From NCBI GenBank assembly GCA_963706445.1, contig OY970160.1:1344001-1408000 (forward strand): 64,000 nucleotides of DNA. Reading direction: 5' to 3'. This document shows positions 1-64,000 of the stretch, piece after piece. This DNA comes from an uncultured Nitrososphaerales archaeon. GTDB lineage: Archaea > Thermoproteota > Nitrososphaeria > Nitrososphaerales > Gagatemarchaeaceae. Position 1 is the stretch's first letter, and the number at the start of each line of letters is the position of its first letter. A model generated the notes under the pieces. The model was not told the origin of the DNA, ran no database searches, and saw nothing but the letters and a program-made list of their open reading frames with translations. The position numbers and the translations under genes were made by a program.

Positions 1-844
1 GTGCCTGCCTGATTATCTTCACAGACTCCCTCATGTCGAGCAATGCGACGTAGGCTCTCGCCCAGGAGTCCCCCTGGGTCAGGACGGGGGTCTTGAACTC
101 GAAATCCTCGTATGAGCTGTAGGGCTCGTCCTTCCTGACGTCGAATGTCAGCCCCGACGCCCTGGCGACGGTCCCGGTCGCCCCCAATGCGATGGCGTCC
201 TCCCTGGAAAGGACCCCCACCCGGTCCGAGCGCTGGTGGACCATGGGGTTCTGGAAGAATATCTTCTCGTACTCGTCCATCCTCTTTTCGAACCAGTCGC
301 AGGTCTTGAGCCCCTTGTCTATGGCATACTGGGGGATGTCGTTCCTAACCCCGCCGGGGATCACGTATGCGAAGGTGACCCTGGCGCCTCCGATCCTTTC
401 GGCGAAGTCTATCCAAAAGTCCCTGTCCCCCATGCACCAGGTGATCATGGTGGTGTGACCCATGAAGTACCCCTGGATGGCGAGGAAGTACATGTGGGAG
501 ATTATGCGGTTGGCCTCGGACATTATCACGCGGAGGTACTGACCGCGGGGAGGGATCTTGTTGTTCATCAGCTCGTCCACGCCCAACGAGTAGGCGAAGA
601 GTATGTTCGAGCTGTCGAGGATTACCGGTCTCTCCAGGTGAGGGACGTTCTGGATGTAGTTCCTGTATTCGCTCATCTTCTCCTCCCCGCGGTGGACATA
701 GCCCGGGTCCGGCTCGGACCTGACGACGTAGTCCCCGTCGAGCCAGAGCTTGATCCTGAAGTGGCCTGCTCCGGGGTGCTGGGGGCCCAGGGACACGGAC
801 ATTATACGTTCCGAGTCTGGCGAGTATTCTGAGACGGCTGTCAT
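1..844 (-). CDS. nuoD: NADH-quinone oxidoreductase subunit D (5' part; runs off the window edge)
   Basis: Not in the ORF track. Manual translation from ATG at 844 gives MTAVSEYSPDSERIMSVSLGPQHPGAGHFRIKLWLDGDYVVRSEPDPGYVHRGEEK, with the NuoD motifs GPQHP and GYxHRGxEK; it follows nuoC. Confidence 0.93.
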   Translation of the reverse strand, partial: MTAVSEYSPDSERIMSVSLGPQHPGAGHFRIKLWLDGDYVVRSEPDPGYVHRGEEKMSEYRNYIQNVPHLERPVILDSSNILFAYSLGVDELMNNKIPPRGQYLRVIMSEANRIISHMYFLAIQGYFMGHTTMITWCMGDRDFWIDFAERIGGARVTFAYVIPGGVRNDIPQYAIDKGLKTCDWFEKRMDEYEKIFFQNPMVHQRSDRVGVLSREDAIALGATGTVARASGLTFDVRKDEPYSSYEDFEFKTPVLTQGDSWARAYVALLDMRESVKIIRQA

Positions 845-848
845 GCTG

Positions 849-1451
849 TCATCTCCCTGGCGAGACGTAGTCCTTGCGGAGAGGGGGTAAGTCGTTCCAG
901 TCTTCGGGGAGGAATATGTGGCTCTGGTCGGGGTGCCCCTGGAAGTTGATCCCGAACATCTCGTGGGTCTCCCGCTCGGAGTATTCCGCTCCTCTCCAGA
1001 CGTCGATAAGTGTGGGGACCACCGGGTTCTCCCTGGGGATGCGCTCGGAGACCGCGAGTATGAAGTCCTCCTGGCCGGGGATGGACGAGCCGACGAAGTA
1101 GACGACCTCGAGCTCGTTCTTGGCGATCCAGTCGACCCCGCTGACGGTGCTGATGTGGTCGAAGCCGAGGGAGTCCCTCACGAACAGGCCGAGCTCCTTG
1201 ATCCTCGTCTGGGTCGTGGTCACCTTGAGGCGGCGCTCCTTCATCCATTCGATTTTGGCGTCGGGGAAGCGCGAGGAGATCTGTGCGGCGAATGCCTTCG
1301 CCCGTACCGGTTCTGGTTTCGGCGGAGTCGGGGTCGCCTGCACCGGGGGTGCGGCCGCAGGTTTCTGTGGGGGAAGCGGGGCTGTGGCTGGCTGTGCGGG
1401 TGCGGCTGGCTTTGGAGGAGCTGTTGGCCCGGGAGCCTCTGTCTTGCTCAT
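849..1451 (-). CDS. nuoC: NADH-quinone oxidoreductase subunit C with Pro/Ala-rich N-terminal extension
   Basis: Motifs ERETHEMFGINFQGHP and PPLRKDY; lies between nuoB and nuoD. Confidence 0.93.
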   Translation of the reverse strand: MSKTEAPGPTAPPKPAAPAQPATAPLPPQKPAAAPPVQATPTPPKPEPVRAKAFAAQISSRFPDAKIEWMKERRLKVTTTQTRIKELGLFVRDSLGFDHISTVSGVDWIAKNELEVVYFVGSSIPGQEDFILAVSERIPRENPVVPTLIDVWRGAEYSERETHEMFGINFQGHPDQSHIFLPEDWNDLPPLRKDYVSPGR

Positions 1452-1458
1452 CAGGTTG

Positions 1459-1986
1459 TCACCGGCCGCTGAGCGTCGGCATCTTGCGGATCTTTTCCTG
1501 GAGAAGCACCAGACCCTGGATGAGGGCCTCGGCCCGCGGGGGGCAGCCGGGGACGTAGACGTCGACGGGTATTATGTCGTCGATGCCGCGGAGGACGTTG
1601 TAAGAGTCGAAGTAGAGCCCCCCAGTGATGGAGCAGGCGCCCATGGCGATTACCCACTTCGGCTCGGCCATCTGGTCGTAGATGAGCTTCAGCCTCGGGG
1701 CGAGTTTGCGGGTGACAGTCCCCATGACAATGATCAGGTCGCAGGCGCGGAGGGAGCCGAACGCCTCCAATGTTCCGAAGCGCTCGATGTCGAACCTGGA
1801 GCCGGCGGCCGCCCCAACCTCGACGCTGCAGCAGGCCGTCTCAAGGTGGACAGGCCAGAGCGAGTAGAGGCGTCCCCAGTTGGCGAGGTAGCGCATGGGG
1901 TCCCCGATGGCGTACTGGAGGACGTCATCGATCTTCCCGACGAGGACCTGGAAGGCGCCGTCCTTCTGCTGCTGGGCGACTACCAA
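1459..1986 (-). CDS. nuoB: NADH-quinone oxidoreductase subunit B
   Basis: N2-cluster motifs TACCSVE, AMGACSITGG, VDVYVPGCPPR. Confidence 0.96.
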   Translation of the reverse strand: MVVAQQQKDGAFQVLVGKIDDVLQYAIGDPMRYLANWGRLYSLWPVHLETACCSVEVGAAAGSRFDIERFGTLEAFGSLRACDLIIVMGTVTRKLAPRLKLIYDQMAEPKWVIAMGACSITGGLYFDSYNVLRGIDDIIPVDVYVPGCPPRAEALIQGLVLLQEKIRKMPTLSGR

Positions 1987-2360
1987 ATCTCACGCCTCCC
2001 GGCTAACACTAGTGCAAAGGCCATGGGGATGAAGAGCATCCCGATGAAGAGGGTGACGATCCAGTCGGAGGCGAGGCCCAGGGCCGCGGGCTTGTAGGCG
2101 GCTGCCCAGGCGTAGAGGAACATGCCGAGAACGTCGAAGACTATGAACATCAGGAGGTAGGCGTAGTACTGCATCATGAAGTGCATCTTCCCGGCCCCCC
2201 GGGGGACCTGGCCGCTCTCGAAGGGGAGGTTCTTGATGGGGTTGGGGCGCTTGGGACCGAAGAGGATCGGAAGCAGGACGGTCGGCACAGTGAAGGCTAC
2301 TCCCACCAGGGCCATGATGAAAACCATCCCGATGTCCCCGAAGAGCATCTGAAACATCAC
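1980..2360 (-). CDS. nuoA: NADH-quinone oxidoreductase subunit A
   Basis: Three TM helices; motifs PFESG and YYAYLLMFIVFDV. Start may be ATG 2357 or 2348. Confidence 0.93.
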   Translation of the reverse strand: MMFQMLFGDIGMVFIMALVGVAFTVPTVLLPILFGPKRPNPIKNLPFESGQVPRGAGKMHFMMQYYAYLLMFIVFDVLGMFLYAWAAAYKPAALGLASDWIVTLFIGMLFIPMAFALVLAGRREIW

Positions 2361-2422
2361 GACCCGTTTACGCTATTTAAGATTGGTGTCAAAATCTGAA
2401 ATGTGAGAAGAAACTAGAGGGT

Positions 2423-2848
2423 TCAGTCTCCGCCGTGGACTTCTTCCGCCTCCTCATTGAGGAAGCTCTGGAGGAGCTTCGCCTCCCGGAAGAAATCGCG
2501 GATAGAAAGGACCCCGAACAAGGTTCCGTCGTCGTTCTCCACCACAAGGTGGCGTATCCCGTTATCCATCATCAGGCGGACGGCCTTTGACGCCCGGTCC
2601 GAGCGCTTCACGCTGACGAGCTTCTTCGTGGCGATTGTGTCGAGCTGGGCGCTGAGCGCAGTCCCCTTGGCCACGGCCCTGACGACGTCTCTCTCCGAGA
2701 TTACGGCCTGGGCCTTCACCGGGCTGACCGAAGTGGCGACCACCAGGAGCCCAATCTTCTCCCTGGCGAACACCTCGGCGGCCTGGCGGATTGTGGCGCC
2801 CGGGCTAATCGTGACAGGGGTCTTCCGTATCAGGGCTTCGACCCTCAT
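2423..2848 (-). CDS. CBS-domain pair protein
   Basis: Two CBS repeats (ISERDVVRA; GIRHLVV...GVLSIRD); ATGA overlap with the citrate synthase stop. Confidence 0.88.
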   Translation of the reverse strand: MRVEALIRKTPVTISPGATIRQAAEVFAREKIGLLVVATSVSPVKAQAVISERDVVRAVAKGTALSAQLDTIATKKLVSVKRSDRASKAVRLMMDNGIRHLVVENDDGTLFGVLSIRDFFREAKLLQSFLNEEAEEVHGGD

Positions 2849-4089
2849 CCCTTCACGACCGGGGACGAGGTCCTCTTCTCGATTGGGATGTATTCGGCTC
2901 TGGTAGGACCGATGTACTCGGCCCTTGGCCTGATCAAGCGGTTGTCAGCGTACTGCTCGAGGATGTGGGCGAGCCAGCCGGGGGAGCGGCCCACGGCGAA
3001 GACAGGTGTGAAGAGGTAGCTTGGGATGCCGACGTGGTTGAGCGCCAGCCCGGAGTAGAGGTCGACGTTGGGGTACAGGTTCTTCCAGGTCTTCATCATC
3101 TCTTCGGTCTTCTCCAGGATCTGGAAGACGCGCTTCTCCTTCTCGCTCTTGATGAACTTGTGGGCCATTTCCTTCAGGACAGCGGCCCTGGGATCCATGG
3201 TCTTGTAGACCCTGTGCCCGAAGCCCATGACCTTCTGCCTCTTAGCGAGCATCGCGTCAAGATATGACTCGGCGTTCTCCGGGTTGCCTATCTCGATGGT
3301 CATCTCGATGACCTTTTCGTTTGCGCCTCCGTGGAGAGGCCCCTTCAGGGCCCCGACGGCGCCCGTCACAGCCGAGTAGACGTCGGATAGGGTCGAGGCG
3401 ATGACGCGGGCCGTGAACGTGGAGGCGTTCAGCTCGTGGTCGGCGTGGAGTATTAGCAGGGCGTCCATGATGCGGGCGTCCTCCTTCGATGGGACTGCGC
3501 CCGTCGTCATGTATAGCAGGTTGGCCGAGTAGCCCAGGTCGTCCCTGGGGGCGATGATCTCCTGGTTGTGCTTCAGCCTGTGGATGGCGGCGACGATGGT
3601 CCCGATCTTTGCCGCGATCGACTGGGCCTTTTCCTGCGGGGTGTACATCGGATCGTCGAAGATGCCAAGGGCGGCGGTCCCGACCCTCAGAGCGTCCATT
3701 CCGTCGCAATTGGCCGGGAGGCTCCGCATGATCGAAAGGACCCCTTCGGGGACGGCGCGCTTTGAATAGAGTTCAGAGCTGAATGCGTGGAGCTCCAATG
3801 CGGTCGGAAGATGCCCGTTCCAGAGCAGGAATGTGGTCTCCTCGTAGGTCGAATTGGGCGCCAAGTCGACTATGTCGTACCCGCGGTAGAGCAATCTGCC
3901 TTCCTGGCCGTCGATGAAGCAGATTGAGCTCTGGCCGGTGACGACGTCCTCTAGTCCCTTGGACTGCGTGACAAGCCGGTGAATCACCTGGTCGAGCGGC
4001 TCCCCCCACTTGGCGAGGGCGACGAGCTTCGCATGAGTGTCCTCGCTGACCTTCACGACCTTCGATGCTGACTGCTGCTGTTTTGCCAA
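2845..4089 (-). CDS. gltA: Citrate synthase (citrate/2-methylcitrate synthase family) with N-terminal RHH-like extension
   Basis: Catalytic motifs GPLHGGANE, GFGHRVY and PNVD are intact; the core starts at KGLEDVV; about 42 extra N-terminal residues resemble a ribbon-helix-helix domain. Confidence 0.93.
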   Translation of the reverse strand: MAKQQQSASKVVKVSEDTHAKLVALAKWGEPLDQVIHRLVTQSKGLEDVVTGQSSICFIDGQEGRLLYRGYDIVDLAPNSTYEETTFLLWNGHLPTALELHAFSSELYSKRAVPEGVLSIMRSLPANCDGMDALRVGTAALGIFDDPMYTPQEKAQSIAAKIGTIVAAIHRLKHNQEIIAPRDDLGYSANLLYMTTGAVPSKEDARIMDALLILHADHELNASTFTARVIASTLSDVYSAVTGAVGALKGPLHGGANEKVIEMTIEIGNPENAESYLDAMLAKRQKVMGFGHRVYKTMDPRAAVLKEMAHKFIKSEKEKRVFQILEKTEEMMKTWKNLYPNVDLYSGLALNHVGIPSYLFTPVFAVGRSPGWLAHILEQYADNRLIRPRAEYIGPTRAEYIPIEKRTSSPVVKG

Positions 4090-4097
4090 TCTGGTTG

Positions 4098-4125
4098 CCT
4101 AGGTATACTTGGGTTACTTAATATA
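4098..4125 (-). promoter_or_regulatory. Putative promoter of the citrate synthase-CBS operon: TATA box (4118-4125) plus an imperfect palindrome (4098-4113)
   Basis: Minus-strand TATATTAA about 30 nt upstream of the TTG start; CCTAGGTATACTTGGG (12/16 self-complementary, core GTATAC) lies between the TATA box and the start. Confidence 0.5.
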
Positions 4126-4311
4126 TGAACATTCGGTTCGGGGCTGACCCATTAGGGACGTTGCGTCCGTCGAATGATCAGTCTTGGATTGGCAGGACCC
4201 GGCGCGGACAGTCTTGTCTGAGCGGGTACTTTGTCGGGATCTGGCCATGAATTTCAATCGACAAGTAGAAAAGCGCGGTGAAGCGGCGGGACACCAACGG
4301 TCTCTAGTCAT

Positions 4312-5322
4312 TTGAAATTGGCTGTCGTCGGCGCGGGGGTCGCGGGGGCGTATCTGTTGAACCGGCTTCCCGCGGGAGTCGAAGCCGAGGCCTTCGAGAT
4401 GCGCACCGAGAAGAACTGGTACACGGTGTGCGCCTGGGGGACCAGCGAGCCGTTCATCAAAGACATGGTAAAGCAGGCGGGGTTCAACTTCGACGACTAT
4501 GTCCTGCACAGGGGAAAGAAGATGCTGGTGGACCTCGGGGACGAGGAGATCAGCATCAACCTCAGAGGGCTGGTAACCTACGACAAGCACAGGCTCACCG
4601 AGGACATGCTGAAGGGGAAGAAGGTACACTGGGGCGCTCAGATGAAGGAGGCCAACGGGAACTTTTCGGGGTTCGACACCGTCGTAGACGCGACGGGGCT
4701 GCAAAGGTCGCTGCTTCCAAAGGTCAAAGAGGACCTCGTCATCCCATCGCTCGAGTACCAGGTGAAGTCGAAGGAGCTCCCATACGACGACTTTGTGATT
4801 CGGCCGTACCCTGGGCTGACGGGGTATTGGTGGTGGTTCCCCCTCGGGGACGGGATGGGGCACGTGGGGGCAGGGGACCTCAGGGGGAGGTACCGCTACG
4901 AGCTCGACGAGTTCGTGAAGAAGTACCACTGCGAGGTCATCAGGAAGATAGGGAGGCCGGTGAGGGTCACGCCCCCCAGGCTCATGGAGCCATTCTTTGA
5001 CGGCAAGGTCGTCGGAGTTGGGGAGAGCATAGGCACGGTCTACCCGATGCTGGGAGAGGGGATCATACCGAGCATGCAGTGCGCGAACCTTTTCGTCGAC
5101 CACATCGGCGACAGGGAGGGGTACAGGAAGGCAGTCCTGGACCACTACGAAATCTACGGCAAGGTGTACGACTTTGTGAAGGCGAAGATCGATGGCACGT
5201 TCAGCCTGATGAGGATGTGGCCGACCCTGCTCTCCATCTTCTGGTACATGCGTGGGAACGAGAGGCGTTACGGGCTGCAGACGAAGATGTCCGATTTCTA
5301 CAAGATCGTGACGAGGCTGTAG
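4312..5322 (+). CDS. FAD-dependent oxidoreductase, geranylgeranyl reductase-like
   Basis: N-terminal GAGVAG Rossmann motif, GYWWWFP, and VGESIG...PMLGEGI motifs typical of the GGR family. Confidence 0.75.
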   Translation: MKLAVVGAGVAGAYLLNRLPAGVEAEAFEMRTEKNWYTVCAWGTSEPFIKDMVKQAGFNFDDYVLHRGKKMLVDLGDEEISINLRGLVTYDKHRLTEDMLKGKKVHWGAQMKEANGNFSGFDTVVDATGLQRSLLPKVKEDLVIPSLEYQVKSKELPYDDFVIRPYPGLTGYWWWFPLGDGMGHVGAGDLRGRYRYELDEFVKKYHCEVIRKIGRPVRVTPPRLMEPFFDGKVVGVGESIGTVYPMLGEGIIPSMQCANLFVDHIGDREGYRKAVLDHYEIYGKVYDFVKAKIDGTFSLMRMWPTLLSIFWYMRGNERRYGLQTKMSDFYKIVTRL

Positions 5323-5775
5323 ATGAGCTCAGAAGAGACCAGGACACATACGGCACTGCACATCGTCAAGGGGGCGGAGGAGAGGGTCCTAGGGGGGAAG
5401 AAGACTGCTTCGGTCTATGTTTCCGGGCCCCACGGGAGGCTGACGGTCCAGCTCGAGAGGAAACCCACAGACGAAGAGATGGCAAGTGTCGAGAAGGCGG
5501 CCAACGACAAGATTGCGGAGGGGTCCGAGGTGCTGGAGTTCGAGATGGAGAAGGAGGAGGCTGAGGGGCACTTTGGGAACGCGATCTACGACCTGTTCCC
5601 ATTGCCCCCCGGTGCAGCTAGGCTCAAGATGGTCAGGATACCGGACTGGAACATCAACTGCTGCAACGAGAGGCATGTGGAGAACACCCTCCAGGTGGGG
5701 AAGATCCGCCTGGGAAAGCCGAGATACAGGAACTCGAAGAGGGAGCTCGAAATCGAGTTCGACCTGCTGGAGTAG
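5323..5775 (+). CDS. alaXS: Free-standing alanyl-tRNA editing protein (AlaX-S type)
   Basis: HTALH (HxxxH) and CNERH (CxxxH) zinc-site motifs in a 150-aa protein. Confidence 0.85.
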   Translation: MSSEETRTHTALHIVKGAEERVLGGKKTASVYVSGPHGRLTVQLERKPTDEEMASVEKAANDKIAEGSEVLEFEMEKEEAEGHFGNAIYDLFPLPPGAARLKMVRIPDWNINCCNERHVENTLQVGKIRLGKPRYRNSKRELEIEFDLLE

Positions 5776-5812
5776 GAACAGGTAATATTCCGGTTCTTTG
5801 CGGCTCCCGCTT

Positions 5813-5936
5813 GGGCCCGTAGCGCAGTACGGACAGCGCGGCAGACTCAACGAGGTCGAGCCTCCTATCCGTCTGAAGACAGCTGTAGTGAGCCTTGAGC
5901 TCGCAGAGGTCGTGCGTTCAAATCGCACCGGGCCCG
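5813..5936 (+). tRNA. tRNA-Arg(CCT) with three introns (about 29/30-30/31, 37/38 and the variable loop)
   Basis: Acceptor GGGCCCG/CGGGCCC, D stem GCGC/GCGC, T arm GTGCG-TTCAAAT-CGCAC. Removing 16 nt (about 5845-5860), 13 nt (5868-5880) and 20 nt (about 5887-5906) gives a 75-nt cloverleaf with anticodon arm GCAGC-CTCCTAA-GCTGT. Confidence 0.85.
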
Positions 5937-6243
5937 CGTTTTGCTATCTAATGGCGGGCGTAGAATTCTGCGACTGCCCTGAATGACTCCTTCGGCTCCC
6001 ACGGCATGTCCGGATAGGTCGCCCCGTGCCTGCCGCCCGAACCTTCGGGTAGAGCCTCATGGGAACACCGAATCACGGTCTGAAGAGTTTGAACCAGATC
6101 CGACTCGTGTTTTCTTGGGCGGGTATTAGTTCAATTTCGACCAAATCCCCGTTGATCGCAATCCGCACGTCAGTGACAGCCCCGACAATGAGTTCCTGTC
6201 TCTTCCCTTCGGGAAGCGGACCTGCACTCGGCACCGCGTCTCT

Positions 6244-6990
6244 TCACCTCCACTTCGTAAGGATCTCCTCTCTGCGGAATGTCGTCCTTGAGACGAAGAA
6301 GAGGAGCACGTCTACCACAAGGAGGGCGCCCAAGATTATCAAGTAGGCGGACGTCGAGCCGAGGTCGATGATGTCCAGCTCTCCGGCTACGTAAAGCCCG
6401 GCGAAGGGCAGGATCGTAAGAACTCCAATCTGTTGACCGGACCGGACGTCGCTTATCCTAGATGAGACGATCACGTTCACCTGGACGCTCAGCAGAGCTG
6501 CTAGGGGGACCAGGGTGAGGAGTGGGGTGACTGCGTCCCAATTGGGGAAGTAGTAGTAACCCAGCGTACTGTGAGTCGTAACATCCATGTAAGTCATGAA
6601 GACAGTCGCCCCTCCCAAGACTGCTATCAAGGGCGGGAGGAACGCGGCGATCCCTTTTCCAAGAAGGATCTCGCCGTCCGTCGTTGGAGTTGCCAATAGT
6701 GGCTCCAAGCTCTTCTCGACCTTCTCGCCCACAATGGTGTAGGATGCGATGGGCGTCGGGATATAGGCCGCAAGGATCACGAAGAAGAAGAGAAAAGCGG
6801 GAAGAAGTACCATGAGCTCCGAAGCCGGAATTCCGTTCGCGCCGTTCTTGTGACCTGCAAAGTTGATCACGGTAGGGATGAGGATGGCGACGATCAGCGG
6901 GGTCACCACCAGAGAGTAGATTATGTTCCTCTTCTTCCTGTACGTCTTGAAGTCCTTCGAAGCGATAATCCACGACTTCGAGAGTCTCAT
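6244..6990 (-). CDS. ABC-2 type transporter permease
   Basis: Six TM helices; IVGEKVEKSLEPLLATP motif; overlaps the ATPase stop. Confidence 0.88.
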   Translation of the reverse strand: MRLSKSWIIASKDFKTYRKKRNIIYSLVVTPLIVAILIPTVINFAGHKNGANGIPASELMVLLPAFLFFFVILAAYIPTPIASYTIVGEKVEKSLEPLLATPTTDGEILLGKGIAAFLPPLIAVLGGATVFMTYMDVTTHSTLGYYYFPNWDAVTPLLTLVPLAALLSVQVNVIVSSRISDVRSGQQIGVLTILPFAGLYVAGELDIIDLGSTSAYLIILGALLVVDVLLFFVSRTTFRREEILTKWR

Positions 6991-7907
6991 TGGGCTTCCC
7001 TCACCAGCTTCAGGTAGGCGTCCTCCAAGGTGGAGCCGACTATGGTGACGGATTGAAGGTGGCCTCCAGCCCGGACTATCGCGTCCACGATAGCTGCATT
7101 CTCCTTCTCGGGGTCTTTCACATCGATGGTCAGTCTGTTGCCGACGACGACCAAGTTCCCGATCGGCAGCTTCCTCACAGCGGCAAGGATAACGTCGTTG
7201 GTCTGCTCGAGTTGGATTACAGTCTTCCTACCGCTCACCAACCGCTCGAGCTCGGTGGGGGTGCCGACCGCCATCAGCTTGGTGTTGAGTATCGCAATCC
7301 TGTCGCAGATCCTCTGGGCCTCGTCCAGGTTGTGGGTGTTCAGGAAGATCGTCTTCTTCTCCTTCTTTAGCTCGAGAATGAAGTCCCTGACTGTCTTCGA
7401 CGATTCCGGATCGAGATTAGCCGTCGGCTCGTCCATGAATAGTATCTCCGGATCGTGGATGAGAGAGCGCGCGATTGCGAGCTTCTGCTTCATCCCCTTG
7501 GAGAAGGTGCCTGCCGCGACGTCCTTCTTCTCCCATAATCCGAGCATCGTGAGGAACCTTTGGATGTTCTTCTTCCTCTGCGTCGCCGTGCAGTCGTAGA
7601 GCTTCCCGTAAAAGTCCAGGTTGTCGTAGGCGCTGAGGCTCTCGTAGAGGCCCACGTTGTCGGGGACGAGCCCGATTAGCTTCCTTATCTTGAGCGCATC
7701 AGCCTCTTTGCCTACGTCGTAGCCGCCCACATTTGCTTCCCCGCTGGTCTTTGATATCAGGCAGGAGAGCATCCTCACCGTGGTGGTCTTTCCCGCTCCG
7801 TTCGGTCCAAGGAAGCCGAAGACTTCGCCCTCCTCAACTCGGAAAGTCACGTCGTCGACTGCAGTAACATCGCCGAACTTCCTCGTCAGGTTTTTGGTCT
7901 CAATCAC
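6987..7907 (-). CDS. ABC transporter ATP-binding protein
   Basis: Walker A GPNGAGKTT, signature FSKGMKQK, Walker B LFMDEPT. Confidence 0.95.
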   Translation of the reverse strand: MIETKNLTRKFGDVTAVDDVTFRVEEGEVFGFLGPNGAGKTTTVRMLSCLISKTSGEANVGGYDVGKEADALKIRKLIGLVPDNVGLYESLSAYDNLDFYGKLYDCTATQRKKNIQRFLTMLGLWEKKDVAAGTFSKGMKQKLAIARSLIHDPEILFMDEPTANLDPESSKTVRDFILELKKEKKTIFLNTHNLDEAQRICDRIAILNTKLMAVGTPTELERLVSGRKTVIQLEQTNDVILAAVRKLPIGNLVVVGNRLTIDVKDPEKENAAIVDAIVRAGGHLQSVTIVGSTLEDAYLKLVREAQ

Positions 7908-8128
7908 AAAGAGCCCAGCTATTCCTGCCCGAACCTAGACCGGTAATTAAGACCTAGGCGTATTTCTTCCCTTCTGCCTTTCATCGGCTCGCTTCTCATC
8001 GTAAGCATCCTCGTGGGTGTTTTCGGGTTCGACTCCGGGGGCTACAGGGCCAGAGGGCCTGCCGTTACGAATTCGCGTTGACCAGCATCTGAAGGCCTTT
8101 CTTGGCCATTGACTGAACTCAATTTTTC

Positions 8129-9634
8129 CTAGTATCCTGACGGCATGCCATCCCCTCGGACGTCGCACACCGCCTTCCTGTAGCGTCCTGACATTTCGAT
8201 AGCCTGGCAGACTCCTGTTTTCCCGGGCATGGGCAGTTTCTCGATGCTGTATCCCCCTCGAGGAATCCCGTATCCTTCCTCGACCAAGATCGTCTTCCCT
8301 CCTCCCCAGAGGAAACGAGGGTGACCGACATTCTGCTCCGCGGGCATGGAATAGTCGACGGCGTTCGTCACGAAGAGGGCGTGCTGCATAGGCCTGTAGT
8401 CGCCCCCGCTGGTGCCTATGGACAGGTACGGTCTGCCACCCCTTTCGAGAATCATCGAAGACAGTGTGTGCAGAGGTCGCTTGTGAGGCTCGACCTTGTT
8501 GGGGCCAGACATGCTGAACCCCGAAGCTCTGCTATTCAGGAAGATGCCGCACTCAGGGACGAAGACGCGAGAACCGAAGTGCTGGAAGAGGCTCTGAATC
8601 CCGGAGACGATGTTCCCCTCGGAGTCGACCACCGAGAAGGCGGTCGTGTCCCCCGTCCTGACGGGTCCCGATCCCTCCAGGCCTCCGATGTCCGTCGAGA
8701 GGAAAGATTTCACGTCAATAGGTCCGAACCTTGGGTCCCCGAGCATTTGGTCACGGCGAGCATAGGCAGGAAGCACCGCCTTCATGGTTAGCTCGATTCT
8801 TTCTTTCGAGAGCTGGCCGACCTTCGGAAGTCCGGCACCCGCAAGGAGCTTGAGTATGAGCAGGCTCGTGGCGCCCATGCTGTTTGGAGGAACCTCGTAA
8901 ACAGTGGTGCCGTTGTATTCGAGCCTAAGAGGCTCGACCCATTCTGGCTTGGAATCAGAAAAGTCTTCGAGTCGGCAATGTATGCCGAGCGATTCGAGAG
9001 CGGCAGAAATCTCCTCGGCAGCCTGACCGGAATAGAACCCTTCGGGCCCCCGGTCCGCGACCTCGGATATCACCCTACCCAGTGCTTCCTGGCGTAACCA
9101 TTCGCCTAGTTTCGGAGGCTTGCCAGAAGGCGCGAAGATGCGGAGGGCGTCGGGCGTGAGGGCACCGTATGCCCCCGCCACGGACCTGCAGATTCCTTCG
9201 CCCGCCGGAAACCCCCTTGCAGCGAGGTCAATCGAAGGCCTGAGGAGTCCCTTGAACTCGGAACGTCCGAGCTTCCTGTGCATCTCCCACACTCCGCCGA
9301 CGAGGCCCGGGACGACGCAGGTCAGAGGACCAAAAGTGGGCATGCGGCCGCCTGTCATGGACCTCACGAGTTCTGCCGTGAGCCCCGTCGGGGACCAGCC
9401 GCTCCCGTTCAAGCAGGATACCTTCCCCGACTTGGACTCGTAGAACATGCCGAAGAAGTCCCCGCCAATCCCTCCCGCAGGGTGGAACACCACAGAAAGC
9501 GCGAAGCTGACAGCTGTGGCGGCGTCGAAGGCGTTGCCCCCAGCGCGGAGGATGTCGTATCCTGCCATGGTGGCCAGAGGCTGCTCGCTTGCTACGGCCG
9601 CATGCTCGGCGAGGATTGTCTTGGTCGGGGCCAT
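8129..9634 (-). CDS. ggt: Gamma-glutamyltranspeptidase
   Basis: AGGNAFDAA, GGIGGDFF, nucleophile motif GDTTAFSVVD, KRPLHTLSS. Start placed at ATG 9634 because the longer ORF overlaps the divergent gene. Confidence 0.9.
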   Translation of the reverse strand: MAPTKTILAEHAAVASEQPLATMAGYDILRAGGNAFDAATAVSFALSVVFHPAGGIGGDFFGMFYESKSGKVSCLNGSGWSPTGLTAELVRSMTGGRMPTFGPLTCVVPGLVGGVWEMHRKLGRSEFKGLLRPSIDLAARGFPAGEGICRSVAGAYGALTPDALRIFAPSGKPPKLGEWLRQEALGRVISEVADRGPEGFYSGQAAEEISAALESLGIHCRLEDFSDSKPEWVEPLRLEYNGTTVYEVPPNSMGATSLLILKLLAGAGLPKVGQLSKERIELTMKAVLPAYARRDQMLGDPRFGPIDVKSFLSTDIGGLEGSGPVRTGDTTAFSVVDSEGNIVSGIQSLFQHFGSRVFVPECGIFLNSRASGFSMSGPNKVEPHKRPLHTLSSMILERGGRPYLSIGTSGGDYRPMQHALFVTNAVDYSMPAEQNVGHPRFLWGGGKTILVEEGYGIPRGGYSIEKLPMPGKTGVCQAIEMSGRYRKAVCDVRGDGMPSGY

Positions 9635-9790
9635 CAGAGGAGATACTCCAGCGGCGTTCTTAAAATGAATATGAGAGCTTCTGAATAGATCCCATGTTCT
9701 TGGCCCGATTCGGCCTGCTTCATCGGCAGACCACCCCGAGAATCTATTTATAGAGCGAACAGCTCGTATACAACCATCTGGAGATAACCA

Positions 9791-10459
9791 ATGAGCCAAT
9801 CTGAGCTTGATGCTGTCCTGGGGACAGTCGAGAACCCAATCCGGAGGAAGATCATCGCCAGACTCAGCGATGAGCCGAACTATCAACTCGCGCTTTCGAA
9901 GGAGCTCGGGCTAAGCCAACAGCTCGTTGCCAAGCATCTGGACACCATGGAGGTCGCGGGGCTCGTGAGCACCATCGCCCAAGACAGCCCGAGAGGGCCT
10001 CCCAGGAAGGAGTACATGCTGAAGAAGAGCTTCTCTGTCACCATCGACCTCGCGCCCAACCTGTTCAGGGCCCGAATGTTCTCATTCGGAGCGGTTCCAG
10101 GGGTACACGAAAGCGAAGATCGGGCGCAGATGGCCGCCAACGTCAACGAGGCCCTGAGGTACCCTGAAGGTGCTTCCAGAATAAGGCCTCTGACCCGCGT
10201 AGTCGCCGAGGTGGACAAGAAGCTGAAGGAGATGGAAGAGGAGCGAGCGGTCTTGCTTTACCTCAGGAGCCTCGCCCTGAGAGAGGCTGCGAGGATAACC
10301 ACGTCGCTTCCGAGCGACGACAGGAGGAAGGTCCTGAGGTACCTGATGAAGGAGCAGGGAGACGGCGTAGGTGGAATCAGCGCTTCACTCGGCCTGCAAA
10401 AGCAGGTAGTCGGGGACATCCTCGAAGAGATAGAAAGAGAGTTCGTCGGTTCCGACTAA
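9791..10459 (+). CDS. ArsR-family winged-helix transcriptional regulator (archaeal type with coiled coil)
   Basis: ENPIRRKII...LSKELGLSQQLVAKHL...GPPRKEY, followed by a coiled coil and a second HTH-like C-terminus. Confidence 0.85.
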   Translation: MSQSELDAVLGTVENPIRRKIIARLSDEPNYQLALSKELGLSQQLVAKHLDTMEVAGLVSTIAQDSPRGPPRKEYMLKKSFSVTIDLAPNLFRARMFSFGAVPGVHESEDRAQMAANVNEALRYPEGASRIRPLTRVVAEVDKKLKEMEEERAVLLYLRSLALREAARITTSLPSDDRRKVLRYLMKEQGDGVGGISASLGLQKQVVGDILEEIEREFVGSD

Positions 10460-10484
10460 AAAGGGAAAGAGGAGCGGAGCTCCT

Positions 10485-10661
10485 CTACAGTCCTACGTTC
10501 GGAAAGCTTGCCTGTGGGACTCCGAGCTGGCCCTGAAGCGTCCTGATACGGGTCGCATATTCCTTCATCCGGGCATTGTCGCCCTGGACCTTTGCGATCC
10601 GGTACCCCTTCCAAGCCTTGCGGAGGGCTCCCCAGACTTGTCCTGGTTGATATTCGGGCAT
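10485..10661 (-). CDS. Small (58 aa) hypothetical protein missing from the ORF track
   Basis: ATG 10661 to TAG 10485 gives MPEYQPGQVWGALRKAWKGYRIAKVQGDNARMKEYATRIRTLQGQLGVPQASFPNVGL; protein-like helical composition; fills an otherwise empty gap. Confidence 0.7.
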   Translation of the reverse strand: MPEYQPGQVWGALRKAWKGYRIAKVQGDNARMKEYATRIRTLQGQLGVPQASFPNVGL

Positions 10662-10762
10662 TGTCTTTAGACCTTGGACGTTTCATTCCTTGGTGAGTAT
10701 TTTGCGAGCGGGGTCTATTCCAGTTGAGCCGGTAATCAACGCCGGCTACCCGCCATGTGAGG

Positions 10763-11608
10763 TCAGACCAGCGACCTTAGGAGGAGCCAGATGTTGCTCG
10801 GGTGCTCGGATATCCTTCTCTTCGAGTATGCGTACCAACGGTCACCGTACGGCAGGTACTCCGAGACGGCGTACCCTGACTTCACAAGTTCGACCTTCAG
10901 CTCGTCCCTTATCCCCTTTAGCAGCTCGAAGCGGAAGCTGACCTTCCTGGATTCGGCGAGGGACTTCGTCTTGTCGATGAGCACCGAGTCGTGGGTCCCC
11001 ACGGCGAAATTCTGGCCCCTTTGAAAGAGGAGTTCGAGGAGCTTGGCGAAGTTCTCCCTTACTTCATCTCTACTCGGATAGACGAAGTCCTGGCTCTCTC
11101 TGTAGGCCCCCTTGACCAGCCTCACCGTCCCCCCGGCGTCGAGGATCTTCTTCAAGTCAGACTCGCTCCTCCGTGCATAGGCCTGGAGGGCCACGCCCGT
11201 GGTCGGGTGCTTCTCGTGAAGCTGGAGGTACGTATCGATCGTCGCTTCGGTGAATGCAGATCCTTCCATGTCTATCCAGAGCAGCTGCTTGAGGTGATCA
11301 GCGTTGTCAGCGATCCTTTCCACCCGGGCGCGCATCCCATGGTCGTCTGCGCCCATCCCGAGCTGGGTAAGCTTGACCGAGACGAAGCCGTTGATCTCAC
11401 CGTCGGCGAGGGCCTGCTGAAGTTTGAGGTACTCGTTTGTGTGTGCGTCGGCCTCCGCGGGGTCCTTGATCTCCTCACCAAGGAAGTTCACGACGACCCC
11501 GATGCCTTTGGAGTTCGCCTTCTTCGCATCCTCCAAAGCTGTGTCCATGGCGACACCTGCTATCCACCGTCTCGCAAGTGGAAGGACGAAGGTCTCCTTC
11601 AGGCCCAA
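10763..11608 (-). CDS. Monofunctional proline dehydrogenase
   Basis: SVKLTQLG, WIDMEG, RLVKGAY, YLPYG..WYAY motifs. Confidence 0.92.
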   Translation of the reverse strand: MGLKETFVLPLARRWIAGVAMDTALEDAKKANSKGIGVVVNFLGEEIKDPAEADAHTNEYLKLQQALADGEINGFVSVKLTQLGMGADDHGMRARVERIADNADHLKQLLWIDMEGSAFTEATIDTYLQLHEKHPTTGVALQAYARRSESDLKKILDAGGTVRLVKGAYRESQDFVYPSRDEVRENFAKLLELLFQRGQNFAVGTHDSVLIDKTKSLAESRKVSFRFELLKGIRDELKVELVKSGYAVSEYLPYGDRWYAYSKRRISEHPSNIWLLLRSLV

Positions 11609-11652
11609 ATCGGGCCGCCTCCGAGAAGACTACATATTAACGGTGTAATCAA

Positions 11653-12768
11653 ATGCCAATGGCGAGAATGAAAGGAGACACCATCTACGCGAAGAGGGTC
11701 GAGAGGCTCAGGGAGGCGCTCCAAGAGAAGGGGCTACGGGGGACCGTGGTGGTCCCTGGGCCGAACATGGCGTATTTCACCGGGGTCAACTCCCTTCTGC
11801 TTGAGAGGCCGTTCATGCTGCTGATCCCGACGGCGGGGGGGCCGCACCTGGTGGCTCCGTTTTTCGAATCGGGGCCGTACGTCGACGGTCCGCTGTCTGT
11901 GGAGGTGCACCCTTGGACCGACTCCGAAGGCTCGGCCGGGGCGATATCGAAGGCGGCCAAGGGCGTCGGAATGCGTGGTAAGTGGGGGGTGGAGGGGAGG
12001 ACCCCGTATCTTTACCTCGACAGGCTGATGAAGGAGGCCTCGCCGAAGCTCGGGGACGCGGAACCGGTTCTGCAGGGACTGAGGGAGATCAAGGACGAGA
12101 AGGAGATGAGGCTGCTGAAGAAGGCGGCGAGCATACTCAGCGGGGCATTCAAGGAGTTCCCAGGCATCGTAAAGGAAGGGATGACGGAGGTCGCTGTTTC
12201 AAAGGCGGCAACGGAGGAGATCTACGCCAAGGGTGCGAGCCACGTCGACGACATGCTCGTCCAGTCAGGCCCCAGGTGCGCCGACCCACACAGCCTCCCG
12301 TCGGAGAGAAAGATCGGGAGAGGGGAGAGCATCATCATCGACGTCGGGGCGGCGTTCGAGGGGTACTACGCCGACATCACAAGGGCGTTCTGCATCGGCC
12401 AGTCCCAGGAGGTCGAGAGGGTATACTCGAAGGTCCTTGAAGCGAATCAGGCGGGGATTGCGGAGACGGCGAAAGGGGCAAGGGTCGGCACGGTGGACGC
12501 AGCGGCCAGGGACGTCCTCATAGAGGCGAGTCTGGGGAAGTACTTCACCCACAGGACGGGGCACGGGCTCGGGCTCGAGATCCACGAGGCCCCCTACATA
12601 GTGGAGGGAGGAAGAGAGAAGCTGGACTCTGGCATGTGTTTCACCATCGAGCCGGGAGCCTACATCAGAGGGAAATTGGGGGTCAGGATAGAGGACGATG
12701 TCCTGATAGATGGAAGGAACGGAGTCGCAATAACGGACACCCCGAAGGAATTCGGCTGGTGGAAGTAG
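11653..12768 (+). CDS. pepQ: Xaa-Pro peptidase (M24 family)
   Basis: GYYADITR, HRTGHGLGLEIHE, TIEPGAY, GVRIEDD. Confidence 0.93.
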   Translation: MPMARMKGDTIYAKRVERLREALQEKGLRGTVVVPGPNMAYFTGVNSLLLERPFMLLIPTAGGPHLVAPFFESGPYVDGPLSVEVHPWTDSEGSAGAISKAAKGVGMRGKWGVEGRTPYLYLDRLMKEASPKLGDAEPVLQGLREIKDEKEMRLLKKAASILSGAFKEFPGIVKEGMTEVAVSKAATEEIYAKGASHVDDMLVQSGPRCADPHSLPSERKIGRGESIIIDVGAAFEGYYADITRAFCIGQSQEVERVYSKVLEANQAGIAETAKGARVGTVDAAARDVLIEASLGKYFTHRTGHGLGLEIHEAPYIVEGGREKLDSGMCFTIEPGAYIRGKLGVRIEDDVLIDGRNGVAITDTPKEFGWWK

Positions 12769-13038
12769 CTACTTCTCTTTTGAGAACTGCGACACCATTG
12801 TGTTGGTGTCCGCCACGTGTTTTATCTTCTCGATCTTCTCCAGGACAAGCCTGTAGACCTTCTCATCGCTCCCTATGGCCACCTCTTTCTTGGAGCTGAT
12901 GACCGCAAGGATGTCCCAGTTCCCGGGGACGATGTGGACCTCCCTGATCTCGGGAATCTTCATCAGGTTGTCAACCACCTCTTCCTCGTGGCCAGGGATC
13001 ACCTTCATGAGAACGAAGGCCTTCTGAAATACAGCCAA
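12769..13038 (-). CDS. Stand-alone Lrp/AsnC ligand-binding (RAM) domain protein
   Basis: KAFVLMKV.PG.EEEV...V.GNWDIL...TNTM pattern; start placed at TTG 13038. Confidence 0.8.
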   Translation of the reverse strand: MAVFQKAFVLMKVIPGHEEEVVDNLMKIPEIREVHIVPGNWDILAVISSKKEVAIGSDEKVYRLVLEKIEKIKHVADTNTMVSQFSKEK

Positions 13039-13094
13039 GTCGAAACGACGCGCCAGACTGCTTTTAAAAAGTCTTTTCACATGAAATTGCCGCT

Positions 13095-14783
13095 TTGAAG
13101 AACAACGAGGTCGCGGAGCTCCTCGACAGGCTCGGAGAGCTCGTGGAGGCGAACGGGGAGGACAGGTTCAAGGTGATCGCCTACCGCCGCGCCGCGACAA
13201 GCGTCCGGAACCTGGACGAGGACGTCGAGAATGTCTGGAGGGAGGGGAAGCTCGAGGAGATCAAATATGTGGGGGAAGGGATTGCGAGGAAGATCGATGA
13301 GTACCTGAGCACCGGGAAGCTCGGGCTACTTGAGCGGCTGAGCCAGAGGACCCCCGCGGGGGTGCCGTTGCTGATGAAGGTGCAGGGGGTGGGGCCGAGG
13401 ACGGCATTCCACCTTTCGCATGAGCTTGGAATCGCCAGCGTGGAGGGACTGAAGAAGGCCCTCGACGAAGGGAGGCTCGACTCCGAGTTCGGGCCGACGG
13501 TGAGGGAGGAGTTCCGGGTCGGGATACAGAAGCTGCAGAGCTTCGAAAAGCGGATGCTACTCCCGGAGGCGGAGGGGACCTACCAGACCCTCGCGGCATA
13601 CTTCGCGGCCCTGGGCATCCAGGTGGGGATGGCGGGGAGCCTGAGGAGAGGGAAGAGCACGGTCGGTGATCTCGACTTCCTTTCGATGGACAAGAGGGTC
13701 GTCGACGCGATCACGGGGTGCCCGGGGGTCGCCCAGGTGCTCGAGAGCGGGCCAAGGAGGACGAGCGTCAAACTGAAGGAAGGGGTGCAGGTGGACGTGA
13801 GGCTCTTCTCGAAAGAAGAGTACGGAGCGGCTCTTGTCTACTTCACTGGGTCGAAGGACCACAACATAGCGCTCAGGAACCTCGCCATCGAGAAGGGGTG
13901 GAAGCTCAATGAGTACGGGCTCTTCAACAAGGCGGGGAAGCGGCTCGCCGGTGAGTCTGAGGGGGGAGTGTACAGGAAGCTGGGACTTGCCTACATCCCG
14001 CCGGAGCTGAGGGAGAACATGGGAGAGGTAGAGGCCGCAAGGGAAGGGAAGCTCCCCCACCTGATAGAGTCGGATGACATCAAAGGAGACCTGCAGATGC
14101 ACACGACCTACAGCGACGGGTCTGCGTCTCTGCAGGAGATGGCGAAGGGGGCGAAGGAGAGAGGGCACCAGTATATCGCGGTCACGGACCATTCGGTGTC
14201 TGTCAGGGTGGCCAACGGGCTGTCGGAGGAGAGGTTCAGGAGGGAGTGGAAGGAGATCGACAAGCTGAACGACGAGCTATCCCCGTTCAGGATACTGAAG
14301 GCGGTCGAGGTCGAGATCAAGAGCGACGGTTCCCTGGACTTTGAGAAGAAGTTCCTCGACGAGTTCGACCTGGTGGGGGCGTCGCTCCATCAGAACTTCA
14401 AGCAGGATGCGGAAAAGCTCACAGAAAGGGCGGTAAGGGCCCTGTCGCACCCGTCTGTCAACTTCATGTGCCACCCGACGAACAGACTCATCGGAAGGAG
14501 GGAAGGGAACCCCATCGATCTGGCCAGGGTGATACGGACAGCGAAAGAGAACGGCAAGATGCTGGAGATAGACGGACAGCCTGAAAGGCTGGACCTCGAC
14601 GAGGTCTGGGCCAAGAGGGCGATGGAGGAGGGAGTACCCATAGTCATCGACTCGGACGCCCATTCCGTGAGCGAGCTGGATAACTTAGGTTACGGGGTCT
14701 TGCTCGCAAGGAGGGCTTGGCTTGAGGCGAAGGATGTGGCCAACACTAAGGGCCTGAGGGCACTACTGAATTCTGTCTCGTAG
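13095..14783 (+). CDS. polX: DNA polymerase X with C-terminal PHP domain
   Basis: N-terminal AYRRAA lyase domain, GSLRRG...GDLD and QVD catalytic aspartates, YFTGSKDHN; PHP motifs QMHTTYSDG, TDHS, DSDAH. Confidence 0.95.
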   Translation: MKNNEVAELLDRLGELVEANGEDRFKVIAYRRAATSVRNLDEDVENVWREGKLEEIKYVGEGIARKIDEYLSTGKLGLLERLSQRTPAGVPLLMKVQGVGPRTAFHLSHELGIASVEGLKKALDEGRLDSEFGPTVREEFRVGIQKLQSFEKRMLLPEAEGTYQTLAAYFAALGIQVGMAGSLRRGKSTVGDLDFLSMDKRVVDAITGCPGVAQVLESGPRRTSVKLKEGVQVDVRLFSKEEYGAALVYFTGSKDHNIALRNLAIEKGWKLNEYGLFNKAGKRLAGESEGGVYRKLGLAYIPPELRENMGEVEAAREGKLPHLIESDDIKGDLQMHTTYSDGSASLQEMAKGAKERGHQYIAVTDHSVSVRVANGLSEERFRREWKEIDKLNDELSPFRILKAVEVEIKSDGSLDFEKKFLDEFDLVGASLHQNFKQDAEKLTERAVRALSHPSVNFMCHPTNRLIGRREGNPIDLARVIRTAKENGKMLEIDGQPERLDLDEVWAKRAMEEGVPIVIDSDAHSVSELDNLGYGVLLARRAWLEAKDVANTKGLRALLNSVS

Positions 14784-14825
14784 GCGCCTCGAATGTTAAT
14801 AACGGAATTTGGGGACTCGGGCCTC

Positions 14826-14926
14826 GCGGGGGTACTGAAGCCAGGTCAACCAGGTAGGACTTAAGCGTCAAAAGCCGAGAGATCCTATCCCTTAGGGGTT
14901 CGTGGGTTCGAATCCCACCCCCCGCA
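14826..14926 (+). tRNA. tRNA-Leu(TAA) with a canonical 37/38 intron (14866-14881)
   Basis: GCGGGGG/CCCCCGC acceptor, TAGGA-CTTAAG[16 nt]A-TCCTA anticodon arm, long variable arm, GTGGG-TTCGAAT-CCCAC T arm. Confidence 0.92.
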
Positions 14927-14994
14927 TGCAATACTACCCGACTCGGGCGAAGAGTTTATCGTCTTACGAGGACCACGAATATCGGGGGCTAGAC

Positions 14995-15592
14995 TTGCCG
15001 CGCAAGATCACCGTCAACCTGTACATGACACTCGACGGATACGCAGAATTTCCAAAGTACCCGGGATCTGACTATGCCCCCGATGAGCCGGACCAGATGT
15101 GGAAGAGCATGTGGATCGACAGGTATGACTCGGTGGACACCATAATCTATGGAAGACGGTCCTACGAAGATCATGTTGCGTACCATTCGCTATCGGCGAG
15201 GAAGCCGTCAGATCCAAAGTTCCTGTTCGATTTTTCGAGGTTCATCGAGCGCTGTCAGAAGATAGCTCTCTCCCACAGCCTGACTAGGGCAGAGTGGAAG
15301 AACTCCAGGATCATGAAAGGCGACCTCGCTCGCATCGTCGCTCGCTTGAAGAAGGAGCCTGGCCAGGATATCATCGTAGACGCGGGCCCCTCCGTCACCC
15401 AGGAGTTCATCCAGCGGGGCCTGGTCGACGACTATTGGTTCTTGGTGATGCCGGTCGTCCTCGGACGGGGGAAGCTGTACTGGGGTTCCATGATAAGGCA
15501 ACAAACTCTGAAGCTCCTGTCGGGTCAAGGCGCTCAAGTACGGGGAACTCGTGCTTCACTACGAAGCGGTCAGGTCATCGCAGCGGAGATAG
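14995..15592 (+). pseudogene. RibD C-terminal/dihydrofolate reductase-family protein with a +1 frameshift near the 3' end
   Basis: RKITVNLYMTLDGY, IIYGRRSY, GLVDDY..LVMPVVLGRG. Removing one G at 15522-15524 restores the family-like end LKLLSVKALKYGELVLHYEAV...TAG at 15592. Confidence 0.75.
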
Positions 15593-15842
15593 GAGGAATC
15601 CGCCTCCCCTTTGCAACGTATCGATCTGAATCTACAAGCAGGATGCTAACGATGAAGAAAAGGACGAATGTTATGCTTGATAGGAGCACGAGGTAGATTG
15701 GACTGATTTTAGCGTAAAGCAGACCGAATGTCATCACTCCCATTGCCACCAAGAAATCCACTAGCAGGATCTTCGTGGTCCCCTTCCTGACTCTGGCCAC
15801 TTTCTCGGAGTTGTCGGTGCGTGTTCGCGATTCGTTAATCAC
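15570..15842 (-). CDS. Small hypothetical membrane protein (2 TM)
   Basis: ORF with two hydrophobic helices directly downstream of the DUF998-like gene. Confidence 0.5.
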   Translation of the reverse strand: MINESRTRTDNSEKVARVRKGTTKILLVDFLVAMGVMTFGLLYAKISPIYLVLLSSITFVLFFIVSILLVDSDRYVAKGRRIPPISAAMT

Positions 15843-15846
15843 GGTG

Positions 15847-16491
15847 CTAGGCCTTGGGGGTCCCGTCCACTGCCATCATGTGACCCCCGAAGCCGATCGA
15901 CCAGACCAGGACTGGATAGACCACAATCCGTTCCATTCCCCCGGGACCGAGACCGAGATACTCTCCGCCGATGTAGAGCACCAGCGCGACGAGTGTGAGG
16001 AGACCCAGGATGATGGAGAAGTAGAACATCGGTTTCCTCTGGAACCTGGCCGTGGTCAGTGCTGCGAGTCCTGCGAACAGGAATACTATCAGCGAGAAGA
16101 TGCTGTGCCAGATCCCCGTCGTCTCGGGGAAGAGGCCGACCCCCAGGGCGCCGACTCCTGCGAGGGCGATCATGATCGTTGCAGGCTTCCAATGGTAGGC
16201 CCTATGGAGGAAGTAGGCTCCGACAAGTATCATGAGGCCTAGAATCGCGATGGAAGCGTCGAAAAGGCAGGCGGAAGGCACCGATGTGCAGGTCGTGCGG
16301 CAGTTTGCGCCCAGGTCGCTGACGTAGTTGTTTGCGACGCTGTAGATGTAGCCAGTGGTGTTTCCGGACCCTGATGTATAGAGAGGGCCGCTGGTTGAAT
16401 ACAGGATTTCTGCGACTATCAGGCTGAGGCTGAACTGGGCTGCTCCGACGAAAATGGCAACGCCGGCTTTTGAGGCGTTTGAAAGCGACAT
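15847..16491 (-). CDS. DUF998-family membrane protein
   Basis: YSVANNYVSDLG, GVGLFPE, GPGGMER motifs; about six TM helices. Confidence 0.8.
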   Translation of the reverse strand: MSLSNASKAGVAIFVGAAQFSLSLIVAEILYSTSGPLYTSGSGNTTGYIYSVANNYVSDLGANCRTTCTSVPSACLFDASIAILGLMILVGAYFLHRAYHWKPATIMIALAGVGALGVGLFPETTGIWHSIFSLIVFLFAGLAALTTARFQRKPMFYFSIILGLLTLVALVLYIGGEYLGLGPGGMERIVVYPVLVWSIGFGGHMMAVDGTPKA

Positions 16492-16596
16492 CAGCAGGTA
16501 CCCTTGCGCGTCATCCTAAAAGTGTGAGCCTGGAACCACGGTGCTTCCCGTGCTCTCATTGTGAGCTTTTTATCGTCGTGACCTTCGGCACCTCCA

Positions 16597-17787
16597 TTGG
16601 ACTTCCTCGCGGAATCTAAGCGAGTCGAGCCTGAAATCATAAGGACGAGGAGGACTCTGCACCAGCACCCCGAACTCGCCTACCACGAGGAGGCGACCGC
16701 CAGGCTGATCGCCAAGAGGCTCGAGTCCCTCGGCGTCGAGGTGAGGAGTGGGGTGGGTGGGACGGGGGTCGTGGGGATCCTGAAGGGGGGAAGCCCAGGG
16801 AAGGTGGTCGCGCTGAGGGCGGACATGGACGGCCTACCAGTCCAGGAGGGGTCCGACGTGGAGTTCAGGTCGAAGGTCAACGGTGTGATGCACGCGTGCG
16901 GCCATGATACCCACGTCGCCATGCTCCTCGGGGCGGCGAGGATTCTTTCGGAGAACAAGGGAGTGCTTCGAGGCACCGTGAAGTTCCTCTTCCAGCCGGC
17001 GGAGGAGCATGGAGGTAGGGGAGGAGCGCTGCCGATGATCGAAGACGGCGCGATGAAGGACCCGAAGGTTGACTTCGTCTTCGGGCTGCACATAGAGGCG
17101 AACAGGAAGTCAGGGGTGTTCGGGGTCAGGGGCGGGGCAGTCGCAGCTGCGCCTGACACGTTCAAGCTAAGGATTATCGGGAAGGGCGGGCACGGGTCGG
17201 CCCCCCACGAGACGGTCGACCCGATCTACGTGGCGGCTCACGTCATCCTAGCGCTTCAGGGGGTGTCGTCCAGGATGATCGATCCTATGCGCCCGTTCGT
17301 CATTACCGTAGGAGCAGTCCACTCGGGGACCAAGGAGAACATCATCCCCGACGAAGCGCACCTTCAGGGGACCATTCGGACCCTGGACGAAAGGACAAGA
17401 AAGCGTGCGAAGACGAAGGTCGAGGAGGTCGTGAAGGGGGTGTGCAGGTCGTTCGGAGCCGCGGCAGAAATAGAGTTCGAGAAGGACGCCTACCCTGTGA
17501 CGGTAAACGACCCTGAGGTTACTGATGCTGCTGCCAGGGTGCTCAAGAAGATACCCGGTACTCGGGTCCAAAAGGTTGAGGCGATGCTCGGGGGAGAGGA
17601 TTTCTCGAGGTTCCTCCAGAAGGCGCCTGGGACTTTCTACTTCCTCGGGAGCCGCAACCCCGCCAAGGGGTGCGTCTATCCGAACCACAGCTCGAAGTTC
17701 AAGGTGGACGAGGACGTGCTGAAGTTCGGCGCGGCGTCCCTGGCGATGCTCGCCTTCGAGTTCGGGAACCCGAAGGGTCCGGCCTAG
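16597..17787 (+). CDS. M20D amidohydrolase/carboxypeptidase
   Basis: HQHPEL, ALRADMDGLP, MHACGHD, FQPAEE, GEDFS, PNHS. Confidence 0.94.
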   Translation: MDFLAESKRVEPEIIRTRRTLHQHPELAYHEEATARLIAKRLESLGVEVRSGVGGTGVVGILKGGSPGKVVALRADMDGLPVQEGSDVEFRSKVNGVMHACGHDTHVAMLLGAARILSENKGVLRGTVKFLFQPAEEHGGRGGALPMIEDGAMKDPKVDFVFGLHIEANRKSGVFGVRGGAVAAAPDTFKLRIIGKGGHGSAPHETVDPIYVAAHVILALQGVSSRMIDPMRPFVITVGAVHSGTKENIIPDEAHLQGTIRTLDERTRKRAKTKVEEVVKGVCRSFGAAAEIEFEKDAYPVTVNDPEVTDAAARVLKKIPGTRVQKVEAMLGGEDFSRFLQKAPGTFYFLGSRNPAKGCVYPNHSSKFKVDEDVLKFGAASLAMLAFEFGNPKGPA

Positions 17788-17797
17788 GAGCTCGGCC

Positions 17798-18700
17798 GTG
17801 TACGCTACCAGGGTCTCTGAACGAGTCTACATGCTTGACACCTACGCGCTTGGTCAACCGGGGACTGTGGGGGCATACCTGGTGAAGGGACCGAAGCCTG
17901 CTCTTGTCGACTGCGGGTACGCAACTTCCTACGAAAGTGTCCTCAAAGGACTGGCGGAGGCAGGAGTGATGCCATCTGACGTGCGGTACCTCATCCCGAC
18001 CCACGTGCACCTCGACCACGGGGGAGCGGCGGGGAGGCTCATCAAGGAGATGCCGAACGCCGAAGTGATGGCGCATGAGCGCGGTGTCCCCCACCTCATC
18101 GACCCGACCAGGCTCATTGAAAGTTCGACCAAGGTATTCGGAGAGATGATCATGGGGCTCTATGGGAACCCAGAACCGATACCCGCCGAGAGGATCACGG
18201 CAGTAGGCAAAGAGGCCCACCTCGATCTGGGAGACGGTCTCAGCATGACGATGATGCACACTCCTGGGCACGCCCCCCACCAGATCTCGATCCTACTTGA
18301 CCAGACAAAGGCCATGCTCACCGCCGACGCCATCGGGATCGTCTATCCCGGGTCAAAGGCGCTGATCCCTACCACTCCCCCGCCCAGCTTCAACCCGACG
18401 GAACTTGTGGCGACCATAGGCATGATTAGACAGATGAAGCCAACCGAGCTCCTCGTCCCGCACTTCGGCGTCAGGAAAGACGTCGAATGGGTCTTCGATA
18501 GGACAGCTGAGCTGGTACCGCAATGGGTTGAGCAGGTCAAATCGATGTGGAAGAACAAGATGTCCCTCGATGAGGTGTCCGAGGTCATGGAGGGAGAGGT
18601 GGCAAAGGACGCTGGCACCGATGACCTCCCCATCTATGCTAAGGTCTCAGTGAGGACCTCCGCCATGGGCATAATGCACTACCTCGACAAGAACTTTTGA
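17798..18700 (+). CDS. Metallo-beta-lactamase-fold hydrolase
   Basis: THVHLDHGG, TPGHAPH, TADA, VPHFG. Confidence 0.9.
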   Translation: MYATRVSERVYMLDTYALGQPGTVGAYLVKGPKPALVDCGYATSYESVLKGLAEAGVMPSDVRYLIPTHVHLDHGGAAGRLIKEMPNAEVMAHERGVPHLIDPTRLIESSTKVFGEMIMGLYGNPEPIPAERITAVGKEAHLDLGDGLSMTMMHTPGHAPHQISILLDQTKAMLTADAIGIVYPGSKALIPTTPPPSFNPTELVATIGMIRQMKPTELLVPHFGVRKDVEWVFDRTAELVPQWVEQVKSMWKNKMSLDEVSEVMEGEVAKDAGTDDLPIYAKVSVRTSAMGIMHYLDKNF

Positions 18701-18726
18701 ATCGGCCCTAGTCCCCTCACGGAACC

Positions 18727-19563
18727 ATGCCCCTGGTCTACGCATGCATAGCCCCCCACGGCGGGGAGGTGGTACCCGCCCTTGCAGGCAAGAAGCTGAA
18801 ACTCTTCTCTCCCACGAGGAGGGGAATGAGGGTGCTCGCCGCGGCGATGAAGGCGGCGAAGCCGGACACCATAGTGCTGGCCAGCCCGCACAACCTGAGG
18901 CTGAACAAGCACATCGGGGTGGTCACCTCAGAGTTCTCCTCGGGGAAGGTTGTGGAAGGTGGGAGAGAGATTAGGATGCGCGCGAAGTGCGACCCGGAGT
19001 TCGCCAGAAAGATTGCAGACTCGGCCGAGAAAACAGGGCTCCCAGTCGTCGCGGCAAATTACGGGGTTTTCGAAGGGCCGCTCTCCGATCTTGCCATGGA
19101 CTGGGGGACGATGATTCCTCTCTGGTTTCTTCTGAGAGAGAGCCGTCTGAAGAGCAGGGTCGTGATTGTGACACCGTCTAGAGAGATACCACTAGGACCG
19201 AACGCGGAGTTCGGGAGGATCGTGGGAGAGATGGCCCAAGATGAAAAGAAGAGGGTCGCCTTTGTCGCGAGCGCCGACCAGGCGCACCGGCACAAGCAGG
19301 GCGGGCTCTATGGCTTCGACAACAGAGCGGCCGAATACGACAGGAAAGTGGTGGAGGCTATCCGCGGAGACAGGCTAGATGAAATCATGTCGATGGAGCC
19401 CGGATTCGTGGATGGAGCCAGACCGGACAGCCTCTGGCAGATGGCGATGCTCCTTGGCGTGCTGTCGGTGGTTCCCATGAAGGGGGAGCTGGTGTCCTAT
19501 CAGGTCCCGACGTACTACGGGATGATCTGCGCATCCTATCATCCGGCAACCAGAGCGGGCTGA
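18727..19563 (+). CDS. LigB/MEMO-like protein (class III extradiol dioxygenase fold)
   Basis: IAPHG, SPHN, MDWG, ASADQAH, TYYG motifs. Confidence 0.72.
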   Translation: MPLVYACIAPHGGEVVPALAGKKLKLFSPTRRGMRVLAAAMKAAKPDTIVLASPHNLRLNKHIGVVTSEFSSGKVVEGGREIRMRAKCDPEFARKIADSAEKTGLPVVAANYGVFEGPLSDLAMDWGTMIPLWFLLRESRLKSRVVIVTPSREIPLGPNAEFGRIVGEMAQDEKKRVAFVASADQAHRHKQGGLYGFDNRAAEYDRKVVEAIRGDRLDEIMSMEPGFVDGARPDSLWQMAMLLGVLSVVPMKGELVSYQVPTYYGMICASYHPATRAG

Positions 19564-19566
19564 GTC

Positions 19567-20268
19567 TCAGTTCAGGAGCGGGAAGATGTCCGTCAGTGCC
19601 CTGACCCTCGGGCAGTCGAGACCCTCGTGGGAGCCATCCCGGTCGATAAGTATCCCTTTGACCCCGGCATTCCTGGCGCCCACTATGTCAGCCTCGAACA
19701 GGTCCCCGACGTGGGCTGCTTGGTCTGCATCGTAGGAGGCCTGCCGCAAGGCGATCCTGAAAATTTCTGGGTTCGGTTTGGTGTACCCGACGGCCCCAGA
19801 AATCACGATGGTGCTCAGATACTTCGAGAGCCCCAGTGCCTGGACGACCCGATCTGTGTCTGCCGGGGCGTTGGAGATCAAACCCATGGCTATGCCGTCG
19901 CGGGAGAGCATTGACAGGGTGGGCTCGACGTCTGGGTAGAGGGCAAGAGGTATCTCCTTCTCGAGCTCGGGCCATCTCTTCCTGACCAGTCTGGAGACCC
20001 TTAGTGCTTCTGGCGCCCCCCTGTCGGGGAAGAGGGACTGGAAGACCTTCTCATCGAAGTGGCGATACGCCTCCGTTGTATCTTCGGGGCTCATGACTTT
20101 GTATCCGTAGTCCGAAAGCCACCAGGACTCTAGGCCGAGGTACGTCGAATGGATCATGTCGAGGCTCGCGTCTAGACCCTCTTCGTTCAGGACCCTTCGG
20201 AATATCCTGTCGCGCCTCATCACCAGCAATGTCCCGCCGAGGTCGAAGAAGACGACGCGTGCCTTCAA
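19567..20268 (-). CDS. HAD-superfamily hydrolase
   Basis: FFDLGGT, ISN, KPNPEIF, HVGDLFEADIVGA. Confidence 0.9.
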   Translation of the reverse strand: MKARVVFFDLGGTLLVMRRDRIFRRVLNEEGLDASLDMIHSTYLGLESWWLSDYGYKVMSPEDTTEAYRHFDEKVFQSLFPDRGAPEALRVSRLVRKRWPELEKEIPLALYPDVEPTLSMLSRDGIAMGLISNAPADTDRVVQALGLSKYLSTIVISGAVGYTKPNPEIFRIALRQASYDADQAAHVGDLFEADIVGARNAGVKGILIDRDGSHEGLDCPRVRALTDIFPLLN

Positions 20269-20319
20269 GGAAGCGCGTTGGTCATTAGGAACTAAAATAC
20301 ATTTGACGGATGAAGTCGG

Positions 20320-20730
20320 CTATCCGTGGAACACCGGGATGAACGGCGTCGCGAGCATGCTGAACAGCAGCAGCCCCAGGACGACCGCGGTGATCACGAC
20401 GTAGATTCGGTCACGCTCCGCGGCGAACAGTAGGACAGAGGCAGTGACCCTGGCGACCGGGGTCGCAATCAATACCATCACTCCGAGCTCGATCAGGGAG
20501 TAGGGGTCCAAGGCGGCGAGACCGTTGAAGAATCCTGAAACGCTCAGGCTGAACGTTCCATGTGGGATCGTATCGGCGCTATAGGCGAACAGGCCGTTGG
20601 TGTCTGAGAGTCCGCTGGCGGTGGCAAGTCTGATGGTCCCTGCGATGACGATAATGGCCGAAAGTACAACCCCGTACCTCAGCAGGGTCCCGATAACCAC
20701 GCTCATCGACTCGGGGTCGCGGAGGTTCAA
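20320..20730 (-). CDS. DUF1634-family membrane protein
   Basis: IGTLLRYGV and LIATPVARV motifs; the usual partner of TauE/SafE; 4-nt overlap. Confidence 0.82.
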   Translation of the reverse strand: MNLRDPESMSVVIGTLLRYGVVLSAIIVIAGTIRLATASGLSDTNGLFAYSADTIPHGTFSLSVSGFFNGLAALDPYSLIELGVMVLIATPVARVTASVLLFAAERDRIYVVITAVVLGLLLFSMLATPFIPVFHG

Positions 20731-21569
20731 ACCTGCACCCCCATTGCGCTAAGGATCATCTCCAGGGCGGTCAGCGCGAGCACCACCGAGAACGCTTTCC
20801 TGATGGTCGGATTGCGGGTTTTCAGCAGCAGCCTGGCACCAATGGCCGCCCCTAGGAGAATTCCGAGGGCCACGGGTGCCACGATCAGAGGGTTGACGTC
20901 CCCCCTTGCGAAGTAGATGCCGGCGCTCGCCGCGGCCGTCACTCCTATCATGAAATTTGATGTCGTCGTAGACACTTTGAGAGGGAGCTTCATCGCCAGG
21001 TCCATCGACAGGACCTTGAAGGCGCCACCCCCTACGCCCAGGAACCCAGAGACCACGCCCGCCGCGGCGGTCCCCGTAAGGCCCGCTACCGGCCTGGTGG
21101 CGTTGTAATCGATCACCCTGCCGTCGGTTTCGGTGTACGAGCCGTGCAGGCCGAGTCGCTTCGAGAGCCCATTCAGCTCCGGGGACTTTGGTATGTCCTC
21201 ACCGATCTTCATCAGGGTCGGGATGAGAGTGAAGAGCAGAATAACCCCGAAGATTAGCTCCAGGGCTACGGAGTTCACGTAGGCTGCGATGGCCGCCCCG
21301 ACTATGGCCCCGCTGGCGCTCGCTAACTCCAGGAACATGCCGACGCGCAGGTTCGTCACTTTGTCCTTGATGTAGGTCGAGGCCGCCCCGCTCGAAGTCC
21401 CGATTATGGCGACGATGCTGGCCCCGATGGCGAAATGTATGTCGACGCCGAATAGCAGGGTAAGGACAGGGATCACTACCACCCCGCCCCCTAGGCCGAG
21501 CATCGAACCGAAGATCCCTGCGAAAATCGAGAAGAGGAAGAGTATGACCAGGAATTCGAGAATTAGCAT
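20727..21569 (-). CDS. TauE/SafE-family sulfite/organosulfonate exporter
   Basis: GLGGGVVVIP, GVGGGAFKV, KVSTTTSNFMIGVTAAA. Confidence 0.9.
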   Translation of the reverse strand: MLILEFLVILFLFSIFAGIFGSMLGLGGGVVVIPVLTLLFGVDIHFAIGASIVAIIGTSSGAASTYIKDKVTNLRVGMFLELASASGAIVGAAIAAYVNSVALELIFGVILLFTLIPTLMKIGEDIPKSPELNGLSKRLGLHGSYTETDGRVIDYNATRPVAGLTGTAAAGVVSGFLGVGGGAFKVLSMDLAMKLPLKVSTTTSNFMIGVTAAASAGIYFARGDVNPLIVAPVALGILLGAAIGARLLLKTRNPTIRKAFSVVLALTALEMILSAMGVQV

Positions 21570-21742
21570 CAGATTCAGCGCGCCTGTCTTATCATACTTA
21601 GATGTTCTCGGGAGAAAAAATGAGAGTGCTATGCTCTACGAGGCGATTCGAGGGCAGAGATTATTCTCTCGTGGCCTTTGGAAAGCGGAATATTCAGCCC
21701 TCAAAACCGTTGGGAGTACGTAGAAGATTGTAAGGTCTCAAA

Positions 21743-23473
21743 TCAAGCTGTGAGGGTTGGCGCCTGCTGGGGCTTCCTCTCAAGGCCGTAAGTTGCGGCC
21801 TTATCAAGGTCGAGCCCATTCCTCCTGCACCGGTTCTTCACTAAACGGAACATAGCCCAGGCGCCTATTGCCATCATCCCTCCTGTCACGTATTTGGTGA
21901 TTGGATTCTCCTCCCGCGAGGCCTTGGTGGCATCTCGAGTGGCGATCTTCAGGAGGTGCTTGTAGGAGGCATAGTAGACGGCCAGCTGAGACTTGTCTAA
22001 CTTCAACGAAGAGAAGTCCCTGCTCTTCAGATGCCCGAGGGGGACGTTCTGCATGGGGGTCACAGTGAATTCGAAGGGCCTACCATTGTCGGTCGTCGAG
22101 TTGCTCAGCCGGTTGATCAGAGCGACGGTCTCCCAGTTGTCTTCGGGGGTCTCTCCGGCCTGGCCTACCTGCACTGTAAAGGCGGGGCGCCAGTAGTTCT
22201 TGTTCATGACGTAGGTCCCCTGCCATACTATGTCCGCCCAGTGGCCGTCGGGGCCCACCCTCAGCGGCAGGGTCTTGTTAGGCATGTGTTCCAAGGCCAG
22301 CCTGTCGCTCCCTGTCTCGATCCCCACCTGCAGTCCGATCCAATTGTTAGGCCCGGCGCGGATGATCCTCGAAAGCTTCCCGACGAACTCAGGGAAGGCG
22401 GCGGGAATCGAGATCCTGCCGTGCGTGGGGTTGGTCTGGGCCACCCCGGTCGTCTCGATGACGGTTCTGAATAGGTCGTAGATCGCTTCCTCGTTGGGGA
22501 CAAAGTTCCTTCCGTGCTCATAGGCGAAGATCTCGTCGCTGTGCAGCCAGGCGTTGTCCATCCCCGCCCTGAGGTTCACCTGGAGCTCCCGCCTCACCTT
22601 ATCCGGGGGGTAGTAGCGAAGTGGCCTGAGGGTGACCTCGCAGAAATCACACCCGATCCCGCAACCGCGCATCACCTCCACCATCCCCTTCACAGAGGGG
22701 TTGACTATGTCGGGGATGTCTTCCAGCTTCGGGAACTGCTTTGAGAATTGGTAACGGCTGATGAACTTGGAGCTCGCCTTCCATTCCTTGTGGAAGGACT
22801 CGTCGAAGGTCTGGTAACCGTGGAAGAACTCGGTGTTCTCCCCGCCGTCCTCGAGGATGTACCGGAAGAGGTCCGATATTACGTCGTCTGCCTCCCCCTG
22901 GTAAGCGTAGTCAATCCTGTTCCTCTCCATTTCTTGGGGGTGGACGGTAAGCTCCCAGACCCCGGGGCCGCCGACGACCAGCTTTGCCTTCTTCCCGGCC
23001 CGGGCCCTGTTGATCTTGGCCAGGAGCCATTCGAACTCCCTCTGGACGTAGGCGGGGGCGACTGTGTTGAAGAAGACTGTGTAGGACATCGTGAGGGGTC
23101 CGAGGCCAAGGGGGTCCATAGTCGAGACCCCGATCAGCTCTGTGTCGTCGTCGACGAATTCCGCTATGTGATCTTCGTGGGCAACCACAACATCCTCCCG
23201 AGGGTGCTCCTTCAGGACAGAAGCCTCCAGCTTCCTAATGGCGTAGGGGGCGAAGTCTGCCTTGCCGTCGGTGGCAGGCGGGGGCGGTCCCTTCAGGAAG
23301 TTGTAGAAGGTTGACGGGAGGGCGCTAGTGGGGGCGCTGGCCAGGAAGTCAAGTAGCGGGACGCTCCTGTAGTTTCGGGCTAATGTGCTATCTGAGACAA
23401 GTACGTAGCGGGCCATCTTGGAGGGCCGGAATTGGGCTCGGGGTGGCTTAAAAATTGCTCCAGTATCGGCCAC
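21743..23473 (-). CDS. B12-binding radical SAM protein, probable GDGT ring synthase (Grs) family
   Basis: CxxxCxxC in EVMRGCGIGCDFCEVTLRPLRYYP, plus APYAIRKLEA, VGGPG.W and VGIETGS blocks resembling archaeal Grs-family proteins. The subfamily call is from recall and unverified. Confidence 0.7.
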   Translation of the reverse strand: MADTGAIFKPPRAQFRPSKMARYVLVSDSTLARNYRSVPLLDFLASAPTSALPSTFYNFLKGPPPPATDGKADFAPYAIRKLEASVLKEHPREDVVVAHEDHIAEFVDDDTELIGVSTMDPLGLGPLTMSYTVFFNTVAPAYVQREFEWLLAKINRARAGKKAKLVVGGPGVWELTVHPQEMERNRIDYAYQGEADDVISDLFRYILEDGGENTEFFHGYQTFDESFHKEWKASSKFISRYQFSKQFPKLEDIPDIVNPSVKGMVEVMRGCGIGCDFCEVTLRPLRYYPPDKVRRELQVNLRAGMDNAWLHSDEIFAYEHGRNFVPNEEAIYDLFRTVIETTGVAQTNPTHGRISIPAAFPEFVGKLSRIIRAGPNNWIGLQVGIETGSDRLALEHMPNKTLPLRVGPDGHWADIVWQGTYVMNKNYWRPAFTVQVGQAGETPEDNWETVALINRLSNSTTDNGRPFEFTVTPMQNVPLGHLKSRDFSSLKLDKSQLAVYYASYKHLLKIATRDATKASREENPITKYVTGGMMAIGAWAMFRLVKNRCRRNGLDLDKAATYGLERKPQQAPTLTA

Positions 23474-23492
23474 AGTGAGACGAAACGGGCTG

Positions 23493-24038
23493 CTACTCTT
23501 CTTCCGCGATTTCAGCCAGCGACCGTTTTGAAACGGCCGAGGTGTCGAACTGGTTGGCGTCGTACCCCGGCATGCAGTAGCGGTCCTTGTGCTTGATGAG
23601 GAGCCAGGCTCCCTTCATGCCGCCCAGGCCCTTTGTCCGCACCAGGGCGAAGGAGCCGTGGAGTTTCTTGCCAAACAGAGTGAACTTCAGGCTCCCATCC
23701 CTCAGGCTCGAGTGGGCGACCTCCTCGGCTTCGGATCTCTCAACGATCAGCTTACGGACCCCTCTGCTAACTTCAATCTCGGGGGTGTACCTGCCCTCGT
23801 CCCAGATCATCACCGTCCCGGCCCCATAGTTTCCCTTCCCGATGACTCCTTCGAAGTGTCGATATTCGAGGTCGTGCGGACCAGTTGGCATCGCCAGCCT
23901 TCTGATCGTGGGGTCGAGGGTAGGGCCCTTGGGGACAGACCAGGATGGCATCGTCTCCCCGATCTCCAGCCGGAAGTCGTAGTGGAGGGCGGTGGCCTTG
24001 TGCTTCTGGACCACAAATGAAAACAGCCCCGGTTTCAT
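23493..24038 (-). CDS. Stand-alone LigD 3'-phosphoesterase (PE) domain
   Basis: FVVQKH.A..LHYDFRLE, SWSVPKGP, FEGVI..GNYGAG.V.IWDEG, WLLIK. Confidence 0.92.
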   Translation of the reverse strand: MKPGLFSFVVQKHKATALHYDFRLEIGETMPSWSVPKGPTLDPTIRRLAMPTGPHDLEYRHFEGVIGKGNYGAGTVMIWDEGRYTPEIEVSRGVRKLIVERSEAEEVAHSSLRDGSLKFTLFGKKLHGSFALVRTKGLGGMKGAWLLIKHKDRYCMPGYDANQFDTSAVSKRSLAEIAEEE

Positions 24039-24150
24039 GAGAAACCCCCTATCTCTAGGTTCAGAATAGGCTTTGCGTCGAACTTACTACTTATTTGATG
24101 CCAGAGGTCGAAAACAGAAAAGAGGGGTGAGGGCTTCCGCCCTGCCCCGT

Positions 24151-24534
24151 TTACATCGCTTTGTTCTGCCAGAGGCCGACGAGGTTCCCTTCGGTGTCTG
24201 TGAAGTAAGCGGACCAGCCCATGTCACCCACGGGCATCTTTTTCCCGCTCTGCTTCCCTCCGAGCTTCTTGATGTTCGCCAGGGCTACGTCGATGTCGGA
24301 GACGTTGATGGTCACCGTCACCGATTCAGGTGCCATGCTTCCCTTCTTCCCCATGCCACCATTGATGGCGCCGGGGGACTTCGGAGTGCCGTTCTTGTCG
24401 GAAGCCGTGGTCCCGACGCTCCAGTACTCGAAGCCTGGGAACTGGTTGAAGGCCCACCCGAATGCCTTGGTGTAGAAGTTCGAAGCCCTCTTGACGTCCT
24501 TGGCAGGGATTTCGAAATGAACTACGGAATCCAC
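24151..24534 (-). CDS. VOC/glyoxalase-family protein
   Basis: VVHFEIPA...FY..AFGW, GAINGG, FTDTEGNLVGLW. Confidence 0.9.
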   Translation of the reverse strand: MDSVVHFEIPAKDVKRASNFYTKAFGWAFNQFPGFEYWSVGTTASDKNGTPKSPGAINGGMGKKGSMAPESVTVTINVSDIDVALANIKKLGGKQSGKKMPVGDMGWSAYFTDTEGNLVGLWQNKAM

Positions 24535-24670
24535 GAGGCTCGGCGAGCTTTCAGTCTATATAAGCCGACCCACAATATTTTCATGATTCCTGACAGGTCC
24601 GTGAAAGTGATGCTTACTTTACGACCTTGAAATTCATAGGGGCTAAGCCGTACTTCTTCGAGAGGTCGAA

Positions 24671-24772
24671 TCAGGCGGTCAGGGAGCACAACATGACTTG
24701 ATGCCCGAGCTCGGAGAGCATCATCACGAGATTGAAGCCGACTTCGGCCGTTCCAATAATTCCGAGTTTCAT
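24671..24772 (-). pseudogene. Remnant of a Rossmann-fold NAD(P)-binding oxidoreductase N-terminus
   Basis: MKLGIIGTAEVGFNLVMMLSELGHQVMLCSLTA-stop: a degenerate GxGxxG beta-alpha-beta unit only 33 aa long. Confidence 0.5.
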
Positions 24773-24816
24773 GAAAGGGAATGTAGATCCGTCAGATTTA
24801 CGCTTTTGTCGGTCGC

Positions 24817-25359
24817 CTACTTCTTTCTGCTTGCGATTATGAATCCAAGGCCGCCGAGGACCGCGCCCAGGGCCGCCAACATGACCAGGCCTCCGATGGG
24901 GTTCACCAACTGCCCCAGGTAGGTGACATGAATCTGAAGGTCCGTGTATCCTAGACCCCCAGATGAAACGGCGGCGCCCGACCAGCCTGCCAAGTAGCCA
25001 CCCCACATCATCAGGATCATGCTACCAGCCACCCCGACATTCATGAACACGAGGTGCCCCCACGCGAGGTAGTTCGTCAGCCCGTGGTACACCTTGCCCA
25101 TCGTTCCTTCGATATAGGAGTAGAAGACGGCAGTGACTGCCATTGCGACTACACCCACGATGAGGAACAAGACATAGCCAGTGAACATCCACGTCCCGCC
25201 GCCACCGCTAGCGATGACTTTGGAGGGAGCGTAGTACCAGTTGATGCCGAAGTAACTCCAGGGTTCTACGATCAAAACAGTTGCGGCGACGGCGATAATG
25301 CCCTGGATGATTGAGGCCCAGATGAACCTCCAAGCCCACTTTCCTTGGGTAGGTTGCAT
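24817..25359 (-). CDS. Hypothetical integral membrane protein (4 TM)
   Basis: Clean 180-aa hydrophobic ORF with an upstream TATA-like element; no family recognised with confidence. Confidence 0.75.
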   Translation of the reverse strand: MQPTQGKWAWRFIWASIIQGIIAVAATVLIVEPWSYFGINWYYAPSKVIASGGGGTWMFTGYVLFLIVGVVAMAVTAVFYSYIEGTMGKVYHGLTNYLAWGHLVFMNVGVAGSMILMMWGGYLAGWSGAAVSSGGLGYTDLQIHVTYLGQLVNPIGGLVMLAALGAVLGGLGFIIASRKK

Positions 25360-25469
25360 GATGTTTGACCTGGCGCCTCCCCGACCCTATTTAAGCAAAG
25401 AAGGCCCTTTTTCGGAGACTCAACAAATCCTTGGAGATATTCAGGAATGGGAAACCGTGTTCAAGACTC

Positions 25470-25489
25470 CCCCGGCCGGGGTTCGAACC
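25470..25489 (-). repeat. Degenerate direct-repeat copy of the tRNA-Glu 3' end (att-like site)
   Basis: ccccggccggggttcgaacc at 25470-25489 versus ccccggccgggattcgaacc at 29387-29406 (19/20 identical, same orientation). Confidence 0.75.
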
Positions 25490-25523
25490 GAAAAATGGGT
25501 ACAGACCCATTCAGGCGACGAAG

Positions 25524-26069
25524 TCACTCTTGCTGGACATATGGCCTGATAAGTTCCTCTTCTGACAGTGGCTGTCTCTTGAACCAGACCACCTCGATCA
25601 CGCCGAACGTCTTCTTTAGGCCGTCGCGTATCTTGACTATCAGTGCCTGCACTTCCTTACGTGACATCTTCTCGCCTTGTTCCTGTTGCGAACTTAGTTC
25701 CATGATGGTTTCGTTTATTGATGAAATCAACTCGATGGGCCCGACGTGGCTTGCGTTCTCCCTCGCCATCTTCAGACAAGAATAGATCGACGAGCTAGTT
25801 TCCTGCCATATGAGCATCATAAGCGCTTCATGCGAGTCCTTTGAGGACAGGCCCCACGCGGCCGCGACCCTCTCCAAGGTCTGATTGAACGCCTTTTCAG
25901 TGCTGGACTCGGAGAGTAGCGCAGCTGCGTCTAATGCCCTGCAGATGTTTTCCGCACGTTCCAGCCATCGCCCCATCCAAATCAGATTGTAGACCCGAGA
26001 ATCCGTCAACCACTTGTCCTTGGCAAAGACGACCGAACGTGGATCCTCCGATGGCTTCGGGGCAGCCAC
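25524..26069 (-). CDS. Alpha-E domain protein (short, single ER motif)
   Basis: LIWMGRWLERAEN and SSIYSCLKMARENA motifs of the alpha-E (DUF403) family. Confidence 0.85.
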   Translation of the reverse strand: MAAPKPSEDPRSVVFAKDKWLTDSRVYNLIWMGRWLERAENICRALDAAALLSESSTEKAFNQTLERVAAAWGLSSKDSHEALMMLIWQETSSSIYSCLKMARENASHVGPIELISSINETIMELSSQQEQGEKMSRKEVQALIVKIRDGLKKTFGVIEVVWFKRQPLSEEELIRPYVQQE

Positions 26070-26090
26070 AGCGTCATTTAGCCCCTTTGG

Positions 26091-26951
26091 CTAATATGTG
26101 TTTATCCTAATCGCAGAAGCATATACCCGGCTCAACCCACCCGTGCCAGTCGACAGGAAGGTTCCGCTGACTGGGGAGACGTCCGTGTAATCTCGCCCCA
26201 CGGCGAGCTTCAGGTACTTCGTCCCTGCGTCGACCAATATCCCCTTCGTGGGGTCGGCTGGGAGCCACCCATATGCGGGATGGAGAAACTCAAGGTACGC
26301 ATGGGTGTCGCCGTCCTGCTCCGTCAAGATGCAGCTCACATAACGCGAAGGTATCCACAGCGCACGAAGGACGCCCAAGGCCAGATGGACCTTGTCTTGG
26401 CAGACGCCGCTGCCATTGGCAAGGACCTGGTGAGCCTCTGTTAGGACCGTGGTCGTACCCTTCTCGTACTTGATGTTGTCATGGACCCACTGCGTTATCT
26501 TTCCTACAGTCTCCAAGAGACTGTTTGAATCCCCCGCGACTTTCAGGGCTAGGTCGCGCAAGAGATAGGGCTTCACCAACGGTGAGGGGGAGAGAAAGTC
26601 CGTCACGTCTTGGCTGAACTTCATGTTCTGCACCGGCGAGTCGGTGTACGGTCCGCGCCAGGGCACCAGCCTGAATCTTCCCTGCGAGACGATGCTCAGT
26701 TCCCTGTGCCTGGTCGTTACCTTGATGCGGCGTACGATGTTGCCGTAGGTGTCATTGAATTCCACGTATGCCGAGGGTGGAGAAGTCACCACGTCATAGC
26801 TGTCGAGAAACGTGTGGTCGTCCGCATGCGGTATGACCCGCAGGAAATCGTCGTTTTGCAGGACGTAATCCGAGTATCTGTAGACAGTCTCGTAACGGTA
26901 CTGTCCTGTGAATTCGGCCGGGCCTACTTGAGAACCCATGTTGGCTTGCAC
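26091..26951 (-). CDS. Transglutaminase-like protein with bacterial N-terminal domain
   Basis: Catalytic triad in GVCQD, THAYLE and ADPT; AVGRDYTDVSPV. Start may be ATG 26939. Confidence 0.92.
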   Translation of the reverse strand: MQANMGSQVGPAEFTGQYRYETVYRYSDYVLQNDDFLRVIPHADDHTFLDSYDVVTSPPSAYVEFNDTYGNIVRRIKVTTRHRELSIVSQGRFRLVPWRGPYTDSPVQNMKFSQDVTDFLSPSPLVKPYLLRDLALKVAGDSNSLLETVGKITQWVHDNIKYEKGTTTVLTEAHQVLANGSGVCQDKVHLALGVLRALWIPSRYVSCILTEQDGDTHAYLEFLHPAYGWLPADPTKGILVDAGTKYLKLAVGRDYTDVSPVSGTFLSTGTGGLSRVYASAIRINTY

Positions 26952-28294
26952 GACCCTCCAGAAGAGTTGTTGGTAATCCTTGTGTTGGCTCTGGCGACTC
27001 GTGTAAGACCACCCGGAAAGACGGTCACCCTATCCTCCCCATCCTGCACCGCGTAGACCCGGAGGTCGATGTATCGCTCTTCAAATCCTCCCGACTCTCT
27101 GTCGAAAACGACGTGCTTCGAGAAATCCAGCGGCTCCTGAGCTATGAACGCGAATGGCTTGTCGATTATCCGCTGCGACATTGACTTGCGATGGCCTTTG
27201 TCTAGATCCTCCATGATGTACACCCCGAGTCCGCCGTATCCCTCTCTGGCCTTGAAGACCAGGTTGCCGATGTTCTGGAGCGCGAACTGCCTGTCCTTGG
27301 GATCCATGAGGTTGTAGGCCTTGGCATTGGGGAGTATCGGCTCCCGGCCGAGGTAGCGTCGTATCATCTCTGGCACCCATAGGTACACCAGCTTGTCGTC
27401 TGCGACCCCTGTGCCCATGGCGTTCACGAGGGTCACCTTGCCTTGGCGGTAGGCCTCAGTGAGTCCAGGAACAAAGAGCTCGAGGTCCTCCACCCTGCGG
27501 TAGATGAGGTCGACCTTGACGTCCCCGTCGATGGTTCGGGCACGGACGGTTCCATCCTCTCCTATGAATAAGTCTGAGCCTTCGACAAGAGGAATCCCGA
27601 GAACGTCGGAGAGGTATCGATGTTCGAAGAACGCCGGGCCGAAGCTGCCATCTGTAAGGATGACGCAGGTGGGCGAGCGGGTGCTGCATAGGGACTTGAA
27701 AAGACGCAGGTATGTGCTGCGTATTTCGTAGTCTCTCACTCTGTATGGTCGCTTCAGCTCGGGGAGGGCTTTCTCAGTTATGTCCCTGCACTTCAGTTGG
27801 TATGATATCCCTGAAGGGATACGTAGGTTGTCTTCTAGGACAACGTAGTTCCTGTTGCCCAGGTTCACAAGGTCGACGCCGTAGATGTGTGCGTAGACAT
27901 CCTTGGCCGGCCTCACCTTTTGGAGGCTGGGGTTGAAGTTGACGGAGGAATACACGACGCTTTTGGGGACAACGTCCTGATTGCCGCAGTAGAGCTCAAG
28001 CAGGAATTTGTTGATCGCCCTCAGGCGCTGTTCGACGCCGGCGGCAATCCGCGACCATTCCTTGGGCCCGATCATCCGAGGAACCCAATCCATTGGGACG
28101 GGCCTCCACCGGTGCGGGTCCATCTGGAAGGTGAACGAGTCCAACTCCACTTGTCGATTCGCTTTTGACCATCTCTTGCCTATTTCCTTCGATCCGAGGC
28201 CCTTGATGGCCTCGATCATTTTTGAATATGGAGACCTGACGCTCTTGTCCGGACCAAAGACTTCGTTGTTGGCTGATGAAACGCGGGTTTGCAG
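26924..28294 (-). CDS. Circularly permuted type 2 ATP-grasp protein
   Basis: DWVPR, VLEDNLRIPSGISY, FEH, LIYRRV, GTGVADDK, GYGG, GGLTRVA, NSSGG.KPTWV. First ATG is at 28219, but family-like sequence (NEVFGPDKSVRSPY) continues upstream in frame to a CTG at 28294. Confidence 0.9.
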   Translation of the reverse strand: MQTRVSSANNEVFGPDKSVRSPYSKMIEAIKGLGSKEIGKRWSKANRQVELDSFTFQMDPHRWRPVPMDWVPRMIGPKEWSRIAAGVEQRLRAINKFLLELYCGNQDVVPKSVVYSSVNFNPSLQKVRPAKDVYAHIYGVDLVNLGNRNYVVLEDNLRIPSGISYQLKCRDITEKALPELKRPYRVRDYEIRSTYLRLFKSLCSTRSPTCVILTDGSFGPAFFEHRYLSDVLGIPLVEGSDLFIGEDGTVRARTIDGDVKVDLIYRRVEDLELFVPGLTEAYRQGKVTLVNAMGTGVADDKLVYLWVPEMIRRYLGREPILPNAKAYNLMDPKDRQFALQNIGNLVFKAREGYGGLGVYIMEDLDKGHRKSMSQRIIDKPFAFIAQEPLDFSKHVVFDRESGGFEERYIDLRVYAVQDGEDRVTVFPGGLTRVARANTRITNNSSGGSCKPTWVLK

Positions 28295-28460
28295 GGATGT
28301 GAAAGCGAAGACGGATGTGAAAAACGTTTAGGCCCGTGAAGAGTAGGTGTCAAAAGCTCGGTGGACCTTTTCGAGTGGATTCGGGCATCCAAATGGATGC
28401 TCTTCGCGTGGGCAATGAGCGTGCCAAAAGTTTGAATCCGACGGAAATCGTCAAATCTAC

Positions 28461-29342
28461 GTGGCAAGACAGAACGTCCGAAATACTGCTCTTGGCGCAG
28501 CAACATGTCGTCTGATCGAGCAGTACCAGCCTGAAGGAACCCGACTTGTAGACGACCCGGTGGTCAAGGACCTGGTGGGAACACTCATCCGGGGGCTGAT
28601 GAAGTTCGCCAGAATGCGCAATTTCACAATAAAACGAACAGATGCAATCATGCCAGGGATCTTCGGCGGCCTGATCTGTCGTGCGCGTTTCATCGACGAT
28701 GTTGTCAAGATGGCCGTATCGCAAGGCGTGGGACAACTGGTGATTTTGGGTGCCGGGTTTGATACACGGCCTTATCGCCTAGCCGGTCTGGAGCGAGTCA
28801 AAGTAGTTGAGGTTGACTTGCCATCAGTGCAGGACGAAAAAAGGAAGAACCTCCAGAAACACTTCGGCCGGTTGTCTGAAAAAGTAACTTTTGTCCCCAT
28901 CGACTTTGATACACAGAGCCTTGAAGGCGTCTTAACAGATACAGCCTTCGATCCTTCCAAACCTGTGGTCTTTGTCTGGGAAGGTGTTACCCAGTATATC
29001 CCGGAGGTGGCCGTCCGCCGGACATTAGCCTTTGTAGGTAATTCTGCTCCTGAAAGCACCCTCTTGTTCACATACGTCCTAAAGAGCGTTGTGGAGCGGA
29101 GTTCAGGCATTCCAGGGGCGGATAGACTGATGGATGTTGTGGCGAAGAATAATGCCCCTTGGGTCTTCGGCCTAGAGTCCTCCGATGTTCTAACTTTCCT
29201 GAAGCCATTTCATCTTAGCTTGACAGCAGACGTTGGGAATGCAAATTATCAAGCGAGTTATCTCGAACCTCTGTGAAGAAATCTAGTCGCGTCTGAATGC
29301 GAGCGGGTCGTTCAAGCGACCATATTCGTGCATGATACATAA
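28461..29342 (+). pseudogene. Class I SAM-dependent methyltransferase (LCM/TIGR00027-like) with an in-frame TGA near the C-terminus
   Basis: QLVILGAGFDTR, EVDLP, WEGVTQY. TGA at 29274-29276 is followed by in-frame RNLVASECERVVQAT...TAA at 29342. The 271-aa product may still be functional. Confidence 0.65.
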
Positions 29343-29384
29343 TTCAAACGGCGGATAGTCGCAACACCCTGAGCTTGGATTCTT

Positions 29385-29494
29385 TGCCCCGGCCGGGATT
29401 CGAACCCGGGTCGCCGACTCGAAAGGCCAGCATACTCTCGGCGCCGAATGCTTGACCGGGCTGTACGTCCGAGCGGACCCTATACTACCGGGGC
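29385..29494 (-). tRNA. tRNA-Glu(TTC) with two D-arm introns
   Basis: Reverse complement reads GCCCCGGTAGTATAG[19 nt]CCCGGTCAAG[16 nt]TATGCTGGCCTTTCGAGTCGGCGACCCGGGTTCGAATCCCGGCCGGGGCA, a 75-nt mature cloverleaf. Confidence 0.87.
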
Positions 29495-29520
29495 TGAAAT
29501 GCCCCAAATGTAGTCGTCAA

Positions 29521-30255
29521 TTAGAGCTTTCGTGCGGCCTTGATTGTAAAGGAGCACCATTCACCCAAGCGGTCGAACAGGTCGACGAGGTCCTGCCTAT
29601 TGACTTCGACACCACTCACGAAGTGGAGGACACCGTCCCGAGGTAGGTAAGAGTTCCTTGGGTTTCGTTTCCCAGCGACCCTTAGGGTCGTGGAGACTGT
29701 CGGACCGTCGATCGTCGAGACGAAAAAGCGCCTCCTTCCACAGATTTTCGGCGTGGACCCGTCTTCCGGGAAATCAGTGAGCAATTCATAGCGTCCTCCA
29801 GCCTGACCTAGGAGGAATGTGCAAGCTGTACGTTCGTCGGGGGAGAGGGCGCAATCCCCGGCCGACAGCAGGGCGTCCCAATTCGAGGAAGATTCGAGTC
29901 TTTTCATGAACCGGACCTCCGTCGCCCCCGTGGAGCGTCTGAAGTAAAGAGACTCCATCGTCCGAAGCGTGGCCGCCTCTTTCTCGCAATCAAGGATTCC
30001 AGGAATCGTCGGCAGTATCTCATCTGACGGGTCGAAGGCTGACCAGCAGAGCCCGGCCGAATCTATGTTGAGCTTCCCTTCCTTCGTTCTGACGACTACA
30101 CTATTCGGGGATGCTGTCAGGATTCTGTCTCCCTTGAAGCGCTCGGACAAGAGTCCCATCTGCTTCGAATTCAGCTTCGGAAGAAGCAGGTAGTGTGTAC
30201 CCCGCAGCTTGAACTGGTGGACCTTGTAGCGGAGCATGCCCGACCGATTAGGCAT
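29521..30255 (-). CDS. Hypothetical protein
   Basis: 244-aa ORF divergent from the prenyl synthase across a TATATA element; no family recognised. Confidence 0.6.
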   Translation of the reverse strand: MPNRSGMLRYKVHQFKLRGTHYLLLPKLNSKQMGLLSERFKGDRILTASPNSVVVRTKEGKLNIDSAGLCWSAFDPSDEILPTIPGILDCEKEAATLRTMESLYFRRSTGATEVRFMKRLESSSNWDALLSAGDCALSPDERTACTFLLGQAGGRYELLTDFPEDGSTPKICGRRRFFVSTIDGPTVSTTLRVAGKRNPRNSYLPRDGVLHFVSGVEVNRQDLVDLFDRLGEWCSFTIKAARKL

Positions 30256-30297
30256 ACAAAATATATAGAAACCTAATCCACGAAAGACTGACCTAGC

Positions 30298-31155
30298 ATG
30301 GGAGAGGACAGGGCCGTTTCAATCGAATCCCTGGAGGCGCGCATGAAGTCATACGCTACCCGGGTGAACTCGGCCCTTGCTCGCGAGCTGAAGCTCTACA
30401 CCCATTCAAGGTTCCACGACCCCCTGGTCTACGTCATCGAAGGTGGGAAGCGGGTGAGACCGGTCATGCTCATGGCCTCGGCAGAGGCACTGGGGTGCAA
30501 GGACGACTCGGTCCTCGGAGCCGCCGTCGCCGTAGAGCTGCTTCACACCGAATCGATCATACACGACGACGTGATAGACGAGGAGAAGATCAGACGGGCC
30601 AAGATGCCGTTCCACCTGAAGTATGGCTACAGCGCGTCCCTGCTCAGCGCGGATTTCGTCTTCGCCATGATTCTGGCCATAGCCGCCAGGTACGACGACA
30701 GAAGGGTCGCCGAAGAGGTTAGCAACGCCGCGCTGCAGATGGCGGAGGGTGAGTACTCGGAACTCACCATCGACCCGCAGATCTACAAGCTCACCTGGGA
30801 CGAGTATATCAGGATCGTCACTGAGAAGACAGCGTCACTCTTTGAGACATCGGCCAAGCTAGGTGCAATCATCGCCGGGGGTGATGAGAAGGAGGTCGAG
30901 GCCCTCGCAGATTACGGGAGGTGCATAGGGATCGCCTACCAGCTGAAGGACGACCTGCTGGACTGGAGGTCTCAGGACAAGGTGTCGGTCGGCCTTCTGA
31001 AAACCCACAGCGAGAGCGAAGTGGTGGGGAAGATGACAGCCCAGGCAGAATCCTACGCGGAAGAGGCGAAGATGCGCCTGATGCATCTCCCTAGGAATGA
31101 AGCGACCGCCTTATTGGAAGACCTTTCGGACTTTTCGATACTCAGAGAATACTGA
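30298..31155 (+). CDS. Polyprenyl diphosphate synthase
   Basis: GGKRVRP, first Asp-rich motif IHDDVID, KTASLF, YQLKDDLLD. Confidence 0.93.
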   Translation: MGEDRAVSIESLEARMKSYATRVNSALARELKLYTHSRFHDPLVYVIEGGKRVRPVMLMASAEALGCKDDSVLGAAVAVELLHTESIIHDDVIDEEKIRRAKMPFHLKYGYSASLLSADFVFAMILAIAARYDDRRVAEEVSNAALQMAEGEYSELTIDPQIYKLTWDEYIRIVTEKTASLFETSAKLGAIIAGGDEKEVEALADYGRCIGIAYQLKDDLLDWRSQDKVSVGLLKTHSESEVVGKMTAQAESYAEEAKMRLMHLPRNEATALLEDLSDFSILREY

Positions 31156-31181
31156 GAAGCTCGGATGGATTGGGTTCGTTT

Positions 31182-31496
31182 CTAACCTGACTGCCCGAGG
31201 ATGATGAAGGCTATCGCGAACCCGTAGATGGCGATTGCTTCTGCCAGCACCACAAAAATCAGTGCGGTGGTCCTTACTTCTGCCTTCTCAGTGACAGCCG
31301 CTATGGCCGCAGAACCTGACGTACCGACGCCCACTCCTGCGCCGAGCGCTGCCAGTCCGAATGCCAGTCCAGCTGCGAGGAACTGTTGACCGTTGGCGGC
31401 GGCGCCGGGGGTTATTGCGAAGACCGGAGTCGAAATCGCAGAGACAAGCGTTAGGAGAAACGCGCCGACGAGGGTCGCCCGGAAAATCCTTCGCAT
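31182..31496 (-). CDS. atpK: A/V-type ATP synthase subunit K (c)
   Basis: Single helical hairpin with the conserved Glu in LAEAIAIYG, preceded by an N-terminal signal-like segment. Confidence 0.92.
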   Translation of the reverse strand: MRRIFRATLVGAFLLTLVSAISTPVFAITPGAAANGQQFLAAGLAFGLAALGAGVGVGTSGSAAIAAVTEKAEVRTTALIFVVLAEAIAIYGFAIAFIILGQSG

Positions 31497-31563
31497 TGTT
31501 CGACGAAAAAGCGGCTCGAAATACCGCTTATAAATGTTGGGAGATTCTGAGATTTTCGCGGCG

Positions 31564-32616
31564 CTAAATTCGAAGTTTGGAGATTATTTTCTTCGGATCT
31601 ATCCCCGCTTCCACTCCGATGGCGATGGCCGCAAGGTTGCTGACCTCGAACTCGAGGAGCTTAATCAGTCCGAGGATCGTCCCCGGGCTCAGGCCCTGCC
31701 AGACGAACGCGAGTGTCGCGGTCTCTTTCGATAGGTTGGCGAATCCATCCTCGACCATGTCGATGAGTTCCTCGTCATACTGTGCCCCCTGGAGCTGGAA
31801 GCGATAGGAGGACTCAATCAGCTTCACGGCCTCTGTAACGGAATCCGCTGCTGCCATGCTGTAGAGAATGGGAATCTGGACCCTGCGGGCCGGGATGATG
31901 ATGAGTTCCTGGATTTCAGCCTCCGAAAGGCCCCAGAGCTTTGCCCTGAGCACGGCGAGCACATTGTAGGCGTCAACATCGATTGCCACCAATTCCCGGA
32001 CGCCGTTGACGTCGGCCGACTTTCCCGCGTACAGCCTCGGGTTCAACGAGTACTCCTTCGAAATGGCCGAAAGGACCGCGTGATCTATGAAGACGTCGAA
32101 GAACCTGATCTCCCCCTTCGAGTTGTATGCCGCGGCTGCCTTCTCGACGTCTGCGAAGAACTCTGACCCAGACAGCATGGTCACCGCCTCGTTGACGTCC
32201 TTGGCAGAGAGGACCTTGACCAGCAAGTCCCTCCGACCGACAAGTTCCTCCGCTTTCATGTCGATGTACTCGACGGTCTCCTCGTATGATCGGTTGAGAG
32301 CCCTCGCCTTGAGGGCCAACTTCAGGTCCCACGCGATGTTCTTCAGGTAATAGAGTTCGAGGATGCCGTATCTCCCTGCACCCTGGGTGATGGAATGGTG
32401 GACGACAGCGAGCCTCTCTCGCAGCGCGAGCTCGATCCTTCGGGCGTTGTATGGCGGCGACACGCTCGCTAGAGAATCCACGTATGGGGTGCCCTTGAGC
32501 CTGTTGACGAGCTCATCGAGGGAAGTCGACTCTGCGAGCTTCTGGATGTTGGGGCCGTCCAGGAGTGACCCCCGGAGCGCAAAAGCCTTCGTTCCCACGT
32601 AAGTCCTGCTCGACAA
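31564..32616 (-). CDS. atpC: A/V-type ATP synthase subunit C
   Basis: Helical ~350-aa protein with YVGTKAFALRGSLL at the N-terminus and EFEVSNLAAIAIG at the C-terminus; between atpK and atpI. Start placed at TTG 32616. Confidence 0.88.
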   Translation of the reverse strand: MSSRTYVGTKAFALRGSLLDGPNIQKLAESTSLDELVNRLKGTPYVDSLASVSPPYNARRIELALRERLAVVHHSITQGAGRYGILELYYLKNIAWDLKLALKARALNRSYEETVEYIDMKAEELVGRRDLLVKVLSAKDVNEAVTMLSGSEFFADVEKAAAAYNSKGEIRFFDVFIDHAVLSAISKEYSLNPRLYAGKSADVNGVRELVAIDVDAYNVLAVLRAKLWGLSEAEIQELIIIPARRVQIPILYSMAAADSVTEAVKLIESSYRFQLQGAQYDEELIDMVEDGFANLSKETATLAFVWQGLSPGTILGLIKLLEFEVSNLAAIAIGVEAGIDPKKIISKLRI

Positions 32617-32778
32617 TCGAAAAACCTGAATCCGTCGAAGCCGACCAAAGTTCGGCTTATAATTACTGCGCCGAGGAACGCGAGCCTTCGAAACCGAAAA
32701 GACAGAAACTCCTGCCCGCAACCCCAGCACCCTTAATAACGGAACTAGGGCGCGGCAGAAATTGAAAGAGTGTAGCGC

Positions 32779-34830
32779 TTGGGCGTCGCCCGTCTCACCA
32801 AAGTCACGATCATCTCCCCTCGCAGCGAATATGAGGAAGTAGCCAAGAGTCTAGCCAAGTTCGAGTATTTCCACCCGGTGGAGGGAGCCCAGCAGAACTT
32901 CGATCCCGGGGTCCAAGAACTCACAGTGAAGTCGGTCAGGCTCTTCGCGCAGGCGGACCAGGCTGTGAAGGATCTAGGCCTAAAGCTGATGCCGGGGCAG
33001 ATGGACATCGTCTTCGGAGGGGCCAAGGTCCCACGGAGCACCTTCGAGGCCTCCGACTGGGAGGACCTGCTCAACAAGGCGGACGTTCAACTTGAGCCCA
33101 TAGCGGAGGAGGTCAGATCCGAGAAGATCGTGCTACAGAAGGCCCAGAAGGACGAGTCGGACTCGGAAGCTTTGATGGGAGCACTCCAGGTAGTCTCAAA
33201 GTTCTCGTCAGACCTGACTGGACTTGTTGGGTTGGGGTACTTCAAGGCGGTCGCGTCGATTGTGGGGAATGAGAAGGTGGACGAGTTCAGGAAGTCGCTC
33301 CCAGACGCCATCTTCCATTCTAACCTCGTCTCCAAGGAGCAGACCCTAGTCCTAGTGGCTGTCCCGAAGTCGGAGGAAGCCAGGCTCGACAAGATGATGA
33401 AGCTCCTCGAGCTCAAACCGTTGACGATTCCACCCGACTTTCCTCAGAACCCGGCCGAGGCCTACAAGAAAGCGGAGAGCGACCATGAGGCGGCTTCGGC
33501 GGAGAGGAAGAAGGCCGAGGCTCAGATGGTGGAAGGCAAGACCAAGCACGGCACGACCCTGCTGGCGCTGAGAGAGCTTTCGGAAGTGGCTCGCAAGACC
33601 CTGGACGAAGCCAGGGTTTCAGGCGGGATGCAAAGGATGGCCATGATTTCCGGATACATCCCCGCAAAGAGAGAGCAGGAGATGAAGAGCGTCTTCGGGC
33701 GCTGGATTGTGAACACGGAAGAGGTGAATCGGGAATCAGAGGAAGACCATGTGCCGACGCTTATGGAGAACAGGAAGGGACTGGGACTTTATCAGCCTGT
33801 GACCCTGGAGCAGGGAATCCCAGCTGCCCACGAGGTCGACCCGACCCCGCTGGTCTCGTTTGTCTTCCCAGTCTTCTTCGGGATGATGTTCGGGGATGTG
33901 GGGCACGGGCTCATCCTGACGGCGTTCATGCTGTTTGTCAGACAGAGGTCGACGGGGAGCATGAGGCAATGGGCGAACATGTTCGTCGTCGCAGGGATCT
34001 CGGCGATAATCTTCGGAATAATATTCGGTGAGTTCTTCGAGCTGTCGTTTTCGAATTTCGTCCCCATACCTGCGGCAATAGAAATCATACACAGGGCCGC
34101 GGGCGCAGTGGACACGTTCAACTTCCTTCCCACCCCGTGGGCAGGCGTCAACCTGATTCTGATCGTGAGCTTCCTCATCGGAATCGCCCACCTGACCACG
34201 GCGCTCGGGCTCGACATCTACCAGACCTACAAAGAGCACAACAGAATCGAGCTCTGGCTCGAGAAGGTCCCGCTGTTCCTGATGTACGTTTCAGGAGTGG
34301 GCTATGGGCTCGCGTTCGTGGGAGTGGGTTTCAGCTTCAACGTGTTCTCGAGTTCTTCTCCCAACCCGCTCCTTGGAATTCCGAACAACCTACTGGGGGC
34401 GGCTTCGCTCGTGGTGCTGGTGCCCTCCATGGTCGTGCTGCTGGCTGGTAAGAGCGTAGCCATAGCCATGGGGAAGCTGAAGGAGGGTTCCGTGCTGGGC
34501 GCCCTTTCCAACGGAGGGCTCGAAGTCTTCGAAAGGATCTCTCAGTTCATGTCCAACACGATAAGCTACGTTAGGCTCGCGGTCATGCTGCTAGTGCACG
34601 CGGCGCTGCTTCTTATCATCAATCTCATGCAGCCGTGGGGGAACCCGGTGTACATCGCCCCCTGGATAGTGTTGAACCTCCTCATACTCGCCTTCGAGGC
34701 GTTCATTGTATACGTGCAAGACCTGAGGCTACACCTCTACGAGTTCTTCACGAAATTCTATACAGGCGAAGGCAAGCCCTTCAGGAAGATATTCCCTGAC
34801 AGGGCCAGGTTCAAAATCAACTGGCTCTAG
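32779..34830 (+). CDS. atpI: A/V-type ATP synthase subunit I (a)
   Basis: EVDPTP, FFGMMFGDVGHG, SNTISYVRL (essential Arg), LRLHLYEFFTKFY. Confidence 0.95.
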   Translation: MGVARLTKVTIISPRSEYEEVAKSLAKFEYFHPVEGAQQNFDPGVQELTVKSVRLFAQADQAVKDLGLKLMPGQMDIVFGGAKVPRSTFEASDWEDLLNKADVQLEPIAEEVRSEKIVLQKAQKDESDSEALMGALQVVSKFSSDLTGLVGLGYFKAVASIVGNEKVDEFRKSLPDAIFHSNLVSKEQTLVLVAVPKSEEARLDKMMKLLELKPLTIPPDFPQNPAEAYKKAESDHEAASAERKKAEAQMVEGKTKHGTTLLALRELSEVARKTLDEARVSGGMQRMAMISGYIPAKREQEMKSVFGRWIVNTEEVNRESEEDHVPTLMENRKGLGLYQPVTLEQGIPAAHEVDPTPLVSFVFPVFFGMMFGDVGHGLILTAFMLFVRQRSTGSMRQWANMFVVAGISAIIFGIIFGEFFELSFSNFVPIPAAIEIIHRAAGAVDTFNFLPTPWAGVNLILIVSFLIGIAHLTTALGLDIYQTYKEHNRIELWLEKVPLFLMYVSGVGYGLAFVGVGFSFNVFSSSSPNPLLGIPNNLLGAASLVVLVPSMVVLLAGKSVAIAMGKLKEGSVLGALSNGGLEVFERISQFMSNTISYVRLAVMLLVHAALLLIINLMQPWGNPVYIAPWIVLNLLILAFEAFIVYVQDLRLHLYEFFTKFYTGEGKPFRKIFPDRARFKINWL

Positions 34831-36284
34831 CCGACGAAGGTGCTCGCGGCGCTGGAGGCGAAGTTGATCACCGCCTGCGGGAACAGGCCTATCCCGATTA
34901 TCAGCCCGACCAGGACTGCGAAGACGACCACGAACCAGAAGGGCTCCTTGACCTTCTCCGTACTCTCCGGCTCGTCGATGTACATTCGTTTGATGAGCCA
35001 CGCGTAGTAGCCGAGGCTGAAGGCTGAATTCAGGATGGCCGCCAGCGCCAGCCATGCGTAGGGGCCGTTGGCCACTGACAGGACCAGCAGGAGCTTGCTC
35101 CAGAAGCCGGACAGCGGCGGGACCCCGGCCAGGCCGAGGAATGCCACAGTCAGGGTGAAAGCAGTGATTGGCATACGCTTCCCTAGGCCGTCGTAGGCGC
35201 GGAGGTCTGCCCTCTTGAGCACCAGCAGAACTGCGGCGGCGGCGAGGAATGCGGCCCCCTTCATGACCGCGTGGTTGATCACATGGAAGATTGACCCCGT
35301 GAGGCCGAGGGTCGCGGCCGCGGACCCCGGGGCGTTGGAATAAGCCACGAATCCGATCAGGATGTAACCTGCCTGGGCGATGCTGGAGTAGGCCAGAAGC
35401 CTCGTCATGCTCTTTTGGGTCAGGGCTGACACGTTGCCGACGGTCATCGTGATGACGGCCAGCACGGCGAACACGTTGGCCATGGAGAACACCGGGCTGC
35501 GGGTGACTGCGTACACGGTAGTGATGGCCAGGAGGACTCTGATGGCGGCGATGAAGCCAGCCTTCTTGGTGGCCGCGGCCAGCAGGGTGCTGATGGTGGT
35601 GGGAGCCCCCTCGTAGGCGTCAGGGATCCACATGTGGAACGGAACGATGGACATCTTGAAGCCGAACCCGGCCACGAAGAGGAGGGTCGCGACCCCGGCA
35701 AGGGCGGACGGGTGCGAGGTGAAGCCGGAAACCACGGCGGCGATGGAGGTGCTGCCGGTCAGGCCATAGGCCAGGCTGATCGCATAGAGGATGACGGCCG
35801 ATGACATGGCCCCGATTATCGCGTACTTCACCGACGCTTCGTTCGACCTGAGCTTCTTGTCGAAGCCGGCCAGGACGTAGGTGGGGAGACTCATCAGCTC
35901 CCAGGATACAAACAGCATCAGCAGGTCCTGCGAATAGGCGAGGAGGACCATGCCGAGGGCGGTGAAGCCGAGGAGGCTGTAGTAGACCGGGTTGCTCGTG
36001 CTCTTTTCGAAGTCGAATGACGCCACAGTTACAGCAAGGGTGATGCCGACGGTGACCAGGGCGAAGATCCCGCCGAGCTGGTCGGGGATAAGCAGGGATG
36101 CAGCCCACGGCACAGACGTCGGGTTGAGGGTGAAGAGACCGATGAAAAGCAGCGCCGCTGCGAGGACCAGGGCGAGGATGTACCCGGCGAGGTTGGGGTT
36201 CCTTCCCTTCGTCAGCTGCAGGAGAGGAAGGAGTAACGCGGTCCCCGCGAGTAGGACTACGGTCGTCGTTAGATAGTCAATCAT
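34827..36284 (-). CDS. nuoN: NADH-quinone oxidoreductase subunit N
   Basis: SNEASVKY, FKMSIVPFHMWIPDAYEGAP, RLLAYSSIAQAGY. Confidence 0.95.
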   Translation of the reverse strand: MIDYLTTTVVLLAGTALLLPLLQLTKGRNPNLAGYILALVLAAALLFIGLFTLNPTSVPWAASLLIPDQLGGIFALVTVGITLAVTVASFDFEKSTSNPVYYSLLGFTALGMVLLAYSQDLLMLFVSWELMSLPTYVLAGFDKKLRSNEASVKYAIIGAMSSAVILYAISLAYGLTGSTSIAAVVSGFTSHPSALAGVATLLFVAGFGFKMSIVPFHMWIPDAYEGAPTTISTLLAAATKKAGFIAAIRVLLAITTVYAVTRSPVFSMANVFAVLAVITMTVGNVSALTQKSMTRLLAYSSIAQAGYILIGFVAYSNAPGSAAATLGLTGSIFHVINHAVMKGAAFLAAAAVLLVLKRADLRAYDGLGKRMPITAFTLTVAFLGLAGVPPLSGFWSKLLLVLSVANGPYAWLALAAILNSAFSLGYYAWLIKRMYIDEPESTEKVKEPFWFVVVFAVLVGLIIGIGLFPQAVINFASSAASTFVG

Positions 36285-36285
36285 C

Positions 36286-37776
36286 CTATGTCAACCCCTT
36301 CAGGAACTCCGCGACGGGGAGCGCCGGATTCAGTATGACGTAAGACGTCACGATGAGGATGACCAGCGGGATCAGGTAGACTGCGAAGGCTGCGACGTCA
36401 GACCACCCCATGTCGTGTGCCTCGTGTCCCGGCTCGGGGGAAGACAGGACTGTCCTCTTGATCATCCAGAGGAAGTAGCCTGCAGTTATGACGGGGACCA
36501 GTATCGAGATCGCAGTAATGGCGGACGCCGAGATGCCGGCCGCTATCACCAAGAACTCGGCCAGGAAGCTAGAGAAGGGAGGCAGGCCCATGGCCGCCGC
36601 AGAGGCCAGCACGAGAATGGCAGCAGTCCTGGGCATGGAGGTCCCAAGCCCCTTCAGCAGCGGGATCTCTCTGGTCCCGGCCTGATGTTGGATGTACCCT
36701 GTGAGCATGAAGAGGCTCCCGATGGCGAGGGCGTGGGTGAACATCTGGAATATGGCCCCTTGAATACCGAGGACGTTGCCTGAGATCAGTGTGGCATAGG
36801 CTCCGAACAGGACGAAGCCCATGTGGTTGATGCTGGTGAACGCTATCATCTTCTTCAGGTCCTTCTGGAGGACGGCCGCGACGGCTCCGTAGAACATCGA
36901 GAACAGCCCTAGTATGAGGAACACCCAGGCGTACTGGACCGAAGCACCCGGGAACAGCCCTATGCTTATCCTGAGGAATCCGTAGCCGCCCATCTTCAGC
37001 AGAACCCCGGCCAGAAGGACCGAGATCGGGGACGGAGCCTCGACGTGGGCGTCAGGGAGCCAGGTGTGGAACGGGACAAGCGGGAGCTTGACGGCGAACC
37101 CGATGAAGGACGCTGCGAGTGGGACGTATTCGAGAGCGGCAGGTATCTGATGGCTCAGCAGCATGGCCTGGATGGTGGGGATGTCGAAGGATGGCGTGGG
37201 CATCCCCATGTAGAAGTAGAGGAAGCCGAACAGCATTATCGTGCTCCCGGTGAAGGTGAAGATGATGAATTTCAGGGCCGCGTACTTTCTGCGCGGCCCC
37301 CCCCAAACCCCTATGAAGAAGAACATCGGGATGAGGACGACCTCCCAGAAGATGTAGAACAGGATGAGGTTGAGGGAGGTGAACACCCCCATTATCGCGC
37401 CCTCGAAGAGGAAAATGAGCGAGTAGTATTCGGCCTCGTGGTGGTCGATCAGCTTCCTCGACCCGAATATCACGAGGACAGTGAGCAGGGCCGAGACGAA
37501 TAGAAGCGGAGAGCTGAGTCCGTCGGTCCCCAAGAAGTAGTCGAGGCCGAAGCTGCTGATGCTGACCCAGCTGTCCTTCTCCTGGAACAGGTACTGGCCC
37601 GGAGCGGGAGGAGCCGCGTACACCTGCCAGAAAACGTAGCCGGCTATGAGGAGGACGAAGGCTGACAGGCCGAGGGAAGCGTAGATTCCCAGCTTCTTGT
37701 TGACCTTGGTCAGGGCGTAGACGAGAGGCGCGGCGAAGACAGGAAGTGCGATCAGCAGCGAAAGGACGTAGCTCAT
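36286..37776 (-). CDS. nuoM: NADH-quinone oxidoreductase subunit M (copy 1)
   Basis: FYIFWE..LIPM, VKLPLVPFHTWLPDAHVEAP, LLKMGGYG. Confidence 0.95.
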   Translation of the reverse strand: MSYVLSLLIALPVFAAPLVYALTKVNKKLGIYASLGLSAFVLLIAGYVFWQVYAAPPAPGQYLFQEKDSWVSISSFGLDYFLGTDGLSSPLLFVSALLTVLVIFGSRKLIDHHEAEYYSLIFLFEGAIMGVFTSLNLILFYIFWEVVLIPMFFFIGVWGGPRRKYAALKFIIFTFTGSTIMLFGFLYFYMGMPTPSFDIPTIQAMLLSHQIPAALEYVPLAASFIGFAVKLPLVPFHTWLPDAHVEAPSPISVLLAGVLLKMGGYGFLRISIGLFPGASVQYAWVFLILGLFSMFYGAVAAVLQKDLKKMIAFTSINHMGFVLFGAYATLISGNVLGIQGAIFQMFTHALAIGSLFMLTGYIQHQAGTREIPLLKGLGTSMPRTAAILVLASAAAMGLPPFSSFLAEFLVIAAGISASAITAISILVPVITAGYFLWMIKRTVLSSPEPGHEAHDMGWSDVAAFAVYLIPLVILIVTSYVILNPALPVAEFLKGLT

Positions 37777-39965
37777 GGGAGAGGCACCCCCACGCCCGCC
37801 CGCCAGATGGCGAGCAGGAACAGTACCACGAGCACCAGTATGCCGAAGGCGAAGACCTGGGCGTACTCCTCGACGATCCCGGTCTGGATCCTTCTGAAGG
37901 CCCTCGAGAGATCCTGACCTAACTCAGAGAACCCGTTGGCGGCCCCGTCCACGATGTTGACGTCGACCCAGTTGCCGATGGTGGAGGCATAGACCCCGAA
38001 CAAGGAGCCTGCGCTGTTGATTCTGAACAAGCCCCGGAAGTCGAACACGTCGCTCAGCCACCTGGACGCGGCGAGGGGGGCGTTAACGAACACCTTGTAG
38101 TAAATCGCGTTGATGTACCACCTCTTCTCAAGGAAGTTGTAAAGGCCGTGCATGAATCCGGTCTGGCCGACGAACCGCGTAGGTGGGACCCTCCGGATGA
38201 TGTAGATACCGTAGGCAGCCACGAAGCCGAGGACTACGATGGCCAGGGTGAGCCCGGCGGGGGCCCAATTGACCGCGCCTGACGGCGGTGCCAGAGAAGC
38301 CGTGGGGAAGAGTGCTACGATGTAGTTCTGTGCTGCGGCCTGGAGCGAAGCGTCGATGTTCAGCGCGGGGATGCCGAGTCCAGCGAAGGCGGTCACCCCG
38401 ATGATGACGGTTAGCCCCGCGAGAATCGTGTAGGGGACCCACATTATCGGGCTAGGCTCATGGACGTGATGGCCCTGGCCCTCGACCTCGGCGAGCCTCT
38501 TGCTGCTGTCTCCGTAGAATACCATCCCCAGCATCCTGAACGAGTAGAAGGCGGTCATCCCGGCGGTAAGGGCTCCGACTATGAAGAGGCCGTACTGCCC
38601 TGCCCCCCAGGCGGCGCCAAGGACTGCGTCTTTACTCCAGAAGCCGCTGAAGGGAGGGATCCCCGAGAGGGAGGCGACGGCGATGAGCACCGCCGCGAAT
38701 GTCAGTTTCATCTTGTTTCTCATCCCACCCATGTCGCTGATGTACTTCGAGTCGGCCGCGTGGATGAGCGCGCCCGCGGCGAGGAACAGGCACGCCTTGA
38801 AGATGGCGTGGCTCATCAGCTGGTAGAGAGCGGCAGAGAGGCCGTCGGAGAAGTTGACCGACAGGCCCGCGACCCCCACTGCGAGCATCATGTAGCCGAT
38901 CTGCGACACCGTCGAATAAGCGAGGATCTTCTTGAGCTCAAAGCCGACCAGCGCCTGGCTCGCGGCCAGCACGGCGGTGAAGGCCCCGATCCAAGCTACC
39001 GTCAGGAAGAACGGCTGCACCGTGGCAATGCCGAAGCCTGCGGTACCGATGGCGATGAAGTAGAAGATAGGGGCGATTCTCGCGACAAGGACCACCCCGG
39101 CCTTGACCATGGTCGCGGCGTGGATCAGAGCAGAGACAGGGGCGGGGCCGGCCATGGCGTCTGGGAGCCACTCGTGCAGGGGGAACTGGGCGGACTTTCC
39201 TACCGCTCCACCGAAAATCAGGAGCGCGACCGGGACAAGAAGGCCATTGCTGTACAGGTTCTGGAACCATGACCCTTTGTCGGCGGCGAGCTGATAGTAG
39301 TTGAACGTCCCCGAGTAGAAGAAGAGTATCAGGATCCCTGCCAGCATGGCGACATCCCCTATCCTCGTCATGACGAAGGCCTTCATCCCCGCCTGTGAAG
39401 GGGAGTATGCCTGGTCCTCGCCGAGGACCTTCTCTCCCGGAGTTCCGACCCAGTCCTTGGTCTCGTCTTTCCAGTAATGCCCGATCAGCGCGTAGCTGCA
39501 GAGTCCCACCATCTCCCATCCGATGAATAGCGAAAGGAGGTTGTCGGAGAGGACGATGAGCTGCATGCTCCCGATGAACAGGGAGATGAAGAAGAAGTAA
39601 CGGTTGTGGCCCCCGTCGTCCTTCATGTACTCCAGACTGTAGAAGACGATGAGGAAGCTGACCCAGGCCACGACGTTTGCGAGTATGGCCGTGTATGAAT
39701 CGGTGAGCACGCCCATTGTGATATTCAGGCCCGAGATCCAGGGGACGCTGACGGTCAGAGGTCCGACGTTGGAGATGGTGATGGGCTGGCCCTCCAGGAC
39801 CGGGAGGAGCATGATCAGTGCGAATCCAGCGGAGAGCAAGGCGAACGCTGCGGCTGCGTAATCGCCCATCCTGCCGAGCTTCCTAAGCGCGATTGTGACG
39901 AGGGCGCCAGCGTAGGGGAGTATGAAGATCAGCCAGATGAAGTAGGACGGGATGGCGAAGCTCAT
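37773..39965 (-). CDS. nuoL: NADH-quinone oxidoreductase subunit L
   Basis: GKSAQFPLHEWLPDAMAGPAPVSALIHAATMV, LAYSTVSQIGYM, HAIFKA; 730 aa. Confidence 0.96.
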   Translation of the reverse strand: MSFAIPSYFIWLIFILPYAGALVTIALRKLGRMGDYAAAAFALLSAGFALIMLLPVLEGQPITISNVGPLTVSVPWISGLNITMGVLTDSYTAILANVVAWVSFLIVFYSLEYMKDDGGHNRYFFFISLFIGSMQLIVLSDNLLSLFIGWEMVGLCSYALIGHYWKDETKDWVGTPGEKVLGEDQAYSPSQAGMKAFVMTRIGDVAMLAGILILFFYSGTFNYYQLAADKGSWFQNLYSNGLLVPVALLIFGGAVGKSAQFPLHEWLPDAMAGPAPVSALIHAATMVKAGVVLVARIAPIFYFIAIGTAGFGIATVQPFFLTVAWIGAFTAVLAASQALVGFELKKILAYSTVSQIGYMMLAVGVAGLSVNFSDGLSAALYQLMSHAIFKACLFLAAGALIHAADSKYISDMGGMRNKMKLTFAAVLIAVASLSGIPPFSGFWSKDAVLGAAWGAGQYGLFIVGALTAGMTAFYSFRMLGMVFYGDSSKRLAEVEGQGHHVHEPSPIMWVPYTILAGLTVIIGVTAFAGLGIPALNIDASLQAAAQNYIVALFPTASLAPPSGAVNWAPAGLTLAIVVLGFVAAYGIYIIRRVPPTRFVGQTGFMHGLYNFLEKRWYINAIYYKVFVNAPLAASRWLSDVFDFRGLFRINSAGSLFGVYASTIGNWVDVNIVDGAANGFSELGQDLSRAFRRIQTGIVEEYAQVFAFGILVLVVLFLLAIWRAGVGVPLP

Positions 39966-39966
39966 C

Positions 39967-41475
39967 TCAGCCTAGCACTCCTGTACTGAATATGCCGGCG
40001 AAGCCTGTAAGGAATTTCGTCACGATGTCTGGGTAGATGCCGATGAGTATCGAAGCCACGACAATGGCCAGGAGCGGGAGGGTCATCGTCAGGGGTGGGT
40101 CTTTGGCCGCGTCGAGCCCTGGAGCCTGAGGCCCGAAGAAGATCTTCTTGATGGGCCAGAACGTGTATGCGACTGTCAGCAGGGTCGCTATTATGCCAAG
40201 CAGGGCGACGACCATGTAGAGGGATGAGCCCTGGGCGCCCTGAGAGAAGATCCCGGCGAACATGATCCACTCCGCCTGGAACCCGCTGGTTGGAGGGACC
40301 GCGGAGAGAATCAGCGCACCGAGGACGAAGAGCGCGGCCGTGAACGGCATTTTGGCCGCGAGGCCTCCCATTTTCTTGACGTCCCTCAGCCCCGTCTGCG
40401 TTAGGAGAATACCGGCTACGGAGAACAGCACGAACTTGCCGAGGATGTGGCTCCCGAAGTAGAACACCCCTCCCACCGCGCCGAGGGCAGAGGCGCTCGC
40501 CAGACCTAGGATGGAGTAGGCGTTCTGGCTCATGGTCGACCAGGCGAAGATGTACTTCACGTCGTTCTGGGCGAGGGTGACAGCCCCCCCGTAGAACATG
40601 GTCAGGACAGCCCAGGCCATGAGTGGGAGGCTGAAGGAATGGAACACTGTCGGCATCTCGAAGAACAGGAGCCGGGCGATTACGTACGCACCCATCCCCG
40701 ACACTATCGCCATCGTGGGAGCGAACGAAGTCGGGGGCTCGGCCTCGGTGATGGGGAGCCACATATGGAGACCGAAGATGCCCATCTTCAGGAGCCATCC
40801 CACGAGAATCAGGGCCGCTATCCAATAGGCCAGGGAGCTGGACTGGGCGGCGGTCAGTGAAGAAATGTCGAAGCTCCCCGTGGCGGAATATGCCAGCGCT
40901 ATACCGGCGAGGAAGACGAAGGCGCCTAGCTGGTTCCAGATGATGTAGATTATCCCGACCCTTTCTTTCTGGACGTAGCCGAACAGACTGATTATGATGA
41001 AGGTGGGGATCAGGACGAGCTCCAGGAACAGATAGAGCTCGATCAGGTTCGTCGAGAGGACGATCCCGACCAGCCCCGAGGCAACGAGGAGGAAGCTCAT
41101 GTAGTAGACCCCGTACCTTGCGGGTCGGTCTTCCCCGTAGAGGCTCTTGATCCTGTTCTGCATGTAGGGCATGGAGTAGATTGCCGTGGCGGCCAGAACA
41201 AGGTTGACCAGAATAGCGACGGGGAACGACAGGCCGTCAGCGAGGAACCCGAAGGTCAACCCAGCCGTCGGAGCCCAAGTATAGGACTCGGTGAGAGGGG
41301 AGCCTCCTGAAAAGAGCTGGGACCAACCTCCTCCAATCAGGACAAACGTTGTGAACAGGAGGGCGACGAACGCGATCCAGCCGACGTGCCTCCCCAACTT
41401 CGGGGCGGCGAGGTAGCAAGCGGCCGCAGCGGCTAGCGGTATCACTACCGATTGAAGTAGAAGATATTGTGACAC
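39967..41475 (-). CDS. nuoM: Second NuoM-like antiporter subunit
   Basis: LADGLS, LFLELVLIP, LKMGIFGLHMWLP..EAEPP, MGGLA.KMP; located between nuoK and nuoL. Confidence 0.85.
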   Translation of the reverse strand: MSQYLLLQSVVIPLAAAAACYLAAPKLGRHVGWIAFVALLFTTFVLIGGGWSQLFSGGSPLTESYTWAPTAGLTFGFLADGLSFPVAILVNLVLAATAIYSMPYMQNRIKSLYGEDRPARYGVYYMSFLLVASGLVGIVLSTNLIELYLFLELVLIPTFIIISLFGYVQKERVGIIYIIWNQLGAFVFLAGIALAYSATGSFDISSLTAAQSSSLAYWIAALILVGWLLKMGIFGLHMWLPITEAEPPTSFAPTMAIVSGMGAYVIARLLFFEMPTVFHSFSLPLMAWAVLTMFYGGAVTLAQNDVKYIFAWSTMSQNAYSILGLASASALGAVGGVFYFGSHILGKFVLFSVAGILLTQTGLRDVKKMGGLAAKMPFTAALFVLGALILSAVPPTSGFQAEWIMFAGIFSQGAQGSSLYMVVALLGIIATLLTVAYTFWPIKKIFFGPQAPGLDAAKDPPLTMTLPLLAIVVASILIGIYPDIVTKFLTGFAGIFSTGVLG

Positions 41476-41531
41476 TTGTGTTTACTCCAAGGAAGATATT
41501 CCAAGAACAGATTGAGTTTGAACCACCATTC

Positions 41532-41861
41532 TTATCCCTCCATGGACTTCAGTTCGCTGACGTCCACATCCTGGTGGAGCCGGTAGGCGACCACCACTAT
41601 CGCAAGTATCACTGCAGCCTCGGCCGCCGCCAGAGCTATCGAGAACAGGACGAAGGTCTGCCCCAGGGCGTTGGGGGCAACCGCGGCGCTTCCTTCGAAG
41701 GGAAGGTATTGACCGAAGGCGATGAAATTCAGGTTGGCAGCGTTGATCATCAGCTCGACGGCGAAGAGCAGCCGGAGGGCGTTCTTCTTGGTCACCAGCC
41801 CGTAGACGCCGATGCCGAAGAGCATGGCCGAGACTACGACGAAATCGCTCAGGTCATTCAT
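41532..41861 (-). CDS. nuoK: NADH-quinone oxidoreductase subunit K
   Basis: AVELMINAANLNF, AAAEAAV. Confidence 0.95.
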   Translation of the reverse strand: MNDLSDFVVVSAMLFGIGVYGLVTKKNALRLLFAVELMINAANLNFIAFGQYLPFEGSAAVAPNALGQTFVLFSIALAAAEAAVILAIVVVAYRLHQDVDVSELKSMEG

Positions 41862-42364
41862 TGACCCTTGTCCTCCTTGTCAGCCCTCGAAAGTGTGAGA
41901 GCCCCTACCACAGACGCGGCTAGCACCAGGGCAAGCACCAGAAGAATCGGGGCGTAGCCCGTTGAAATGAGCTGACCTATATCGACGAACGTCGCGGTGT
42001 TGACGATGTTGGTGAATTGGGCCAGGTTGGTGTCGACCACCGCAAAGATGAGGGCCACAGCGATGGCAGCGCCCGTCATGATCCCGGCCAGCTTGGTTAG
42101 CGATGTAGGGGGGAGCTCCTTCGACCACTTCTCCTCGCGGACGAGCATGACGGTGAAGAGGATTAGGACCGCTACCGCTCCGATGTAGACGGCGATCTGG
42201 AAGACGGCGACGTAGGGGGCGTTGAGAAGGAAGAACAGGGTCGCGACCCCGAAGAGTGAGCCGGCGAGCCCGATGGCACCGTAGATGATCTCCTTCGCTT
42301 CGAGGGCGACGATGGCGCTCCCGAGGGTGAGGACGGCCATCCCGATGAAGACGATGTCAGCCGT
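41858..42364 (-). CDS. nuoJ: NADH-quinone oxidoreductase subunit J
   Basis: LNAPYVAVFQIAVYIGAVAVLILF. First ATG is at 42340; an upstream ACG at 42364 would give (M)ADIVFIGMAVL. Confidence 0.9.
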   Translation of the reverse strand, partial: TADIVFIGMAVLTLGSAIVALEAKEIIYGAIGLAGSLFGVATLFFLLNAPYVAVFQIAVYIGAVAVLILFTVMLVREEKWSKELPPTSLTKLAGIMTGAAIAVALIFAVVDTNLAQFTNIVNTATFVDIGQLISTGYAPILLVLALVLAASVVGALTLSRADKEDKGQ

Positions 42365-43976
42365 ATCTGACCTCTCCCTTCTCGGTGTCGAACTCGACCT
42401 TGTACTTCTTCCCCTCCAACTTCGGAGGGACCGCGAGCATGTCAGGGGTGTACTTCAGCCCCATCTTGTCGTAGGCGGACAGCTCATAGTCGTTGGTCAT
42501 GAACAGAGCGTCGAAGGGACAAGCATCCACACACAGGCCGCAAAAAACGCAATTATGGACAGAAATATTTGCGGCAATATAGCTATTATCTCCCTCAACC
42601 TCAAAGTTTTGCACAAAATAATCCTTCACCTCTCGGATGTCTATCTTGACGACTGGCGAGACAATCATTCCATCCGTCAGATGCACGTAGCTGTGGGAGA
42701 CTTCGTTGTTCTTTGCGGGGACATCAACCAGTTGCCCCATGGCTTCAACATATGGAGTGTGTACTGTCACGGAATAGCAGAGTTTTCGAGCTTTCTGTCT
42801 TTCTGTACTAATCGAGGAGAGTATACCGATACGCCCCAGCATGTAGTGCATCTGCAAAGCCAAGTCCTTCGAAGTCGTTCGAGTTGTGAAGAAATTCGAG
42901 TGCATCTTGGTCTTGTATGCGTAGTGTTTGTTGGAGTAATGCCCGTCGCCCCAGAACTCTCCGCGCACTATGTCCTTGATGTTCTCGACTGGGAGCAGAA
43001 CCATTGACCAAGGAAGCTTCTTTTCGTCGCAATGACGGCCGAACTGGGAGAAGAACGATGCGACTCGGACCGAGTCTACGCAAAGCTTCAACCCCAGGGA
43101 ATCTGGATCAGGTTTGACCGAGACCTCTGCGCCGAAAACCTTGGCGACGGCCTGCGTAATGTCCTGCTTGAGATCCACTTCGTTCTTGTGGATATCGAAG
43201 GAGACCCTATATCGGTCTGAGGAGCCTTCGGCGAGATAGTATCCAATCAGGCGCATGAGTTCCGCAGTGACAGGCATAGAGACCAACTCCGTCGTGAACG
43301 AACCGCCTTTTCCAGCTGGATGGTAGAGTTCGTAGGTGTACTGGATCACTTCCGCTGGGAGTTCTTCGCTGATTATCGGCCTGGTAAGGTATGTTCGGTA
43401 CTTGATTTCATTCGCAAAGAGCCACGAAGTACCCTTCTCACTATACACGAGGATTGGGTGGTCCTCTGTGGTGGTCAGGGGCTCGAAGCTGCCGAGGGTC
43501 CTAAAGGTGAAGAGCTTCCCAGTGTAGCTCCGACTAAAGAGCCTCGACACCCTTCTGAACTTCCCTGTGTGAGTGAGAACTCTGTCCCCAACCCGGATTT
43601 CTGAGATGGGTTTGACTCCGTCGATGGTGATGATGGGTGTGTCCGGAGGCACGCACCTCCCATAGTCAACCGCGGGCCAGATGTCCTTTTTGTTCTGGGG
43701 CCGTCCCTTGGTGACCTTCTGCATGTCAATGGCGACAGCGACCCCGTCGCATGCGATGGCACAGAGCTGGCACCCTGTGCACTTCTCAAAATACAATATG
43801 TGCCGCCCCTTGAACCCGGCGAGACCCACCCCCTGCTTGGCGTCATACTGGTACCCGGGCCCTTCGAGGTCGAGCTTCTGCTCCGGGTAGCGGAGGGTCA
43901 TCCTCGGGTGGAAGAAATGCCTGACCCCGGACCAGGTGGCGACGAAGACGCCTTTGATGTATGACCAGGTGTTCAT
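42357..43976 (-). CDS. nuoI: NADH-quinone oxidoreductase subunit I interrupted by an intein
   Basis: Exteins give a 171-aa NuoI with CTGCQLCAIAC and CVFCGLCVDACP ferredoxin motifs, separated by a 368-aa insert. Confidence 0.95.
   Translation of the reverse strand: MNTWSYIKGVFVATWSGVRHFFHPRMTLRYPEQKLDLEGPGYQYDAKQGVGLAGFKGRHILYFEKCTGCQLCAIACDGVAVAIDMQKVTKGRPQNKKDIWPAVDYGRCVPPDTPIITIDGVKPISEIRVGDRVLTHTGKFRRVSRLFSRSYTGKLFTFRTLGSFEPLTTTEDHPILVYSEKGTSWLFANEIKYRTYLTRPIISEELPAEVIQYTYELYHPAGKGGSFTTELVSMPVTAELMRLIGYYLAEGSSDRYRVSFDIHKNEVDLKQDITQAVAKVFGAEVSVKPDPDSLGLKLCVDSVRVASFFSQFGRHCDEKKLPWSMVLLPVENIKDIVRGEFWGDGHYSNKHYAYKTKMHSNFFTTRTTSKDLALQMHYMLGRIGILSSISTERQKARKLCYSVTVHTPYVEAMGQLVDVPAKNNEVSHSYVHLTDGMIVSPVVKIDIREVKDYFVQNFEVEGDNSYIAANISVHNCVFCGLCVDACPFDALFMTNDYELSAYDKMGLKYTPDMLAVPPKLEGKKYKVEFDTEKGEVRYG
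42552..43655 (-). mobile_element. Class 1 intein with LAGLIDADG homing endonuclease in nuoI
   Basis: Block A CVPPDTPI, block B TTEDHP (TxxH), LAGLIDADG motifs LIGYYLAEG and IVRGEFWGDG, blocks F/G VQNFEVEGDNSYIA..SVHN followed by a +1 Cys. Confidence 0.95.
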
Positions 43977-43977
43977 C

Positions 43978-45150
43978 TTACTTCACTATCCCCGCTGAGA
44001 TGATGACCATGGTGATGAATATGTTCGCAAAGGCGAGGGCTAGGAGCTTGACCCACCCGGCCCTGAGGAGCATGTCGATCCTGAGCCGGGGCATTATCGA
44101 CCTCGGCAGCATCATCAGAATCATGACGACTGTGACCTTGGCGATGAACCAGACTTCTGGAGGGACAGGCCCGGGCCCGAGCCAGCCGCCAAGAAAGAAC
44201 GTCGTGAAGAGCCCCGCCATGATGTACATGCGGGTGAAGTTAGCGAGCTGAAACGTCCCGAAGAGCATGCTCGAGTACTCTGTCTGCCAGCCGGCGACGA
44301 GCTCGCTGTCAGCTTCGGGGATGTCGAAGGGGATCCGCTCAAGCTCGGCCAGGGCTCCAATGTAGAAGACAATGGCTCCAAGAGGCTGAAGGATGATGTA
44401 CCAAACACCATTCTGGGCCGTGACGATGCCCATCAGGTTGAGAGAACCGGACAACAAGACTGCTCCGACAAGCGAGAGGATCATAGGGATCTCATAGGCG
44501 ACGAGCTGGTGCAGGGCCCTGAGCCCTCCCAAGAACGGGTACTTGCTGTTGCTCGCCCACCCCGCTAGGAGCACGACAAGGGGGGTGAAGCCAAGGATGG
44601 CGAAGATGAGGACCGCCCCGACCGAGGGGTTCGCTATGTAGGTCGTCGGCGACAGAGGGACGAGAGCGATAAGGGCCCCGGCCACCGCCATGAGCGCAAA
44701 AGGTACGGCCAGGAAGGTCGCCCTGTCGACCCCGTCCGGGATGATTATCTCTTTGAAAGCGAGCTTGAAGAAGTCGGCGACGTTCTGGGCGATTCCCTCC
44801 ACTCTCCCTGCGTTCATGGGCCCGGTCCTGAGCTGGATCTTGGCTGTCATCTTCCGCTCGACCCACCCCATGAAGATGGTGCCGTACACCGCCACAAAGG
44901 TGAACCCGGGGAAGGTGGTCAGTGCGAACAGGGTCTTGTAAGGCTCCGTAGAAATGAGGTTGAGCTGGAACTGCAGGAACTGGTCGGGCTTCACCGTCAT
45001 CAGGGCGAAGATGTCGGGGGAGAAGTGAAACTCGGCGTATAGTATGTAATAAATCGGGACTAGAAGGACGACAGAGACAAGGGCGACCCAGAATACGTCT
45101 ATCAGAATCCGTTTCACGAAGTCTTCGAAGGTCGTGATGGGCTTCGACAT
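43978..45150 (-). CDS. nuoH: NADH-quinone oxidoreductase subunit H
   Basis: ERKMTAKIQLRTGP, ADFFKL..KE, SNSKY, RIPFDIPEADSELVAG, PRLRID. Confidence 0.96.
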   Translation of the reverse strand: MSKPITTFEDFVKRILIDVFWVALVSVVLLVPIYYILYAEFHFSPDIFALMTVKPDQFLQFQLNLISTEPYKTLFALTTFPGFTFVAVYGTIFMGWVERKMTAKIQLRTGPMNAGRVEGIAQNVADFFKLAFKEIIIPDGVDRATFLAVPFALMAVAGALIALVPLSPTTYIANPSVGAVLIFAILGFTPLVVLLAGWASNSKYPFLGGLRALHQLVAYEIPMILSLVGAVLLSGSLNLMGIVTAQNGVWYIILQPLGAIVFYIGALAELERIPFDIPEADSELVAGWQTEYSSMLFGTFQLANFTRMYIMAGLFTTFFLGGWLGPGPVPPEVWFIAKVTVVMILMMLPRSIMPRLRIDMLLRAGWVKLLALAFANIFITMVIISAGIVK

Positions 45151-45236
45151 GATGCCTTGTTGACAGCTTGCGCCTCGGATTAGCCTTTAAAAGTTTGAGA
45201 GAGGATTTTTCACACGAGACGGCAGACGAACCCTAG

Positions 45237-45533
45237 TTAGATTATCTCTATGGCGCTTTCGGAGAAGCCGTTCTCCTTGAGCATCCTGGCGGCATTCTCC
45301 CTGTGGTCTCCCTGGAGAATCATTATGCCGTCCTTCACGGTCCCTCCGGTGGCAAGGGCCCGCTTCATCTTGGAGTTCAGTTCGTGGAGGTCCTTGTCGC
45401 TCATCTTGATGCCTTCGATGACCGTGGTGGGCTTTCCGAAGCGCCTCATTTCCATCCTGATTTTCACACGTGCTTCTTCGCGGTCGAGTTCGGCGAGAAT
45501 ATCCTCAAAGCCCTCGTCTTGGTCCTTGCTCAC
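45237..45533 (-). CDS. sui1: Translation initiation factor aIF1 (SUI1)
   Basis: RRFGKPTTVIEG, LATGGTVKDG, LQGDHR. Confidence 0.93.
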   Translation of the reverse strand: MSKDQDEGFEDILAELDREEARVKIRMEMRRFGKPTTVIEGIKMSDKDLHELNSKMKRALATGGTVKDGIMILQGDHRENAARMLKENGFSESAIEII

Positions 45534-45609
45534 TGTGACTGGGAATTGACTGATAGCGGGGCTATTTAGGATTTGGTTAAATTCGCCGTGTTGGGAGGAG
45601 CGTGAAGGT

Positions 45610-45729
45610 GGGCCCGTAGCTCAGAGCCAATCGGCGGGCAGTTCGGTTAGAGCGACCAACCATAGCGACCGGCTCATACCTTCGGGAGACACCGGTCGGT
45701 CGAGCGTTCAAATCGCTCCGGGCCCACCA
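45610..45729 (+). tRNA. tRNA(CAT), probably Ile2, with three introns and encoded CCA
   Basis: Removing 45625-45641 (17 nt), about 45655-45667 (13 nt) and 45679-45690 (12 nt, position 37/38) gives GGGCCCGTAGCTCAGTTCGGTTAGAGCGACCGGCTCATAACCGGTCGGTCGAGCGTTCAAATCGCTCCGGGCCCACCA. The GGGCCCG acceptor favours Ile2 over Met. Confidence 0.85.
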
Positions 45730-45942
45730 GAATTGCGTGTGTATATTACGCGCCCCCCATTCGCCGGCGTATTCTCGGCTACGTAGTGGCAGAATAGGTC
45801 CAAAATGGGAGAATGAATGACCAGAGACGTCAAAATGCGGTGCCCAAGATTGGAACTTGTGGCACTCGCTATTGCGGGTTTGTAGTAACTTCGTTCGGAT
45901 TGAGAACCCTGTCCATGTCACACACCACCCCACCAGAATTGC
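45723..45942 (+). repeat. 14-bp direct repeat CCCACCAGAATTGC (45723-45736 and 45929-45942) overlapping the tRNA 3' end
   Basis: Exact 14-bp match 206 bp apart, extending to 16/17. Confidence 0.7.
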
Positions 45943-46010
45943 ATGGTCTGCTCCCTAAGGTTAATCTGGTTTGGTTTCGGCATCATTGGACATTGAGCGG
46001 TGAAGCCGCT

Positions 46011-47009
46011 GTGCCTGGGAAGGAGGAATGGCCACATCCCTACTGGTTCAGGGTCGTCGAGGTCATCGTCGGGATCCTGACCATCGTGGTCGCAGGCATC
46101 GTCATCGCAAGCCCGTACATTGGCGCGCAGAACCTGGTCCCACTCGTCTCCCTGGCCCTGATCTTCAGCGCCGTGAGGATGATCGCGGTAGGGGGGGTAA
46201 AGCAGAGGCTGAGGAGCTTCGAGGGGCTTGGACTAGTGGGGACAGGGGCCATTGCTCTGATTCTCGTCATAGCCGTCGAGGTCGTCCCCGGCCTCAGCCT
46301 GCAGACTCTGGTCTTCCTGCTCGCGGTCAGCCTTTCCGTCCAGGGGCTCGGCAGGATGCTTTATTCAGCTGGGCGCAGAACACCCAATTGGCTTCGGGAC
46401 TCCACACTTGCAGCCGGAATCGCTATGGTGCTCCTGGCGGCCGTTGTCGAGTTCGTGAAGGGGGTAGCCCTCCTGACTCTTGTCGAACTCCTCGCGCTGA
46501 CAGTCCTCGTAGGCGGCGCGGAAGCCGTCCTCGCTGGGCTGGGGCCGACCAATAAGAGACAGCAGACCCTCCTCAAGTTGATTCTGTTTGCGGCCTTCTA
46601 CGGCATCGTCTTCGTCAATTGGATCGACCTGTTCAATGGTGGGGCCTACATCTACGTCGTCCCCGGCTACCACATCTGGGTGATCATGGCCTACCTGATT
46701 CCCTTCGGAGTCCTTTTGGTGACCCAGGGACGGAAGGATTGGGAGCTGGCCCTGTCTCTCGGCTTGATTGCTTCGCTGGGGAACGACCTAGGCTATTTTG
46801 TGGTCGGAGACGCCTTCTTTGGTTTTCATGTGAACCTGCTCGACTGGTACGCCCACCAGCTTGGGTTCTACGGGACCACGACTCTGTTCGTCTTCAATGG
46901 AGGGCTCTTCTCATTCAGCGTCCCGTCGTGGCTCATGGGAGCGGCAATCTACGCCAGGATAGCAGTGGTGCTGCTGACCCTTCGCCGGTGGTGGAACAAG
47001 AAATTCTAG
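46011..47009 (+). CDS. Polytopic membrane protein with HdeD/DUF308-like N-terminal repeats
   Basis: Two repeats of a W.R...G...L.A hairpin pattern plus a C-terminal TM domain (NWIDL, SLGNDLGY). Start placed at GTG 46011 or TTG 45993. Confidence 0.7.
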   Translation: MPGKEEWPHPYWFRVVEVIVGILTIVVAGIVIASPYIGAQNLVPLVSLALIFSAVRMIAVGGVKQRLRSFEGLGLVGTGAIALILVIAVEVVPGLSLQTLVFLLAVSLSVQGLGRMLYSAGRRTPNWLRDSTLAAGIAMVLLAAVVEFVKGVALLTLVELLALTVLVGGAEAVLAGLGPTNKRQQTLLKLILFAAFYGIVFVNWIDLFNGGAYIYVVPGYHIWVIMAYLIPFGVLLVTQGRKDWELALSLGLIASLGNDLGYFVVGDAFFGFHVNLLDWYAHQLGFYGTTTLFVFNGGLFSFSVPSWLMGAAIYARIAVVLLTLRRWWNKKF

Positions 47010-47096
47010 GTCTAGAAGGGAACTGCCGCAGCCTGCGGCTCCCTCGACTTGTTCGGGGATGACCTGCTGCGACCCCAAAGCCTCCGGAAAATCCGC

Positions 47097-47540
47097 CTAG
47101 CGCTTCTGAGCGACCTGGTCGGGGAACCGGCTCAAGTGCTCGTGGGCAACTCGCCATCCTTTGGCCGTCCTTCCTAGGACCATGGTGACCCGGGTCTTGG
47201 ACTTAACGGGAGACCCTTCGAAGGAGTAGTCATTGACGAACATCCCAGAGTAGGTCAGGTAGAAGGTCGCGATGGCAACATCTCCGAATAGGTCTATTCG
47301 AAGCTCGTCGATGGAGTAGTTGTAGTCCGAGATGTTGGCGAACGCCGCCTGCTCGTAGACGAAAGCCTCTTCAGAGTTCTGCCGCGTGTATGGAGGGTTC
47401 TCATCGAACTTCGTGAACTGATCCCTTGGCCCGTGGAAGTTGGCGAGGGCTGCCAGGTCCTTGCTCTTGCCGGCGTCGAAGAAGGCCCGGATTAGAGCCT
47501 CGACGTCATTTCTGTCCTTGTCCGAAGGGCGGAGGTCCAT
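47097..47540 (-). CDS. SnoaL/NTF2-like protein
   Basis: LRIDLFGDVAIATF, RVTMVL...GWRVAHEHLS. Confidence 0.85.
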   Translation of the reverse strand: MDLRPSDKDRNDVEALIRAFFDAGKSKDLAALANFHGPRDQFTKFDENPPYTRQNSEEAFVYEQAAFANISDYNYSIDELRIDLFGDVAIATFYLTYSGMFVNDYSFEGSPVKSKTRVTMVLGRTAKGWRVAHEHLSRFPDQVAQKR

Positions 47541-47609
47541 CTAGTATAGCCGACCCTTGAGAGGGATTAAACAACGTTTTTGAGCGCAACTCTTTGCCCA
47601 CGGAATCGC

Positions 47610-47705
47610 GGCGACGTAGCTCAGAAGTCGAGAAACGGCTGGGCAGCGTGGTAGAGCAATTGGCTGTTAACCAATTGGTCGTCGGTTCGAGTCCGACCGT
47701 CGCCG
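47610..47705 (+). tRNA. tRNA-Asn(GTT) with a 22-nt D-loop intron (47625-47646, position 15/16)
   Basis: GGCGACG/CGTCGCC acceptor, ATTGG-CTGTTAA-CCAAT anticodon arm, GTCGG-TTCGAGT-CCGAC T arm, followed by a T-run. Confidence 0.92.
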
Positions 47706-47812
47706 CTTTTTCCATACACTCAGAATAGACTCTGTTAGGCGAAACAAGGTTGATTCAGGCCTTTCCTGTGTTGTTCGTCATAGCGCTCCTGCGGTACCGA
47801 TCACTCAAGTTG

Positions 47813-49535
47813 TCAGGGACCCTTCGGTTCCGGAGAAGGACCTGGCAGGTCCTGCCTCACCTTCCCCGGCCACCAGTTGTACTTCTGCGCGATTGCCATT
47901 AGCGAAGGCACGAAGAGGAAGATCACGACCCCAACGTCCACCATTAAGGCTAAGGCTGCGCTCACGCCAATTTCAGCGAGCAGTCCAATCCCGCTGGCAG
48001 CCAAGGAACCGAAGACGCTCGACAGTATCAATCCCAGACCAAGGAGGGTGATCCAAGTCTTGTTCATGGCGGTCTTGATTGCGTCCAAGTCCGATATGCC
48101 GCGCATCGCCTCCTCTCTTATCCTGGTGACTAGGAATATGTCGTAGTCTACGCCCACTCCGAGCATAGTGACGACGACGAAGAGCGGGGCAAGGCTGACC
48201 ACGGGGGTTTGAAGCACGTAGTAGAACAGGATGGAGAGCAACCCGAGTGCGAAGGAGACGCTGCAGAGAATCGTGAAAATCAAACGAACCGGTGTGAAGA
48301 TCGAACGCAGTTGGGCGAATAGTATGAAGAAGACCCCCACGGCGAGAATCAACACGACGAAGGGGAGAACCCCGTTGATGAGATCAAGAGTGTCGACGGC
48401 AGATTGAGTGGACCCACCGAAGTAGACAGTCGTCCCCAGAGGGAGCGGGATGGCCCCTACCGCGGCCTCGATACTTCCCAAGTCGGTGATCGCGGCTGAG
48501 CTTTGCGAAGGCTGAGAGAGGCCGATGGTGAAAAGGGCGGTCCTGTTATCTTTGCCAACCATCGACAACATTCCACCAAGATATTGGGCCTGAACGGGTG
48601 GCGGCAGGGATGCCAAGCCTGTGTAATTGAAAGAAGCACCGTAGGGCCTTGTAGGGCTGCTGATTGTTTCGACACCCGGAGAGGCCGAAATTACTGACGA
48701 GATTGTTTCAATCTGTCTGAGTTGCGTTTGGTTGAACTGGTAGCGGCTGTTTACGATGGGATATGGAAACGTCACCACGACCAAGGTTGGGGCGACCGTC
48801 GAACCGCCGAAGTTGTTAGTGATGACGGTGAGCCCTTGGTTGCTCTCGAAGTTTGGAATCAGTTTCGAAATGTCAATCCCGCTCGGCGTCTGATAGGCGA
48901 CGTAGAAGGATCCCAGGGCCAGCAGGCTGATTACGACTGAAATGGCCACTTTATGCCGCAGGATTTTGTCTGGGACACTCTCCAGTTTTCTCTTCGCTAC
49001 TGAAGGAGGACCCTCGGCGTTCTTGTCTTGTCGGGGCCAGAACAGCCTCTTTCCCACTGTGAGCTGAACCGAGGGCAGTAGAGTGAGGGATGCAGCCAAC
49101 AGGATGGCGACGCCAATCGCTATTGCCTCTCCCACATCGCCGAAGAATGGCACCTTGGTGATTGCAAGGACGATGTAGGCAACGACCACCGTCAACCCTG
49201 CGGTGAGGACCGCCTGGCCCGCCCACCTCACGGATATGCCCACGCTCTCCTGGATGGTCTTGCCTTTGGACAACTCTTCCTTAGTCCTCCTAAGCTGAAG
49301 TACTCCGTAGTCCACAGCGAGACCCAGCATTGTCAGGATCATCAAGAACGGGACGGCGAAGTTGATCTGACCATGCTGAACGCTGACAAACAAGCCATAG
49401 ACTGCGCCTAGCGAGATTCCAATGGCGACCCCTCCTATCAATAGTGGAACAAGAGCTGCGACAGGCGAAAGGAACAAGAGGCCAGCAACGAGCAATGAGA
49501 CCGCGAGGCCAGGAACTATGCTAGTGTCAAGGGGG
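47813..49535 (-). pseudogene. N-terminally truncated MMPL/RND-family transporter fused in frame to an amidohydrolase fragment
   Basis: GLAVDYG, AVLTAGLTV and GVGVDYDIFLVTRIREE MMPL motifs; the first TM helix and first extracytoplasmic domain are absent. Confidence 0.72.
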
Positions 49536-50241
49536 GTCCCGAATAGGATCTTCTCGGCCCCGCCGGCGAAGTAGACTGCTTCGCAGATCTTTCTGGCGAG
49601 CCACCCAGCGAACTTCTGTCGGTAGGCACCCCCTCCTGTGGTGAGACCTGACATGTCGGCGTAGACCTTCGGGTGCTTGTAGATCAGTTCGGCCGCGTCC
49701 TCGAACCATGGATTGCCGAAATGGCAGAGGACGATGGTGAGTTCCGCCCTCTTGTTCGCCAGGCGGTCCAGGGTCAGGGGGTGCGAGCGGACCAAGTCTC
49801 CGCCTTTGGTCGCGGTGTCACCGGTGTGGAAAAGGACCGGGATTCCCTTCTCTTCCGCGAAGTCGTAGGCACCGCTGAACACCGGGTCGTCTGCTGAAGC
49901 GTCGACGTATCCCAGCCTTACCTTGAATGCCTTCACCTCCCCGATGTTTTTGTCAGCGAGTTTCACAGCGGCAGCCACGGCTTTCTTGGTCGGTTCGACA
50001 GTGATGACCGGAGACAGCAGTCCTCGGCTCCTTCGGCAGAGCCTGATGATTTCCTCATTGGGGAGGGGAGTCCCGTCGTTCATGGGTGGGCTGAGCAGGA
50101 GCCCCGTTCGACCTGGTGCTTCCGCATCGAGTCGACAAGTTCGTCCAGAGTGTAGGTCAGGCCGTTCAACTTTGCGAACCCCCGGAGCGCGTCGTCTCGT
50201 CTCTCTGAGAGATGGACGTGCGCGTCGATTATCTTCTGCAC
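49531..50241 (-). pseudogene. Amidohydrolase_2-family gene, frameshifted and C-terminally truncated
   Basis: GTG 50241 gives MQKIIDAHVHLS; a missing G at 50102-50105 shifts into the frame with PVLFHTG, LCHFGNP, YADMSG and KILFGT, which breaks before the catalytic D of GTD. Confidence 0.75.
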
Positions 50242-50337
50242 ACTCGAAGCATGTCTGGATTCTGAATAAGTCTGCTGGTGTTTGGGGCTACAGGCGCTGG
50301 GTCTAATTACCGGGCGCTGGAGCTAGGTATCGAGAGT

Positions 50338-52008
50338 GTGACCGACCCGGATAGCAGGTTCACCCTTTGGGCGTCGTTTTCCAGGGGTTTCAATGCCGGT
50401 TTCATCGTTCTAGTGCTCTGGTTCATAGTTAGGCTCGGGGGGTTGGCGCCCTTCCCTCCTGAGACTGCCCTGGTCTACTTCTTCTCAGTGGTGCCCGCGT
50501 CCATCGAGGAGCCGGCCGTGCAGACGTTGGGAGAGGTCGCAGGCCTCCTAGGACTCTTCGCCGCTATTCTGGCAGCAGCTGGAATCTACGGTCTGCTGTC
50601 GGTTCTCTACGATAGATACTACATTCCAAGGGTAGCCGCGTCCAACTCGCTTTCCAAGCTGGAGAACACCCTGGTCTACTCCCTAGTGCCTTGGGTGATC
50701 TTTGGCGTCTTGGTCCTCCCTCTGACCGGCGCGTACTTCTTCGGCCTAGGGTCGGACTTCGCATCCCCCAGCGTAGTCTGGGTCTTTCCGTTCACTATCC
50801 TAGTCTTCCAGTTGCTCTGGGGCGCCCTGCTTTGGGGGAGGTCCCCCATGCCTTTGGCTCCGACCCCAGCCGTCGGGGCAGGGGATGTCACAGTCGCGGT
50901 CCCGCGCGACCCAGCGAGAAGGACCTTCGTCGAAAGGGCGGTTGTCATAGGAGCCTCTGGGATTCTCGTCCTAGCTAGCCTTGGCTCGGCCTTCGGCGCA
51001 TTTCTGGCGGAGGGAGGGCTACTGGACCTGGGGAGCGAGGCGATACTCCCCGGAACCCCCATCGATACTAGCAACGCACCGGCGATATTCAGCGACCCGC
51101 GTCTCGTCGCTCTGGTGGACTCGGAGGTCACCAATAACGACTCGTTCTATCGGGTGGCTATCGACATCTTCGACCCCAGCGTCGACGTCTCCGCCTGGTC
51201 CCTCGCCCTGACAGGCATGGTGGCCAGCGCGAAGGCATACTCCCTCGCGGGTGTCAAGAACCTGCCGAAGGTCGAGCAGTATGACACATTCATCTGCGTA
51301 AGCGACACGGTCAACGGGAACTTCATCAGCAATGCAAGATGGGGCGGGGTGAGGATCTCCGACTTGCTGGCCGATGCGGGCGGGGCTGCGCCTGGCGCGA
51401 CCTATGTCGTCTTCCACTCTGTTGACGGCTACAGCGTTGGGGTCCCGCTCTCTCGCGCGATGCTCCCCGAAAGCATGCTCGCCTATGAGATGAACGGGGC
51501 TGACCTTCCTCAGAGGCATGGGTACCCCCTGCGGGCGGTGATCCCTGGGCTTTATGGAATGATGAGTGCGAAGTGGGTTCGGCAGGTAGAGTTGACCGAC
51601 GGGACCTACGTGGGGTTCTGGCAGACTAGGGGGTGGTCGAACGACGCCTTGGTGCAGACGGCGTCCTTCATCAGAGTCCCGCAGGACGGGGCGACAGTCA
51701 GTCTTTCGCAGAGTGGTGGCTCGGTCCTCCTAGGAGGGATGGCGTTCGCAGGAGACAGGGGCATATCGAAGGTGGAAGTGAGCGTCGACGGCGGTTCGAC
51801 CTGGCAGCTCGCCACACTCAAACCCCCGGCTTCAGAGCTGACCTGGGTCCTCTGGGCCTTCGAATGGAACCCCCCAAACACAGGGAGCTACGTGGTCTAT
51901 GTCAGGGCCACGGATGGCCAGGCCCAGGTCCAGACGTCCGAACAGGCGGACAGCTTCCCATCGGGCGCTACGGGATACGCGATGTCGTCGGTCAATGTGA
52001 CTTCGTAG
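50338..52008 (+). CDS. Membrane-anchored sulfite oxidase-family molybdopterin oxidoreductase
   Basis: Mo-ligating Cys in FICVS, NARWGGV, LAYEMNG..LP..HGYPLR...PGLYGMMSAKW, C-terminal dimerisation domain; N-terminal TM bundle followed by an RRTF motif. Confidence 0.9.
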   Translation: MTDPDSRFTLWASFSRGFNAGFIVLVLWFIVRLGGLAPFPPETALVYFFSVVPASIEEPAVQTLGEVAGLLGLFAAILAAAGIYGLLSVLYDRYYIPRVAASNSLSKLENTLVYSLVPWVIFGVLVLPLTGAYFFGLGSDFASPSVVWVFPFTILVFQLLWGALLWGRSPMPLAPTPAVGAGDVTVAVPRDPARRTFVERAVVIGASGILVLASLGSAFGAFLAEGGLLDLGSEAILPGTPIDTSNAPAIFSDPRLVALVDSEVTNNDSFYRVAIDIFDPSVDVSAWSLALTGMVASAKAYSLAGVKNLPKVEQYDTFICVSDTVNGNFISNARWGGVRISDLLADAGGAAPGATYVVFHSVDGYSVGVPLSRAMLPESMLAYEMNGADLPQRHGYPLRAVIPGLYGMMSAKWVRQVELTDGTYVGFWQTRGWSNDALVQTASFIRVPQDGATVSLSQSGGSVLLGGMAFAGDRGISKVEVSVDGGSTWQLATLKPPASELTWVLWAFEWNPPNTGSYVVYVRATDGQAQVQTSEQADSFPSGATGYAMSSVNVTS

Positions 52009-52020
52009 GCGCGGCCACTG

Positions 52021-52260
52021 CTACATCGGCTGGGGCGCCTGAGACTGGGCCGCCTTCGACTTCGCAGATCCGACCATAGTGGACCAGGCGATCAGGGCCA
52101 GCCCGATGATTGCGACAACCGCCCCGACGTAGATGTAGGTGCTGTTCCCGCTCATCAAGGAGCTTCCCGTAATCACGTTCGCCCCCTGAAGGGCGAAGAC
52201 GATGCCCGCCAGCAGGAAGAGGATTCCGACCACCAGCAAGGCAAGCTTTCTGGAGTTCAA
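52021..52260 (-). CDS. Small membrane protein (2 TM)
   Basis: GILFLLAGIVFALQG...SSLMSGNSTYIYVG; the start (TTG 52260 or GTG 52284) is uncertain. Confidence 0.65.
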   Translation of the reverse strand: MNSRKLALLVVGILFLLAGIVFALQGANVITGSSLMSGNSTYIYVGAVVAIIGLALIAWSTMVGSAKSKAAQSQAPQPM

Positions 52261-52351
52261 GAAGGAAAGCCTCGTCAGCCTCACAATTAACGATTTTCCA
52301 AGTAGGGAATCGTCTCCGTTGATTAAATAAGCCAAGGGAGGAGCGTGGCCT

Positions 52352-52621
52352 ATGGCGTCCGAAGACATGAAGCAAGGTGGCCCCTGGTACCCGGACTGGG
52401 AGCACAGCAGGCCGTTGGGAGGCATCGTATTGACGATGCTTGCCATCATCGCGTGGCTCGTCTTCATCCTCCTCTTCGCACTATACTGGTCAGGCGGGTT
52501 CGACCTGTTCCAGGACATAGTGGTGGTAATAGTCTCACTTGGAATTACGGGCCTGGTGATAGGGCTAGGCTGGGTCGTCTGGGGCTTCAGGCACATGAAG
52601 AACTGGAAGAGCTCGAGCTAG
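52352..52621 (+). CDS. Small membrane protein (2 TM)
   Basis: 89-aa ORF with TTAAATA upstream; WLVFILLFALYWS..FDLFQD. Confidence 0.7.
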   Translation: MASEDMKQGGPWYPDWEHSRPLGGIVLTMLAIIAWLVFILLFALYWSGGFDLFQDIVVVIVSLGITGLVIGLGWVVWGFRHMKNWKSSS

Positions 52622-52661
52622 GTCAAGAAAATCTTCACGGCGCCCTCCCTTCTCGGGCCGC

Positions 52662-53711
52662 TCACTTGACGTAGAGCGCAGCGAACTTCGTGTAGGCTTC
52701 CTCGTAGTGCATTGGCTTGGGAGGGGACTTGAACCCATAGGCGCTTATTTCGTTCACAGTGCCGAGCCTCCCCACCTTCATGCACCGGTAGGTGGCCCGG
52801 ATTACATCGAGGAGCACGTTGGCTGCGTTCGCCCCGTCGGAGGACCGGAGGTGGATGTCCACAGATATTCCGCTGTCCATGAATGTGGACCCCTCGAACC
52901 AGAAGTAGCTCGTCCTGTCGTTCCCCATGTAGTCTACGTAGTCCGTCGTGCCTGCGATTGTCTCGAACTTGTAAGGGACCTCCGAGGCGACGGTCGTCGT
53001 CTTCACCTCCCGCTTCGCCATCTTGATGCCTTCGTCAATGGTGTTCAGGGTCTCCGACCCGCCGCCGACGTCCAGCTGGTAGCTCTTCGAGACCTTGATC
53101 CCGCGCTTGACCATGAGGCTGAGGAGGCCCTTGTGGAATACTGTCCCTCCGAACTGGCTCATGAGGTCGTCACCTATGAGCGGGAGCTTGGCCTTCTGGA
53201 AGTCAGCGCTCAGCTTGTTGTTCCTGAGGACGAGCGAAGGGGTGCAGTTGATGTAGGCGCACCCCGCCTTCAGGGCAGACCTGGCGTACTCCTCGGAGGA
53301 CGCGGCCGTCCCGGACGAGATCAGGTTCAGCAAAACCTCCGCTCCCGACTCTTCGAGTCGCTTTGCAACGTCGTCGGACCCTGCCTTTGACAGCTTTTCG
53401 TTCCTCAAGTGAGGGGCCGTGTCTCCCTTCGAGATGCCTGGGTCCACCATCACCTTGGTCTTAGGGAGCGAGATGTACCGGTGCGCTACGTTCGGGGGGG
53501 CGAAGGCCGCCTTCGAAAGCTCTAAGCCTACCTTTCTACTGTCGACGTCGAACGCGGCCACGATCTGGAGGTCCTTCGGCTTGAGCCCGGCGACGTTCGG
53601 GTGCCAGAGCCCCCTTCTCTCGTCCCCGGAGTAGAACCTGAGGCCCTGGATGAAGACAGAGGCACAGTTGCCCACACCAACCAGGGCGATCTTGACCGCC
53701 AAGCCTGTCAC
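52662..53711 (-). CDS. ino1: myo-inositol-1-phosphate synthase
   Basis: GVGNCAS, AAFDVD..KVG, INCTP, GDDLMSQFG, YQLDVGG, SAYGFKSPP. Confidence 0.9.
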   Translation of the reverse strand: MTGLAVKIALVGVGNCASVFIQGLRFYSGDERRGLWHPNVAGLKPKDLQIVAAFDVDSRKVGLELSKAAFAPPNVAHRYISLPKTKVMVDPGISKGDTAPHLRNEKLSKAGSDDVAKRLEESGAEVLLNLISSGTAASSEEYARSALKAGCAYINCTPSLVLRNNKLSADFQKAKLPLIGDDLMSQFGGTVFHKGLLSLMVKRGIKVSKSYQLDVGGGSETLNTIDEGIKMAKREVKTTTVASEVPYKFETIAGTTDYVDYMGNDRTSYFWFEGSTFMDSGISVDIHLRSSDGANAANVLLDVIRATYRCMKVGRLGTVNEISAYGFKSPPKPMHYEEAYTKFAALYVK

Positions 53712-53917
53712 TTGAACTTCGCGAATGTCGCGAGGAGGCCCACGCCGGAGAGGAGGAGGCCCAGTCCGTAGTTGACCGTTATGATGATTGGGTCTATTCC
53801 CTGGCCGGTCGCGTTCGAGTACGTGAAATAGACCAGCGCCAGGCCGAAGAGGAGGACCACGACCCCGAGCATCCGCACGAGGGCGTCCACCCTTGACTGC
53901 TGGGCTTCTACGGTCAT
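53708..53917 (-). CDS. Small membrane protein (2 TM)
   Basis: 69-aa hydrophobic ORF overlapping the ino1 start (ATGA). Confidence 0.65.
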   Translation of the reverse strand: MTVEAQQSRVDALVRMLGVVVLLFGLALVYFTYSNATGQGIDPIIITVNYGLGLLLSGVGLLATFAKFK

Positions 53918-53992
53918 GTTGGTTTTCAGGGCAAATGGCGCAGGGTATTTAGCGGTTATTCGCCGTGAGAGGGGCCCGTCGTCGGTGGAGGC

Positions 53993-55108
53993 TCAGGCGC
54001 TCTTCATGAGCTCGAGCTTCTCCGGCAGGTACTTGTCGACGATGTAGCTCAGGCCGTACCTTGCGAAGGCCTCCTGCTCGCTCTTGCGCTTGTATTTCAG
54101 GAAGGTCTCAAGCTCGTCGTGCCACATCTTCTCGGTGTAACGGGGGTCGGCCTTCAGCTCGTAGAGCCTCTTGATGTCGACGTCTGTCAGTTTGTCGGAG
54201 GGGAGTTTGTACTTCTGGATGTCGCTCGCCCAGACCCCCAGCCAGACGGCTTCGGGGGTGGTCAGCTCTCTGAGGTGGGCCGCGTTGGCGGACCCGGACT
54301 TTATGACCATCGCGATGTGCGCTCCCCAGGGGTCGGCGTCACAGAGGATGCCCACGGGGAGCCCGAGTTCCTGGTTCAACCGCCGAATCAGATAGCGCGT
54401 CGACCGCGGGGGCTGGCCCGCGGTGTTGATCAGTATCGCCTTGTATTTCTCGTGGACCCTCTCTTCGGTGAACCGTGTGAATAGGCCGCCCTTCTCGATG
54501 GCGAGGACCATCTCGGCGTCCGTGTCCCTGAACTCCGCGGTCGTGAGCGCCGGCCCGATCATGACCCCGTCCGGGTTGGCCGAGAGGTCGGCGGTCCTTC
54601 CCTCGTAGCCAGGCACCGTGTACTCGATTGTCATGTTCCCAAAGATGGCGCTTCTCTCTTCGGGGTAGATGTTCATCCCCTCCCGGGCCATGGCCATCAG
54701 GACCTCGAGGTCGGTGATCAGTTCGTCCGACTCCGCCTGATCCTGGAACTCGACGTTGAACGCCTGGGCTGAATAGAAGACGTCTCTGAGGGTCGACGTT
54801 CGCTTCTCGTCGACTAGTTTCTTAGCGAAATAGGCCAGCCAGACCAGCTGAGTGAATGGGCGGATGTGCTTGATGTTCCCTGAGGACTTCTTGACGGTGG
54901 TCGCGCCCAGGATGAACTGCTGAAGCTTCTTGTCGTAGACTATGTTCCTCACGGAACGGCTCGCCAGGGTCAGGCTCGGGAAACGGCCGGAGTCCAAGTC
55001 GTTGTAGACGCTTCCTCCAAGGTCCTTCAGGAGGCCCTGGACGACGGCCTGCCTAGTCTCCACCGTACTTGTCGATTGTTTCTTGGTCACTTTCTTCTTG
55101 CTTGGCAT
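53993..55108 (-). CDS. top6A: DNA topoisomerase VI subunit A
   Basis: STLRDVFY (catalytic Tyr), AIEK, CDADPWG TOPRIM motif. Start is ATG 55108 or GTG 55063. Confidence 0.96.
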   Translation of the reverse strand: MPSKKKVTKKQSTSTVETRQAVVQGLLKDLGGSVYNDLDSGRFPSLTLASRSVRNIVYDKKLQQFILGATTVKKSSGNIKHIRPFTQLVWLAYFAKKLVDEKRTSTLRDVFYSAQAFNVEFQDQAESDELITDLEVLMAMAREGMNIYPEERSAIFGNMTIEYTVPGYEGRTADLSANPDGVMIGPALTTAEFRDTDAEMVLAIEKGGLFTRFTEERVHEKYKAILINTAGQPPRSTRYLIRRLNQELGLPVGILCDADPWGAHIAMVIKSGSANAAHLRELTTPEAVWLGVWASDIQKYKLPSDKLTDVDIKRLYELKADPRYTEKMWHDELETFLKYKRKSEQEAFARYGLSYIVDKYLPEKLELMKSA

Positions 55109-56690
55109 TTTCTCCTGCCTCACCTTCTACGGTGGTCTGCTCGGCCTCGACCGGAACTTCAGCCTCTTCTTCGGGGACCTCGCCCTCTTCGCCTATGAGC
55201 GGTTTGTAGTTCGGGAGGTCCTTCCTGCCGGCGAGCTCGGTCGAGAACTGCGCTATCAGAGGGAGGTACTTCCCGTAGATGTTTATCTTCCGTTGGACGG
55301 CCTCCATGCTCCCCTTCCTCGACAGGAAGATCCCGAGCTGCCTCAGGGCCTCCCTGGCTGCGTTGCGAATCTCTCTCTGGATCTCGGGCCTGTCGGCGAT
55401 ATACTCCTTGCCGACCGTCTTGTAGGGGATCCTTGTGGAGCAGATGTGCGTGATCACCCCGACCGGCGCGTCGGGAGGGACGTGGTATCTCCGCCAGTCA
55501 ACCTCCTCGTTGAGGACCTCGAAGCTGACGTCGCTGCTCTCGTCATAGAGCAGGGGGATGCGGTTGGCGAACCTGAAGAGCTTGACCCCCGGCTGGAGGA
55601 CCTTACCTCCGTAGGCGACTCCCACTTCGACCAGAAATGGGAACCCGGAGTAGGACGAGGGGGGCCTGGTAACTACTGTGGAGAACTCGGGGCCGAGCTC
55701 TTTGTTGATTCCCGTCATGAGGATGTCCTTCCCGATGGGGGAGAGGACCGCGGCGTCCGGCTGCAGGAAGTCGGGGAAGCGCTGGAGTGCATCTACGACA
55801 GCGACGATCTGGTTGGTGTTCAGCCTCTTCGGGGGGAGCTTCGGGCTGACCCCTGCGAACTCCAGGAACTTCGTAGCAATCTTATCCCCGACCCTGTGGA
55901 AGTGCGTCACCATGAACGACTTCATGTCGTGCTCCTCGGAGAGCTTGACTATGCGCTTGAACGCCTCCACGTCGACCCCGTAGGGGTGGGGGAGAGTCTC
56001 CTTCGGCGGGACCGGCATGGCGGTGGTCGCCCGCTCGTAGAAGGTGATCTGGCCCAGAGGGTCGACGAAGGTCAGGTTGGCGTAGCTCGCGACCATGGCT
56101 GTCTGCTTGAAGTAGTCGCCTATCTTCTGAGACGCGCGAAGGTAGTCCCCTTCGAGGACGATGTCGACCCTGGTCCCCGTGGTCCCGTTTGCGTTTGTGT
56201 TGAACCTCTTGAGGACAGTGGGCCTGTTCTCGCCTATGTCTATCATCATCTGGAAACCGTACCTGCGCTTCCCGTCAGGGGAAGTGGTGATCGTCACAGG
56301 TCTGTTGGTGGTGATCTGGCCGTAGAGTATCGCCATGGTCCCGCCGAGGCCGAACATCCCGCGCGACTGTCTGAGGACGTACTTTGAGCCGTAGAACACC
56401 TTCCCGAAGGCGCTGGGGACGTGCTGTGGTGCGACCCCCGTCCCGTTGTCGATCACGCTCAGCCTGTAGGGTTTCGGGTCGGGTACCTCGGGGTTGGGAT
56501 TGTCGGCGACGATCCTGATGTAGACGTCAGGCCTTATCCCTGCCATTTCAGCGGAGTCGAGGGAGTTCTCCACGAGCTCCCTGACCGCCATGTAGAGGGC
56601 GCGGGCAGGATTGGTGAACCCCGCCAGGTCGCGATTGCGGTAGAAGAACTCCGATGGTGAAATTTCAGCGAATGTAGTCTCGCTACTCAA
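55053..56690 (-). CDS. top6B: DNA topoisomerase VI subunit B
   Basis: GHKL motifs ELVENSLD, DNGTG, QSRGMFGLG; RFANRIPL. Confidence 0.97.
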   Translation of the reverse strand: MSSETTFAEISPSEFFYRNRDLAGFTNPARALYMAVRELVENSLDSAEMAGIRPDVYIRIVADNPNPEVPDPKPYRLSVIDNGTGVAPQHVPSAFGKVFYGSKYVLRQSRGMFGLGGTMAILYGQITTNRPVTITTSPDGKRRYGFQMMIDIGENRPTVLKRFNTNANGTTGTRVDIVLEGDYLRASQKIGDYFKQTAMVASYANLTFVDPLGQITFYERATTAMPVPPKETLPHPYGVDVEAFKRIVKLSEEHDMKSFMVTHFHRVGDKIATKFLEFAGVSPKLPPKRLNTNQIVAVVDALQRFPDFLQPDAAVLSPIGKDILMTGINKELGPEFSTVVTRPPSSYSGFPFLVEVGVAYGGKVLQPGVKLFRFANRIPLLYDESSDVSFEVLNEEVDWRRYHVPPDAPVGVITHICSTRIPYKTVGKEYIADRPEIQREIRNAAREALRQLGIFLSRKGSMEAVQRKINIYGKYLPLIAQFSTELAGRKDLPNYKPLIGEEGEVPEEEAEVPVEAEQTTVEGEAGENAKQEESDQETIDKYGGD

Positions 56691-56801
56691 TGCGCGTCCC
56701 CTCCAAATCGAAAGTCAGCGGCAAATTTCCCATTCGAATTATTTCCTTTTTGTACGGCCCGGTTCCCCGCGGCGTTGGTATCGGCGGAGAGGGGATATAT
56801 G

Positions 56802-57401
56802 CTAAGACCCCAATTTTCGTAGTTTTTCCTCGATGTTCTCCGGGGATGTGCCTTCCCAGAGGAACATCCTCTCCATTTTCCGCTTGGTCCTCGCCTTCTG
56901 GAGGGTGGTGTAGACAGTCTTGTGCTGGCTCCCGGTGGCGAGGGACCTTACGGCGTCCGACGCGAGTCTGACCTCGTCAGCCTCCCCGATGATCGCCACT
57001 GTCCTCCCGAAGATCGAGAGGTAGCAGTCGGTGAGCTCCTCTATGACCCTCCTCGATTTTCCCTTGAGCCCGATGACCCGGCCTCGGATCCTTTCGAGGG
57101 AGTTCGCACTCCTCCCTGCGTAGTCCCTCAGGTCGATGACTTCGAGGACCGTCCCGTCGTCCAGCAGGCGCCTGGCCCTCTGGGGGGAGAAGCCGCGCCC
57201 GATGGCCTCAATGACCCTGGTGGCCGAGAACGGATCGGTCTTCAGGGCCGAATCCCCTTTCACGGTGACGAGGCCTTCCTTGCTGTCGACGTTCAGCTTG
57301 ACCCCCATCTCTTCTTCGAGGAACTTCTTGGTGCCACCCTCCTTGCCTATGACCGCACCCACCCTTTCGACCGGTATCCTGACGACCTGTTCGAAGCTCA
57401 T
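56802..57401 (-). CDS. KH-domain ribosome biogenesis protein Dim2/Pno1
   Basis: Two KH motifs (VIGKEG, VIGLKGK), AIGRGF; adjacent to rio1. Confidence 0.92.
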   Translation of the reverse strand: MSFEQVVRIPVERVGAVIGKEGGTKKFLEEEMGVKLNVDSKEGLVTVKGDSALKTDPFSATRVIEAIGRGFSPQRARRLLDDGTVLEVIDLRDYAGRSANSLERIRGRVIGLKGKSRRVIEELTDCYLSIFGRTVAIIGEADEVRLASDAVRSLATGSQHKTVYTTLQKARTKRKMERMFLWEGTSPENIEEKLRKLGS

Positions 57402-58171
57402 TTCAACAACTTCTCCATGATAGAATCTGCGTCATCCCGGGTGATTCCCCGCTTCCTAAAGAACCTGACCATGTTCGAAACGTCTCTTTTCAGGAACTCC
57501 ACGGCCTGGGGGTGGGAGGATAGGACAGCAGATCCCATGTCGAATAGGACCCTCTCCGTTTCGGTCTTGAAGACGTTGAATTCAGACAGATCTGCGTGCA
57601 CCAGCTTCCCCCCCTTCCAAAGCTTCCGGATGGTTTCGAAGGTCCAATCGTAGTCCCCCTCGTCGACCTCTGCCTCTTTGAACGTAAGGGCGGGCTGGGG
57701 CGGAACCCCGATGTACTCCATGATCAGGATGTTCTTGAGGAATGCGATCGGCTTCGGCACCCGGACGCCTGCGCTGTCTGCTATCTGCAGGTTCTTGAAC
57801 TCCTTCCGAGTCCAGAGATAGATGGTCTCCCGGGAGCCCGACGGCAGCTTCCCGAACCGCCTGTCCCCGGCGATGTACCCCATCCGCTTGCGGAAATCCG
57901 AGGCCGAGATGAGGTAAATCTTGACTGCGACGGGGTTCCCCTGCCTGTCCTCCCCGAAGTAGACGCTGGCCTCCTTCCCTGAGTTGACGACCCCGTTCAG
58001 CTCTGCGAGGTCCTTCCGGGCGACTAGTTCCTCAACGGCAAGCAGGGTAGCCCGGTCGAAGACCCCCTCGATGACCTTCCTCTGGTCGGAGTCCTTCCTC
58101 AGGTATCTGTTCTCCCTATCGGATCGGAGGAGCCTTTCACTCAGCTTCCTTGAATCGTCGTCCTCGGCCAC
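57398..58171 (-). CDS. rio1: RIO1-family serine kinase
   Basis: NSGKEASVY, AVKIY, LVHADLSEFN, FDMG. Confidence 0.94.
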   Translation of the reverse strand: MAEDDDSRKLSERLLRSDRENRYLRKDSDQRKVIEGVFDRATLLAVEELVARKDLAELNGVVNSGKEASVYFGEDRQGNPVAVKIYLISASDFRKRMGYIAGDRRFGKLPSGSRETIYLWTRKEFKNLQIADSAGVRVPKPIAFLKNILIMEYIGVPPQPALTFKEAEVDEGDYDWTFETIRKLWKGGKLVHADLSEFNVFKTETERVLFDMGSAVLSSHPQAVEFLKRDVSNMVRFFRKRGITRDDADSIMEKLLK

Positions 58172-58252
58172 GCGAGGCCCAATTCTCCTGAAAATTTATA
58201 CCTATGAGGCCAACCGTGGAAAATCGTGGTCAAGGCGCAAGGAGAGAGTAGA

Positions 58253-58801
58253 ATGGAGACGAAGGGGAGCAAAGAAGTGGAGGAAAAGCCGGAGGACGAA
58301 GCGGAGGCTCTGAAACAGGAGCTTGCCGAGCTAAGGAAGCGCAACGAGGACCTGCTGACGCGTCTGAAGTACATGCAGGCAGACATGGAGAACTACAGGA
58401 AAAGGATGGACAAAGAACTCAAGGACGCGGGGGAGTCCTTGGCAAAGGGCCTGTTGGCTAGGCTGCTGGTGGTCCAGGACGAGCTCGACCTGGCGGCGAA
58501 GCACGCGGAAGAGGAGGGGCGGGAGGGCGACGCCCTGAAGGAGGGAATCGCCATGGTCAGGAGGAACCTCCAGACTGCGATGGAGTCGGTCGGGCTTGAA
58601 AGGATCGAGTCCGTCGGGAAGCCCTTCGACCCAGCGTTCCACGAAGCCGTCGAGAAGGTCCAGGGGGACTCCAAGGTGAAGGACACCGTGGTCGAGGAGA
58701 TCCGGCCCGGGTTCACGTTCAGGGGGACGCTGCTCAGACCGAGTATGGTAAAGGTTCAATTGGCATCCAAGGCGCCCAAGGAGGAGATGGAAGATGAGTA
58801 G
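58253..58801 (+). CDS. grpE: Nucleotide exchange factor GrpE
   Basis: [26 protein letters not shown]. Confidence 0.95.
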
Positions 58802-60650
58802 CGCGAGGGAGAAGATAATCGGGATAGACCTCGGCACCACCAACTCCGCCGCGGCCGTGGTGGAGGCGGGGAGGCCCGTGGTCATACCAAGTGCCGAGGG
58901 GGCGACGCCCGCCGGGAAGATGTTCCCGTCTGTGGTGGCGTTCACCAAGGACGGCCAGCTGCTGGTGGGAGACCCAGCCAGGAGGCAGGTGGTGACGAAC
59001 CCCGACGGGACGATATTCGAGATAAAGAGGAAGATGGGGACGGACCATCGGGTCAGCCTTAACGGCAAAGACTACTCCCCGGAGCAGTTGAGCTCCTACA
59101 TCCTCCAGAAGATCAAGCACGACGCGGAGGTCTTCCTCGGGTACCCAGTGAAGAAGGCGGTCATCACGGTCCCGGCTCACTTCAACGACAACCAGAGGCA
59201 GGCGACCAAGGACGCAGGAGAGATCGCGGGGCTCGATGTGGTACGCATCATCAACGAGCCGACTGCTGCCTCCCTCGCCTACGGGCTGGACAAGTCTGAT
59301 AAGGAGATGAAGATCCTCGTGTTCAGCTTCGGCGGAGGGACCCACGACGCGACGATAATGGAGTTCGGGAAGGGGGTCTTCCAGGTACTTGCGACCTCAG
59401 GGGATACGCAGACCGGCGGGACGGACATCGACAGGGTCATCATCCAGGTCCTCCTCGACGACTTCCGCTCGAAGACAGGCATCGATCTTTCGTCGGACAG
59501 GACGGCGATGGCCAGGCTCAAGGAGGCCGCTGAGCAGGCTAAGATCCAGCTTTCGAACCTCACTTCGACCGACGTCGACCTCCCGTTCATCGCGAGCGAC
59601 TCCGCGGGGCCGAAAAACCTCCACTACACATTGACGAGGACGAAGCTCGAGGAGGTTTCGAGGCCCATCGTATCGAAGACCGAGAACACCATCAGGAAGG
59701 TCATGAGCGACGCCAAGCTGACGCCCGACCAGGTGGACAAGGTAATACTCATCGGAGGGATGACCAGGATGCCGCTGGTACGGAAGTTCGTCGAAGATGT
59801 CGCAGGCAAGCCCGCCGAAAGGGGGGTCGACCCGATGGAGGCGGTCGCCATCGGCGCGGCCATCCAGGGGGCTGTCCTGGCGGGGGAGATCAAGGACATA
59901 CTCCTGCTTGACGTGACTCCGTTGTCGCTGGGGGTCGAGACCCTCGGGGGGATCACAGAGCACCTGATAGAGAAGAACGCCACCATCCCCACGAAGCGGA
60001 GCAAGACGTTCACGACGGCGGCGGATATGCAGACGGCCGTCACGATTCATGTGGTGCAGGGGGAGAGGAGCATGGCGGGGGACAACGTCTCTCTCGGGAT
60101 GTTCAACCTGTCAGGGATACCTGCGGCGCCGAGGGGGGTACCTCAGATTGAGGTGACCTTCGACATAGATGCCAACGGCATACTGACCGTGGGCGCCAAG
60201 GATCTGGGAACGGGGAGGGAGAACAAGATCACAATCACAGCTTCGACGAAGCTCTCTAAGGAAGAGAAGGAGAGACTCATCAAGGACGCCGACTCGTTCT
60301 CGGACCAGGACAAGAAGAAGAGGGAGGAGGCGGAGCTGAGGAACGAGGCTGACTCCATACTTTACACCAGCGAGCGGACAAGGCGGGACCTGGAAGGCAA
60401 GGTCGACAAGGCGAGCCTCGACCGAGTGGATGCGGCCGCCAAGGATCTCAGGACGGCCCTCGGAGGGCAGGACGTCACCCAAATCAGGGACAAGAACGAG
60501 GCCCTCAAGAAGGTGCTTCAGGAGGTCGGAGCATCGGTGTATCAGCAGGCACAGAAGCAGCAGGCTCCGGGTCAGGCCCCACCAGGGGGAGCAGGAGACG
60601 GGTCGAATGTCAGCGATGCTGACTATAAGGTAGTGGACGAAGGGAAGTAG
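58794..60650 (+). CDS. dnaK: Chaperone DnaK (Hsp70)
   Basis: [47 protein letters not shown]. Confidence 0.98.
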
Positions 60651-60663
60651 GGAGGTCGCGGAC

Positions 60664-61734
60664 GTGGCGGCGAAGGACTACTACGAAGTACTCGGTGTGC
60701 AGAAGGGGGCCACCAAGGACCAGATCAAGGACGCATACAGGAAGCTAGCGCTCCAGTTCCACCCTGACAGGAACAAGGCCCCCGAGGCTGAGGCGAGGTT
60801 CAAGGAGATCTCAGAGGCATACGCGGTGCTCTCGGACGACGAGAAGCGGAGGCAGTATGACGTCGGGGGGAGGGAAGGGGTATACCAGAGGTACAGTCAG
60901 GAGGACATATTCCGCGGGGCAGACTTCGGGGAGTTCTTCAGGGGGATGGGAGGGTCCGGCTTCGATGACATATTCTCCCAGTTCTTCGGGGGCGGAGGAC
61001 GGGGTCCCCGGCGGGGGGAGGACCTGACCTATCACATGCAGGTCAACCTCGAAGACATCGTCCAGGAGTCGAACAGGGAGATAGAGATCCCGAGAAACGA
61101 GGTGTGCTCCACCTGCGACGGTAGCGGGGCCAGGCCGGGGACGACGCCACGGAGGTGCGAGACCTGCGGAGGGACTGGGCAGGTGCAGAAGGTCCAGTCT
61201 GCGGGGTTCGCAAGGCTGGTGAGGATAACTGCGTGCAGCAAGTGCGGGGGGAGGGGATACATGATAGACAACCCCTGCAAGGAGTGCCACGGACGGGGGA
61301 CGGTCCAGAAGACGAGGAAGATCAGCATAATGATTCCGGCCGGGGTCGAGGATGGGCACACCCTCAGGTTGAGGGGGGAAGGGAACGCCGGGGAGAGCGG
61401 GGTCCCGCCGGGGGACCTGTACCTAGTTGTGAACGTGGCCCCCCACAGGCTCTTCGCCAGGCAGGACAGCGACCTGTACCTTGAGGCAAAGGTGGGAGTG
61501 GTCCAGGCGATGCTGGGGGCGGAACTCACGGTGCCGACCCTCTACGGGGACGTCAAGTTCTCTGTCCCCCACGGGACCCAGCCTGGGACGGTCTTCAAGG
61601 TGAAGGGGAAGGGGCTCCCCAACTACGGGAGTTGGGGGAAGGGGGACCAGTACGTTAAGGTGAACGTGGATGTCCCGAAGAACCTGTCAGACCAGCAGAA
61701 GGACCTTCTCAAGAAGTTCGGGGACCAACGCTAG
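60664..61734 (+). CDS. dnaJ: Chaperone DnaJ
   Basis: J domain with HPD and four CxxCxGxG repeats. Confidence 0.98.
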   Translation: MAAKDYYEVLGVQKGATKDQIKDAYRKLALQFHPDRNKAPEAEARFKEISEAYAVLSDDEKRRQYDVGGREGVYQRYSQEDIFRGADFGEFFRGMGGSGFDDIFSQFFGGGGRGPRRGEDLTYHMQVNLEDIVQESNREIEIPRNEVCSTCDGSGARPGTTPRRCETCGGTGQVQKVQSAGFARLVRITACSKCGGRGYMIDNPCKECHGRGTVQKTRKISIMIPAGVEDGHTLRLRGEGNAGESGVPPGDLYLVVNVAPHRLFARQDSDLYLEAKVGVVQAMLGAELTVPTLYGDVKFSVPHGTQPGTVFKVKGKGLPNYGSWGKGDQYVKVNVDVPKNLSDQQKDLLKKFGDQR

Positions 61735-62042
61735 CCCGCGAACTTGTAGATCATCAGGAAAGGGATCTCTTCGATCTCGCGGATGGCTTCGGAGGCGCCC
61801 ACCTTGTTGTCGACGGCGAGGGAGACGCTCCGTGAGCCAGCCAGGTTGATGATGGAGCAGGTGCGGATGAGCCTGAGGGCCTCGCCCTTGTCTACCACCT
61901 CCCCAGAGTAGAACTCCTTCGAGAGGTGGACCTGCAGTTTGCCTTCGCTCACAGTCCTCCCCACCAGCTCCTCGTCACACATGTTCACCAGAATGGTCCC
62001 TTTGTACTCCGCAGTGCGGACGGAGAATCCCCCTTCGGCCAA
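61731..62042 (-). CDS. DUF424-family protein
   Basis: LVNMCDEELVG, EFYSG, IINLAG; conserved neighbour of aIF2 beta. Start placed at TTG 62042. Confidence 0.85.
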   Translation of the reverse strand: MAEGGFSVRTAEYKGTILVNMCDEELVGRTVSEGKLQVHLSKEFYSGEVVDKGEALRLIRTCSIINLAGSRSVSLAVDNKVGASEAIREIEEIPFLMIYKFAG

Positions 62043-62044
62043 GG

Positions 62045-62461
62045 CTACGCAACCTTTGCTACCGATCGGGCCCCACAGGCTTCGCAGACCATGAACCACA
62101 TCCGCTTTTCCTTGTCGAGATGGGTGTCAGGACTGCCGCAGACGGGACAGATGACGCCGTCCTTGAGGTACCTCTGGAGGAGCTGCGAGAACGAGTCGCG
62201 GTCCTTCCTCCCGATGAATATGGCCCGCTCTCCGTCCAGGGACGCGGCGGTGGCTAGCTCCTTCGCCAGGTACATCAGCACCCGTCCTGACTCCCTCCTC
62301 AGCAGTTTGGGGAACTCGGAGTAGTTGCGGAATATCGTCTTGTTCCCGACCCAGATGACGTCGGGCTCGGGGAGCTCGAGCCTTAGGGCTCCGGACTTCT
62401 TGGCGTCCTTGTCGAGGCCGGCCCTGGCCCTTGAAAGTAGCTCCTCGTACGATCGGGGCAT
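62045..62461 (-). CDS. eif2b: Translation initiation factor 2 subunit beta
   Basis: YEELLSRA, GNKTI..N, KELAT, zinc ribbon CPVC...CEACG. Confidence 0.95.
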   Translation of the reverse strand: MPRSYEELLSRARAGLDKDAKKSGALRLELPEPDVIWVGNKTIFRNYSEFPKLLRRESGRVLMYLAKELATAASLDGERAIFIGRKDRDSFSQLLQRYLKDGVICPVCGSPDTHLDKEKRMWFMVCEACGARSVAKVA

Positions 62462-62555
62462 GGCTGAATCCTTCGGTCATGGTATTTCAAGTCTTCTGGA
62501 ACTGAGAGTCTCCTGGCTGATTCTCGGGCCTTGAGAGAAACACCAGGTGCTTCGA

Positions 62556-63338
62556 CTACGGCCTCACTGACCTGATGTAGAATCTTCTTGCCGTAACCGT
62601 GAAGGTCCCTTTTCGGCCGATGTCCCTGTGCAACTCTCTTAACTTGTCCGAGTACGCATCGATGGTGAATCCTTCGATCTCCCAGGGGATCGCCAGCAGA
62701 TAGTACACGACGGCGCCGATGTCCTTGAACCATGCCTGAAGGAGCGCCTCCCGTCCCTCTGCCACCGAAAGGCCAGCCTCGGATATCTGGCGGCGGGCAG
62801 CTCCCAGGTCCCAAACCTCCTCGTCCTCGGAGTGCCCAAGGAACTCTTTCAGCTCAGGGTAATTGGAAGTACCGGCTTGTTGGGTTATGAAGACCCCTCC
62901 CTTTCGAAGAACTCTGTAGACCTCCGTTGCCACAAACGATTCGTGTCTGTCTATGACCATGTCCAGGGATCCCGTTCGGAAGGGGAGTGCCCCCGTCTGA
63001 GGGCTCACCGTGTTGTCGTCGGCGAGTGTCCGTACGATGTCGATGCCCAAAGGCTTCAGCCTGTCCCTGGCGACGATGGCGTTGGGAGGATATCCTTCTG
63101 TGACACATGTCTGTCGAGGCAGCGAGCCAAACGAGGAGAGTAGTTCGCCGCCTCCGGTCCCAAGGTCGAGGAGGGATTCGGCCTGCCCGAGCGCCTTTGC
63201 CACCTCCTGCCTGTAGTCCCAAGGCGGACTTTCTTCCATCAGCCTGCCTTGGAGCCATACGAAGTCCCATCCTGAGAACTTCGCGGATTGGGCGTCTCCG
63301 ACCAACCGGTTGAACTTTTCCTCTTCGCTTTCGACCAA
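62556..63338 (-). CDS. Class I SAM-dependent methyltransferase
   Basis: FSGWDF, LDLGTGGGE, TEGYPPN, DRHES. Confidence 0.88.
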   Translation of the reverse strand: MVESEEEKFNRLVGDAQSAKFSGWDFVWLQGRLMEESPPWDYRQEVAKALGQAESLLDLGTGGGELLSSFGSLPRQTCVTEGYPPNAIVARDRLKPLGIDIVRTLADDNTVSPQTGALPFRTGSLDMVIDRHESFVATEVYRVLRKGGVFITQQAGTSNYPELKEFLGHSEDEEVWDLGAARRQISEAGLSVAEGREALLQAWFKDIGAVVYYLLAIPWEIEGFTIDAYSDKLRELHRDIGRKGTFTVTARRFYIRSVRP

Positions 63339-63418
63339 ATTTCGGGCCTTGGCGCTGATTTCGGTCCTAATCTGAATTTCGTTGGAAAGATTAAATCGGA
63401 AAGTGAGGGGGGCGACAT

Positions 63419-64000
63419 GTGAAGCCGACGGCGGAAATGGGCGTTTTTGGCGGCTCGGGGTTCTACAAGTTTCTCAAGGGGGGAGAGGAGATTGCCGTCA
63501 GGACCCCCTACGGGAGGCCCAGCGGAAGGGTGACCCTCTCGGACGTCGGCGGGAAGACGGTTGCGTTCATCCCTAGGCATGGAGTACATCACGAGTACCC
63601 GCCCCACATGGTGCCCTACAGGGCGAACGTCTATGCGTTCAAGCAGCTAGGAGCGTCAAGGATCATCGCACCCAACGCCGTCGGGAGCCTGAAGGCAGGG
63701 ATAGCCCCGGGGGACATTGTCATCTGCGACCAGTTCGTGAATTTCACTACGGGGAGGAAGGACACCTACTACGACGGGCCGGAGACGACCCACGTGGGCA
63801 TGGCCCAGCCCTATTGCCCCCAGATGAGGGAGGTGGCGATCAAGGCCGCCATGAGGCTGGGGATTAAGTTCCACGAAGCAGGGACGGTGGTGGTGATACA
63901 AGGGCCGAGGTTCTCGACTACGGCCGAGAGCAGGTTCTTCTCGAAACAGGGGTGGGACGTCATCAACATGACCCAGTACCCAGAAGTAGTACTGGCAAGA
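63419..64000 (+). CDS. mtnP: S-methyl-5'-thioadenosine phosphorylase (5' part; runs off the window edge)
   Basis: Not in the ORF track. GTG 63419 gives MKPTAEMGVFGGSGFY...TPYGRPS...PRHG..H...YRAN...AVGSL...QGPRFST.AES...INMT. Confidence 0.92.
   Translation, partial: MKPTAEMGVFGGSGFYKFLKGGEEIAVRTPYGRPSGRVTLSDVGGKTVAFIPRHGVHHEYPPHMVPYRANVYAFKQLGASRIIAPNAVGSLKAGIAPGDIVICDQFVNFTTGRKDTYYDGPETTHVGMAQPYCPQMREVAIKAAMRLGIKFHEAGTVVVIQGPRFSTTAESRFFSKQGWDVINMTQYPEVVLAR

Follow-up and report, generated by a model that had tools for sequence, protein, structure and literature searches.

Introduction

Several inteins with solved structures are built on one plan. In the TliVMA and PhoVMA inteins (7qsu, 7qss, 7qst), PI-SceI (1vde, 1lws), PI-PfuI (1dq3) and PI-PkoII (2cw7), a Hint domain is split by a two-motif LAGLIDADG endonuclease, and the splicing residues comprise Cys1, a C-terminal His-Asn pair and a +1 nucleophile. 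The solved class-1 inteins reside in an ATPase, a polymerase or a ribonucleotide reductase. For other inteins a dependence on conditions has been measured. The mycobacterial SufB intein splices conditionally, its host being a protein of Fe-S assembly (PMC8891592), and in M. smegmatis the DnaB intein 1 acts as an oxidative-stress sensor (PMC6195587). DnaB also provides a precedent for separate insertion points a few residues apart in one conserved motif, its sites a and c lying two residues apart (Novikova et al. 2016, PMC4760082). Finally, an intein is found in a non-replication archaeal Fe-S enzyme, the radical SAM tetraether lipid synthase Tes (NCBIfam NF045703).

The intein described here interrupts NuoI, a subunit of respiratory complex I, in a soil archaeon. 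Its architecture and splicing residues are those of the solved inteins, to which it is only 12-16% identical in sequence, and its host differs from theirs in being a respiratory Fe-S protein. With the SufB and DnaB inteins it has in common an iron-sulfur or redox-relevant context and trappable catalytic cysteines, and SufB inteins are among its best non-NuoI matches (30-34% identity). However, in those two inteins condition-dependent splicing has been measured, and in NuoI it is a hypothesis; the host and site also differ, and the NuoI +1 Cys is itself a cluster ligand. Unlike DnaB sites a and c, the two NuoI sites occupied among relatives are 6 residues apart, both lie at cluster-ligand cysteines, carry homologous inteins and are sometimes occupied together. 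The likeness to Tes is one of host type: the NF045703 model matches the endonuclease half of the NuoI intein at 34 bits, a weak match limited to the intein, while the host and the insertion site are different.

The host gene and its intein

The window, meaning the whole stretch of 64,000 nucleotides that was analysed, belongs to the single 1.82-Mb contig of a non-ammonia-oxidising Nitrososphaerales archaeon (amoA was searched for with positive controls). The interrupted gene is the sole canonical nuoI in that genome (Table 1). Two CxxCxxCxxxC(P) motifs, at residues 66-77 and 476-487, and flanking nuoH and nuoJ identify its product as NuoI/Nqo9/NDUFS8, the 2x[4Fe-4S] subunit of complex I. The first motif, C66-x2-C69-x2-C72-x3-C76-D (nt 43746-43781), falls in an N-extein that shares 82-90% identity with its counterparts in relatives, and the second, CVFCGLCVDACP (nt 42516-42551), opens the C-extein. 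The NuoI model TIGR01971 aligns on either side of the insert (model residues 5-84 and 65-120), and it is because of this insert that the precursor scores 85.6 bits against a cut-off of 113. In Pfam, Fer4 and LAGLIDADG_3 exceed their thresholds on the precursor, and Hint_2 and Intein_splicing fall slightly under. Two antisense open reading frames, at 42285-43007 and 43320-43604 on the plus strand, were regarded as shadows of the minus-strand gene, for which support is strong.

Table 1. Features of the interrupted nuoI and neighbouring genes, in window coordinates.
Feature	Position	Strand	Basis or remark
nuoL, downstream of nuoI	37773-39965	-	
nuoM-like gene, downstream of nuoI	39967-41475	-	
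nuoK, downstream of nuoI	41532-41861	-	
nuoJ, downstream of nuoI	41858-42340	-	
Span of downstream genes nuoJ, nuoK, nuoM-like, nuoL	37773..42340	-	
nuoI precursor ORF (N-extein, intein, C-extein)	42357..43976	-	539 aa plus stop
C-extein, residues 476-539, begins with +1 Cys (nt 42549-42551)	42360..42551	-	translation, profile alignment
Empty site b, between L481 and C482	42531..42536	-	occupied by a second, homologous intein in relatives
C-terminal splicing region, residues 433-475	42552..42680	-	block F FVQNFEVEGDNSY; block G ends H474-N475
LAGLIDADG homing-endonuclease domain, residues about 210-432	42681..43349	-	Pfam LAGLIDADG_3, Foldseek
N-terminal splicing region, residues 108-209	43350..43655	-	kept in mini-inteins of relatives
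N-extein, residues 1-107, C-terminal end AVDYGR	43656..43976	-	translation
nuoH, directly upstream of nuoI	43978..45150	-	Pfam NADHdh, 1.2e-95

An earlier note on this DNA had proposed a 368-aa homing-endonuclease intein in NuoI, whose +1 nucleophile is the Cys that opens the second Fe-S motif, and our analysis bears this out. The junctions read DYGR/CVPPDT...ISVHN/CVFCGLCVDACP, and the intein therefore comprises residues 108-475, 368 aa (nt 42552-43655). The insert follows R107 and precedes C476, with which the second CxxCxxCxxxCP motif begins; a profile alignment places C476 on Cys98 of Thermus Nqo9 (R97-C98-IF-C101-GL-C104-EEA-C108-P). Cys1 is C108 (nt 43653-43655), and block B is TTTEDHP (nt 43455-43475), spanning T170-E-D-H173. 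Together with FVQNFEVEGDNSY, H474-N475 and C476, C108 and T170-xx-H173 make up the class-1 splicing blocks, and they are invariant in 23 homologues; block F has Asn in place of the Asp found in many inteins.

An AlphaFold2 model (pLDDT about 85-95 across residues 108-475) has the Hint fold. Foldseek matches it to solved endonuclease-bearing class-1 inteins at E-values of 4.7e-21 to 3.8e-13, including the TliVMA intein 7qsu (E 4.7e-21, TM 0.73), PI-SceI, PI-PfuI and PI-PkoII. With the intein as sole query, phmmer gave no match among PDB sequences at E <= 0.01, and matches to 2cw7 and 7qsu came only with a profile of the 23 homologues. The endonuclease domain, whose limits were placed from the deletion seen in the mini-a inteins of relatives, scores 28.3 bits for LAGLIDADG_3 (threshold 22.5) and matches I-DmoI (TM about 0.7) and PI-SceI. 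It has the alpha-beta-beta-alpha-beta-beta-alpha core of a two-motif monomeric enzyme. As the earlier note had observed, both motifs keep an acidic residue: helices end in E250 of motif 1 (LIGYYLAEGS, nt 43221-43250) and D344 of motif 2 (GEFWGDGHY, nt 42936-42962), and the catalytic E and D are present in 13/13 site-a inteins of the genus. The same note's remark that the insert is more AT-rich than its flanks also holds, GC being 0.511 in the intein, 0.601 and 0.562 in the exteins, 0.58-0.61 in nuoH and nuoJ and 0.587 in the window, with a GC3 of 0.64 in the intein against 0.82 in the exteins.

Distribution across the genus and databases

We surveyed 46 species genomes of the same non-ammonia-oxidising genus for intein-bearing and intein-free alleles, the comparison that the earlier note had suggested. 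An empty nuoI of 171 aa is present in 15 and an intein at the insertion point of the source genome (site a) in 13. In 13, a homologous intein precedes the third Cys of the motif, 6 codons further downstream (site b), and six genomes carry the site-b intein together with a mini-intein at site a that has lost its endonuclease (mini-a). Each stage of the homing cycle is thus represented in a single genus, and metagenomes add alleles with full inteins at both sites and with mini-a alone; 25 of the 52 complete metagenome alleles are empty. Inteins a and b are 30-32% identical (E 6e-62), and alleles with both retain a six-residue internal extein, CVFCGL, between them. The existence of such alleles means that occupancy of site a does not absolutely exclude homing into site b, 18 bp away. 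A search for ‘immunity’ substitutions at the target site of empty alleles found no discriminating pattern. The order-level tally of genomes takes in two unpublished genomes (G279 and G153), and no specific claim is built on either.

The 171-aa protein left when residues 108-475 are removed aligns co-linearly with the empty alleles of sister species at 82-88% identity, so that excision of this in-frame insert restores a conserved host protein that exists without it in 15 of them. More than 300 database proteins bear a NuoI intein, including proteins from Aigarchaeota and Bathyarchaeota, and the same in-frame junctions recur in independent JGI, ENA, NCBI and Logan assemblies. The lower GC of the insert could have pointed to foreign intein sequence placed in nuoI by misassembly or misbinning. 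Given the single 1.82-Mb contig, and because the same in-frame insertion is found in hundreds of independent assemblies, we reject chance or artefact and give that explanation next to no credence.

The breadth of this distribution also qualifies the earlier suggestion of an unusual insertion site. The site is unusual in the literature, in that our searches, which covered the main text of Novikova et al. (2016; PMC4760082), found no account of a NuoI intein; in the data, with more than 300 proteins, it is not. The NuoI intein is ordinary in kind, and its host protein is new to the literature as far as our searches found.

Mobility, transfer and selection

The extein tree, built on just 513 nt, requires at least 17 changes of state, and well-supported sister pairs differ in occupancy, such as the empty G056 next to the a-bearing G023. 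In two species pairs the synonymous difference between inteins is 4 to 13 times below that of the surrounding host genes: pS is 0.12 for intein a and 0.48 for host genes between G023 and G055 (Fisher 2.5e-26), and 0.02 for intein b and 0.26 for host genes between G014 and G063 (7e-22). This contrast is strong, if indirect, evidence of homing in the clade. The opposite case also occurs, with an intein pS of 0.82 and a host pS of about 0.4 between G055 and G044. Synonymous sites of the source-genome intein are saturated against every relative compared, and metagenome loci differ from it at a pS of at least 0.5. Judged by synonymous sites, recent horizontal transfer of NuoI inteins has taken place within the clade, a conclusion that applies to the clade and not specifically to the source-genome copy. 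The earlier note had called the insertion possibly still mobile, and the synonymous-site incongruence and patchy distribution in one genus agree with that view.

By its substitution pattern the endonuclease domain is under purifying selection (L117, the closest copy, gives a pN/pS of 0.13), and the endonuclease of the source-genome copy may still be active. In intein-bearing lineages the exteins evolve at a dN/dS of 0.05-0.11, and apart from nuoI the source genome has no NuoI-like gene except a divergent paralogue of 130 aa; from both we infer that the host gene is still needed. Across the genus, GC3 is 0.53-0.84 in inteins and 0.71-0.93 in exteins. It dips in the extein codons adjoining occupied sites, at p = 0.05 for the source genome alone, the relatives not being independent; this is suggestive of co-conversion.

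Probable splicing and its possible regulation

We put at roughly 0.8 the probability that this class-1 (Cys1/His-Asn/Cys+1) LAGLIDADG intein is a selfish mobile element in the sole canonical nuoI. The reading draws on its anatomy and fold, on the host protein being restored exactly when it is removed, on its patchy occurrence, on purifying selection and on recent transfer within the clade. Autocatalytic splicing, and efficient splicing at that, is likely, given the low extein dN/dS and the presence of just one canonical nuoI. Translation would yield a 539-aa precursor, and the Hint domain would leave it in the usual four steps, namely an N-S acyl shift at C108, trans-thioesterification to C476, cyclisation of N475 and an S-N shift. 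R107 would be ligated to C476 to give the 171-aa NuoI, whose restored second motif, CVFCGLCVDACP, could then ligate [4Fe-4S] clusters. In DNA, homing would begin with the endonuclease cutting nuoI alleles that lack the intein, within the conserved sequence that encodes the motif, after which repair would copy the intein into the cut allele.

If the intein instead failed to splice, nuoI would be inactive and its role might have moved to a second complex-I-like cluster. A NuoD/H/I/K-like cluster with the intein-free 130-aa NuoI-like gene is indeed encoded elsewhere (about G000:C1:1173445-1176783). However, that paralogue belongs to a different module and is under every NuoI equivalog cut-off, whereas the 539-codon frame is fully open, every splice residue is conserved across the 23 homologues and the exteins are constrained. 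We regard a dead insertion as very improbable.

The earlier note had also raised the idea that complex I assembly is gated by thiol redox or metal status. The intein would then be a domesticated conditional-splicing switch coupling complex I maturation to that status, with a disulfide among C108, C476 and C479, or Zn, Cu, Fe or Fe-S binding at those thiols, stalling splicing. The prerequisites are present at the junction, which bears Cys1, Cys+1 and a +1/+4 CxxC pair, and the two insertion sites used in the clade both fall at cysteines that ligate clusters within one motif. Redox- or stress-sensitive splicing has been reported for other inteins, the mycobacterial SufB and DnaB inteins among them (PMC8891592, PMC6195587, PMC4760082), the SufB inteins being among the closest non-NuoI sequence relatives. 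That sister species can dispense with the intein, as the empty species genomes and metagenome alleles attest, nevertheless weakens the idea. A domesticated element would be expected to be fixed throughout the lineage whether or not its endonuclease is active, and here we see a patchy distribution with empty alleles and the horizontal turnover of a parasite. In other sister species the intein sits at another Cys, a pattern more in keeping with a parasite than with a fixed regulator. The position at a ligand is itself the usual one for a selfish intein. Such elements generally lie at conserved catalytic or ligand residues, as the endonuclease target stays conserved there. We therefore consider a dedicated switch unlikely.

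A mixed reading is conceivable, in which a post-translational checkpoint is provided by the inteins at the first and third cysteines of the cluster motif. Splicing would stall when C108, C476, C479 or C482 is oxidised or bound to metal or to a nascent cluster, and hosts would keep the element partly for this benefit. If true, NuoI would enter complex I in dependence on the cell's redox and iron-sulfur status; we view this as a long shot.

Significance and annotation

These observations widen the host range of inteins to respiratory complex I. With a splice nucleophile that doubles as an Fe-S ligand, the NuoI intein is a natural substrate for asking whether splicing competes with or senses cluster insertion. 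One genus with empty, full, mini and double alleles, two rival sites 18 bp apart and measurable recent transfer offers a compact natural setting in which the population dynamics of inteins can be followed in uncultured soil archaea. Intein-bearing NuoI proteins fall below curated cut-offs and are mislabelled, and metabolic reconstructions may therefore wrongly score complex I as incomplete. In public records they appear as ‘4Fe-4S binding protein’, ‘LAGLIDADG family homing endonuclease’ or ‘hypothetical protein’, and automatic JGI labels read ‘NADH:ubiquinone oxidoreductase subunit I/intein/homing endonuclease’.

An intein in the iron-sulfur subunit of complex I

The insert in NuoI, the iron-sulfur subunit of respiratory complex I, is a real intein. 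An earlier note had described a 368-aa intein with a first Cys, a TxxH block and a C-terminal HN, and every one of these elements lies at the position claimed, as do the acidic residues of both LAGLIDADG motifs (see table). The insert is also more AT-rich than its flanks, as had been noted: GC is 0.511 in the intein, 0.56-0.60 in the exteins (the flanking parts of NuoI) and 0.587 across the window, and GC3 in this copy is 0.64 for the intein against 0.82 for the exteins. Joining the exteins without residues 108-475 yields a 171-aa protein that aligns co-linearly with the intein-free NuoI of sister species at 82-88% identity.

The nuoI locus and the elements of its intein
Feature	Coordinates (nt)	Strand	Residues	Remark
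nuoI precursor ORF	42357-43976	minus	539 residues	
nuoH	43978-45150			one neighbour of the precursor ORF
nuoJ-nuoK-nuoM-nuoL				other side of the precursor ORF
Exteins			1-107 and 476-539	NuoI models matched in two separate stretches
Intein	42552-43655	minus	108-475 (368 residues)	starts with Cys
Block T-E-D-H			T170-H173	inside the intein
LAGLIDADG motif LIGYYLAEGS			E250	acidic residue
LAGLIDADG motif GEFWGDGHY			D344	acidic residue
Intein C-terminal end			His474-Asn475	followed by Cys476

In Pfam, the window precursor scores above threshold for LAGLIDADG_3 and just below it for Hint_2 and Intein_splicing. A single-sequence search of PDB sequences gave no match to the intein; a profile search with 23 homologues matched PI-PkoII, the TliVMA intein, the KlbA intein and gp41-1. 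When the precursor is modelled with AlphaFold2, confidence is high over the insert (pLDDT about 85-95) and poor over the cluster-less exteins. Foldseek matches for this model include the inteins TliVMA and PhoVMA (E 4.7e-21, target TM 0.73) as well as PI-SceI, PI-PfuI and PI-PkoII, and its central domain matches I-DmoI. Only three other LAGLIDADG/intein-like matches occur in this genome, G000 (C1:283788-283937 in a 1086-aa frame, C1:302855-303133 in a 372-aa frame and C1:1709360-1710436 in a 600-aa frame), making the NuoI intein one of very few such elements there.

Insertion at cluster-ligating cysteines

In a 23-homologue profile, CVFCGLCVDACP of the C-extein aligns on Thermus thermophilus Nqo9 (2fug/4hea) C98-IF-C101-GL-C104-EEA-C108-P. 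The +1 nucleophile is therefore the first Cys of the second ferredoxin-type motif, in agreement with the earlier note. In the 2x[4Fe-4S] ferredoxin topology, the first three Cys of motif 2 and the last Cys of motif 1 bind one cluster, which we take to be N6b. C476 sits in the intein active site and is unable to serve as a ligand before splicing, and the junction is dense in thiols (C108, C476, C479, C482 and C486), so it is chemically plausible that disulfides, metals or a nascent cluster would stall splicing there. Other inteins are documented to splice conditionally (PMC4760082, PMC6195587 and PMC8891592).

Among the best non-NuoI sequence relatives of the window intein are SufB inteins and an intein of a zinc-ferredoxin-like protein. 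Eight proteins among these best matches (P0136, P0141, P0142, P0143, P0152, P0155, P0160 and P0174) have the common host junction HY(V/I)EG|C...HN|C(T/S)AP, and the host of P0142, the sole one scanned, is SufB (TIGR01980, 439 bits). The metagenome protein P0138 (488 aa) carries a related intein, at 34% identity, at the first Cys of a CIADGIC...CP cluster motif in a zinc-containing-ferredoxin-like host (NF041165, 88 bits, below cut-off), and the intein lineage thus also occupies a ferredoxin motif outside NuoI. Against gated splicing, one third of sister species have no NuoI intein at all, in others the intein sits before another Cys, and turnover is horizontal; we consider it improbable that redox or metal status controls NuoI splicing. 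The pattern is most simply read as a preference for ligand cysteines as insertion points that stems from their invariant coding sequence, as is usual for homing sites.

Twin sites, mini-inteins and distribution

A collection of 5.8 billion proteins holds 305 relatives of precursor length, many of them about 886-916 aa, in which alignment reveals two inteins within the same motif. Site a (R|CVFCGL) is the site occupied in the window; site b (CVFCGL|C...SN|CVDACP) lies six residues later, before the third Cys (Nqo9 Cys104), which corresponds to 42531-42536 in the window, and double occupancy leaves CVFCGL as a 6-residue internal extein. Intein b of these relatives is 368-372 aa long, mostly ends in Thr-Ser-Asn, and is a whole-length, co-linear homologue of intein a (30-32% identity, E 6e-62). 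Forms of about 715 aa combine a full intein b with a 172-181-aa mini-intein at site a (mini-a) that lacks the endonuclease. Alleles with mini-a and b include L050, L051, L064, L048 and L093, and those with a and b include P0002, P0016 and L128. Mini-a is not strictly tied to intein b, since L151 (metagenome contig Ga0187766_10036929) has a mini-intein of 172 aa at site a but nothing at site b, yet all six mini-a genomes of the genus also carry b. A precedent for such close sites is found in DnaB, whose intein sites a and c are two residues apart (PMC4760082).

A search for same-site NuoI inteins and intein-free relatives, suggested in the earlier note, found both. The genus has 46 species genomes with nuoI, and among these the gene is empty (171 aa) in 15, holds intein a only in 13 and intein b only in 13, and holds mini-a plus b in 6; these classes sum to 47 because G049 (about 8% contamination) has two alleles, a only and mini-a plus b. 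Metagenome contigs supplied 52 complete alleles: 25 empty, 15 a, 9 b, and one each of a+b, mini-a+b and mini-a alone. For 301 genomes sampled from the order, long nuoI frames are confined, among the matches listed, to several genera of Gagatemarchaeaceae, and the frames listed for ammonia-oxidiser families are 165-311 aa, none of them long; this tally takes in the unpublished genomes G279 and G153, and no claim depends on either. A wider search of 1.84 billion cluster representatives found site-a and site-b inteins in Aigarchaeota-labelled NuoI, and site-b inteins are also present in NuoI-like proteins with a Bathyarchaeota label that form a cluster of 48 members. NuoI of the former lineage, as in P0121, P0126 and P0130 with Aigarchaeota or Nitrososphaeria labels (651, 663 and 1029 aa), has intein a, intein b or both, and some 130 extra aa are inserted in its N-extein after motif 1 and before DYGR.

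Evidence for mobility

Sequence comparisons within the genus provide evidence that the NuoI intein is a mobile, selfish element, and the earlier suggestion that it is possibly still mobile gains from its patchy distribution and its incongruence with the host at synonymous sites. The joined-extein tree requires at least 17 changes among the four states, where the minimum possible is 3, and well-supported sister pairs in it join empty G056 to a-bearing G023 and mini-a+b G060 to b-only G018. Between G023 and G055, synonymous differences reach 48% in host genes (exteins plus nuoJ, nuoK and nuoM) and 12% in site-a inteins (Fisher 2.5e-26), and between G014 and G063 they reach 26% in host genes and 2% in intein b (Fisher 7e-22). 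G055 and G044 present the reverse case, with close hosts (about 40% synonymous) and saturated inteins (82%). Such incongruence is what repeated homing after speciation would predict. Constraint on the endonuclease domain is as strong as that on the splicing domain (pN/pS 0.13 relative to L117, the closest copy; dN/dS 0.08-0.5 in unsaturated pairs), and all 13 genus copies retain the catalytic E and D. GC3 over extein codons 109-120 (about 42495-42548 in the window) is 0.50 in the window, 0.71 in a, 0.53 in b and 0.83 in empty alleles, a dip beside occupied sites that is suggestive only and would fit short tracts brought in by co-conversion along with the AT-richer element.

Annotation and host context

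The description of this insertion site as unusual holds for the literature, where our search found no paper on an intein in NuoI or complex I and the Novikova 2016 survey mentions none in its main text, but not for databases, where intein-bearing NuoI is common under automatic labels only ('4Fe-4S binding protein', 'LAGLIDADG family homing endonuclease' or 'hypothetical protein'). The present analysis contributes the twin sites, a tally across the genus, the mini-intein and double-intein forms and the synonymous-site test. Owing to the insert, the window precursor scores 85.6 bits against TIGR01971 (cut-off 113 bits) and fails every NuoI equivalog; with such scores and labels, complex I may be called incomplete in such MAGs.

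Extein dN/dS is 0.05-0.11 in intein-bearing lineages, and the open frame and splice residues are intact everywhere, from which we infer that nuoI is still needed and that splicing must work well enough to supply NuoI. The window sits on one single 1.82-Mb contig. The relatives of this organism, uncultured and recorded as 'Nitrososphaerales/Thaumarchaeota archaeon', are MAGs that come from soil, peat and groundwater. Archaeal amoA was not found in three single-contig genomes of the genus (G000, G011 and G016) and was present in controls from two other families of the order (G035 and G038), indicating that this lineage is not an ammonia oxidiser. About 210 kb from the window lies a second, divergent complex-I-like cluster (L001, G000:C1:1173445-1176783) with NuoD-, NuoH-, NuoI- and NuoK-like genes that all score under the NCBIfam equivalog cut-offs. 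The C-terminus of its NuoD-like protein reads DPCFGCMDR, a sequence similar to the [NiFe]-ligand motif in group 4 hydrogenases, and its intein-free, 130-aa NuoI-like gene is regarded as a paralogue in another module and not as a spare nuoI.
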